Positions 1 through 64,000 of a stretch of DNA of 64,000 nucleotides are shown piece by piece. A model generated the notes under the pieces. The model ran no database searches, was not told where the DNA came from, and saw only the letters and a program-made list of their open reading frames with translations. The stretch is from assembly GCA_951406725.2 (NCBI GenBank), contig OX597818.1, forward strand, positions 133,176,001 to 133,240,000, read 5' to 3'. Position numbers and translations under genes: made by a program. How positions within the stretch are numbered: position 1 is the first letter of the stretch; the number at the start of each line of letters is the position of its first letter. The DNA comes from Octopus vulgaris (taxonomy: Eukaryota).

Positions 1-318
1 AATTGAGCAAATCGACCCCAGGACTTATTCTTTTGTAAGCCCAGTACTTATTCCATGGGACGTAAACACACCAGCATCGGTCGTCAAGCAATGCTAGGGG
101 GACAAACATAGACACACAAACACACACACACATATATATATATATACATATATACGACGGGCTTCTTTCAGTTTCCGTCTACCAAATCCACTCACAAGGC
201 TTTGGTCGGCCTGAGGCTATAGTAGAAGACACTTGCCCAAGGTGCTACACAGTGGGACTGAACCCGGAACCATGTGGCTGGTAAACAAGCTACTTACCAC
301 ACAGCCACTCCTGCGCCT
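1..318 (-). mobile_element. SINE family A (tRNA-like head, internal TA/TG microsatellite)
   Basis: Reverse complement of the 7515 copy; truncated by the window edge. Confidence 0.85.
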
Positions 319-647
319 ATATACATATACTTATACACATACCTATATATACACATATATACACACATGTATATACATATATACATACTTATAACAAAGG
401 GTAAAATTAATTAATTAACTTGTAATCAATAATTTCACCAAGCAGAATTCGGCATGAAAAAGGACCATTTCTCGGTAAACTTAGGTAATACTTTATAATT
501 AGGATTCAGCAAAGATTTGCTTTACCACATACCGAAGTTCAGAAATAGCAGCCAAAGAACCTTAGCTATTTCCTCTACTTTAAAAAGAAACTCCCGGACA
601 GAAACAAAGTACTCGGAAACAATCCACACAGGCATACATACATATAC

Positions 648-891
648 CTGCGACGATTTCATCTCAATCAAAGGAGAGGAGCTTTCTCCGTCCGGGTTGT
701 GGATCCGTGGAACAAGCTGCCAGACGAGATGGTAAAGATGCTGACGACCGCTTTGTTCAAAGCCTCCCTGGACCTCAAGTGGCCTGAACTCTTTACATGA
801 ACACCACCCTGTACTTAACTCCATGTCCCCCTACATGGCCTTGCTATTTGCTTTTGAGCCAAATTAACTAACTAACTAACTAACTAACTAA
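648..891 (+). mobile_element. CR1-type LINE 3' fragment with (TAAC)n tail
   Basis: 648-800 reads LRRFHLNQRRGAFSVRVVDPWNKLPDEMV...FKASLD, the CR1 C-terminal motif. Confidence 0.85.
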
Positions 892-929
892 CACATATAC
901 ATACATATATGTATATATATATGTGCATA

Positions 930-1273
930 GGGTAAAGAACCTCTTCGGTCATGAATGACCATAGGATTGCACCTAGAAAGTTACCCTCCAAGGCACAAGT
1001 CCAGGCAAGTTTGTTTATGGAAGATTATCAGTCACCCATGCCTACCAGCCTCCCCTCTCCACACCATCGATGTTAGCCAAGGAAAGGCAAAAGCTGGTAC
1101 AGCTTGGCACCAGTTATGTCACAACTCATTTCTACAAATGAGTGAATTGGAGCAATGTGAAATTAAATGTCTAGCTCAAGAACATACCACACAGCCCAGT
1201 CCAGTCCAGGATTCAAACTCATTACCTCATGATTGTGAATTCAATGCTCTAACCACTGAGTCATGTGCCTTCA
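930..1273 (-). mobile_element. SINE family D (CORE-type)
   Basis: Reverse complement of 16869-17212. Confidence 0.8.
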
Positions 1274-1284
1274 TATGTGTCTCG

Positions 1285-1634
1285 AAATCGAATTGAACCA
1301 GCCAGGATCCCTGGTCTGGTGGTACGTAAAAAGCACTATCCGACTCGTGGCCGATGCCAGCACCACCTCCACTGGCTTCCGTGCCGGTGGCACATAAAAT
1401 ACACCAATCCAACCGTGGCCGTTGCCAGCCTCGCCTGGCACCTGTGCAGGTGGCACGTAAAAAGCACCCACTACACTCACGGAGTGGTTGGCGTTAGGAA
1501 GGGCATCCAGCTGTAGAAACATTGCCAGATAAGACTGGAGCCTGGTGCAGCCTTCTGGCTTCCCAGATCCCCGGTCGAACCGTCCAACCCATGCTAGCAT
1601 GGAGAACGGACGTTAAACGATGATGATGATGATG
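1285..1634 (+). mobile_element. Retroposon 3' region family E with (GAT)n tail
   Basis: ggttggcgttaggaagggcatccagctgtagaa...ggacgttaaacgatgatgat. Related copies at 12018-12300, 27347-27740 and 30162-30560 (all minus), and probably 63900-64000. Confidence 0.75.
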
Positions 1635-2049
1635 ATATATATATAATAAATTAATAAATAAAACATATGCATATATAAATACATATATGTACGTACCTAC
1701 CTCTACATGTATATATACATGCATATATGGGTACAGGACACCAAAAAAAACGTCGAACACAATGAGAAACAAAAACATAAACACAAAACCAAGGAACTGG
1801 ACATTTTTCTTAAACAACGAAAAAGTAGAGTACAGGACAAATAACACAAGGAAAATTCCCCTTATTCAGTCGCCATGGTTTCATCTACTCTGTGTTTCAA
1901 AGGTGAAGGCGATACGCATCTTATATATATATATATATGTAAATTTATGGACATACATATCTATACATATATGTAAATATATAAATATATATATATATAT
2001 GTATATCTGGTCATGTAGTTAGAGTGTTCACTGCAATCATAAGATTTGT

Positions 2050-2300
2050 ATAATCTTTGTATTTTGAGAGTTTCTCTGTTTCTTTTAGAGATACATTGTC
2101 ATCTGTTGGGACTGATATCTCGCTTAGAAGGCATTTTTTCTTGATGATCTCTGACAACTATATCCAGTCTATTAGCCTTGATTTCTCTATCTGTGTGTAT
2201 TGGCATATCCCAGAGTATGGCTGCTTTGTCATTTTCTGAGATCTTGTCTGGGATATGCCTATAGCATCTTTTTTTTTTTGTTATAATTCCATAGTGTTGG
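2050..2300 (-). mobile_element. R4/Dong-like LINE fragment (restriction-like endonuclease), inserted in a CORE-type SINE
   Basis: ENDKAAILWDMPIHTDREIKANRLDIVV / CLLSEISVPTDDNVSLKETEKLSKYKD, with one frameshift. Confidence 0.8.
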
Positions 2301-2507
2301 CATAGCTTCCAATGTATCTAGAATTCCTGAACCGGGTAATGCATTGTGTTCTTGGCAAAAACATTTCATTTCACATTGTTCCATTTCACTCAGCTGGCAG
2401 AACCGAGCATTCCTACGATGGACTGGTGCATCATTCATTAACGAATATATACACTACTGGATCTAGAAAACCAGCCTTATGATCCAATGGCTCAGGACAG
2501 ACTTTAA

Positions 2508-2955
2508 CCCTTTAGCATTCAGATTACTCTATGAAAAGTTTTCCTTATTTATTCACATCATTTTGAATTAATCATGCATTATACTTGTAGCTATGAGATT
2601 TTGATGAAGTAAATGTTAATTCTTTAGAATGATATTGTAAGGCTGGAGTGAGAAACTAGACCTGGCCAGCTTGAACACAAAACAGGTAGAATATTTAGGA
2701 CAGACATAGCCAATTTAACCATTTCGATACCAACCCTGCTGAAACCACATCTGGCACTGTATTACAAATGTCTTATTTTCATAAGTTTTGAATTAAAATC
2801 TTCCACCAAACCTAAGTCACAATTTATGTTTCTAACACTAGCTTAATGATAGCTAAGTTATTTTACTAAATTCTTTGTTATATTTAAAATTTATTGAAAG
2901 AAACACAGAGCATCTCAAAATAAATACGGTAACAAATGGGTTAAATACTAAATTG
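2508..2955. mobile_element. TTAA-flanked (piggyBac-like) MITE containing a nested MITE
   Basis: TTAA|CCCTTTAG start; homologous to the 13498-13718 copy. Confidence 0.7.
2719..2940. mobile_element. Second TTAA MITE family, nested
   Basis: TTAA duplicated at 2715-2718 and 2941-2944; TIR-like ends ccatttcgatacc / ggtaacaaatggg. Confidence 0.7.
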
Positions 2956-3681
2956 TTAATCATTTTTATACATACATACATACATACATACATACATACA
3001 TACATACATACATACATACATACATACATACATACATACATACATACATACATACATACATACATACATGCATGCATTCACACACTAGATATTGCTCAAC
3101 CCACAGCTACAGATGATACCTCTTCAGTGTCCCATGCAATGTGATGAAACTCAGACCATGAACTACATGGTTCTTTTTTTCTAAAGCACACAGCTATATC
3201 TACACCAATTCTGTGCATTGATACAGAAAATAATACACTTGAAAACAGTGGAGCTAAGTTTCCCTTTCTGTACAAAATTGTTCCAAACATCCTCTTTCAC
3301 ATATACAAAACCTCTCATTTAAAAAATTTCTATATTTAAAATTAAATTCTACCATAATTTTGTGTTATAGACTCTGGCTATAACACAAAACTTTATGACA
3401 AAATTTCTTATTTTACTAAATCTCTGCAATTTCTTGATTATTTTCAAATTAATTCAAATGATTGAAACGAGCGACAAAATATATATATATATATATATAC
3501 ATACTTATATATAAACATATTGAGAAGTAAATGTAAAGATAAGCAAGTTAAGCAGGTCAATATACAAAGTATATCAAATACATGAAATGCAGAAAATGAA
3601 TGTATGTTTACGTAAAAAAAGGTCTGACTTACACAGAATAGAAATATCAAGAATGAAAGGGGTTGCAGAAAAGTATTACAA

Positions 3682-3773
3682 ACCCAACAGCTGTTTCTGG
3701 GGGCTTGATGGTCCAAAATAATGTTTGTAGATTGATGCCATCATTGAACAAGATAAGCCTCCATCTTCAAGGC
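3682..3773 (-). ncRNA. Degenerate hammerhead-like motif in a probable PLE fragment (about 3520-3920)
   Basis: UUGAAGA-UGGAGGCUU...AAGCCCCCA-GAAAC agcu GUU|GGGU. Stems II and III are good; stem I is weak. Confidence 0.4.
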
Positions 3774-4149
3774 AGACATCTTACAAATTTCATGTATTCA
3801 ATATACTTTGTACATTGGCCTGCCTAACTTGCTTGTCCTTTTCCCTAATTGCTCAAGTTTGAACCTCTTGAGCACTACTAAATGTATTGTATACGGAGGA
3901 TATTTGATTCTCATCTATGAACTATATATAGACATATATAAACATATATGCATTCACACATATATACATATGTATATACATGCATATAAACCCATATATA
4001 TATATATATATACATATGTGTATACAGAGTAGATGAAACAGGGACAACTGATGAAGGGGAATATTCTCTATGTGCTGCACGTCTCGTTTCTCTGTTTTTT
4101 TTCGTTTCTCATTGTGTTCAAGGTTTTCTTGATGTCCCATACCCATATA

Positions 4150-4505
<356 letters not shown>

Positions 4506-5409
4506 TCTGGCCATCACTAAAATCATAAGATTGTTGTTTCAATCCTTGAACATTGTGTTCTTAGGAAAAGACACTTCATTTCACATTGTTCCATTCAACT
4601 CAGCTGGCAGAAATGAGTTCTTCTATGATGGACTGGTGTATTAGATGTGGTTAGAAAATATGAACACAAAATACATGAAAGTAAAAATTATACACAATTT
4701 TAAAAAGCTACATATAGTTACAAAAGGTATAGTTTAATCTTCACATCCAATGCTTATCAATGCTGCTCATATACATTATCATTTTTCTTCTGTTATGTTT
4801 TATTTTTGGTGTGGGTGGAGAGACGATTTAGCATCTAGTTAGCTCTGAAATTGAACAGCCCTATGATGGACGATGTTCTTGTCATGACCATCTTCTCTTG
4901 ATTCTAGACTGTTGCATTCATTTTTTTTTTTAATTAGCAGAGAGGGATTTGAGGGAGATTTGGCTGCTATTTCTAGAAGATTGAACAAGTAGATAGAGAC
5001 CTTACACATTGTTATCATTCACATGTGTACATAATGATTTATCAAAGATAAATAGATTTAGACCCTAATATACCACATATAACTTTAAATATTTTAAAAT
5101 TCAATTTTCACCATTTTTCAGTTGCAAATGAAAAATATTAACATAACCTAAATAACTTCATGTTATTGTTTAGCCTTTATTTAGCCCTAATGTGTAAACA
5201 TATGATTAAGGCGTTCCAGTTATAGCCATCCTGTCTTTTTGTACCCCATTACACATTGTTTCAGTGTCCATTTTCTCCCTTTTTATTTTTAAGTCGACAG
5301 AGATCTGGCTGCTATTTCTAAGATACAGATTAACCACATATGGCTCCCTCACTGGGTTGCTGATAATCTGTTATCACATGTGTGTGTGTGTGTGTGTATT
5401 GTGTGTGCA

Positions 5410-5442
<33 letters not shown>

Positions 5443-5446
5443 TGTG

Positions 5447-5523
<77 letters not shown>

Positions 5524-6708
5524 AATAAAACCAATTAACAAAGCTAAACAATAAGTAACTTGTTTTGGAGATATTTTCTTTTCTTCTGCGAATGAACATT
5601 TAAAGAGATGGAAGATCTTTTTTTTTTGGTTTCCTTATTATTCCTATTTTAATTTTGCTTTTGAGTGGGGGAGCTAATTTGCGGTAATAAAATGAAAATG
5701 TAGACACAGTGAGAAAATAATTTTCTGTGTTTCTACCATATTTCCTATTAATTTTTTTTTTATGTGGTTGTTTAGAAACCAGGAGAAGCTATATTAGACA
5801 GACCAATGATCAAAAGGCTTTCCAGCTGTGACCAAACCTTCATATATTGATAGTGTGTCTGAAATATACTAGTGAATGTGTCCTTCCTCTTTCTGTTATG
5901 ATGACAGAATATGAATCTGAAGGATTTGGTTGATATGTCTAGCAGCCTGATCAACCACATACTACCTTACAATATAAAATTAGAAAACTTTATCCTGGGA
6001 CTGATATAAATTATGATTGCTATTAAATAGCAGTGAATATACAACTTATGATATTAAATTATTGTAAGGAAAAAAAACTAGGAATAAAATTATATATACT
6101 TAGTATATTTAAGTTATTAACAGGTAATTAAAAATTTGATTTTATGATAATTATTATTCAAAGTTAAATCATGATAAACCAGATTTTCTTATTTCCAATG
6201 AACATTTATAAACAGAAATTTATTGTAAAGTACACACACAAATTCACACATACACACACAAATTCACACACACACACACAAATTCACACATACACACACA
6301 AATTCACACATACACACACACACACACGCACACATACACACACACATACAAGAAAATATACTGGATATAAATGAAGAGAAAAATTGGGCTCTATGTATGC
6401 TCGCAGTGTTTATGTTATTTTCTTTAAAAATATGTGTTATATCTATACTCATGCTTATATTTCACATCTATGTATGTATACAGGCATGTAAATATACATA
6501 GTGTGTATGTTCTGTGTATGTAAGCATACACGCTACGTATATTTACATTCAATATACAAAAATATATGTCAGAATATTTACAGTAAACATTTGCATTCAG
6601 GGTAAATAAATAAATTAATAGCTTGATGGATCTATTTTGCTATCTACTGAATGTAAATATTTGAATGCATAGAGCAACAATTAATGTTATATGTATATAT
6701 GTGTATAT

Positions 6709-6752
<44 letters not shown>

Positions 6753-6758
6753 GTATGC

Positions 6759-6801
<43 letters not shown>

Positions 6802-7232
6802 TACTTACACACATACACACAAACACACACATAACCATAATTTAAATGCCTGCTTTTTCATGCTTACAAGGATCAGACATAGGTTGTTTATGTAGATTTT
6901 CTACAGCTGGATACTCTTCCTGTTGCCAACCCTCGTCTATTTCCAAGCAAGGTAATATTTTCCCCTAGCCAGAGATGATTTTGCAGATTATTGGAAATGA
7001 ATGACAATGCTTGTACGACAATGACAATCACATACAACCATCATGCACTGTCAAAACAAGGAAACACACACACACACACACACACACATACATGCACACA
7101 AACCTACATATATAACATATGTATATGTGGCTATTTGTAGAGTTAAAAAACCTGAAACATATGACAGGCTTCTTTTAATTTCCCTTTCCACCCATACACA
7201 CACATACACACACATATATATATTTGTATATG

Positions 7233-7436
7233 TAGATAAATGAAAGAATGGAGTCGAACGACGATTTAACAAAATTCTTTTATTTTCGACACATGTTTCG
7301 AAGACTGCATATTCTTAATTCCGAAGGAATAAAGGGTGCATTATGCCGCCTTCTCATCAGGAAAGACAAGGAACTTATGTCAGCATCATGACGAACAAAA
7401 ACTTTTAGATGACTGCCCACACGGAGTCCATATTTG
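7233..7436 (-). mobile_element. Penelope-like (pLTR) fragment carrying the hammerhead
   Basis: Unique insert between TA-rich tracts. The hammerhead is followed by AATAAA on the minus strand, as in PLE pseudo-LTRs. Confidence 0.5.
7281..7368 (-). ncRNA. Type I hammerhead ribozyme with intact core
   Basis: Minus strand: UUUC-CUGAUGA-GAAGGCgGCAUA...UAUGCaGUCUUC-GAAAC augu GUC|GAAA. Long stem II and palindromic ACAUGU in stem III. Predicted cut between 7288 and 7287. Confidence 0.75.
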
Positions 7437-7514
7437 TATATGTATATATAATGCTATAGGACTAGAGCAGTGACTGAGATTTATTTGGTTAGGAATAAGA
7501 GTGAGAAAATTTGT

Positions 7515-7686
7515 AGGCGCAGGAGTGGCTGTGTGGTAAGTAGCTTGCTAACCAACCACATGGGTCCGGGTTCAGTCCCACTGCGTGGCATCTTTGGCAA
7601 GTGTCTTCTACTATAGCCTCGGGCCGACCAATGCCTTGTGAGTGGATTTGGTAGACGGAAACTGAAAAAAGCCTGTCGTATATATG

Positions 7687-7729
<43 letters not shown>

Positions 7730-7937
7730 TGTGTTTGTCCCCCTAGCATTGCTTGACAACCGATGCTGGTGTGTTTACGTCCCCATCACTTAGCGGTTCG
7801 GCAAAAGAGACTGATAGAATAAGTACTGGGCTTACAAAGAATAAGTCCCAGGGTCGATTAACTCGACTAAAGGTGGTGCTCCAGCATGGCCGCAGTCAAA
7901 TGACTGAAACAAGTAAAAGAGTAAAAGAGTAAAAGAG
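7515..7937 (+). mobile_element. SINE family A, full length
   Basis: A-box (tggctgtgtgg), B-box-like ggttcagtccc, and (gtaaaaga)n tail. Confidence 0.88.
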
Positions 7938-8919
7938 GCAAAAAAACTGAGAGTAAAGTATCCCAAAAAAATGAATAACCCAAAAATTAAGGCAAACTGA
8001 ATGATCAATACAAATAGCAAGTCTTACCAAAAAAAGTTCATTCAGTCTAGCTTCTGTAGAAGTAGTAAAGGGAAGATGCAGTTTGATATTTAGCAAAGGA
8101 GCCAAAGTTTGCAGGAAGGGAGAGTTTATTACTCAGGAAGACGGATTTCTTCTAATTGAAATCAAGCAGGTATATATTTATACTATACTAGATAAGAAAA
8201 CTCTGTTCCATAAATAGATATGGTTGAGCAATGTATAGTGTTGAAAGCTTCTTAGGCTATTTTTCAGACCCAGCTTTCTTATGTTTATTTTTCATGGATA
8301 AAAAAAAAGCTAAGTCTTCTTGTCATGGCATTGACTTTCTGAAGGATATACAGTTTTCTAGAAGAACCACTTAAAGGATTTTATTTATTTTTTTTTGTTG
8401 TTGTTATAGAGTGAAAGGACCATTTATACCGGGATTGGTTATGATATATAATTCTTTCTTATCAGATTTGCATCCATTGTAGTATCTGTGTGAGTGTGTG
8501 CATGTATCAATACACATGCACACACACTCACACACACATGTATATAAATGTGTATGTGTGTATGTGTATATATATATATATATATATAAATATATTATAA
8601 TCAGGGAGGCCAGTTTATGGGATTACCCTGGATTTCTCACTCATAAGGGGTTTGACTTTACAAACACTACTGACCTAAGACCTCTTCAAAATATGGAGGG
8701 GGAAATGCCAAGGACATACAGACATATGTACATGCATACACACATAAATACATACATATATATTGTGGATGTAGGCATGTATGTGTCAGTGTATAAATAT
8801 ATATATACACACACATATACATACAAATACATACATACATACATATGTACGTACGTATGTATGTACGTATGTATGTATGTACGTACATACATACATACAT
8901 ACATACATACATACATACA

Positions 8920-8954
<35 letters not shown>

Positions 8955-9630
8955 GCCTGCATCTACAATGGTTTTGGTTACAGCAGCTGATATTATACTT
9001 GAAATGATTTATTTTAAGGCTATGATGTCTCGAATTTATACAAGAGGGCGAAATAAGTCATTGTATGTGACACTGATACCTTTTCTATTGACATTAGTAA
9101 TGTTGTAAATGTGACTGCTGTTATAAGTGTAATATTTTATACCAGCTATAGACCCTAGGGTAAAATATAATAATAATAATGATAATAATCCTATTATAAA
9201 TTTGAGTGATATTTCTCTGTCCACTATGTTCTTATGTTTGTTAACTCCTCCTAGACCAGTGGTACAAGGACAACGGAACTCAAACCAGCAACTCCCCTAA
9301 CCTCAAGGAATGCCCTAATGATGTCTATTTTTTTTTAAGGGCTGTCTAATGGGGCCTCACTGACCCTACCTATTTTTATTGCTTATCAAACTAAATACAT
9401 GGCATTGGCAACCTAATCGGAGCAATGACAATGAATTTCATCCCATGAACCCCCAGGGAGTATCAGAAGGAGGTTAAATTTCTGAAGGGCCACTTAAATG
9501 GGACCCTATTGACACTCCTATTTTTACTGCATTTACCTCGATCCTTTGCAGAAATAAGTTTGGGCATTCTAAATACTTTCATGTACAGTCAAATCAAGGT
9601 AAAGTGTTATAACAGGTAAGTTTCAAGTGT

Positions 9631-9859
9631 GGCAAGCTGGTAGAAACGTTAGCACGCCGGGCGAAATGCTTAGCAGTATTTCGTTTGCTGCTACGTTCTG
9701 AGTTCAAATTCCACCGAGGTCGACTTTGCCTTTCATCCTTTCGGGGTCGATAAATTAAGTACCAGCTACGCACTGGGGTCGATATAATCGACTTAATCCG
9801 TTTGTCTGTCCTTGTTTGTCCCCTCTGTGTTTAGCCCCTTGTGGGTAGTAAAGAAATAG
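9631..9859 (+). mobile_element. SINE family B (Meta/MESC-like central domain)
   Basis: gaggtcgactttgcctttcatcctttcggggtcgataaattaagtaccag. TSD aggta(a/c)gtttcaagtgtgg. Confidence 0.88.
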
Positions 9860-9931
9860 GTACGTTTCAAGTGTGGATATTTATATTTTGTAGTTTATGA
9901 AACTTATGTCTAGTAATAATAATAAGCCCAC

Positions 9932-10245
9932 CTATGGAAAATTAAGAAGGTGAAGATAGTACCAATCATTGTTGGATCCTTAGGAACAGTATCAGAAGGC
10001 ATCAAGGAGATAATATATAGGAAATTGGAATAGAATGCCCAGTAGAACTGTTACAAAAGGTTTGCAACCTTTGCATGGCCAGAATAATCAGGAACATATT
10101 AGATAGCTGAAAAGAATGGATAGCATGATACCATAGGCTGCAGGTAGCAAGCCCGCTATGCATGTAAGACTCCAGGACCTCCAACAAGACCTGTAATAAA
10201 GAGAAATAATGATGATGATGATGATGACGATGATAATAATAATAA
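9932..10245 (+). mobile_element. R4/Dong-like LINE 3' end in a (TAA)n context
   Basis: LWKIKKVKIVPIIVGSLGTV...LLQKVC..ARIIRNILD*, followed by a (TGA/TAA)n tail. Confidence 0.75.
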
Positions 10246-10473
10246 TCCTTTGTACTAAAGGCACAAGGCCTAAAATTTTGTGGAGATGGGGAAAGTCAAT
10301 CACATTGACTCTACTACTTGATTGGTACATAATTTATTGACCCCAAAAGGATAAAGGTAAAGTCGACCATAGTAGAATTTGAACTCAGAACATAAAGATG
10401 GATAAAATACCGCTATGTATTTTGCCTGGCATGCTACCGATTCTGCCAGCTCACGAATAACAACAATAATGAT

Positions 10474-10477
<4 letters not shown>

Positions 10478-10545
<68 letters not shown>

Positions 10546-11160
10546 TTATTTGCCACTAGGGCGAAGGATGAGGAGGACACTACTGAGACAGACATAAAGG
10601 GTGGGGGTTCACATATGATAATGAAATAAAAAAAAAGAAAGGAAAAATTAAGTTACATAGTATACACCGAAAAAGAAGGAATGTATGCATAGCATACAAA
10701 GGTAAAAAAAAATTGGCAGGGAGGATGATAGAGATGTGGCCCTCCTGATACAAGAAGGCCTCTAGGGATAATCAAAGAACCCCACTGTTTGAGATTTCAC
10801 TGAAACCCTAGGAGCAAGAGCCCTCCCCAATTCCTTCTCTCCAACTCACAGGTCTACACTTAGAAAGGTACCATTCACTCTTGCCATTTTCACAACTTTC
10901 ACCCACCTTTCAATAAAATCGCTTGAGGACAACACTTCCCTCTCCACTCTCATTTTCCTCTTCAAGTGAAACTTGAAAAAGTCAATGAGAACTCTACCAA
11001 AGAGGAATGTGTCTGTCCTCATGTCTTTCAGCCTCGTCCACCAAACAACCTCTTTCACCACAGCCACCAGTCAAAAGAAAACTGCTTTGCCTGCCCAACT
11101 GAAGGAGGGCAGCAGTGCAATCATCGCTACAGATTTGGCTGACAGATGGATCCGTCAACA
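10478..11160 (-). mobile_element. Tx1/L1-like LINE 3' fragment with (TTA)n tail
   Basis: AVVKEVVWWTR...FKFHLKRKMRVERE...FIERW C-terminus, then AATAAA and a (TTA)n tail. Confidence 0.7.
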
Positions 11161-11303
11161 GTAATAATCCTTTTTGCTGTTGGTACATCCTTTCTGCTGT
11201 GGCACCATGTATAAAATTATTTTGTCAGTCAGCTCAAGTACCTTTAACATTTCTCACTCAATGGATAGATAATATAGCTAGCTTTTGTATAAATTATTTT
11301 TAA

Positions 11304-11525
11304 CCCTTTAACATTTAAAACCGGCCATATCCGGCCAAAAGTATTCTGCTTGTTCTATATTCAAACTGGCCATATCTGGTCTCTCACACCAACACTACAA
11401 TATTGTTTTAAAAATTAACAGCTACCTCATCAAAATCTCATAGCTACAAGATAATGCATGATTAGTTCAAAACAATGTGGATGAAGAAGCATTAACTTTG
11501 GCAGAATAATGCAAACACTAAAGAG
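11304..11525. mobile_element. TTAA MITE, reverse orientation
   Basis: ttaaccctttaa...ctaaagagttaa; reverse complement of the 13498 copy. Confidence 0.8.
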
Positions 11526-11748
11526 TTAAAAGTCTTCAAATAATTCATCCAACTTTAAGAAGAAAACAAACATTCACATCATGACTATATTTATGTTTAA
11601 ATACCAGGTTTCCACTCCTCCCACTTTTCATATAAAAATAGAAAGCTGTCATGAGGAGTGAGATAAAAAAATGATGACAATTTCACCACATGTGCAATGA
11701 TCAGAATGATAAAGTAAAATAAACAAAAGGATAATATACATATATATA

Positions 11749-11982
11749 TCCTTCGAAACGTTTAGTAGATGAAACTTTAGCGACTGAAGAAGGGGATTTT
11801 TCGTTGTGCTTATTGTCCTGTATCTCCTTTTTTGCTTGTCTTGTTCCTTGGTTTGTGTCTATGTTTTTCGTCTCTCTATGTGTTCGACGTCCTTTTGGTG
11901 TCCTGTACACATATATGCGTGTATATGTACATGTAGAGGTAGGTACGTACATATATGTTTATATATATGCATATATTTTATT

Positions 11983-11985
<3 letters not shown>
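11749..11985 (+). repeat. Dispersed (TA)n-associated repeat family H
   Basis: Copies at 1650-1920 (opposite strand) and about 4025-4205; always embedded in TA-rich tracts. Confidence 0.65.
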
Positions 11986-12022
<37 letters not shown>

Positions 12023-13497
12023 CATCATCATCATCATCATTTAATGTCCACTTTCCATGCTAGCATGGGTTGGACGATTTGACTGAGGTCTGGCGAACCA
12101 AACTCCAATCTGATCTGGCAGAGTTTCTACAGCTGGATGCCCTTCCTAACGCCAACCACTCCGAGAGTGTAGTGGGTGCTTTCATGTGTCACTGGCACCA
12201 GGGCCAGTCAGGTGGAACTGGCAACAGCCACACCCAAATGGTGCTTTTTATGTGCCACCTGCACAGGAGCCAGTCCAGCGGCACCTCTGCAGGTGGCACA
12301 TATATATTGTCTTTTACTTGTCATTAGACTGTGACCTTGAAGGTCTTTTAGTCAAATGAATTGACTCCAATACTATTTTTTAAATTTTTTTAAAGCTGGG
12401 TAATTATTCTGCCCATCCCTTTTGTCAAACCACTAAGTTACAGAGATGCAAACACAGCAATACCAGTTGTCAAGCAGTAGTAGGAGACAAATACAGACAC
12501 AAAGACACATACACACTCACTATTGCACTTTAGCATTATCAAATTTTGATAGATTGATAAAAGTTATAGAAAGAGAAGGCCAAAACATCTTGGGGTTAAT
12601 TATTTTTGCCCCTTTATGTTATGAGTTCAAATCCTGCTAGGATTGAGTTTACCTAATTTATCTTTCATCCTCCTGGGGAGAAGCAGGTGAAATAAGTTAA
12701 GTACTAGTTAATCTAATCCACTTTCAGCCAGTCCCAAAAAAGCTGTTAAGAATTGTGACATTGTAGAAAATCCTTACTAAGTTTTTTTTTTTTTTAAATG
12801 CAGTTGGAAATAAGTAAACTGTAGTTAAAAGAGTATCTGTTATACTTAGTATGATATTTGTATGTTGGTTTAAAATATTTATTTAAAAGGTTATAAAAAA
12901 GAAAAAAAAGGTTTGATTGTCATGACTTCCAGTTTCAAACAGATATTTTTGATTTGATTTGTTTTCTTTTTCTTTCCTTATATTTTAACATTTCAAATGT
13001 TTGAATCAAATTTTTGCAAAAATGTATACTTTTGAAAAGCAAGGACCTATAAAAAAATATCTTTATATGAAATCAATAACATTTATTTGCTGTCAACATT
13101 TCTAAAACAACCAAAATGATATTCTGTATTTCAAAGAGATGGTGCTTGTGACCTTTTAAATGGTGAACTTTCTATGAAAAGGTAACAAATAAGAACAGAT
13201 TTCAAATATCAGAAACTCAGATGTAGTAATGATCTCTATAACTAGTAATACATAATTAATCAATGGTGAATGTTAGCCTGTTAACAGATGTATTAAAAAT
13301 GCAAACCAAATCTGCAATGGCCCAAAATTGTTTCCTTGCAACAGCAATTCTTACAAACTCAACTGTTTTCTATTTTTCTGCTCAGATGATCAAAATCTTG
13401 TTTTAGCAATTCACGCAGCACTCTCATCTAAGAGAAGAAGAAGAGTGAAGGGAATACTCATCTGCCACTAACTCTCATCACCCGATTAATCTTTTAA

Positions 13498-13718
13498 CCC
13501 TTTAGTGTTCGCATTATTCTGCCAAAATTAATGCTTTTTTATCCACATTGTTTTGAACTAATTGTGCATTATCTTGTAGCTATGAGATTTTGATGAGGTA
13601 GCTGTTAATTTTTAAAATGATATTGTAGGGTTGGTGTGAGAGATCAGATCTGGCCAGTTTGAACATAAAACAGGCAGAATACTTTTCGCCGGATATGGCC
13701 GGTTTAAATGCTAAAGGG
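13498..13718. mobile_element. TTAA MITE
   Basis: TTAA|CCCTTTAG...CTAAAGGG|TTAA. Confidence 0.85.
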
Positions 13719-13807
13719 TTAAATGACTACCCAACACTGTGTTTCTATATGGCCCAATATGATCAAGCTTAGATTTGAATTCATGTCACTTTATTTTAAT
13801 GTTATGT

Positions 13808-13865
13808 TTGTTAAGAAATACTATTTCTTGTTAAGAAATACTATTTCTTGTTAAGAAATACTATT
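13808..13865. repeat. 20-bp tandem repeat, about three copies
   Basis: ttgttaagaaatactatttc. Confidence 0.9.
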
Positions 13866-14855
13866 AATTCTAGTCCTTTCTTTCAAAGACTAGGCCTATT
13901 CTCTTTCTTATAAGGTCATTTCATTTGTACAAGAAAATAACTATTTTTCAGCTTGTAACAAATGAAAGAGATCAAAGTAAATTGACTTTAAAATATCTTT
14001 ACAACTCATGACACAATATTATGAGGCAATGAAATTGGATTTTATGCTACAAATGTCAGCCAAATGAGTTACTCACAAAGTCTAAAACACAAATAGTATC
14101 CAAATAATACAAAAATATTTATAAATCCCTCACATTCATGAGTAATAATCTTAACAGTCTTTGGTTACTAAGACTACTAAGACTACAATTTTTTGATATT
14201 AATAATGAATATTTTCATTTCGTAAATGATGCAACTTAAGAAAATAATTGCTAGACTGGGCATTTCTAATTTGTGGACCAAAGTAGGTTTACTAATGTTC
14301 ATGGTCTCTTTCAACTCTTGACACCTAAGTATCTTTCACAAATGCTAAAAATTTTACGATTTATGATTTGATGAAGAAGAAGACTGTAACTTCATAGCAA
14401 TGCTTCTTTCACATATTCGCAACATAAACTAAAATTGACTGATCAGTTAGAAAAGAATATGACATTGAAGTAGATCATTGGCCACTGGTATAAAACCAGT
14501 ATGTGTTATGACTAACATGGCATAACATGCACTAAAGTCATTGATAAAAGGAAAATATTCTCTTTAGAAGGTTCATATAAATGCAAACACCAACACTGCA
14601 CAAAAACAAAGTACAGTAATGTCACTATCTTCATACAGTCATTTTTGTTTTTTATTTGATTCCACTTGGAGGACATAAAAATTACGGCAAAATCTTAAAA
14701 GAATCAGTTTATCAAGGCATAATGTGTATTGGCATCCTATTCCTCTGACTAAGACCATAAAAAGTTTAGGTCTCCACTATCCAATGTACTTTTCTCTGAA
14801 AAGTGGAAATGTGAAGTTTTACATCACATGAGATTGAAATGATAGATATACAATC

Positions 14856-15210
14856 GGAAGCACTCCGTCGGTTACGACGGCGAGGGTTCCGGTTGATCCG
14901 ATCAACGGAACAGCCTGCTCGTGAAATTAACGTGTAAGTGGCTGAGCACTCCACAGACACGTGTACCCTTAACGGAGAGTGACAAGGCCGGCCCTTTGAA
15001 ATACAGGTACAACAGAAACAGGAAGTAAGAGTGAGAGAAAGTTGTGGTGAAACAGTACAACAGGGGTCACCACCATCCCCTGCCGGAGCCTCGTGGAGCT
15101 TTTAGGTGTTTTCGCTCAATAAACACTCACAACGCCCGGTCTGGGAATCGAAACCACGATCCTACGACCGCGAGTCCGCTGCCCTAACCACTGGGCCATT
15201 GCACCTCCAC
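14856..15210 (-). mobile_element. SINE family C
   Basis: Homologous to the 40824 copy; TSD atatacaat. Confidence 0.88.
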
Positions 15211-16742
15211 ATATACAATACACACAAACACACACAAATACATATAGATATCAGAATGGCTATAGAGCAGACTTATCAAAGTGATTCTATATGACCTCAA
15301 GCACTTCCAGAGGATCCTCTATGCACAGTCAGAAGATTTGGAACAGAGGCCAGACTAAATCCAGCTCTTATTCTTAAACACCCAGGTGGAGGGTTTAGGC
15401 ATAAGGCCAACAAATCCTCCTCTTAAAAAATATATTTGTTATGGAAACTTTGAGGATGAAAAAAATATTCAGACTCTATAGAGGACTTAAACCAAACAAT
15501 AAGCAGACTGACAATCTCTAACAAAAACTTCATGGAGGAGGTTAGAAATATGGAAGATAGTCTACTCAACTTTGAAATTACCATTTATTACTACAATGGT
15601 AAATACTTGTCATTTCTCTATACTTTTGTTGCCCAGTAGAACTTTTATTCTGCTTAGCACCCAGAACTACACTAATCAAAGACATTCCATGTGTGACCAT
15701 CTTTTCATTTTAGCCTCAAACTACAAAATATAAATTAAATTATTTAATCTATTTTTTAAACTTTTTTTCAAACATGTATGATGAAATAATATAATCTAAA
15801 TAATTTTATTTTTGTTGTTTAGCTCCAAATTAGTTCTTATTGAATAGATGTGATCAAAAACATTTCAGCCTTTACCACTCTGTCTGTTTGTACCCCAGTA
15901 TACAATATTCAAGTGTGTCTTTCATTTTGCTTTAAGATGATAGGCTGTAATTTGACAGATCTGGTGAGTACTTATGTAGAGTTACCCTTGGTTTCAGAAA
16001 TCTTGGTTTGTTTGGGCATTTGTATCATCCTCTCAGCTTCAGGAAAATAAACCGATGGTGAGTTGAGTTAATCATCTCCCAACAGCTATGTAGTAGTGCA
16101 TGAAATATATAAATGTTTCTAAATAGAATTGGCCTAATATATGTGGTAAGATGCTAACTCACAATCATAGCACACTCATACACATAGACATGTGGATGTG
16201 TATAAAACAAAATTATGACATTATATAAGATCTGAAACAGCTATTACAGCTAAATAATATAATTCTATATAAGTAGAGATTACATGCCATGCTATTCAAA
16301 ATTTTTTTTTATGACTTATAAAGACAATACTCTTTTTCATGGAGAAAAGTATACAAAAATATATCTAGGTATATTTGTTCAAGTCAACCAAGTAAATATA
16401 TATCACACTTTCATTTTCAAAGAGAAGCAGTTAGGGTACAAAAAGGGATCTAACTGTAAAACAATTCAGGCTTAAATAATTCAAGCAGACATATATACAT
16501 TCACAACTACATTAAGAGTAATGTGGATACGAATATAGGTTAAGTTAAAACTAACCATTAATAAACAAATACAATTCTGCAGAGGGAAATGAAATTCTGA
16601 TAACAATATGTATGAAGATGCCCTATCAAGCACAAAACTGAATGCAAGCAAATTTTCAAAGTGCATCCAAAATGACTACAAATGCAACAACTAAATAAGA
16701 ATTTAAACGTTTGATAGTATTTAATTTCCCTACTGTTATATT

Positions 16743-17212
16743 GGCTCAGTGGTTAGAGCGTCGAGCTTACGATCGTGAGGTTGTGAGCTCGAATCCCGGA
16801 CCGGCCTGCGTGTTGTGTTCTTGAGCAAGGCACTTTATTTCACGTTGCTCCAGTTCACTCAGCTGTAGGTGAAGGCGCATGGCTCAGTGGTTAGAGCGTC
16901 GAGCTTATGATCGTGAGGTTGTGAGCTTGAATCCCGGACTGGGCTGCATGTTGTGTTCTTGAGCAAGGCACTTTATTTCACGTTGCTCCAGTTCACTCAT
17001 CTGTAGAAATGAGTTGCGACGTCACTGGTGCCAAGCTCTATCGACCTTTGTCTTTCCCTTGGATAACACTGGTGGCGTAGAGAGAGGAGGCCAGTATGCG
17101 TGGGCGACTGCTGGTCTTCCATAAAACAACCTTGCCCAGACTTGTGTCTAGGAGGGTAACTTTCTAGGTGCAAACTCATGGTCACTCATGACCGAAGGGG
17201 GTCTTTACCCTT
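16743..17212 (+). mobile_element. SINE family D with duplicated head plus CORE
   Basis: cttgagcaaggcactttatttcacgttgctccagttcactca occurs twice; TSD tactgttatatt. Confidence 0.88.
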
Positions 17213-17268
17213 TACTGTTATATTAAGAGTTCAAACCTTGCTAAGGTCAATTTTGTGGTGTATATTTC

Positions 17269-17367
17269 ATGGCCAATCTGAAGGAAGCGGTCCAGGATAG
17301 AACTGACTGGAGGACACTGATCCAACGAGTGACCAAGAGTCGACTTCGACTGAGCGGATAGAGAGAG
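17269..17367 (+). mobile_element. RTE/BovB-like LINE extreme 3' end
   Basis: ANLKEAVQDRTDWRTLIQRVTKSRLRLSG* followed by (GA)n. Confidence 0.75.
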
Positions 17368-17744
17368 ATTTCAAGATCAGGAAAGTTACTACCAGATGTA
17401 CCAGGGTTGATATAACTGCAAATACCCGCCTCCAGTGAAATGAGTAAGTTGAACCAATATGAAAAATATATCACTCTGCAGAACTAATAGAATGACAAAG
17501 AAGCTTTGCAGCATTTCATTACATTGATTTTACTTTCTTAAGTAAAAACTTACTGAGTTCATCTTAACTCCTTATATTTCCAGATGTCATTATATACAAT
17601 AATATATCAGTACCAGTCGGATACTACAAGCATTTAAGCCAACGGTACTCTTAAACTGTGCAGGATATCATTGCTCTGGTACCCTACACAGTTTAAGGGT
17701 ACCAATATTAGAAGTCATTGTTATTGTTACAACTATTAAGGCAG

Positions 17745-18225
17745 CAAGCACATCAGATGAAATGCATAGCAGTGTTTCTTCTGACCCACTACATTCTGAG
17801 TTCAAATGTCATTGAGGTCGACTTTACTTTTCATCCTTCAGAGGTCAATAAAATAAGTACCATTTGAACACTAGGGGCGGATGTAAGTGACTAGCCCAGT
17901 TCCCCAAAATTTCAGGCCTTGTGCCCATAGTAGAATTATCACTACTGTTATAATATTAACCTCCCTCCCATTCAAAATTGCTGGCTATATTCCAACTTAG
18001 AAATCAAAAAGGTGGGTAGATTGACAGAATTGTTAGTGTCAGTTAAGATGTCTTGGAGTATTTATTCCAGTTTTGTACACTCCAGGTTCAAATTTCTCCA
18101 AAGTTAACTTAGCTTTTTATCCATTAGGGAGCAATAAAATAAAGTACCAGTCAAATAAGAAGGTCAATTTAACCAACTAACCTCCAACCACCATATCTCA
18201 GGATTTGTTCCTAACTTTAAAACAA
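17745..18225 (+). mobile_element. Two diverged tandem SINE B-type copies
   Basis: gagttcaaat...gaggtcgacttt.cttttcatcc motifs occur twice. Confidence 0.65.
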
Positions 18226-20117
18226 TTATTATTATAATCATCATAATCATCATAATCATCATGATCATCATCACCACCACCACCACCACCGTCATTGTCA
18301 TTATTAATATTATTATTGGCACTGTTACAACATGGAAGATTGGGTCTTTTGAATCATTAATGTGACATTTTTGGCAATAACAACTATTAATTCCTTTTAG
18401 AATGTCATTTAACTGATGTTAGGTCTTTAAGGGTAAAAAATAAAACCCCAGAATGTTCTGGGTTTCCATTTTCTTTTTAGAGAGTGGGGAAGAGAACATG
18501 CTGGAAGATGGATGGATATTGCATAACCAGTAAGAGATCTCAGGGGTTAAAAACAGAATATTCTTGAGTTGCTATTTTATTCTATTAATTTTTAAGGGCA
18601 GGGGCTAGGAGATGCTGTAAGATGGAATTGCTTTGCAAGCAAAATATGTCAACAGTCTAAATCAACCAATCAATTTTATTTGAAAGCTGAAATATCACTT
18701 TAGCCAACAGTTTTGGTGATATGAGATAGCATTCATTTGTAATTCCATAAAATAAAAAAATATAATATACTAATTCAAGCCAATAACATTAGAGTTTAGA
18801 ATAAAAGAAAATTACTTGAATCTAAATGGGAACTCTGCCTGTTGTTATTAAAATGTAACTAAAATGTTTTAATAGACTTTAGTGCCCTAACTTGAAATTT
18901 GTAGCAAGTGAGAGGCTCCTGAGTGGATCTAAGAATGTGTAAAAATTTAATCAGTATAAATGCAAAACAGAAAACAAATTGTGGTGGACTGCATCCAATT
19001 TAACCGTTGATTAAGGCTTAGAACATCAAAGGTCATTCATCTTGTTTGGTTTTATTTAGATAAATGATAAAATTAAAAGAATAAGGAAGTTCTCTTTGAG
19101 AAATTGATATTACATTAAAAAAAAAAAATAAACAATAGTTTTGAAATGCAACCACTTTTGATTATCAAGAAATAAAATGAGAGACAACCAATTTGAATTA
19201 TATACATCTGAATAATGAATTATTATTACACTTTAATCTTCATTTGTAAAGGTAAACAACAACAAAAATGAAGACAAAAAGAAAATTTAAGCAATAAATT
19301 TAAGTGACTAAATGTCCATTTAGCTTACTAAGAGAAATTATCCCTTCAGAAAAAAATCCTTTCGGAAAACTACCCCTTCAGAGAAAAAAAAATTAACAGA
19401 AAACACATAGAAGCACACATGTGCACAATGTACATGCACAAACATACACATGCACATAGAGAAAAATTCCTACAGAGAAGACCTTGTTACAGCCAGTATA
19501 GTTATTGCAATGAATACCAACCTCTGACAAGACAATAAGCAGTTGCACTTCTCATTTTCTGCATGTTCTGTCATTCTTCATTTCATTTCGTTATTTCACC
19601 TTTTGTGTTGTGCACCTCTATTTCTTCCTTTATTTTTTTTTCTCTCACTCTTTGTCACCATGTTCATCGATGCATCAAGTGTTGCAAAAATGAGCAACAA
19701 ACTAAAATGTGTTTTTAAAATGTTCACTGACCTCTAGGAAAGCATTGGTAGCTGTGCAGCAAGATACAGTTGGTAGAACACACACAATTTTCAAAACTTC
19801 TTTTTAAAACTTCACCAAATGTAAAATTAACCCTTTTAATAATGGAAGAGATGTGCAACAATAAAATACTGTGTTGCCAGCATTTTAAACCGAGAGATTT
19901 ATTTATATTCTTTATTTTTGGATTAACAATATTTTTACATTAATTTCTAAAATTTATTTATTTATTTTTAGTTTTATTAAGTCAAAGCATTCTCTGCTTG
20001 AAAATCTCAATATTCAATGTGGACTGATTTAATGTTCCTTATGCAACCACTTCAGTTTCAATCAGCTTCTTACAAGTTATATAATATATATATGCATACA
20101 TAAATAATAATATAATA

Positions 20118-20276
<159 letters not shown>

Positions 20277-20918
20277 TATTATATTGTATTATATATAATA
20301 GCTATATCATATTTTCTGTGTTTACATCTGTTCAATGGCATTTACTGTTATCTTTAGAAATTTGTATTTTTTCCCCCCTTAAACTATTTATTCTTTTTCT
20401 TTCTCCCTACATATGTACAAATCACAATACTTAGAATATATAACTCTTGACATGCTCTCACATGCTCATCGATGCAAATATAACTGTATACATGCATATT
20501 TTTGACAATTTTGTGATCTGCCTGTCTGTCTGTCAGCCTGCTTGCCTGCCTGCCTGCCTGCCCGCCTGACTGACAAAATAGATCATTTTTCAAGAACAAC
20601 GTTTATATAACCAGAGATGTGAAATAAAAGCAGGATGTGTATATATAAAAGATAAGTGCCTAGAAACATGTCTCATCTGGAATGAGTGCTTTGGAATCAT
20701 TTAACAACAAGAAACTTCAGATATGAATTAAGTCATGCAGACATGAATGGAATAAAAGAGAATCAGTCAAGCAGATTATATATACGTGTGTGTTTGTGTG
20801 TGCATGTTACATATAAGTATATGTATAGTATGTATAGATATTATATTTTATATATACTATATATCATATATATATATATATATGTATGCATGTATATATA
20901 TATATGTATATATATATG

Positions 20919-20952
<34 letters not shown>

Positions 20953-21184
20953 ACATACATGAATATATTTTTGATATATGTATATATGTAGATATATAAT
21001 ATATTTGTGCATATGTGTGTGTGTGTGTGTGTGTATCTATATATATATGTATATATATTACATACATGAATATATTTTTGATATATGTATATATGTAGAT
21101 ATATAATATATTTGTGTATATGTGTGTGTGTGTATCTATTTATATATATATGTATGCATAAGTTCATGTGCATATATATGTAAG

Positions 21185-21217
<33 letters not shown>

Positions 21218-21704
21218 TACATACATACGGCCATGCACATATGAGAGATGCATGTGTATCTACATGTTCACTGCATAAGCATGAAACTTATGTGTGCAAA
21301 GTTATTTAATCTCATACATATTCCTAAGTGTAACATTACATTTTGTGAATATGTATTTATGCATCTATATGCATTTAATAAACAATAGCATAAGAATTGT
21401 AATAACAAAAGAAAAAAAAAAGAGACACAAACAAAAGCAGAAACCAAAGAGAAGGAAAGACAACAGGACTAAACAGCATCAAAGGAAAATCCTGCACCTA
21501 GATCCAAAAGCCAGCAATATGACATAACAAATTGCTGGTGTATATAGTCTCCATATATTATTAAGTTGCCTGTTACTAGATACCGGCTGATTGACGGAGC
21601 TATCTCAGTTATAGCAATAATATGCTATCAATGCCATGCTCTGATGACCAATGTTATCTACACCTAATCCTATATATATTGATTGTGCCGACCGAGCAGC
21701 AAAC

Positions 21705-21737
21705 CTCTTTCAGTTTTGCTGCCATTTTGGTTTTTAT
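21705..21737 (-). CDS. Candidate 33-nt phase 0-0 microexon (IKTKMAAKLKE), or first exon starting MAAKLKE
   Basis: cctttctgacag|ATAAAAACCAAAATGGCAGCAAAACTGAAAGAG|gtttgc, inside an unusually repeat-free island (about 21520-21900). Confidence 0.35.
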
Positions 21738-22729
21738 CTGTCAGAAAGGATTATATGCTCACTAGTATCGGGTCCCCTGCTGACAGTATTATAGAACAGA
21801 AGGTTCTATTTCCAGGGAAGCTTTTCTGAAGGGAGTGACAGGGTAGTAATAGCATTTGTGAGAAGTACAAAGTGATCCAGCAATATAGACTTTTAATAGT
21901 GAGTTTCATATTCTCACTTTGTTATATCCAGATCAAATTCAATAATAAATAAATAATATCTGAATTGAATAGAAAACAAATTCAAAATTTGATATATTCA
22001 TAAATGCATGGAAATATATCTTTAAGATATCTGCATACATATATACATAGAGAAATATACAAGTATGTACATAAATAGTAATATCTATCAATTTTCACGT
22101 ATCTGAAACAAATATAATCTAATGCAATATGTACAATATTTCATACAAGAAAACTAATTTACAATTTTTGTAACTTAATTATCTCCATAGTAATTGTGAA
22201 TAAAAGAATTTTCTAAGTAGAAGATTCCAATCAGAATTTTCTACTCACAAAAGAGTGAAGTTAAATATATTGGATAAGTTACATTTTCCCTTGAATCCCT
22301 TATTTTAAAAGGGAACTGTCATATATAATAATTAAACATCATTGGCAGCTATATAATCTCTTGATTAAGGAAATACAAATTCAAGTATACATATATGCAA
22401 CTGCTATTGAAGCACTGAAACTTGACTTTTTAGACTGCTCTGAACAGAATGAGAGACTTCATCACATATATGCCTAATTGTAACACACTGAAGGCATTCA
22501 CTGTGTCAAAATTAATTTGTTTGGATTCATATCTTGTCAGGTTATTCACGAAAATAAATGAAAAAGTAAACAAAACAACACCTGCATTGAAAAGTATTGT
22601 ACATTTTGTGTTTCTGTGAGGGGAAAAGATTCCACAATAATAATCCCCTTCTCATGAGGTATATAAAAGTCTGACCTTAGAACTACTCAACTGCAATATA
22701 TGAGTTACTATCATAAATATTATAATAAT

Positions 22730-23222
22730 AGGCGTAGGAGTGGCTGTGTGGTAAATAGCTTGTTTACAAACCACATGGTTCCGGGTTCAGTCCCACTGCA
22801 TGGCACCTTGGGCAAGTGTCTTCTACTATAGCCTCGGGTCAACCAAAGCCTTGTGAGTGGATTTGGTAGATGGAAACTGAAAGAAGCCCGTTGTATATAT
22901 GTATATATATACATATATCGGTCTCTTTTTGCCAAACCGCTAAGTTATGGCAACATAAACACACCAGCATATATATGTATATATATACATATATGTGTGT
23001 GTATATGTTTGTGTGTCTGTGTTTGTCCCCCCCCCAACATTGCTTGACAACTGATGCTGGTGTGTTTATGTTGCCATAACTTAGCGGTTTGGCAAAAAGA
23101 GACCAATAGAATAAGTACTACGCTTACAAAGAATAAGTCCTGGGGTCGATTTGCTCGACTAAAGGTGGTGCTCCAGCATGGCCATAGTCAAATGACTGAA
23201 ACAAGTAAAAGAGTAAAAGAGA
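22730..23222 (+). mobile_element. SINE family A with an internal inverted duplication
   Basis: Aligns with the 7515 copy; carries an extra segment at 22917-22970. Confidence 0.88.
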
Positions 23223-24182
23223 ATTGTTATACTTAGGTATTTCCCTCATCTTTTGCTACAGCCTCCTATTCATCCTAGCCATGCTGTTCACATATTGTTC
23301 ACATAACCACCTTGTTTATTTTCAGATTCTCTTTTTAAGAATGACCAACTTCTGCACAGTTTCTCTTGCACTTCTTGTTTGATTAAATATGAGGTCAGCC
23401 TTAATTGAAAAGAAAACTGAAGTTGTGGAAATCAATCTCAATACATCACTGATATTTATTTCCTTCTTTTTCAAGTAGCTACAGTTGAGATGCATTTCAC
23501 CATGCTGTACAAAGAATCCTTCTGGCTTTCATTAGCTTTGGTAGGTTCTCAGTTTCTGTTATGTCGCCCGTTCGGATGACCGCTACTCAACTCGACTCTA
23601 TTCTGCTGCCTTCTACTACTCTCTACTCAGCTGTTCTTGATGTCTAGGCTTCTCCCTCTATATTTACATATTGGGCTAGCCCACTTCATCGTCTGGGGGT
23701 GTCCACACAACAGTTTCACAGTGTGTGTCTCAGTCAATAGCATCAGTTTAGTTGAATAGCCTTTGTTTTCCATTAAGGTGCAGAAGTTTCCAGAATATAG
23801 TATCCAACATGGACTGGTGTTCAGTACAATACAAATGGTCAGTAAAGCCAACACTATGCTGAGCAATAGGAGCAGAGAATGGGGAAAATGCATCCATAAA
23901 CCTCCTCTTTGGTCTTCAGCTCAAATTAGGTGTTTTGAGTTCTCTTCAAAAGCCATCAAAGTAATCTGCAGATCAACCCCATGATAAAATGAAAGCACTC
24001 AAAATAAAAGATCACCGAGACATGTAAAGAGCACAGTTCATTACAGCAGCAAGAGCCAACACACACTTAATGCCACTATATGTTAAATCTCCTTCAAATA
24101 CTCGGGCATATCAAGCAACACATCAGAATGGAACCATAATGCCATACCAACAGGATCATAAATGAAACTAGATATATATCTT

Positions 24183-24545
24183 TTATCTTCTACTTGTTTC
24201 AGTCATTAAACTGAGGTCATGCTGGGGCACTGCTTTGAAGAATTTTTAGATGAATGAATGGACCCCAATACTATTTTTTTTAAGCCTGGCACTTTTCTGT
24301 TAATCTCTTTTGCTGCTCTGCTAAGTTATGGGTGTCATAAACACACCAACACTAGTGGTGGGGGACAAACACAAAGACACACACACACATATATGACGGT
24401 CACTGTCTACCAAATCCACTCACAAGGCTTTGGTCAGTCTGAGGTTTATAGTAGAAGACACTTACCTAAGGTGCCACACAGTGGGACTGAACCTGGAACC
24501 ATGTGGTTGGGAAGCAAGCTTCTTACCACACAGCCACACTTGCAT
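24183..24545 (-). mobile_element. SINE family A, diverged
   Basis: Homology to head and tail. Confidence 0.75.
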
Positions 24546-25019
24546 CTGTGTGGATGTGCGTGTGCATGTTAAAACAGCCACACAAGTTTTAAATACTGTA
24601 TTGGGCTTACACTAATAAAAAAACAAGAACACGGTAAATCAGTGATGCTGGATCTGTAGACCACTTCCAATTAGTTGCTATAGGTGTTGTTGTTGTTGTT
24701 GATGATGATGATGATGATGACCAAGACTGTGTGATGGTGACACCAACAAGTGAAAACATGTCAACAAACTTATGTAGGAAATAGCATTCACCCTCAAGTT
24801 CTTCCCTTTACACATGTTAAAATGTTAAAAAAACAAAAAAAACTAGAATGAAATGAAATAGCCCACAGATGTAATTATCGCACTGTGCAGAAGTTTACAA
24901 TCATTGATTTAGACAATATAACTTGTATCAGAATTGTGGAAATATATTGCTGATAGCATTGGTTCTTCAGTCAAAATTATTGCCAGTGCATCTCAGTGAA
25001 TTATAACAATGTATGTGTC

Positions 25020-25058
<39 letters not shown>

Positions 25059-25069
25059 TGGGGGGGGGA

Positions 25070-25650
<581 letters not shown>

Positions 25651-26417
25651 AACAAGAAAAAATAATGACTGATATATAGCAAGAAAAATTGTGTGTATGT
25701 GAGAGAGACAGGCAGACAAACAGAAATAGAATGTATGTGTATGTGAGAGAGTGAGAGAGAGAGAGAGAGGGGGGAGAGAGAGATAATGTGTATAAAAAAA
25801 GAGAGAGATATAATGTGTATGAAAAAGAAAGAGAGAGAGGGGGGAGAGAGAAATAATGTGTATAAAAAAAGAGAGAGATATAATGTGTATGAAAAAGAGA
25901 GAGATAGAGAGAGAAAGAGATGGAGAGAGAAAGAGATGGAGAGAGGAAGTGAGAGAGAGGGAAAGAAATAGAGTATGCATCAAAGAAATATATAAAGAAG
26001 AACATAGTGTAAGAGCAGAAGAGAAGGAAAAATCAGTGAGAAATATGTATATTAAACGTATGTGAGAAAGATATAAAAAACGAATGAGAGGAACACAAAA
26101 AAAAGAGTATATACGTGCTTGTATGTGTGTGTGTACATGTAAGTCATATGCATGTTGTATGTATGTGTGAGTGTGTTTGCAGCTTCATAGATTCTCTATA
26201 AATCTGTCTATAGTTACCAGAAAAAGACAAAAAAAAGAATAGTATTACCTAAGAGCTGTATAACAAAACCTCACTAATGCAATCACAATGGGATTGACTA
26301 CAAGATATTACATGTAACCACTTGCTTGATAGATGCATATTAAAAAACGTGGCTTTTATATGGGGAAACCAAAATTTGTTTGAGGAGGAAAAAAAGCACA
26401 AAGATATTAACAAGAAA

Positions 26418-26930
26418 TCTATATATATAAAACTGTAGTTGTGTGAGTGTCTGTCCCCTTCGATTTAGATTCCTAACTACTCCCACATTTTGCGGTGCAG
26501 TTTAACCAAATTCGGGTATCTTATAGTCGTGATTCATATCGAGCCCGTCTGAGTATTAGCGCACGTCTACGATGAGTCTACGATTTTAAAAAATAATTTA
26601 ACATCATTTTTTATTCCATTTTAATGCATAATTTTTCGTGTGTCGATGGCGGCGGAGTTGGCGTCCATGGTCACACCTGCACCTGTTTGCTTCTCCCCTT
26701 CTTCCCTCCCTCGTGAAGCTGTGGGGAAGGGAGTGTAAGGAAATCAACGTCGTAAAGCGTTGTCAAGGAGACCAGCGTTCTTTTAGAACAACGACTTCAT
26801 GGCTTGAAGACACCAAAACAGAAATGGCTAAGAAAGCCCGAATTGGCATCTATAAGGGAAGAAACTCTCTAAAAATGCTTATATAGTTATTTCCCTTACA
26901 AACCCGAGCAACGCCGGGCGATACTGCTAG
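26418..26930 (+). mobile_element. Non-autonomous Helitron (513 bp)
   Basis: A|TC...cccgagcaacgccggg hairpin...CTAG|T, no TSD. Near-identical copy at 57925-58437. Confidence 0.88.
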
Positions 26931-27346
26931 TAGAACATACAAAAGAAAATCTAAAATTCAAGAAAATATGTGTGTGTGTATGTATAAGTTGTTGCCACTT
27001 TGTCCCAGATCACCCCTAAGTGAGCATATCTATCACAAAAGCATTCCAACCATAGCCATCATTTTTTTTCATGGTATACTTGGAGTACATTTTTCAGTGT
27101 GTTCTTCCATTTTTAAATAGATAGCAGAATGTGATTTGAAGGAGATTTTGTCATTATTTCTAGCAGACTGATAAAGACACAAAGTTTCGTTTCTCCTATG
27201 GCTTGTACTAAAGGTGTCTATGTGTATATATGTGGTGGAAATTGATACTTAAATAATTAAAGGACACTAGTTTTAGTCAATCATAATTAAACACAATTAT
27301 ACTTAAACACATACACACACACATGTGTGTGTGTGAGAGAGAGATC

Positions 27347-27740
27347 ATAATGATGATGATCATCATCATCATGATCATGATGATGATCATCATCGTTTAA
27401 CGTCCGTTTTTCATGCTGGCATGGGTTGGACGGTTTGACTGGGGAACTGGCAAACCAGAAGGCTACACCAGGCTCCAATCTGATCTGGCAAGGTTTCTAC
27501 AGCTGGATGGCCTTCCTAATGCCAACTACTCCGAGAGTGTAGTGGGTGCTTTTTACGTGCCACCAGCACGGGGAGCCAGTCAGGTGGCACTGGCATCGGC
27601 CGCAACTACAGTTTCCATTTTGATTTCGATTTGATTGAGATTCTGATTGTGATTGTGATTTTGATTTTACTTGAGTCAATAGTCTCCTCAAATATGGCAT
27701 GTGGCCCAATGATTCAAAGATACTTTTTCAATGGGCTGAT
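27347..27740 (-). mobile_element. Retroposon 3' region family E
   Basis: Reverse complement of 1285-1634. Confidence 0.75.
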
Positions 27741-28355
27741 TATGCAATGTATATATATAATATTAAGACATAAACCTTCAGGTTAAGTAACCAGTCCAGA
27801 GCTGATATCATTTTCTGTGGCACATATGCAACTGAAAATACAATACTCTCTTCTACCTGAGATGCTGGTCCATCACAAGGTTAATTCCAAAATATCACTG
27901 GTATGCATCTTCATTTGCATGAGCTGGTGCATTGTGAAGCAAAGTATTTTACAAGAGCACAATGAGAACCAGATGTAACAGGTATAAAGGATATAATTTA
28001 TTAATACTATACTTTGAGAAATAGAAGTGTCTTAATATTTTGGACATAAGCCCTTCATCAAAAATAACATGAGAAAAGAAAAATTAGAAAAAATTGTAAA
28101 TATGAGAAATATATATTTTTTTTTGTGGGGGGTGGTACTGTATATATATGTGTGTGTGTGTGTGCTACATATGTGTGTGTATGTGTATGAAGTTATATGC
28201 TCTAGTGGCTTGAGTTACAATTGTGTGTGTGTGTATATATCACCATCATCGCCATTTAAAGTTCATTTTCCATGCTGGTATGGGTTCTATGGTTGGATGT
28301 GCTCCCTAACACCAAACACTTTGCAGAGTGTACTGGATGCTTTTTACATGGCATC

Positions 28356-28427
<72 letters not shown>

Positions 28428-28539
28428 ACATACACACACACACACACACACATACACATACACACACATATTAAGGTACATGAATTTGAATATATCTCAA
28501 TGTATAGTGGGTGCAAGTCAAGAAAGCAAACATAAATAA

Positions 28540-29520
28540 GATCATTCCTTTCCGCAGTGGATGCTTAAGGAAAATCTGTCACGTGTTCTGGTCAAAGTAT
28601 CGAATGAGAAGCTGTATTACAAAGCTGTCTGTTATAATGTGGCCCTTGAACTAAAACGCTGCCAGCTCAGATTGCTAGCACACACAAACAGTTGGATAAA
28701 GTTCAGAAAACTGTTATCTCTGCTGGCAGCAAAGGACTTATCCCTCAGTATGAATGGCAGGTTGTATGATGCTTGCATGTGAAGTGCACTGTTGCATGAT
28801 AGTATAATATGGGCCCTGAATGCTAAGGATTTAAGAAAACAAAGGAAGAAATGTAGCTGACATGCTGTATAAGATGTGTAATGTTGGGACACGCAAACAC
28901 CAGAGTACATATGAGCTGAAAACAAGAGCTTGATATAAAAGGTCAGATATCTTTATATATAAAAGTAAGGTTGTGTGCTGTCTGTCTCCTACGATTTAGA
29001 TTCCTAACTACTCCAACATTTTGCGGTGCAGTTTAACCAAAACCGGGTATCTTATAGTCGTGATTCATATCAAGCACTTCTGGGTATTAGCGCGCGTCTA
29101 CAATGAGTCTATGATTTTAAAAATAATTTACCATCAATTTTTCCCATTTTTAATGCATTTTTGGCATATATAAGGGAAGTAACTCTCTAAAAATTTATTA
29201 TTAAATCTCAGAACGTAAAAAGCTACAGTAATACCCCCCCCCCCACTTTGTGGTTAGCCATATTGAGATGGCTATTATACTTTACATCTCTAAAAATGCT
29301 TATATAGTTATTTCCCTTACAAACCCAAGCAACGCTGGGCAATACTGCTAGTGGTTTATGAAAGACAAAACTATGGGTATGAGCAGGTGATACTTACAGA
29401 AGATAACTGTGAAGAGAAGTGTCAAAAGCTCAGTTAATAGAACCAGTGGAAGAGGGAGACCTATGATGACAAGGGATGAAGACTGATTTCAAGATGTTGA
29501 TTCTCATACTATATGTTAAA
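28540..29520 (+). mobile_element. Degenerate RTE LINE fragment, split by the Helitron at 28950-29351
   Basis: WIKFRKLLSLL..KDLSLSMNGRLYDACM, an RTE post-RT motif, with stops. Confidence 0.65.
28950..29351 (+). mobile_element. Non-autonomous Helitron variant (402 bp)
   Basis: A|TC...CTAG|T. Shares its 5' part and 3' end with the 513-bp family but has a different middle. Splits an RTE fragment. Confidence 0.85.
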
Positions 29521-29588
29521 ATGGATGAAGATAGTCATAGAGACACAGATATATAAAATATATATCACATAAAAACACACACACACAC

Positions 29589-29750
<162 letters not shown>

Positions 29751-29751
29751 T

Positions 29752-29896
29752 AAAAATAAGCAACAAGAATGACTCCGGTAATTTGGTACAATTGCTTCGC
29801 ACTACATCATTTTATTGATTTAATAAAATTTAATAAAATGATGTAGTGCGAAACAATTGTACCAAATTACCGGAGTCATTCTTGTTGCTTATTTTT
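29752..29896. repeat. Near-perfect inverted repeat (65-bp arms, 15-nt spacer) abutting (TA)n
   Basis: 29752-29816 versus 29832-29896, one mismatch. The right arm contains GAAAC-aatt-GTA, the 3' half of a hammerhead. Confidence 0.85.
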
Positions 29897-30682
29897 GATT
29901 ATAATCACCCCGCAAATTTTTATGGATAACACCATACAAAATTCTGGTGCATCTAAATTAAGTACCATATTCATTTGAATCTAAATTGTTGCTGAACTTA
30001 TATATATATATATATATATATGCATTCATATTCAAATAAATGTTTGCTTACATATATACACACATACATATATACACAAAATAGCATTATACTTTGTATG
30101 TTGAATCTTAAGATCTTGTATTTGTTGGTCGTTTATTTTGCCCTAGTCACAAGATGATAAGCATCATCATCATTATCATCGTTTAACGTCCGCTCTCCAC
30201 GCTGGTATGGGTTGGATTGTTTAACTTGGAGCTGGCCAGCAGGGAGCTGTCCAGATGCCAGCTCTCTGTTGTGGCATGCTTTCTATGACTAGATGCCCTT
30301 CCTAATGCCAGCCATTTAGCAGAGTGTGCTGGATGCTTGGCATAGGTGCATTTACACATCACTGGCACAGGTGTATTAAAATAGCATTAGTATGAGTGCT
30401 TTTTAAGTGGCACCAGCACCTGAAAGGACAAACCTGTATGTGTGAAAGACAGTGATTTTACTTAAATTGATGTGTCTTACCAAGTACAGCAAATCGCCAT
30501 ATCTTTTGGTCGCTTGTCATTTCCTCAATGAGGCCCAGCACCCGAAGATCCTTTCTCACCAATTCATCCCATATCTTCTTCTTTCTACCCTTTCCACAGG
30601 TACCCTCCGCAATAAGAGCTCAGTGTGTCAAAAAGTAAAATACTCCATTTCATACCTTAATGATCATTTACAACCAGTGACA

Positions 30683-31134
30683 CCTATTTCTTTACTACCC
30701 ACAAGGGGCTAAACACAGAGTGGACAAACAAGGACAGACAAACGGATTAAGTCGATTATATCGACCCCAGTGCGCAACTGGTACTTAATTTATCGACCCC
30801 GAAAGGATGAAAGGCAAAGTCGACCTCGGCGGAATTTGAACCCAGAACATAATGGTAGACGAAATATCGCTAAGCATTTCACCCGGCGTGCTAATGCTTC
30901 TTATTTCTTTACTGCCCACAAGGGGCTACACACAGAGAGGACAAACAAGGACAGACAAACGGATTAAGTCGATTATATCGACCCCAGTGCGTAACTGGTA
31001 CTTAATTTATCGACCCCGAAAGGATGAAAGGCAAAGTCGACCTCGGCGGAATTTGAACCCAGAACATAATGGTAGACGAAATATCGCTAAGCATTTCGCC
31101 CGGCGTGCTAATGCTTCTGCCAGCTCGCCATCTT
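30683..31134 (-). mobile_element. SINE family B tandem dimer
   Basis: Two near-identical units, 30683-30900 and 30901-31134. Confidence 0.88.
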
Positions 31135-31181
31135 AATCAGTGACCCCTGTCAAATGAGCAACACCATAGTTTAGTGCTTAG

Positions 31182-31761
31182 CCCTTTAGCATTCAGATTA
31201 TTCTGTCAAACATAATGCTTATTTATTGACAATGTTTTGAATTTATCATAGTTTTAAGATTTTGATGATACTCTTACTCTTTTACTCGTTTCAGTCATTT
31301 GACTGTGGCCATGCTGGAGCACCACCTTTAGTCGAGCAAATCAACCCCGGGACTTATTCTTTGTAAGCCCAGTACTTATTCTATCGGTCTCTAAGTAACA
31401 GGGACATAAACACACCAGCATCAGTTGTCAAGCAATGCTAGGGGGACAAACACAGACACACAAACACACACACACATATATATATATATACATATATACG
31501 ACAGGCTTCTTTCAGTTTCCGTCTACCAAATCCACTCACAAGGCTTTGGTCAGCCCGAGGCTATAGTAGAAGACACTTGCCCAAGATGCCACGCAACGGG
31601 ACTGAACCCGAAACCATGTGGTTGGTTAGCAAGCTACTTACCACACAGCCACTCCTGCACCTGATGTGATTGTTTACTTTTAGAATGACATTGTTGGGTA
31701 GGAGTGAGTTTAGACACAAAACAGGTAAAATATTTTGGCAGGATGTGGTTGGTTTAAAGAG
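31182..31761. mobile_element. TTAA MITE interrupted by a SINE A copy
   Basis: ccctttagcattcagatta start; the body resumes at 31663 and ends aaagagttaa. Confidence 0.65.
31270..31662 (-). mobile_element. SINE family A
   Basis: Homology to the 7515 copy; inserted in a MITE. Confidence 0.85.
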
Positions 31762-32989
31762 TTAAACTGTGATGAACTCCAGTGCATTTGACTGAAAGCC
31801 AAAATCAACCGCAGTAGTATTTGAGTTCAGAATCAAAAAGGACATAATTTAAGACTACTAAACATTTACTTTGGTTACTCCTCTATGAATTTTCATATGT
31901 AACAACTGTAACAACAGCGATAGCAATTAGTAACAAACTAATAATAAATTCAGTAACAGGAAACTAATTAATAGACACTGAATAACAATATTACATGAAT
32001 GGAAAGCGAAACATTTTTTTTTTTTTCTTTATAAAATTAAAGAAATCTTAACTGTCAAACATGAAATTTATAAATGAAGTCCAACATGAAGTATATGTAT
32101 GTGAGATTAAAGACAACAACTATTTGAAAAGATTCTCTCTCCATTCTCTGAATCATTTAAATCCATTTCAGTGATTCTTAAAATAGATGTCAAAAGAAGA
32201 CATAGGAATGGGATACAGAGTAATAACAACAACAACAACAGCAGCAGCAGCAGCAGCAGCAGTAACAATAACAACAACACAAACAAAGGATTAATATCAA
32301 AATGTTCTTTCATGAAACCTTTTTTGGTTTTGATTTGTTGTTCTTGTTTCTGTCCTCTATGAAATTGTTAATAAAGTGATTAAAAAATATAGTAGAAAAA
32401 TATTAACAAAATGAATGGAAGATAATTGATCATCTGTTGTATGAGAAAAGGCCTGAAGACAATAGAATGTTCAGTTAAATGTCTTTGCTGATTACTGCTA
32501 GTGATGGATAACATGTGTGACATGCATAGATAAGATGAAAAATTTCAGGTTATGATTGTAAAACTGATATGCACTGAACTTTGCAGCTTTTGTTGTACAT
32601 CTTACATTTGACATATAAATCATTTCAATAAAATCTTTTATGGAAGAAAGATCGATTTAGCCATAAGAACATGTGGTAGCTAAAATGGAAGAAAAGAAGG
32701 TTTTTTTTTCCAGATAGGTTCTATAGGGATTTCTTTCATTGTCTCTATTTAAAGGTAGCTTAACGAAGAAGTGTGTTTAAAATGTAATGCCATTATAACA
32801 ATTAAACTTGAACAACGATAACAGAGGATGTTTAGTGTATGATTTGCTGAAAAAAATAGATAGGGTTTGGTCAGTATATTTATTTTTTTCAACTGTTTTA
32901 CATTCATATTCTGAAATTTGAATAGGGTCAAAATGCTTATTTGTTAGGGCATGTATTTTTTATTGGATGACCTTCCTGTTGCTAACAAT

Positions 32990-33720
32990 TATTGATCTCT
33001 CACAAAGCATTGGCAATACCCACAATAGAGTTTGCTCTCACATTTGGGATGGTACTGCTGGTGCTGCACACATAGATAATCCTAGGCCACATCGGCGGCG
33101 AGCTGGCAGAATCGTTGGCACGCCGTGCGAAATGCGTAGGCGTATTTCGTCTGCCATTATGTTCTGAGTTCAAATTCCGCCGAGGTCGACTTTGCCTTTC
33201 ATCCTTTCGGGGTCGATAAATTAAGTACCAGTTACGCATTGGGGTCGATATAATCGACTTAATCCGTTTGTCTGTCCTTGTTTGTCCTCTCTCTGTTTAG
33301 CCCCTTGTGGGTAGTAAAGAAATAGATATCCTAGGCCACATCCAAATATGGGCCATCTAAGTGACTAGCATAAAGTCACCCACAGACACCATCCAGCTTC
33401 TGGTACATCGGCATGCTACCTCCTCTCTCTACCTTTATACTTTACCTATAATGAACCCTACTTCTCCAAACATGCTACCTCCTCTCAGATATTCCAATCC
33501 TACTTGTCTCTCCTCATCAACTTTGTTACATGTAGTCTCTAACCCCATCTCTGTTGCACTAATCACTACCCTGCCAGGCCTTTTGACTCATAATGTTGGC
33601 CCTCTGGAATTCCTTCTCTACTCATGTCTTTCCTGCAAATGTTGACTCATTAAGGTTCAAGAGGAACATTAATGGCATCAATCTCACCAGTTTAAGAGAG
33701 CCTCAATGGCCATGGACAGT
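32990..33720 (+). mobile_element. Old CR1/Jockey-group LINE 3' fragment, split by a SINE B copy
   Basis: SHIWDG..., LVHRH..SSL, LWNSF..VFP....FKRNIN motifs. Confidence 0.6.
33093..33325 (+). mobile_element. SINE family B
   Basis: TSD atcctaggccacatc at 33078-33092 and 33328-33342. Confidence 0.88.
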
Positions 33721-33968
33721 ACTCTTTCCTCTTCATTCTTCAGACCCAGGATATAATCAAAAAAATCTAATCAGAAATAACAAGAAATGTTCTACTACTC
33801 AATGAAGTAAAATAGAACATTTGCTCAGCCATTTTTCAAATGCTGTTCTACTTTCATTTTCAAATGTTTGAAAAGGAGACCAGAAGGTTTGTCTGTTGAA
33901 GCAATAATATTTGAAGTCGGACAACATTCCTACTGCTAATAATAATCTAGCTATGAAATAAGACAAAA

Positions 33969-34131
33969 GCCAGAGCCACCTGCACCAATAGCACAGCCCC
34001 TACCCACTTCTGCCCCACTTGTGGGAGGGGCTTTCTTGCCCGGATTGGCCTCACCAGCCACCTCCGGTCACATAGCAGCAATTCCACCAAATGATGTCAA
34101 TGGTCATCTTCGAACCCGAAGGACGAACATT
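33969..34131 (+). mobile_element. RTE LINE 3' end with C2H2 finger
   Basis: CPTCGRGFLARIGLTSHLRSH. TSD ataagacaaaa at 33958-33968 and 34132-34142. Confidence 0.88.
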
Positions 34132-34232
34132 ATAAGACAAAAATCCACTTTAAATTAGTAAAGCAAAACGGGATTTCAAACAGACATGAAAAACAAAGGA
34201 AAATAATACGATTTGTACATATAACTAAGTGG

Positions 34233-34259
34233 TCAGTTGTCCATCCAACGTTGTCTCAC
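34233..34259 (-). other. Candidate acceptor: short terminal exon (VRQRWMDN*) or recursive splice site
   Basis: Long poly-T, aaatcag|GTGAGA: the acceptor is immediately followed by a donor-like hexamer. The phase-0 frame stops after 8 codons. Confidence 0.3.
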
Positions 34260-34438
34260 CTGATTTAAAAAAAAAAAAAAAAAGGTATTGGAAAAATAAG
34301 TAAGTCATTAGTTCAGACCTTACTAATCCAGTTGCTGGGTTGGGCTCCAGAACAAAATAAAAAAACTACTCTACTTGCTCCAGTTTATTTGACTGCTGAA
34401 AAACTGGTCCCAACAAGAATTCATGTTAAATGGCTTAC

Positions 34439-34480
34439 AGCAGGAATGGTGTCAGACTGTGCAATCAATTGCTCTAACAA
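34439..34480 (-). CDS. Candidate 42-nt phase 0-0 cassette exon (LLEQLIAQSDTIPA)
   Basis: Strong acceptor (poly-T, ttcttcag|) and donor |gtaagc. Open, and phase-compatible with the intron after 48410. No homology evidence. Confidence 0.45.
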
Positions 34481-37362
34481 CTGAAGAAAAAAAAATGAAG
34501 GAGAAAATTATGATTCCTGTAGAAGTGGAAGTAGTGTGCAATTGATAAGTAACCATTGTTTTGCAGAGTCAAGATCAATGACAAATGCAACTTGCAATAG
34601 TCTAATGTTCAGACCATGAAGAGATTTGTTTCCCATCATAAGTACCAGCTCCATCCATAAATTTCAGTGATTCAGAAAGCAATGTGGGTTAATTAATACA
34701 CACACACACACACACGCGCATACATGTACACGCATACACATATACCCTGCTATCACTACACAGAGATTAAAATGTTCAGCAGTGACCCAGCACCTCAACC
34801 ATTTATAATACTAAGCATTTATTTCTATTGACTGAGTCAACCAGAACAATGGCATGCATTGCCCCAGAGTACAGTCCTCTGCCTGTAGCAAGGTTTGAAC
34901 CTATGTCATGTAGTGTGCATTATTTAATTCCATTCTCTGGATTTAGTGAAATGTATTTGCATTAATACAAGATTTGCAGTTTTTAAATAATTTTAATAAA
35001 CTGAAGTTACACGAGAGTGATTCATGACTAATTTATAACATTTACTCTCAGGTTGTTCAAATAAAACAAAATAAAGAACATTACAAGAAAAACCTCTAGT
35101 TAAAAGCAACCAAGAGCTGTCAATAGCAGATTTTCATTAGTGGAAAGAAATTAAAAGAAGTAAAAAATGAAATATAGAAACAAAATAAGATTTAGTAGAA
35201 TTAAGTAAATAATATTTGTATGAAAGGCATATTTCTCGCTTGCATATAGAGTTTCCCAATTGTCGCAGAAGACAAATGGAATTTGATCAGATATATGATG
35301 ACAAGTTTTATGACTTATCGTCATATACTCACTGACTAGGACATAAAATAGTGCATTCTGTCAAAACAGATGGTCATTAGAAAATCATTCTGGTCCAGCA
35401 AATATTGCAATCCATGTTTCCTATTTGCAGATATTTTCCTTGTCTTTTAATTGTTTTAGATATATTTAAAACAAAAACAAAAATGGCAACAATGTCAAAT
35501 GTTCATAGTTAAGATCATATGATATGTGATATCTTACTAGCGTTATTACCAGGAAAATATTGCAGTTGATGAAAAATGATGCTATCAAATTCTAATGGCG
35601 CCAACTAGCTTTAAGAGAGAAAAGAAAAAATCCTTTTAAGCATTTGTAAATTGGAGTCTTTTTGAAATGTATTCTAGTCTATTGGAAACTTTGAATGTTT
35701 TGTAATAACAAAAAAATGCTTCCTGTTGGTGTCTCATATTTTTAAAACAACATGTTTCCAGAAAATGCCTTTTTGATAATGTTTTTATACTTCATATTAC
35801 AATTTAAATAAATGCAATGGCTACTTAATATTTCACCCAACTTAGTTTATGTCATTCAATCTCAAAAAGAATGAAAAAGGAAAAGCAGAAAAAAAATTTT
35901 CCAAGGAAGGCAATATATCTAATTTATAGCAAATGGAAGATTTTCATAGAAGCTTCAGACAAAACCAGTTTCAAAGCATAATAAAAGTTAAAAATATTTC
36001 TAAGCATCAATACTTTCTGTGAGGGTTTTTTTTTTTTTAATTGTTTAGATATTTTGAATGTAGACACATGAAATTTCCTATAAATGGCAGTCTTGTGAAT
36101 TGTTAAGATGTTAAAGTGGCCTATCATTTTCTTTTCTGAAACATGTACGAAAGACACAGACAAAACAGATTATAGGCTATTTCTGTTAACATAGGAGATA
36201 AAAAGAATTTTGCTGTTTAAGCACAATTCATTATCTGCATAAATATAATGAAAACATTAAAAAATTACACATTCGTTCTTTCAAATCAATTGTATGAGCT
36301 ACATCGTCTTTCTCTAACAGTTCTGCTGGTTGCATACATTCTATGAACTTGTCTCTATCCCATTTCAAAATGTTTCAGCATAGTCTTAAAATTTTAAACT
36401 AAAATATTATTAGCTTATATTCTTTAAAACTACACACTCTGAATGCCTTTCACTGTTGAATAACTGAATATTAGGTCATTGGTTGAAATTCTGCTACATA
36501 CCAGATAATCCTTTCTACTATAGGCACAAGGGACTGAAATACTTGTAAAGAGGGCTAGTCTATTACAGTGACTCCAGCACTTGACTGGCACTTAATTCAT
36601 TGCCTCTGACCGGATGAGAGGCAAAGTTGATCTCGGTGGAATTTGAATGTAAAAACAGACAAATTGCTGATAAGCAATTTTTTTTGTTCAGCATACTAAT
36701 GATTCTGCCAGCTTGCCACCTTGCCAGTTTGTCACATTCCAGATGATATCATATTAGCCACCCCAATATATTTTCCTTTTAAGAATTATACTGAGGTCTT
36801 ATGGGACAAAAACAGTTAATAGTTTTGCAATCAATGACTACATAAAAGATATTTTGAGAGGGGTTAACTGTCTTTACTGACTATTTGAAATACAACAGGT
36901 ACATCTGTATAGAAGCACTCAATTTATAGTATATCTGACAGCTTTTATAAGGAGTCCCTTATAGCCAGCTTAACTGAACATTCAAAGAATATAAACTTTA
37001 AAGATATTTGGATAAATGAATTTTAAGAGTTTATAAATTGTTATCTTCTGTGAATTGCACTATTTAGCTTTAATAAACTATTATTATTTTATTGATATAG
37101 TTATCTGACTGCAACTGGGGCACTTCTCTGAAGGGGTTTTGTCAAATCATATTTACCCAGTAGTTATTTCAGTCTGGTAATGATTTTAATTGATCTATAC
37201 TGAATGATTAAATTAAATTTTGACTTACAGGGATACAGCATGACATGCCATAGATTTCACACCAGTATACACTCACGCACACACACACACACACACACAC
37301 ATGCACACACACACACACACGCATGTGTGTGTGTGTGTGTGTGTGTGTTTCAATTTCAACTG

Positions 37363-37668
37363 GCACTGTCAGTAACAATGGTGTGAGTTCCAGTTGATCT
37401 GATCAGTGGAACAGCCTGCCAGTGGAATTAATGTGAAAATGGCTTAGCACTCCACAGACACATGTACCCTTAACATAGTTCTCAGGAAGATTCATCGTAG
37501 CACTGAATGTGACAAGGCTGGCCCTTTCAATTACAGGTACAACTCACTTTTGCTAGCGGAGTGGACTGGAGCAACATGAAATAAAGTCCCTTGCTCAAGG
37601 ACACAATATGCTATCAGGTGTCAAACTTACAACCTTACGATCATGAGTCAAATGTCCTAATCACTAAA

Positions 37669-37670
<2 letters not shown>
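37363..37670 (-). mobile_element. Chimeric SINE: D-type head/CORE with family C tail
   Basis: Same arrangement at 53167-53463. Confidence 0.7.
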
Positions 37671-37759
<89 letters not shown>

Positions 37760-38617
37760 CTCACAAAATGGACTTCTTCATAGTTTGTCTCTCAAATCTC
37801 ACTCATAAAGCAGTGATCATCTTCAGATTACAGTTGAATAAACTTGCCCAAAGTTCCACACAGTGGGTCAAGACCAGAATTATGTAGGGACAAAGAAAAC
37901 TTCTTAAGTACTCAACTATACAATTTTTTCTTTCTTTCAAAGATTAATATTACAGAAATGTGTAATCAGATTATGGTGACTTTTTATTTGTTACATACAA
38001 AGAGGCATACATCTATATATGATATATATATAACATTTGTTCTCATCTGATGAGTGTTAACTTCCCTAACAATAGTATTTTCGAGTTGAAACCCATATGC
38101 TTTCACTAAAGATTGTTGTAGTAGAGCAGTACTATTTTGTTATTTTTTTCTTTTTGGTGACATCCTGATTGTCAAACCTATGACAATGGATGATAAATAT
38201 GAAATGTATAAGTGTTCAAGGAAACCTCAACATAAATGATTCTCAACAGGGGTCCATATAATGTTTTTTGGGGTCCCTTACTCTATATGGCTGTTCGGTC
38301 TTTTAGAATGATTTTAATCATAGGTTTAGTGAATCAAACTGTACAACAACTTCAAATACCACCAAAAGAAACATGTGACTATGACTACAAGAAAACTTGT
38401 GAGATCAAACTAACTTGAAATTATACTTTCATCACAAGTCTTACACACACACACCAAAATTATTTTAGAAGATTATACTCTTCTAAAGATCTAAGCAATT
38501 AACTATGGTCCTCAATCATCTCTCTTCAATACTATCATATTCTTTTACTTTTGTCATTAGCTTTGTGGATCTACCAAAGACTAGGCTTTTCAACTCACTT
38601 ATACAGTATTTTTGGCA

Positions 38618-38970
38618 GTGGAGGCGCAATGGCCCAGTGGTTAGGGTAGCGGACTCGCGGTCATAGGATCGCGGTTTCGATTCCCAGACCGGGCGTTGTG
38701 AGTGTTTATTGAGCGAAAACACCTAAAGCTCCAGGGGATGGTGGTGATCCCTGCTGTACTCTTTCACCACAACTTTCTCTCACTCTTACTTCCTGTTTCT
38801 GTTGTACCTGTATTTCAAAGGGCCGGCCTTGTCACTCTCTGTGTCACGCTGAATATCCCTGAGAACTACGTTGAGGGTACACGTGTCTGTGGAATGCTCA
38901 GCCACTTACACGTTAATTTCACGAGCAGGCTGTTCCATTGATTCGGATCAACTGGAAACCTTATCGTCGT
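38618..38970 (+). mobile_element. SINE family C, 3'-truncated, with a 26-bp TSD
   Basis: TSD at 38592-38617 and 38971-38996. Confidence 0.9.
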
Positions 38971-39724
38971 AACTCACTTATACAGTATTTTTGGCAATAT
39001 GGTCTTTTAATTCCATTGAGAAATTCTTTCCTTAAGTAAGTCCTTCTAAAACAATTGCCATAGATTTTAGTTTGCAGTTCAGAAATTGTTGCATACCATA
39101 TTGGTCTAGAATCTATTCTCTCATCTATAAATATGACCAGTCCATTATAAGATGGCATTATGCAGACTAAAAAATAAACCTCTTTTTTTTTTATATTTGC
39201 AAAACATCTGCTTGTAGACTCAAATAGCTAATTATATTTTAGCTCGATCGTCATTAAGTTCTTGATCACTTTTATCTTTTTTTTTTCTAATAATACTGAT
39301 AGAACACTCTTTTAATTTGCTTCAGTTACTAATTAAATACTCTTTAAAATTGCCATGTACTCAATCTATGATAAGTCAACCAAGCAAATAGTTCAAAAAT
39401 TTAACTGACCTGCTTAACTACCAAACTCCTCCAAAACCTAACCATAAATCCTTTCATACAGACTGCATTAAAAAGGCACATCACTTTTATATGACTATCA
39501 AAAAAGAAATCATAAAAAAAGCAAACTGTCATCTGAATTATGGCAATGACATAAAAGTATATTTCTCTTATTTTAGATTAGACTGTTAATTCACTGACTA
39601 TTAATATGACTTCTTAGCAGATTTACAGACTTTTGTCTCCTATATTTTAGTTTATTATTATCTCCACTATGTTTAAAAATTATAAAGGAAACAAATGCTA
39701 TAAACTACAGTGAAACACACACAT

Positions 39725-39764
<40 letters not shown>

Positions 39765-40332
39765 AAGTTGATTTCACTTTTTGACCATAGATAAAGAATT
39801 ATTAGTTGTATGAGAGTCATGAAAATTCTTTCTTCTTATTCTGTATCCACCCTTTTTGTTGCTGGCTTTAAGAAATGTCTAAAGACAGGAATTTTGGATC
39901 AACCTATGCAATATAGTTTGTTACTCCCAAATATAAATTCTTTTGAGAACTAGACACAGTTCTTGCATATATAAATTCTCGTGACATATATTTATCTCAT
40001 ACCATTAACATAAAACCTTCTGACTTAGTGAACTTGTACTGTCCAGCTAAATCTTTTTCAAAACTTTGAGCTAAACTCGTTTTTTTATTCTCATCTTCAC
40101 CATTTTTTCCCATCTAAAGCTGTTCAACTAACATAACTAGTAGTTCCTTTTCAAATCTACACCAATGTAGGACGCATATTGCTTATTACTATTTTTGTCT
40201 CTCTGCTTACAAGGTGACGGAGTAGCAAGAATGATAACGTCCATTTGTTTTATATATTCAAATCCAGCTGGCATCAGGGATTTTTTCCACCCCTCTCAAG
40301 TCGATGCAGCAAGTAGCAGGTATGTAGAGACA

Positions 40333-40565
40333 AGGCGGAGAGCTGGTAGAAACGTTAGCACGTCAGGCGAAATACTTAGCGGTATTTCGTCTGCGTTACG
40401 TTGTGAGTTCAAATTCCGCCGAGGTCGACTTTGCCTTTCATCCTTTCGGGGTCGATAAATTAAGTACCAGTTACGCTCTGGGGTCAATATAATCGACTTA
40501 ATCCGTTTGTCTGTCCTTGTTTGTCCTCTCTGTGTTTAGCCCCTTGTGGGTAGTAAAGAAATAGG
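40333..40565 (+). mobile_element. SINE family B
   Basis: TSD aggtatgtagagac. Confidence 0.88.
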
Positions 40566-40569
40566 TATG

Positions 40570-41340
40570 TAGAGACTTCCTTCCTCCTCTACAAATGTAT
40601 AGCATTGTACCATAGTTAATGCAGAGCCTGGATAAGAGCAAGAACATATGAGTGATACAAGGAGGACAGACAACTGCATCAGGAAACTGTGGGGAAAGAT
40701 GACATGTAGCTAATTTGTTCAGATGAACAAAGATTGTTGTTGTAGGTATAGAAGATAGACAGTGAGGGAACATCACATGCCAATGGGAAGTGTGTCAGTC
40801 ACTGAGTCTTTATCAGTAAGCTGATGGCCCAGTGGTTAGGGCAGCGGACTCGCGGTCGTAGGATCGCGGCTTCGATTCCCAGACCGGGCGTTGTGAGTGT
40901 TTATTGAGCGAAAACACCTAAAGCTCCACGAGGCTCCGGCAGGGGATGGTGGTGATCCCTGCTGTACTCTTTCACCACAACTTTCTCTCACTCTTACTTC
41001 CTGTTTCTGTTGTACCTGTATTTCAAAGGGCCGGCCTTGTCACTCTCTGTGTCACGCTGAATATCCCCAAGAACTACGTTAAGGGTACACGTGTCTGTGG
41101 AGTGCTCAGCCACTTACACGTTAATTTCACGAGCAGGCTGTTCCGTTGATCAGATCAACCGGAATCCTCATCGTCGTAACCGACGGAGTGCTTCCACATC
41201 AGTAAGCTGGATGACCTTTTGGAATCAATCTAAGATGTTTGGGGTTTTTTTCTTTGTATAGCAGTAACACTTCTACCCAAGCAGGAACAGTATTCCATTG
41301 TAGGCTTTACTTCGAATTTTATAGTCGGAAGCTGATCAGA
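40570..41340 (-). mobile_element. Old CR1/Jockey-group LINE fragment, split by a SINE C copy
   Basis: VKPTMEYCS and VPSLSIFYTY...CSSE motifs. Confidence 0.5.
40824..41197 (+). mobile_element. SINE family C
   Basis: tggcccagtggttaggg...ttcgattccc head; TSD atcagtaagctg. Confidence 0.9.
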
Positions 41341-42409
41341 ACTGCATTAATTTCTGATAATGCAGATGAAGGTTAACCTTTGAAATACAGTTTTTCATGT
41401 TATGTAAATGGGATTGCCATGTTTATACCAACATTTATCTCCAGCATAGATAAACAACTGCATTTAAGCCACAGTTTCATTCTCAATTAGATGCATTTGA
41501 TAGAAAATATTAAACATCCAGTAAATCATAGTCAACTTAGGGTTACACCCATAGAATTATAATCACAGGATTATAATTTTCTGGACCAGTTCTTTGCATA
41601 TTTACAATATTCATATCTAGACTACATTTTTGTAAGCTCAGTACCTGACTATGTTATATTTTAGATATATTTATAATAACAAACTTGTTTCAAATTAGAA
41701 ACTTTCATGGTAAGAGTTTCTGATTTCAACACAGTCTAAAGACTGAATTATGGTTATTTTTAAAATTATTTTGAAATATTGATTTATTGTCTGTCCACTT
41801 TGGTCATTCATATTGTACTAATAATATTGCATTTATTTATTTAACTATTTATTTATTTGAAAGGAAAAGCAGTAATTTCATCTATAATAATAAATGCCAA
41901 AACAAATTTGTGTGTATCAGTGTGTCACACTTTAACTTCCCCCCCTCTCTCAATATTCTTCAGGGTGAGGTGAGAGTAATAGTAGGCATAGAGATGGTGA
42001 GGGTGGTAATTGATGGTTGTGATGGTAATGGAGTTATAGTAATAGTATGAGCTGTAGTTGTGAGGGAGGTGGAGGTGACAGTGATGATGATGGTGGTGGT
42101 GGTGGTAGTAGCCAAGACAGTCAGGGATGAAGTTGATAGTAAGCGATGTGAAAGACAGTGGTGATGGTGGTGGAGGGGAAGGCAGCGAAGTCAAAGGTAT
42201 TGATGGTTGTGGTGTCAGAAGTCTGAATGGTGTGTGCATGGTAGTTGTAGTGGCGATGGTGGTGGTGGTGATGGTTGTAAACAATCAACAGAAAGAGAGA
42301 GAGAGAAAGAAAGAGGTTAGACAGAAAAGAAAATTGTACTGAACCCCAAATGGGAAGACAAAAAAATGTTGTTTATCATGCAGCTTTGCAGTCAAAAAAT
42401 TATATCATT

Positions 42410-42815
42410 AACGTATAGTGTACTCGCCATCTGAATGTGGCTAGCCACTGGGGGTGGGGTGTTACTGATACTTTTAGCCCCAGGCGATCAACGTCACCAG
42501 CTGACCTTAGACACAAAATTTCAGTGCCCTTGTGTTATTTGCAAAGGGAGGTCATTCTCCCTCGAAAACCTAAGTGATACATACGGACTATAGTTTCAAG
42601 GTAATTGCCTCTCGTCAACGCATGGTAAACACCGGTTTTCGATGAAGGAGACCCTCTGCAAATAATAATATTTAACGTTTTTCACAGCAACCACAGTCAC
42701 TGATTTAGAAAAACTGTCTGAAAGCATTAATAAATCTCTGAACGAGATATAAACAGTAACCGCTCGACAACGTATAGTGTACTAGCCATCTGAATGTGGC
42801 TAGACACTTATTAAT
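42410..42815 (-). mobile_element. Retrozyme-like non-autonomous retroelement (359-nt unit plus 40-nt terminal redundancy)
   Basis: Direct repeats 42410-42449 and 42769-42808 (38/40 identical). TSD aattatatcatt at 42398-42409 and 42816-42827. Internal hammerhead, nested inverted repeats, no ORF. Confidence 0.8.
42580..42624 (-). ncRNA. Type I hammerhead ribozyme (U3 variant)
   Basis: Minus strand: CAUGCG-UUGACGA-GAGG caauua CCUU-GAAAC uaua GUC|CGUAUG. 6-bp stem I, 4-bp stem II, minimal stem III with a palindromic loop. Predicted cut between 42586 and 42585. Confidence 0.8.
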
Positions 42816-43129
42816 AATTATATCATTGTTTTGATGAAAATTGTTCATTGCTTGAAAAATATCGGTCAAGTATAATAAAATTTAATATATGCTCAATGCA
42901 TGAAGTGTCATTGTTGGGCCCAAGGAGCTACCTTAAAAGCTACCCTATTGGATGGCTTTTAAGCTGGTAATTAATAGTAGCTGCAGAAATAACTGAATCC
43001 CCAAAAGGGTCAGCCGCTGATATGACTGCTTGGTAAAGTAATTATCTCTCATCATGTGGTCAATAAAATGTTTAGTGAATTAAAGCCAGTTTTAAATTGG
43101 TCAAAGGATAAAGAATATTTTTTTATCTA

Positions 43130-43431
43130 TGCACCCTTTTCAAGCCTAGCCAGGCTCATGGGCCCAGTTTCCTGCTTTCTGTGGCATATGTGTTCCCCCC
43201 AGCTGGACGAGATGCCAGTCCATTGCAGCATTACTCAAGAAACAGGAAGAAAGTGTGAGAGAAAGTTGGGGTGAAAGAGTACAACAGGGGTCACCACCAC
43301 CCCCAGCCAGATCCTCGTGGAGCTTTAGGTGTTTTCACTCAATAAACACACACAACGCCCGGTCTGGGAATCAAAACCACGGTCCTCCGACCACGAGTCT
43401 GCTGCCCTAACCACTGGGCCATTGCACCTCC
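43130..43431 (-). mobile_element. SINE with a family C head and a V-domain-like 3' part
   Basis: Head matches family C; body reads ctgcaatggactggcatctcgtccag on the minus strand. Confidence 0.65.
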
Positions 43432-45228
43432 AAAGAATATTTACCATGCCTTTTTGTTTTGTTTTTTTTTTTTGCAGGGTTTCAGAGATATTGGAAAGGG
43501 GAAGAAGAAAAACAACCACAACACCTAGCCTAAAGGTTTGCAACAGAGTGGAACCTGCTGGAAATGCTGAAAAGTGTTATTAAACCAGATGACAGATGAA
43601 GTCTCTAACCTAATCATTTAAACTATTGATTAACTCTAAGTGTAAACATAGACAAAGCACATTGTTCACACCACTTCATTTAGTTTACTTAGGTGAAATT
43701 AGGCACTGTTTCCATATTACATGAAAAGCATATTAAAATTTGCCAACCCAACCTTTGTATATCGCCATGGAAAAAAAAGAAGCAATTTAAAATTTAAAAA
43801 GGAATTTAAAAAAACAGTTCTACCAAATTCGTCTCCATTTTATAAAGCCTTTAACAGTTGAATGCTTTCAAAATCTAGAGAGAAATTAGATAAGTTTGAT
43901 AAGTTGATTGTTTAATATAGCTTAAAATACTTTAATCAAAACAATTCTAATGTAGATCCTGTTTTTCTATATCATCTCTGCTTATCTTATTGCTGATCTT
44001 CAACCCAGATAACCTAGAAAATCATAAAACCTCAGCTAACATACTATTTGAAGTAGATCTGAAGCATTTATAATTTTAACTTGGCTGACCTGTTACACAA
44101 CCATGTGTAATGAAGCAAGATTTAAGTTAGTTGCTAACAGTTAATATCTCCCATAAATAATAGGTAAGCTCTCTTGTGATGCATATCATTATATTTTTAA
44201 AATGTAAAGATAAATTAATATTTTATGATTTTCCCCTGGCTTATATCAATAATTTATTCACAAAAATTATAGACTGTTCTTTGAAGTACATTTATAGATC
44301 AATGAAGATTGACTGTAAATTCAATTTTTATCAGCTATGTCTAATTTTACAAACACGATAATGCAAGCAATAATAAAAATAATAAAAACAAAAACAAAAT
44401 TGTTGATTCTTCTCCCTGCTTCTCTTTTGGCCCCACCCCTCTATATATACATGTCACTATCATTTTAAACTTTTAAGACTCTTTTAGTTTTATATCACAT
44501 TTGTAAAATATATGGCCCAGGCAGTTTATATTTTACACTCCAGCACAAAGTGTATGGCTTAATTGATCTAAAAGCACTTGATTCATAACGTCAGTAGACT
44601 TCAAATCTTGAAGATAAATTATAGGAAATATTCATAAATTAAAAAGACAAGTCAAAATGAAAGTTTTCAATTATCTCCAGTGTTTCCGATATATTTTTTA
44701 TAAAGTCTAAGCATTGAAGCATACTTACAATGACTACACCGTTTGTAATTTAGGGGATTTAATATTTCTATATTTTATGAATAGATTTCTATCATCACAG
44801 CCATTGTATATTTGTTCATTCACTTTATGTTCTTCTTTCTTTTTTGTTTTTCATCTTTTCTCCATGATGGCATGGTTCAGACAAATACATATAACCAAGC
44901 TATTGTTTCCCAGTCAAATGCACTTCATGTCGCTAACTTTTACATGTGTTTCAAATAAGGGAATTTTTAATCCATTCTCCTCCAAAAGAGGAGCAGTATC
45001 AGATGATTTGTTCACAGGGAAAGACCAACAAATATCATCATACACAGGTCAGCAATTTTCATACAAATTGCAGAATGTAAGCATTCCCTAGGACAGACAC
45101 ACAAACACACACACACACACACACACACACATGCACACTCACACTCACACATAGTTTACTGTTCTGCTATAGATAGGATCAACAAAAATGTAGTCCATCC
45201 AGTGAGAGATAAATATCATTTATATCTA

Positions 45229-45459
45229 CTTCTTTATTACCCACAAGGGGCTAAACACAGAGGGGACAAACAAAGACAGACATAGGTATTAAGTCGATTA
45301 CATCGACCCCAGTGCGTAACTGGTACTTAATTTATCGACCCCGAAAGGATGGAAGGCAAAGTCGACCTCAGCGGAATTTGAACTCACAACGTAACGGCAG
45401 CCGAAATACCGCTAAGCATTTCGCCCGACGTGCTAATGTTTCTGCCAGCTCGCCGCCTT
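45229..45459 (-). mobile_element. SINE family B
   Basis: Full homology; flanked on both sides by taaatatcattt. Confidence 0.85.
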
Positions 45460-45856
45460 AGTGTAAATATCATTTGTATCATTTAATATACATCTATGCC
45501 AGGAAAACATAATAATTTAGTAGATTTATATACCATACCTTGTGTCTCTAAGCAATCCTAGCTTGAAGAAATTATTGACTTTCCATGGCATAAAACTCAT
45601 ATTTAAATACTGAATATGTTAAATGTTATATATCCCTCTCTCTCTGTTGGAGAGGCACTGAGCAGCTATACACACACATACACACACGGCAGTAACTTCC
45701 ACATACCGAATTCAATCACAAAGCTCCGGTCGGCTCGGGGCTATAGTGGAAGACACCTACCCAAAGTGCCACGCAGTGGGACTGAACCCGAAACCATGTA
45801 GCTGGGAGGCAAGCTCCCTAACCACACAGCCATGCCTATATATATATATATATATA

Positions 45857-46759
45857 TAAGGTCTGATCCAATAAGTATTGGGACTGGTGCTATAAAAACA
45901 AAACTACAACACATACCAATTTCGCATTTAACCTCCTTCAAAGTAGTCCCCTTTGGAAGTCACACACAATCCAGCGCTGTTTTCATAGATGGAGGCATTC
46001 CTGGAGCTCGTTTTCTGGGATGATCAGCAGCTGCCTTGTCACATTGACATTGATTTCCTTGACGTCCTGAAATCTTTTTCCTTTCAAGTGGGATTTGATT
46101 TTCGGAAAGTGGAAAACGTTGCAAGGGGCAAGATCTGAGGAATGCGGTGGCTGTTGGCTCTAGGGAATGCTGCACCTAGCCAAAAGCTGTTCCACAAGCT
46201 GCACTGAATGGGCAAGTGTGTTGTCAGCTGAAAACAGTTTTGGCACAAACTTGGCAAGCATGGATCTCTTACTCAAATCTTCAGTGATAATGGACTGAAC
46301 TGAACTGTAACAAATCTGCACATCCTCTGATAACTCATGGATGGATGGTGATTTGATGATTTCCCCTCACAGCTGCACACACATCTGTGATATTTTTCTT
46401 AGTTCTGCTGGTTGCAGGTCTCCCAGAATGTTTATCACTATCGATATTTTTTAGGCTCATACACTCTTCTCCATACATTTTCTGCAACTTTGCATAGGCC
46501 TCTGAGCAGGCATCACCAAGCTTTTGGCAAAATTTGGTGCAGATTTTCTGCTCAACCTTCTCTGTCATGGTCAATGCAATGATCACACACTACACATGTT
46601 CCTTCCAAGCACTGCTGTAAACAGCAGAAGTAAGCTATAATGTTAAAACTTAGTGCACATGCACTAAGTTCAAGGTCAATCTGTGCCAAGAAGCTTCACT
46701 CTGCATGCTTAAGCTTCGTTACTATGGCAACAGTCTGGATACTTATTGATCAGAATACG
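45857..46759 (-). mobile_element. Decayed, internally deleted mariner transposon
   Basis: TIRs (tctgatc-aataagtat..gactg) within a TA context. N-terminal HTH EQKICTKFCQKLG...SGRPATS (46335-46586) and C-terminal PPHSSDLAPCN..FPKIK..LKGKRF (YSPDLAP motif), with stops. Confidence 0.9.
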
Positions 46760-47313
46760 TATATATATATATAATTGTTTGTTTGTTTTCCACCTGCCTT
46801 CGTCTTTTGTCTATTTTCATAAAGCTTCCCGTTATATATATATATATATATAAATCCAAAAAATGGAATAAGAACATAATGGATGACAATGAAAGCAGAT
46901 GATACAATGGACAGGAAAAACCAGGATGGATCATTTGTGGCCTTCTGTTCATCAGTCAAGTTTCCAATTATCATTCCAGTTTCAGCTTGTTACACTTGAG
47001 ATTGTTCAAACTTGGTAGGCCCAAAAAAATCTAAGCTAAGAGCATCAAGTTTTTGGAAGAAAGTAAGCGAATGTATATGACAACATAGACAAAAATAAAT
47101 GAGAAAATAGAGAAAATGTTACATGATTACAAATACAAACAACACAAGAATAACAACAGGTGTCTTTCGACTAAAAAGAACAAGTTAAGTTGAGCTGGTG
47201 TGTGGAGTAAAAGCCTTGTGGCACAACATGATGAAAGTCAGAAGACAGGAAAATAAGGTGTTGTATGGGTGGCAGATGGATATATATATATATATATATA
47301 AAATAATAATAAA

Positions 47314-47358
<45 letters not shown>

Positions 47359-47537
47359 AAAATTTATAAGTATAAATTATTAATTTAAATAATTTTTTAA
47401 ATTTTAACTTTATTTTAAATATTTTAAATTTTGAATTTTATATTTTATATATTTTTTATTAATTAATTTTATTTCTATGTATTGGTTTATGACTTTCACT
47501 GTTTGATTTGCCTAATAGTGGTTTTATCTCTAATTTA

Positions 47538-47609
<72 letters not shown>

Positions 47610-48409
47610 CACATTCTTTTATGTGTTTCAGCATAAATGGAATTTATACAAATTTTGTCTACCAGATTTACTCAAAAGTCATTGGTCAACTTGGGCCTGT
47701 TGTAAAAGCCACCTGTCCAAGATCCACCTCAAACAGCACCTCAAATCACAGTGCTCTCAATCACTGGCAGTCCCATACCAGTCCCTCTGCATCCTGTCTT
47801 CTCTCCAAATAAGGTAACATCTCCCAGATCACATTCTAAAAGATTTCCACGATAATTCTTCCCCAGGACAGTATGTATGAAGACAACTTCAGTCACCCTC
47901 TTATTCTTCTTTTTCTATTGATATGTGACAATTCAAACTGAACATTAACTGCCTTAATCTAATAAAACATCCTGAATAGTTTTGGGCACTAGTATCTCTG
48001 ATCATACTAACTAATAAATGTGAATGAAATGTAAATCATGTGAAATGCTAATTAAAAGATAGCAAAATAAAGATTATATAATCATATAATTATAATGAGA
48101 AGTGATTAATTACATAATTAGCTTTAGAGTATTTAGCTTTTGGAATTTTCTTAATATAAATTTGTGGCTAAATTCAGTAATATATGAATAAGAAAGAGAC
48201 AGATGTTGATCATATGGTGATTACTTTTATCACCAATTATATCACCATCATAACCACAACCACCAGCACTATCACAACCAGCACCATCTCAACAACAACA
48301 GCCATTGCCATAATAAATTTTCTATTTGCAGGTTACCCTCCTGGTTAATAACATTCGTCTTCCCAAATGAAATAGTTTCCTTAATTAACTAAGGAAGCTT
48401 CATAAATAC

Positions 48410-48516
48410 CTTTTTCTGTGCTTTTCCAAGTTTTTTGGTTACTGCCCTTAGTTCATCATGAATGTTTTCATATATGTCAATCATAATATAATCGTCATCC
48501 ATGTTTGCTACAGCCT
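48410..48516 (-). CDS. KIF17: Next internal exon of the KIF17/OSM-3-like kinesin-2 (107 nt, phase 1 to 0)
   Basis: Acceptor tctatttcag| and donor AAG|gtattt. Joins in frame with the 54310 exon: (E)AVANMDDDYIMIDIYENIHDELRAVTKKLGKAQKK, matching the KIF17 'DDD...VYDSIQEE.RAK.K.L.K' segment. Confidence 0.88.
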
Positions 48517-48672
48517 CTGAAATAGATTTCATTGATGATTACATATATATATATATATATTTAGCATACATATATACAACATACATATATATATAGCATA
48601 CATATATACAACATACATATATACATATATATACACACACATACACACACATATATATATAGAGAGAGAGAG

Positions 48673-48957
48673 AGAAAATAGTAAAAAGTGAAAAAACTGC
48701 AGAAGGCTTGTTTTAAAAGGTTAAAAATATATATTTGAATCATTATGTCTGAAGAATGTTATAAATTTTTTTCATACAATGACATAGCTTTTGAAGAAAT
48801 GACCGGTTTTGCGTTCAGCTTTTCAAATTTCTTACATCAAAAACTATGTCATTGTATGAAAAAAATTTATAACATTCTTCAGACATAATGACTCAAATAT
48901 ATATTTTTTAACCTTTTAAAACGCCTTCTGTCGTTTTTTCACTTTTTACTATTTTCT
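48673..48957. repeat. Long inverted repeat (about 128-bp arms) centred on a degenerate hammerhead; Penelope-like inverted pLTR
   Basis: Arms 48673-48800 and 48827-48957. The centre on the minus strand reads AAGAAAU-uugaaaa-GCugaacGC-aAAAC cg GUC-AUUUCUU. Flanked by (TA)n tracts. Confidence 0.75.
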
Positions 48958-48997
48958 ATATATTCAACCACGTGCTTTCACACACCAACTTTCTCAC

Positions 48998-49031
<34 letters not shown>

Positions 49032-49205
49032 CATACATATGTACAACATATATATATATATATATAAGTATATATATATATATAACTAATATTCATAGCC
49101 ACTTAAACATGGCTGTCCATTCGAAGTGACTACAAATATTGTCAGTACAACTACTGCATTGATCTCTTAAAGAGATTTTAAAACTAGCATTTTTGCTTGT
49201 TATAC

Positions 49206-49239
<34 letters not shown>

Positions 49240-49317
49240 AGCAGATATAACACACATGCATACATACATACATACATATATATATATACACACACATATA
49301 TATATACATATATATAC

Positions 49318-49371
<54 letters not shown>

Positions 49372-50154
49372 TGGTAATTTCAAATATAGATTTGCAGATA
49401 AACAAAACTCAGTAGAGCATGAATAACTTAAGATAAAGGTAATACAAGGAATATTTTATGAGAATAGACCTGGAACTGGTTGAATAAGAGTAAAATAAAG
49501 AAAATAAGGTATAGGGGTATCAATAAATAGAAATAGCTCATGATGGTGAAGCTGACAATACACGAATACATACATATATACATATACACACACAGCACAC
49601 ACACATGCACACACACACACACACATACGCACACACGCATGCACGCACACATCATCATCATCATCATTTTTAAGTCCACATTTCCATGCTAATATGGACT
49701 GAATTGAACAGGTCCTTTCCAATACAGCACCTCAGCATTCGTAGCATTCCTTATATTCTTATCAAATGAGATTATAATTCCAAAAATTAAGGAAGGATTT
49801 TCTAAGTCATTCCAAGTTCAAAACCAAGTTATTAATAATTGTGAAAAGACATTTTGGTACAATCTTCTGTTTATGCTTGGGAACATATTCAGATCCCTGA
49901 ACTACAATACTGATTTGTTAAATCCTAATCAGTTCCCAGTAGTTGTGATGTAACTGTAGATTAAATGATAGATGTCTGTGAAAAGGAAATGATCAGTGTA
50001 TGCCTGTAGTTTATAAATGCACAGTAAGAAATCAACTATAATTAAATATTATATAGCGTATATAGCAACTTTTTATGAAAATTATATTTTACTAGCAATG
50101 CACTCCAGCATTACCCAAGTGTTACGACCTTCAGCCACATTGTATTATATACAT

Positions 50155-50239
<85 letters not shown>

Positions 50240-52471
50240 CTCAATTTTTGAGTCAAGTGGAATGTATGCACCACACACAATGCACTCCAGCATTGCCCAA
50301 GATCATTGGTGATAATAACACCATAACCAACTGCTATTCCAGTATGTGTCTGATATGGAAAAATTGACTTGAAATTGTACCAATCAGCGAACACAGTGTG
50401 CATCCTGACCAATGAAAGGACACATACTGTGGGTGGGGGTGGACTCATGTGTGTATGTGACCTTAATTTGCTCTTGCATAGATGCACGATGTTGTTATTA
50501 TCTTCTCCATCACACCACCCATGTTATAGTACATGCTCAACCACTGTGAAAAATAGGGAGATTATAGCAAAATCCTTACAAACATTGTGGCTCATGGAAT
50601 AAATATTAGGCATGAATATATACTAATAACAATAAGCAACTTTTTAAAAGCAAAAAAATACTCAAAAGGTTTTAGTAATTGCTTCACATCTTTAACACAC
50701 TTGAATTAATAGAGGCTCTTACTATGCTTAACTTCTGGTTTAACTATCTGTCCATCTTCTCCACTCACTATTACTGGAAGGGTTTTGGATAAAGTCTCAG
50801 GTACCTCCTCCATAAGATCCTTCAGAAGCAACCATCATTACACTTTCTGGATAGATACTCAAACATGACCATCCAAGACTATGGATATTATCCAACCATC
50901 TCATTTTTGTTCTGCTCATAGGTCTCCTCCAAGTTGGCTTGGTTTGAAGAATCTATATTGTAATTCTTTCCCTCAACATTTTAATCACGTATCAATAGTA
51001 CTAGAGCTGTGAGCTCTAAAGAACTATATATTTCTTTATTATTAATTTGGCAATTCATGCGCAAACTGTTTTCTGTAACCATTTATGTTGTGAGTTCTAA
51101 TGCCAATTAACTTTACTTGTGTAAGTAGTTTTTTTCTTTAAGGCTCTAACTGTTAATAATTTGATTTTGTAATCCTTTATTTTCTCCAATTGCCTTTCAA
51201 GCCATTTAATTTAATTCATTTATACTTTTTATTAAGATAGCCTTACAACATGGTTCTTACATCACTGCCACTTGTCTTATATCACTGTGGTGCTTACGTA
51301 CTGCCACTTGTCAACATGATATAATTATCTGAACTAGTAAATTATAAACCTTTAAGTATTTTGTATTTTAACAAATTTCATATTCTGTAAGGTTATAAGG
51401 TTTAAGGTTTACAGGTACTCATCAGTAAAATGTAGTGAGTTAAGCAATAACAATCTACTGTTTTAACTAAGATGCTACAGGCATGCTTTCAGGACCAGAT
51501 TTTGTAAGCGGTGACTTCAGTTAGACTGCTTAGTATTACTGCTTCACTTTAGTATTAAAGGAAGCTATTGCAATTCAATATTACGGATTATCATGTAATT
51601 TCATTGACTTCACATCATCATAGCTAGCACTAAATCCATAGTTGATCATTTTATATGAATGAACGTTAATGTTTTATATAAAATAATGCTGAAATTAATT
51701 TTCAAAATAATCATGAAATCAGTTAGAAATAATTAATTATAAACTAATATCAGTCTCTAATGAAATTTTATCAATTCAGACCAATTTTGAATAAAAAGAC
51801 TTGATTGCTACACAATTCTTTGATGTTATTCAAATTAGCTTAATCCACATCTCAAATCGGTTAAGGAATTGACATTTATTCATTTACCATGTCTCAGTAA
51901 TACCTTCATGATTATTGGACCAATTAGTATGTCTTTTAGTCACTTCTCCAGTTTCATAAGAAAATGTAAAGGTCAGCCAATAAATAAAGAGAAATTTTCA
52001 GTGAAATATATTTGAGAATCTCAAAGATTCATTAATAAAATTTCTTTCAAACAGTCCAGGTTCTATAAAAGGCACTTTTTTTTTTTTTGACATTTCTTAT
52101 TTGGTCTGATTGCCTATTGCTTAGATTCATTTATTCTTCATCTATTTATGATTTTCATATTAATGAAACCTAGTCAGAAGTAATGTATCTAATTTAAGAT
52201 TTCTATTTTAATGAGACTTCTTATTCTTCCATAAAATGCACATATAACCTATTTGGCATATTAAAACAGAAACTTTAGAGAAAGTATGTGTATTTCAACA
52301 GAATTCTCCTTGTCCATCACCACAAGTATTAACAAAATAACAAAATGTTTACATGATCACCTAACCTCCTCAGTATACTTTCAATATACTGTACAATGAC
52401 TTCTGGTGTTGCACTTTACTAAACTGAATCTCAAAATAATTATGCTATTAGAATTGTGGATTTTGCCAAAG

Positions 52472-52772
52472 CATCATCATCATCATTGTTCGACCGTTGT
52501 TGAGGCAATGGAATTTACCATGCTACGCCAGACTTCACGGTCCATCATAGCATTACGGAGGTCCTGTTGCTGGATGCCTGTATCCCTGGAGATTACATCA
52601 GGGTAGGAGAGTGTGTGCCCTCTGGTATTGCGAGTAGATGGCTTCCAGAGAAGAAGAGTAGAAATTGCCTCGTTTTCAGCTCTACAACAATGTCCAGCAA
52701 ACTGGACTCTCCAACCTTTCACAAGAGATGATACAGGCGGTAGTTTCCCATATATTTGCATCTTGGTTGGAT
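52472..52772 (-). mobile_element. RTE-like LINE 3' fragment with (TGA)n tail
   Basis: RVQFAGHCCR...LLLWKP...AMMDREVWR (ORF 52483-52761). Confidence 0.82.
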
Positions 52773-52774
52773 GG

Positions 52775-52835
52775 AGCTAGTTGAGTGCTTTGGCAAGTAT
52801 ACTTGACAGATACTTGCCGAAGCACTCAACTAGCT
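52775..52835. repeat. 61-nt hairpin (26-bp arms, 9-nt loop)
   Basis: agctagttgagtgctttggcaagtat / atacttgccgaagcactcaactagct, with one G-U pair. Confidence 0.85.
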
Positions 52836-53166
52836 GTTTGTGTATTGTAGGTTTTAAATGATGCCACTCAAATTTTATGGAAGCCCCACAGTGTAAATTG
52901 TAAAGCTCTCAACAAACTATGTATACAAAACAATTTAAATTTCTCATCATAACTTTTTATGCTAATTCTCACTTCCCAACATAAAGTCACAAAGTGGTTT
53001 ATGAATTAGTGGTACCTCAGTCAGAAAAAGACAAGCAGTTGTTTCTATTTATTACACATGTCCAAGGAGTAGAAATATTATTTAGACTTAACCATTCTCT
53101 AAATACTTGTCTTTCCCTAATGTACAGCCATTACAAGGGAGATAATAATCTTCTTCTACAAAACTG

Positions 53167-53463
53167 GCATTCTGTTGGTTATGATGATGAGCTTTACAGT
53201 TGATCCAGTCAACAGAACAGCCTGCTCATGAAATTAACGTGCAAAGGGCTGAGCACTTAACAAACATGTGTACCATCAACATAGTTCTCAAGAAGATTCA
53301 GTATGACACAAAATGTCAAGTACTAATCATTTTTACCAGCTGAGTGGACTAGAGCGATTAAATAAAGTGTCTTGCTCAAGGACGCAATGTACTGCCAGGA
53401 ATCAAACTCACAAGCTAAAGATTGTGAGCCAAATACCTTTTACCACTAAGCCATGCACCTTCA
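53167..53463 (-). mobile_element. Chimeric SINE: D-type head/CORE with family C tail
   Basis: Homology to the 37363 copy. Confidence 0.7.
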
Positions 53464-54309
53464 CAATTTCTTTCTAATATTTGGTAGAATTAGAAATTTT
53501 ATTCAAGAACTTATAAAGAAAAAGAGGCACACAATTCATATAAATATTTTTTTTGTCAACTTAAAGTTCCTGAAATTTCTAGTCAGTGGTAATCATGTAC
53601 AGCACTATTTCAATCTTTTTAGAAATCCTCAGCATGATACAAACTGGAATCATTTAAACATTTTATGAAACCAAATATTTCTTTACTAAAAATATTTAGA
53701 AGGAAAGATATTTAAACAAAAATAATCTCGGTGCCCACTAAGAAATTAATTCATTTTCCCATTTCAAAATCTTGTTGGATCATCATGAAGGTTTCAACTT
53801 GCATTTCTAAAAACTTTCAATAAAGCTAATGAATGTAAAGCATTTCAAATTCCAGTAAATTCTAATATTTAAAGTCAGCTAGTTTAAAACTAATAAAGTG
53901 CAACAAACAGCCCTACAATAAAACTAATTATTTTCAAAATTTCATTATTATTTATTAGGTTCTAGCTTCAATAAATACAGTTTGGTGTATAAATCATGCT
54001 GCCTCAAATGCAAATATATGAAGAAAATACTTAGCAGTTTTCCACATTGCATATAAAATAATTGATAAATTATTTTTAGACAAAAGCTTGTCTCAATCTT
54101 ATTAAAATTCATAATTTTCTAGTTCATACTATTATAACGTTTTGCAAGAGATTAAAGCTCTAGATTATTACAAGAAAAATCTTACACACTGGAAAACAAA
54201 AACAACTATTTAATAAAGAAAAGAGCACATGTAGAGATACAGTGGTAGTAGAAATGTTTATAATAGAACTTTAAAAATCACAAGGATGCAGGAAAATACT
54301 TCAAATTAC

Positions 54310-54425
54310 CCGCAAGTTTTCTCTTTCTCTCTTCAGCGAGTTTCATTTTTTTCTTCCTTCTCTCTTTTACTTCTTTGTTGTTGACATTTTCCCCACCAAC
54401 CATTTGTTGTTGAAGTACAAGCAAT
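54310..54425 (-). CDS. KIF17: Internal exon of a KIF17/OSM-3-like kinesin-2 (116 nt, phase 2 to 1)
   Basis: Acceptor ctctctgttatttcag| and donor |gtaatt. Reads (R)LLVLQQQMVGGENVNNKEVKERRKKKMKLAEERKRKLA, matching the KIF17 'LQxLxQQxVGGE..NK..KE..K.....ERR..L' stalk motif. Not in the ORF track in this frame. Confidence 0.88.
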
Positions 54426-54532
54426 CTGAAATAACAGAGAGTGTTGTGACAGCTACCACCATTGCCTCGGGAATTAACTTAGCATTTGAGAGAATGGCAA
54501 TAGAAACTTTAGGAGAAGTATACACACACACA

Positions 54533-54574
<42 letters not shown>

Positions 54575-55359
54575 TGTATACAATATATCCACATATATAT
54601 AGAAATATCTGTATATATGCGTGTATGCATATATAGGTGTGTATATACATATATATTTGTGTGTGTGTGTGTGTATACATATATATTTTTTGAAGTAGAA
54701 CACAAAATAAGACAAAAACCACACATAACAGGTAAGTCAGTTTAAGAGAATGAATAACCACTAAAAGCTCAAAAGAAGAGCAAAACATGGAAAGACAAAG
54801 AGAATTATGGGAACATCTTCAGTTCAACATTATCATTAAAAAAATTCAAAAATTAATAAAATTCAAATGCAACTGTATTATTTATTATGTTCAATGGACA
54901 AAAGAAATCTGGAATTTTAATAAAGCCATTTTGATAAATTGTTCTTACAAAGAAATTGAAAAACTTTATTTTTGTAAATTAAAAGTACATTCAATAACAT
55001 CAAAAACAAAAGAAAGCAAAAATTCTTTAGATTGAAAATGGACAGGAGTTGTCAATTTGTGAAAACAACATATGTGTGTGGATTAGAATTTTACAACTTG
55101 TTCTTTCAAATGGGATTTATAGAAAACAGAACATTGTTCTAATGATTGTGCAGCTTAAATAAAACTCAACTGAAAGAATAATGACAAAAACCACACTGTA
55201 ATAATCACTTGCTATTTTAGAATATTTTGAAAACTTAAAACACTTTTCTAAGTGTTAAGTGACTGCAGGAGATGCATGCAAGCATAACTCTATACACACA
55301 TCTTGATGCTATACAGCAGAACATCTTGCAAAGTATACACTATAAAGTTTAGTATATGA

Positions 55360-55745
55360 CTAGCAGTATCGCCCGGCGTTGCTCAGGTTTGTAAGGGAAA
55401 TAACTATAAAGCATTTTTAGAGAGTTATAGCCAAAAAACAGCAAAAAAATGGAAAAAAAATTATGGTAAATTTGTTTTTGATAGTTAAAAAAGGTGGAGT
55501 TGCGTCCCCTACACAGTTTGTGGTTTGTGTTCCTGATTCTCGACCCCATGTCGAATTTATCGATTTTTTTCAGAACTGGGGGAACTTTTCAAAATTTTCG
55601 CTGCGTTAGTTTTGAATTATGACATTGGGCTATGTGTGTGTCAAGTTTCATCAGAATCGGTTGAAAGCTGTGGTCAGGGTGAGGGTACAAGAAAACAGAC
55701 TCACAGAAACACGCACAGACAAACTGCCGTTTATAGAGAGAGAGA
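55360..55745 (-). mobile_element. Non-autonomous Helitron variant (386 bp)
   Basis: Minus strand A|TC...gagcaacgccgggcgatactgCTAG|T. Same 3' end as the others, different 5' body. Confidence 0.8.
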
Positions 55746-56636
55746 TACTTTTAACATTTCACTGATCAATAGTTTCAAATATAATAAAAGTAATTTAAAA
55801 ACTATAATCTCTGTGAGATTAATTTTATCATTTTGTAATTTTCACAAGAGTTAATATATGCGACAATGTATTTGATGCAATTTGAACCTTAACTCTATCC
55901 TTCCAATATTAGCATGAGCTTCATATAAAAGTATAAAAGCATAACCATAACACCCTATGAAGCTAAATATAATTTACAAATTTAGAAAAATATCTGCTGT
56001 ATGCTTCATAGCAACGTTTCTGATATATTACAGTATATCACTATACATACCATAAGTCAATTAATAACTGGCAACATGTGACTTGCTGTAAAATAATTGA
56101 TACTTGTGTGATATCATGTGAAGATACATAGCCTTGTGGCTAGAGCATTACACTTACAATTGTGAAATTGTGGCTTTGATTTCTGAACTGTGTGTTATGT
56201 TTTGTTCTTGAGCAAAACACTTCATCTCATGTTGCTCTGTGATCGCTTTGACATCTGACATGTGGCATATTGTAGACCATTACAGGCAATGTCGATCTGA
56301 TAGAGGAAGTGAGATAATGTACAACACAAATATTTTGTCACTATAAATAAATCAGCCATGCAGATTGTTCAGCAAGAAATTGCAGAACTGTCTTTTTCAG
56401 ACTTGAGAGACAACTATTAAATGATATCATTAGTATTTACACTACATCAACCAGGCATATTAGATGTTTATAATAATAAGTAATTGGCAGTGTTTTGTGC
56501 CTGTTTGAAATGTTTAGGGTGAAGTTTAATAATCAAGATTGTATTGCTTAGTAATGTGTTCCACTGGATACTAGCATGGCCGTTAAAGGAATACTGAGGT
56601 GGCATCAGTGTTAAGTGCCAGACTACTCATATGGAT

Positions 56637-57018
56637 GGAAGCACTCCGTCGGTTACGACGACGAGGGTTCTGGTTGATCCGATCAACGGAACAGCCTGCT
56701 CATGAAATTAACGTGTAAGTGGCTGAGCACTCCACAGACACGTGTACCCTTAACGCAGTTCTCGGGGATATTCAGCGTGACACAGAGTGTGACAAGGCTG
56801 GCCCTTTGAAATACAGGTACAACAGAAACAGGAAGTAAGAGTGAGAAAAAGTTGTGGTGAAAGAGTACAGCAGGGATCACCACCATCCCTGCCGGAGCCT
56901 CGTGGAGCTTTAGGTGTTTTCGCTCAATAAACACTCACAACGCCCGGTCTGGGAATCGAAACCGCGATCCTATGACCGTGAGTCCGCTGCCCTAACCACT
57001 GGGCCATTGCGCCTCCAC
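56637..57018 (-). mobile_element. SINE family C, full length
   Basis: Homology to the other C copies. Confidence 0.88.
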
Positions 57019-57199
57019 TTGTCATATATGCAAACTAACATTGCACATCCAATAGAGCATGCTGTCTTCATCTCTTTCAAGCCTCCACATATCCACTGCT
57101 GTCACAGTCCATGTTTTGCTGTCATGTAGCATAGTTGTCCACACACAAGCATCATATCACAAGCGTAGCATACAAAGGTTTGAGAAAAAAAAGGGCAGG

Positions 57200-57442
57200 G
57201 AGAATGATAGAGGAAGGCCTCCAGGGATAATCGAGGAAGCCCACTGTCTGAGATTTCTCTGAAACCCTAGGAGCAAGTGTCCTCTCCAATTCCTTCTCTC
57301 CAACTCACAGGTCCACTCTTGCCATTTTAGCAACTTTCACTCATCTTTCAATAAACTCACTCGAGGACAGTGTTTCCCTCTCTACTCTCAATTTCCCTTT
57401 CAATTAAAACTCAAAGAAGTCAATGAGAGCTCTACCAAAGAG

Positions 57443-57446
<4 letters not shown>
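57200..57446 (-). mobile_element. Second fragment of the same Tx1-like family
   Basis: Aligns with about 10725-11008 and abuts a (TAA)n tract. Confidence 0.75.
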
Positions 57447-57514
<68 letters not shown>

Positions 57515-57519
57515 TAATT

Positions 57520-59140
57520 TCAAGTTTTGGGACAAGGCCAACAATTTTGGAGGAGGATAAGTTGATTACATCGACCCCAGTGCTCAACTGGTACTTATTT
57601 TATCAGCCTCAAAGGATAAAAGCCAAAGTTGACCTTGGTGGAATTTGAACTCAGAACTCAAAGACAGATGAAATGTTACTAAGTATTTTGCCAGTGTGGT
57701 AACAGAGCTGCCAGCTTGTCACCTTCATGAGTGCCTAAACATATACCACAAAACATGTTTTTGGAATGCTATAACAATTCTGCTAATCCACTGCTCTCAC
57801 TTTCTTCATAATAATTCTTTCTTCAATAAGAACAAGGCCTGAAATTTAAACACAGAATGTAAAGCTAGAAGAAATGCTGCTGAGCTTTTTGTTCAGTGTG
57901 CTAACGATCTGCCAGCTCACCATATCTATATATATAAAACTGTAGTTGTGTGAGAGTCTGTCTCCTCCGATTTAGATTCCTAACTACTCCCACATTTTGC
58001 GGTGCAGTTTAACCAAATTCGGGTATCTTATAGTCGTGATTCATATCGAGCCCGTCTGGGTATTAGCGCGCGTCTCCGATGAGCCTATGATTTAAAAAAT
58101 AATTTAACATCATTTTTTATTCCATTTTAATGCATAATTTTTCGTGTGTCGATGGCGGCGGAGTTGGCGTCCACGCTCACACCTGCACCTGTTTGCTTCT
58201 CCCCCTTCTTCCCTCCCTCGTGAAGCTGTGGGGAAGGGAGTGTAAAGAAATTAACGTCGTGAAGCGTTGTCAAGGAGACCAGCGTTCTTTTAGAACAACG
58301 ACTTCATGGCTTGAAGACACCAAAACAGAAATGGCTAAGAAAGCCCGAATTGGCATCTATAAGGGAAGTAACTCTCTAAAAATGCTTATATAGTTATTTC
58401 CCTTACAAATCCAAGCAACGCCGGGCGATACTGCTAGTTCTTAATAATTTTTTAAAATTTTGGCACAAAGCCAGCAATTTTAGAGGAGAGGGTCAGTCAA
58501 TTACATTGACCCCAGTACTTCACTGCTACTTTATTTTATCAATACTTAAATGGAACAAAGTCAAAACTGACCTCAGCAGAATTTGAACTCAGAATATAAA
58601 AGAGCTGAAAAATTAAATACCTATTTCTTTACTACCCACAAGGGGCTAAACACAGATAGGACAAACAAGAACAGACAAACTGATTAAGTCGATTATATCG
58701 ACCCCAATGCATAACTGGTACTTAATTTATCAACCCCGAAAGGATGAAAGGCAAAGTCGACCTCGGCGAGATTTGAACTCAGAACGTAACGGCAAACGAA
58801 ATACGGCTACGCATTTCGCCCGGCGTGCTAACGTTTCTGCCAGCTCACCGCCTTAAGAGCTGAAAAATTAAATACCACAAGGTATTTTACCAGATGTTTC
58901 AAGGTTTCTGCCAAAGATTAAAATAATAATTGTTTGTCATAGACATAAGTCCTAAAATGCAAGGAGGGGGTTAGTTGATTAAGTCAACCTCAGTCTTGGT
59001 TGGTATCATATTTTATTGACCCCCAGAGGAATCAAAGACAAAGTTGACCCCAAAAGAATTTGAACTCAGAATGTAAAGATCTAGAACAAATAATGCAAGG
59101 CCTTTTATCCAATGTGCTAATGATTCTGCTAATTCACTGC
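57520..59140 (-). mobile_element. Array of about five co-oriented SINE B-type copies, with a nested Helitron
   Basis: Repeated gaatttgaactcagaa and ggtacttattttat motifs. The young copy at 58622-58854 has a 22-bp TSD (58600-58621 and 58855-58876). Confidence 0.75.
57925..58437 (+). mobile_element. Non-autonomous Helitron (513 bp), same family as 26418
   Basis: A|TC...CTAG|T with subterminal hairpin; inserted in a SINE array. Confidence 0.88.
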
Positions 59141-60976
59141 ATTTACTTTTCATTAAATATAATTTTCCTAAATTTACATCTATTTCTTTTAATAGATTTT
59201 TTTAATTGCAATGATTAACAAATAAAAAGATTAAGTTACTCAAAGATGCCTTTGCTAATAGAAAATATTTAAAACATTAACATAATGTTTATGATCAAGA
59301 CACTTAGCTCACAGTATACCAAGAAGACAGTTGTAGCTCTGTAAAATTCATGTAAAATTGGCAACCATTAAGCTATGTTTTTTGTAGGTAAATTGAGATA
59401 AAGCTACAGATGACTGAATCAATATGGTATTTGACAACTAACTGAGAGGTTTGGTGGTTCATATCTTACCACTGATTTGCAATGTTGGTTTCAAATCCTC
59501 TAATGGGGATATTACCTATGAATAACTGGTATCCTAGCCAAATGAGATTTATGTTTTGTCTACTATCATGCTATCATGAGAGGTTCATGAAAATACTAAC
59601 AATCTGTTTCATACTGTTAACTTAAGTATGTTGTCTCACGGTTAAAAAAAACAACAACAAAGAAAAAACATTACTGAAAGACATTGAATTTAAGTCTTTT
59701 CAGAGAGTAATTTTTATTGTAAAGCAAAATAATCTAGTACAGTTCAATAAGTCCTTGGCCACCATATATCCCATAAGATTATGCAGGTAATCTTAGCAAC
59801 TGCAGCTATAATTAAATAGTTTTTAATGATCACTTGGAATATTTAATCAATAAATTTCATCAAATTTTAGTTCTTTATCAATTTTTATATATGAACGAAG
59901 AGATGAATTAGTTCCTATATAAATCTTGTATATCATGTATAAGTTTGATCAGCTTTTGTTCTATAAAGTTATCTAAATATTCTTGGAAAACAAAATTGTC
60001 AATAGTTTTTACATCACATTTTTATCTAATGAAAATATAAACAAAAATATAACAATAAATACACGCAAGTAAACAAAAAAAATTGTAAAAAAATGTATTT
60101 ATAAAAAATTACAGATAATCTGGTGAAAAGACCAAAGCATTGATTAGTCTGGAATCTTTGTTAAGATTAGAGGAACAAAAAGTAGAAAATATCATATTTG
60201 ACAAATATAGTATAGGAAAATAAATAAAAGATGTATCACTGTATACATTAATACTGATAGAACTAAGGTGATGATCCTTAACCACATTGATAGTGACATT
60301 ATTTGATATACTTTATTACACAGCAACAAAGATGTTGAAAACTTTCCCCAATGAGGGTCAATAAATAGATTCTTGATTCAGTTAGCCACTATGTAACTTT
60401 AGAATTAGGCCTTTCATGTCATCACTCGGTGTTATAATACATGAAAATAAAATATATTTTAAAGCAATTAATTATTGAAAAACTAACACTCACAAGCATC
60501 AAATTGTGCTTTTCTTTTTATAGATTCAATCCTGGCTAGCAGATTGGGATAATTAGTGGAGTAAGCTGGAATATAATTACCAGTAAAGTCATCATAACAT
60601 ACAGTTCAAATCTTAGGTTGAACAGACTATATAATTGCTGTTATGAAGTTATTACAAATCAGTCAGTTTTATATTTTATATACATACAAACTTTTTTTAA
60701 AATAAATTCCACAACTAAAATAAAAGTTGTTTTTTTTTCTCTTTAATTTCAACTCTTTGTTGATGATTTCTTATGGAACACATTAACAATTTCATTTTAC
60801 TAGAAATCCACCTGACCACTGCACTATGGAAAATGGAGAAGACTGCTGTTTGATACAGGAGAGCAAAGGTGAGTAATGTTGCAAGCAGATCTTATAACAT
60901 TCAGTGATTCACCTATTTCTATAATAGCCATACATCCATCCACACATTCATATACACATACATTGGTCCCACAAAT

Positions 60977-61018
<42 letters not shown>

Positions 61019-61106
61019 TTAATAATAAATATTAGGGAATAAATCCAAACTTACAGGGAAAAATCAGATTTAGGATTAAATCCAATTTTATAGTAAAATA
61101 TTATAT

Positions 61107-61156
61107 TATATTAAATTAGAGACAAAACCATATGGTTTTGTCTCTAATTTAATATA
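61107..61156. repeat. Perfect 50-bp palindrome running into (TA)n
   Basis: tatattaaattagagacaaaaccat|atggttttgtctctaatttaatata. The same ttagagacaaaacca motif recurs near 61862 and, inverted, near 47520. Confidence 0.85.
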
Positions 61157-63169
61157 TATATATATATATAATCATCACATTAGTGAGGCCACTGTATGAC
61201 CATCCAATCAGTCACAAATAATTTTAATCTTACTTCAGATTTACCACACTTAAAATTATTGTATGTATTGGTAAAAGTTGACATAAGCCTCCTTCTATTA
61301 AAACAAGAAACAACAAATTACAAACAAGCCAAATCCTCCTTAAATATCATCATAAAAAGGACACCAAAGTTATGAGTAGAGTATCATTGATTATAGAGTT
61401 CTTTCATTAGGGTTCACCAGAGGTTAGACAACAACAAGCAATTTACGAGTAATACACTTTCTAGTTGTTTGGTTAGCCAAACACATATAAAGAAAAGTCT
61501 ACAGCCTTATAAGTGAATTAGTTAGATGGAAACTGAAAGAAGCCTTATGTGTGTTTGTGTGTGTGTGTATTTATATATGCTTATGTATAAAAGTGTTTGA
61601 GTGTACCCATTTCTAGACATAACTGTTGTAAACAAGTATCCTCATCATACAAGCAAGGTTGTTCATTTCCAGTCTTCTAGGAAAAACATTCTGGCCATGG
61701 AAAAAATCTAACTTGGAAACAGGTGAGGGTTGATCTTAGGAAGGAGATCCAGGTGTAGAAAACCTGCCGCGACAAATTCAATTTGACCAATGTAAATACA
61801 ACAAAATGGATAATTGTCACATATTATATTTACAGATATATATATATATATAAAAGTATTTTTAGAGACAAAACCACCCTCAACTCAATCAACATTGAAA
61901 GATATTAAAATATCTAAAACTACTTTTATATATATATGAATAAAATATTGAGAGAACTTCACTTTAGTACCTTTAATTTGAATGTCTCATTCCTGTGGAC
62001 ATGGAAGTAATCTTCCCTAATAATTATAATATATATATATATAGTGAGAGAGAGAGAGAGAGAGAAGGAGAGACAGAGAGAAAACCATGATACATATACA
62101 TACATGCATAGACAGTTATACACATGTACAAACATATGCATATACGCATATATATTTGTGTGAGTGTATGTATGAGTACTCACAAAACAGATAAGTGAGG
62201 TAGGAAGGAAAAAAAGATGTGAATTTTTATATTACAGCAAAAGGAAGCAATGCAAAGGAAAGACTGTCAGTTCTGAAGAATTCCTATATCACTCAGCATT
62301 GTGAATTTCTTTTCTGAGACAAAGACAAAACACTTCCATTTGAAGCCATCCAATTCAGGAAGAGCAAACCAAATGCTAAGGATGTACTGAGCATCTACTT
62401 AACAGAGAACTTCTGTTTTAGACAATTCTATGCATAATGCTTTATTCAAAGTTGTAAAGAAGAGCGGTACTACACTTCTTTTGGAACAAGAATACTGAAT
62501 TTGATGGTGAGAAATTATTTCATTGTCAGCTATGTTTATAAAGACTATTCCATAAATTATTTGCCAGCTGCTGTATTTTTGTCTATTTTCCTTTTCAGTT
62601 TGATTATTTTTAAGAATTAAACATTGATTCTGTATCTTTTATGATTCCAAATCAATATATTTATTGCTTAAAGGCAATGAAGTGGAACAAATGGTGGAGT
62701 ACCCTATTAAATGCCTTAAAGAATTTTGTTTCAGTCTTTTATGTTAAGAGTCTGAAAACTGCCTGTGAAAAGGAATACAAGTTCTAGTTTGTTCAATGCT
62801 AATGTGGTCAGTAATATCAGTAATATATTGGTGTCAATACACTGTAAAATAAATAACTCAACTATGTCGTTTCTAACCCCTTTTTGAGATGGGATGATAA
62901 GAGGAGGAGGAATGAATGAGTGGACATGGCACAAGACCAGCCATCCCCAAGGAGTTGCAGCTACTGGAGAGAAAGAGAGAGAGAGAGAGAGAGTGAGAAA
63001 GAGTGAGAGAAAAACAGGGAGAGACAGAATGAGGGAGAGAAAGAGATGGCGAAACAGAGAGAGAGAGAGAAAGGAGATAGTACATCAATTGGCCAGAGAT
63101 TGGAGGATGGCCACTGTGATTGCAGTAGAAAATACAAAGAGGAGACAGCTATGCATATATGTATACAAG

Positions 63170-63241
63170 TAATGTACCGAACTCAAAACGGAATATTATA
63201 TATCCTCAACTGCACCGAGTGAAACCAGGCTTAGCTGCTAG
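63170..63241 (+). mobile_element. Possible 3' end of another Helitron family
   Basis: ccgagtgaaaccagg...gCTAG|T; 5' end not located. Confidence 0.35.
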
Positions 63242-63261
63242 TATATATATGCATATATATA

Positions 63262-63303
<42 letters not shown>

Positions 63304-63479
63304 CACACACACACATATAAATGTCAAATGATGAAATGAGTTCTCAACACTGCATTAGTGGATATATGATTTCTTTATTCGGGAATTAACACTACCATTG
63401 GTCTCATGGTGTATATATATATAGTGATTATATAGCACATGAAATGATGGTGTAGTGTATTCAGGTTGAAGGCAATTGT

Positions 63480-63810
63480 ATGTTTATGAGTTCTGCCAAA
63501 TGTGAGCTTTCTTTTCAGATACATGCCATTACAAACCTTCAAATCCTTGCTTTCAAATGCCTCTTTCCATTTCCAAAACTTCTCACTCAATCCCTCCATC
63601 ATCTCACTCATCAGAACAAGGCCATCTGCATACAACATCTCCATTAGCAATCCCTCTCTTCACTCACTATTACCACATCAACCATTATTGCAAACAACAA
63701 GGGTGACAACACAGATCCCTGATGCATGCCAACTTTCACTGCAAACTCTTCCAACAGTTCTGATCCAGCTCTAACTCTTGTCTTTACTTCTTCATATAAA
63801 CTCATCCCTG
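63480..63810 (-). mobile_element. RTE reverse-transcriptase fragment
   Basis: VGMHQGSVLSPLLFAIMVD / MLYADGLVL, frameshifted, with YADD decayed. Confidence 0.85.
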
Positions 63811-64000
63811 TATATATATATATATACACACATATATATATATAAATGTATGTATGTATGTATGCATATACGTATGTATGTATGTATGTGTGTGTGTATA
63901 AAGCACCATTCGAGCATGATCATTACCAGTGTCACCTTACTGGCACTTGTGCCGGTGGCATGTGAAAAAACATTCAAGTGAGGTTGTTGCCAGTGCTGCT

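Follow-up and report, generated by a model that had tools for sequence, protein, structure and literature searches.

A non-LTR retrozyme family of Octopus vulgaris with Penelope-type insertion ends and chimeric junctions at predicted hammerhead cut sites

The window, a 64,000 nt stretch of Octopus vulgaris DNA, contains an element whose sequence identifies it as a member of a non-LTR retrozyme family that numbers thousands of copies. The explanation that best fits the data, and that we hold with good confidence, is that it represents a 5'-truncated non-LTR retrozyme copy, reverse-transcribed and inserted in trans by the protein of an autonomous Penelope-like element (PLE). The class of element is already known and PLE mobilisation of retrozymes has already been proposed in print; the chimeras joined at predicted hammerhead cut sites are a new observation. 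With a PLE insertion signature that can be counted on a retrozyme, and with junctions at the exact predicted cut sites, the octopus family bears on how animal retrozymes move and on whether their hammerheads, and those of PLEs, cut in vivo.

The window copy and its family

The insertion is flanked by a 12-bp AT-rich TSD, AATTATATCATT, present at positions 42398-42409 on the left and 42816-42827 on the right, as originally predicted. It starts with a 359-nt monomer at 42410-42768, for which the RNA sense is the minus strand. Unit positions u1-u359 correspond to 42410-42768 on the plus strand; the RNA reads from u359 to u1 and the predicted cut is between u177 and u176. A 5'-truncated start of a second unit follows at 42769-42808 (minus strand), recognized from a comparison of the repeats and from the spread of truncations in the family. 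This is the 40-nt terminal repeat of the original prediction, and the comparison with 42410-42449 confirms a spacing of 359 nt and an identity of 95% (38/40). Between the terminal repeat and the right TSD are 7 nt (TATTAAT) that the original prediction missed. The sequence at 42802-42815 is complementary to 42726-42739 at 12 of 14 positions and, read on the plus strand, is probably the remnant of a very short inverted second arm begun at the tail site described below. Similar inverted-arm remnants of about 14 and 17 nt are found in two other loci (L256 and L235). The window copy is probably a u1 arm of 399 nt plus an inverted tail-arm remnant of 8-14 nt before the right TSD. No reading frame of 120 aa or longer overlaps the element, which agrees with the earlier view that it has no ORF.

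A search of the genome (2.8 Gb, 227 contigs) with the 430-bp query finds 2853 candidate places; 40 of these were scored, and full-length matches are 92-98% identical. The exact hammerhead pattern of the young type has 381 matches, a 19-mer of an older subfamily has 2119 and a 21-mer of the window copy's subfamily has 82, and the reversed-pattern controls for the exact-pattern counts give 0. Full units range in identity from 72 to 100%. Tandem dimers and trimers of the unit, which had been expected, are present in the genome. The family has no LTR, because one insertion end is variable. Plant LTR retrozymes carry a type III hammerhead in their LTRs and have a 4-bp TSD; unlike these, the octopus element has a type I motif, a TSD of 12 bp and no LTR.

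The family resembles the metazoan non-LTR retrozymes, of which the mussel repeats are 350-390 bp, in the features described for them in PMC7229834. The unit is non-coding, within 150-450 bp and of low GC content (less than 50% in the metazoan elements), and it has a self-paired fold and a type I hammerhead of canonical size with a short palindromic stem III, the core here being a U3 variant. Copies are both dispersed and in tandem, from monomers to multimers, the TSDs are longer than 4 bp (7-14 bp in 22 of the 25 two-armed insertions outside (AT)n arrays) and PLEs coexist in the genome. In contrast to the elements of PMC7229834, the octopus core forms a series of U3·G8, U3-A8 and C3-G8, and the copies are mostly dispersed, truncated and inverted. 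Circles are reported for the retrozymes of that paper, whereas the octopus family is known here from genomic DNA. The original assignment to a multi-copy, non-coding type I hammerhead repeat with conserved structure, i.e., a non-LTR retrozyme, is supported by the copy counts and by covariation. The further term "viroid-like" holds for size and ribozyme and for nothing beyond that. A literature search, which lay outside subscription journals and repeat databases, found no description of this family in cephalopods, and a term search of the O. vulgaris repeat paper PMC13282606 finds neither "ribozyme" nor "retrozyme".

Contigs from 4 of 24 sequencing runs, presumed to be RNA, cover most of a genomic dimer; these contigs carry no strand, end or circle information. 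At L016:1088-1516, contigs of one run from another organism differ by clustered A>G and T>C changes, possibly because inverted copies underwent RNA editing or because the subfamily is a divergent one. Within the window, a non-autonomous repeat at 28946-29350 (minus strand), which by its end motifs we take to be Helentron/HINE-like, carries a 68-nt piece (29218-29285) with 73% similarity to u4-66 of the retrozyme. The same composite is also found in two other loci (L240 and L386), and other copies of this repeat within the window, at 26414-26929 and 57922-58436, are without the piece. The composite appears to be a retrozyme end that was captured and then amplified by another element.

Hammerhead motif and RNA secondary structure

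The type I hammerhead that had been located on the minus strand at 42580-42624 is borne out by its stems, core and cut-site GUC. It consists of stem I (CAUGCG/CGUAUG), the core UUGACGA, stem II (GAGG/CCUU), GAAA and the palindromic ACUAUAGU, with the predicted cut following GUC between 42586 and 42585. Stem III (42587-42594, minus strand) has two pairs and lies inside this palindrome. Core position 3 is U, which gives a U3·G8 core, a departure from the consensus hammerhead, and there is also a G10.1·U11.1 pair. An Rfam search of the window element gives no hammerhead match, even at an E value of 10. U at core position 3 is a family-wide feature, present in 47 of 47 young segments, and not the result of decay in the window copy. 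The U3-A8 combination is a natural hammerhead variant known to be active (PMC3088659; PMC4209133); for U3·G8 hammerheads the literature search found no activity measurement.

Among 170 motif matches, a pattern-derived set that also took in a few non-family matches, the pair at positions 3 and 8 is U·G in 103, U-A in 35 and C-G in 24 (162 for these three), and C·A in 1. Stem III is palindromic in 154 of the 170 (CUAUAG 97, CUGCAG 38, CUAG 18 and CCGG 1). The hammerhead covaries across subfamilies, with U·G, U-A and C-G at position 3-8, and stem III switches from one palindrome to another while staying palindromic. The older subfamilies (L347-L360) have cores with C at position 4 (CCGACGA and CCGAAGA) alongside the canonical CUGAUGA. 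A distant subfamily (L079:15-180) has a stem III of CAUG, the same as that of the PLE-A hammerhead, and mixed dimers may form.

Secondary structure modeling of the 359-nt unit as a circle, a check that had been proposed, gives a minimum free energy of -103.4 (z -3.9), and 0 of 100 shuffles are as low. The linear fold is also better than 100 of 100 shuffles (z -3.3). The hammerhead is at the tip of a long imperfect hairpin (42535-42665, minus strand), and helices 3 and 4 display compensatory changes. In the circular fold, pairing probabilities are 0.6-1.0 for stems I and II and also for the blocks TCGAAAACC and TTATTTGCA. Three nested complementary blocks had been proposed; 42562-70/42634-42 and 42535-43/42657-65 pair at this level, but GTTACTG/CAGTAAC is weak, with a pairing probability of only about 0.24, and is missing from the family consensus fold. 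The monomeric stem III has a pairing probability of 0 in the circular fold, and the palindrome points to a dimeric hammerhead fold. A structure test with 25 of the 65 full units has 96% of its cells paired, with double changes in 15 of 61 pairs; the 74 double-change cells are reached by 0 of 500 shuffles and are far above slid controls, all of these figures being inflated by the relatedness of the units and by the derivation of most helices from the same alignment.

Insertion ends and Penelope-like elements

Loci were segmented with a two-strand circular profile, and arms of at least 70 bits and adjacent arms of at least 35 bits were kept. The resulting 148 insertions were reduced to 145 by dropping two loci that were duplicates and one piece that lay within a different repeat; the sample consists of best matches and pattern matches, mostly from contig 1, and is biased relative to the whole family. 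These insertions have 219 outer ends, 108 of which are at u1 (u357-u6), 85 at u304-321 of the preceding unit (69 of these at u313-318) and 26 elsewhere, including three at u176-177. Two fixed start sites about 45 nt apart account for 193 of the 219 ends. In the window copy, position 42410 represents the first fixed reverse-transcription start site, and a Penelope-type tail of 42-47 nt (42722-42768, minus strand) ends at the second, u313-318 or about 42722-42727. The inner ends are scattered throughout the unit, with 9-23 in each 20-nt bin (n = 255). There is no accumulation of 5' ends at the cut site, 19 of the 255 being in u165-187 vs. about 16 expected.

The original model had a circular RNA entered at arbitrary points and copied for a little over one round, with permuted copies as the result. 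Arms of more than one unit are indeed common (17 of 76 insertions in the positional sample), but the circularly permuted start points that were predicted are not found; only the inner end varies, and 7 of the 26 outer ends off the fixed sites are within 26 nt of u1. The distribution of ends contradicts arbitrary entry, and we consider this model very improbable, although the contradiction concerns the entry points and not the circle itself. With a fixed start and a variable other end, the 1.1-mer is an ordinary 5'-truncated Penelope-type insertion. Its template was either circular or multimeric, and a 1.1-mer alone does not imply a circle.

Simple two-armed insertions (n = 60) combine the u1 site and the tail site in 49 cases; one is u1/u1, one is tail/tail and nine have one end unclassified. 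Before the removal of duplicates, 50 of 52 classifiable two-armed insertions use one of each site (binomial p 6e-13). Either arm can be the longer one (16 vs. 34, n = 50), and the arms were therefore separately templated; this rules out a fold-back origin of the inverted arms. The flanks of the start sites are 88-90% AT, and 79 of 194 are in (AT)n arrays.

These properties are those of PLEs (PMC8557442, PMC11167929) and of non-autonomous Chlamys elements such as MRC1, which start at two sites, usually have the optional tail at a single end, insert into AT-rich and microsatellite targets, form inversions and have a hammerhead upstream of the start sites. The PLE architecture of a tail, partial tandems and an inverted 5'-truncated copy (PMC8557442) has its counterpart in the fixed 3' ends, optional tail, 5' truncation, partial tandems, adjacent inverted copy and AT-rich or microsatellite targets of a non-autonomous PLE, all of which are found in the retrozyme family. 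Unlike PLEs, the octopus retrozyme has no ORF and the whole element is one 359-nt repeat; the tail is therefore just the beginning of the next unit. For an anole PLE it was shown in vitro that both strands of AT-rich DNA are nicked and that reverse transcription starts from two internal sites that define the tail (PMC11167929).

The genome has at least three PLE families with intact frames of 746-781 aa that encode RT and GIY-YIG, i.e., PLE-A (781 aa), PLE-B (775 aa, in 4271-bp tandems) and PLE-C (about 765 aa). Two-armed pairs of PLE-C show the same tail/no-tail pairing in 6 of 6 scorable cases, with a tail of 35-42 nt. A comparison of the unit by blastn and nhmmer with 55 PLE-bearing stretches, including the ends of PLE-A, PLE-B and PLE-C, shows only independent retrozyme insertions and no pLTR similarity, for these three intact families and not for every PLE family of the genome. 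Very probably, the retrozyme family is mobilised in trans by a PLE protein, and the mobilisation in trans that was originally proposed for this multi-copy non-coding repeat is supported to that extent. The mobilising element would be an autonomous PLE. Young intact PLEs are present, and their proteins can be assayed on a 359-nt substrate.

Several candidate partners were rejected. The unit-like match by the PLE-B ORF (L151) was inserted separately, 600 bp beyond where the PLE ends, and the match in L079 is also a separate insertion. Two further sequences were considered as full-length partners and are segmental duplications: a 1.38-kb tandem array on contig 1 at 94.32 Mb (L041-L044), each unit of which contains a retrozyme copy truncated to u1-312 and fused to a LINE fragment, and the 3.58-kb repeat of L195. 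PLE-B is very young, with copies about 100% identical (L189, contig C1:27839500-27849499; L146). It has an extra upstream frame of about 430 aa, and a hammerhead pattern search of PLE-B found none. PLE-A has an upstream frame without a Pfam match and a U3-A8 hammerhead with ACAUGU. The hammerhead-like motif of PLE-C (L336, L337, L306-L335) has U3-A8, C at position 13 and an ACCGGU palindrome.

An ordinary repeat, i.e., a LINE-mobilised SINE, a MITE, a solo LTR or a satellite in which the hammerhead occurs by chance, is scarcely credible as an alternative. One fixed end with 5' truncation would also suit a LINE-type insertion, and the Rfam result is in keeping with a chance motif, but there is no poly(A) or simple-repeat tail, no terminal inverted repeat and no fixed second end. 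The dispersed copies, the two-site tail, the outward-facing 3' ends on both arms and the covariation of the ribozyme core also argue against it. PLEs were named as candidate mobilisers of retrozymes in 2020 (PMC7229834), and Li, Clavereau and Pollet (bioRxiv 10.64898/2026.07.22.740005) propose in 2026 that the non-LTR retrozymes represent non-autonomous PLE derivatives, a preprint that leaves the mechanism of mobilisation unresolved. Mobilisation of retrozymes by PLE machinery is the conclusion of both analyses. Theirs draws on co-occurrence and pLTR similarity, for the most part in vertebrates, and ours on the insertion signature and the chimeras, with no pLTR similarity. The results and discussion of PMC7229834 contain neither an insertion-end analysis nor cut-site chimeras.

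Cut-site chimeras and the RNA template

A search for hammerheads without a normal stem I downstream gives 21 matches. Thirteen end in TGT and are taken as CpG decay (two of these were checked), one is a mutated continuing copy, two are single joints, and five are ...CUAUAGUC|AAAAGAAC. The five represent three loci, C1 (in a tandem duplication), C5 (both arms) and C15, a small number of events. The sequence 3' of the joint is the 3' end of PLE-C (1586 matches). In native PLE-C, AAAAGAAC is preceded by a hammerhead-like motif ending in ...CCGGUA; the three chimeric loci read ...AGUC|AAAAGAAC vs. ...GGUA|AAAAGAAC in PLE-C. The C17 of the retrozyme is kept, the A17 of PLE-C is absent, and the joint is free of microhomology; in one of the C5 arms a single A is missing. 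By its position the joint falls at both predicted cut sites, the one after GUC in the retrozyme and the one in PLE-C, the latter being a prediction because the PLE-C motif is atypical (A13C and a short stem I). In its retrozyme part the chimera shares the U3·G8 core of the window copy. The C5 chimera differs from those of C1 and C15 in both parental variants, which suggests at least two events, and the 5' end of the C1 chimera also bears some 13 nt from the PLE-C 3' UTR in antisense orientation.

A further locus (L345) has a 337-nt piece that starts at u170, 6 nt past one cut site, and ends at the next GUC; this near unit-length monomer is fused in sense to a 5'-truncated LINE. Three others (L343, L344 and L346) end at or beside GUC and are ambiguous single cases. 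In L344 (C16:20775000-20781500), the retrozyme piece ending in GUC is directly before an apparent 5' UTR and the first frame of an L1/Tx1-type element. No reciprocal PLE-C/retrozyme chimera is present among 24 matches. A looser pattern gave no new chimera in 30 loci and 7 fetched ones (100 matches listed of 232 overlapping); these represent chance matches, continuing copies, one deletion and known loci. The literature search, outside subscription journals, found no report of cut-site chimeras, and a search for them in other genomes is a cheap in-silico test of ribozyme activity.

The chimeric junctions likely record cleavage in vivo that was followed by ligation or template jumping. Cleavage in vivo is itself probable. 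Ligation is favoured to a lesser degree over template jumping, and a circular template is slightly favoured. A similar design is known from the U6/LINE-1 chimeric pseudogenes, in which RtcB ligates an RNA with a presumed 2',3'-cyclic phosphate to the RNA of a retroelement, with no microhomology, and retrotransposition follows (PMC6789731). In the octopus chimeras, in contrast, the cyclic phosphate would come from a ribozyme, as would the 5'-OH partner at three loci, and the ligation is inferred.

In the cycle that we propose, tandem copies would be transcribed on the ribozyme strand, and two hammerheads, paired via the palindromic stem III, would cleave at GUC. The monomer would be closed into a circle by an RtcB-type ligase of the host or, rarely, joined to a different RNA that has a 5'-OH end. 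Both strands of AT-rich DNA would then be nicked about 7-14 bp apart by the PLE protein; one cDNA would start at u1 and a second some 45 nt from there, at the tail end, and both would stop at variable points and be joined head to head. We give about an even chance to the specific reading of the chimeras in which the retrozyme (U3·G8) and autonomous Penelope (U3-A8 with A13C) RNAs cut themselves and a host ligase then joined one to the other, the products having been copied back into DNA on two or more occasions as a germ-line fossil record. If true, the chimeras would directly show that the RNAs of animal retrozymes and of PLEs occupy a common compartment, that the ends needed for circularisation exist in vivo, and that a PLE dimer primes each strand of the target from a separate site on a circular template.

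A different template is possible, though it is less probable. PLE-driven insertion could proceed from an uncleaved linear multimer transcribed from tandem loci, with the ribozyme cutting occasionally and circles playing no part. Dimers and trimers are present in the genome, and 11 arms run across at least two intact cut sites, an observation that fits a circle or an uncleaved multimer equally. Variants private to one unit are shared between units of the same insertion in 9 cases vs. 150 unshared, and therefore nothing here favours a circle over a linear multimer. The anole PLE does not require hammerhead cleavage for insertion in vitro, and no RNA reads end at its cut site (PMC11167929). Cleavage by a U3·G8 core may be slow. 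For retrozyme dimers of Xenopus, no cleavage was seen in vitro in 8 of 9 cases (bioRxiv 10.64898/2026.07.22.740005). Against an uncleaved multimer is the compensatory evolution of the hammerhead and its palindrome in subfamilies down to about 72% identity, which implies selection on cleavage at the RNA stage. The chimeras and the near-monomer indicate that cut ends exist, and the retrozymes of coral, mussel and axolotl accumulate as circles (PMC7229834).

The chimeras may also have been formed by the reverse transcriptase, through jumping end to end between cleaved RNAs or switching in register between aligned hammerheads, although we find this origin less likely than ligation. Jumping could also build tandem units from linear monomers. 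Family copies do have internal jumps (L106 and L009, where the third unit differs at subfamily sites), the C1 chimera carries the antisense PLE-C segment, and the two hammerheads align weakly. However, the joint has no microhomology and retains C17 without A17, both C5 arms are chimeric, the similarly designed U6/L1 chimeras are products of ligation (PMC6789731), and jumping from end to end would still require that both ribozymes had cut.
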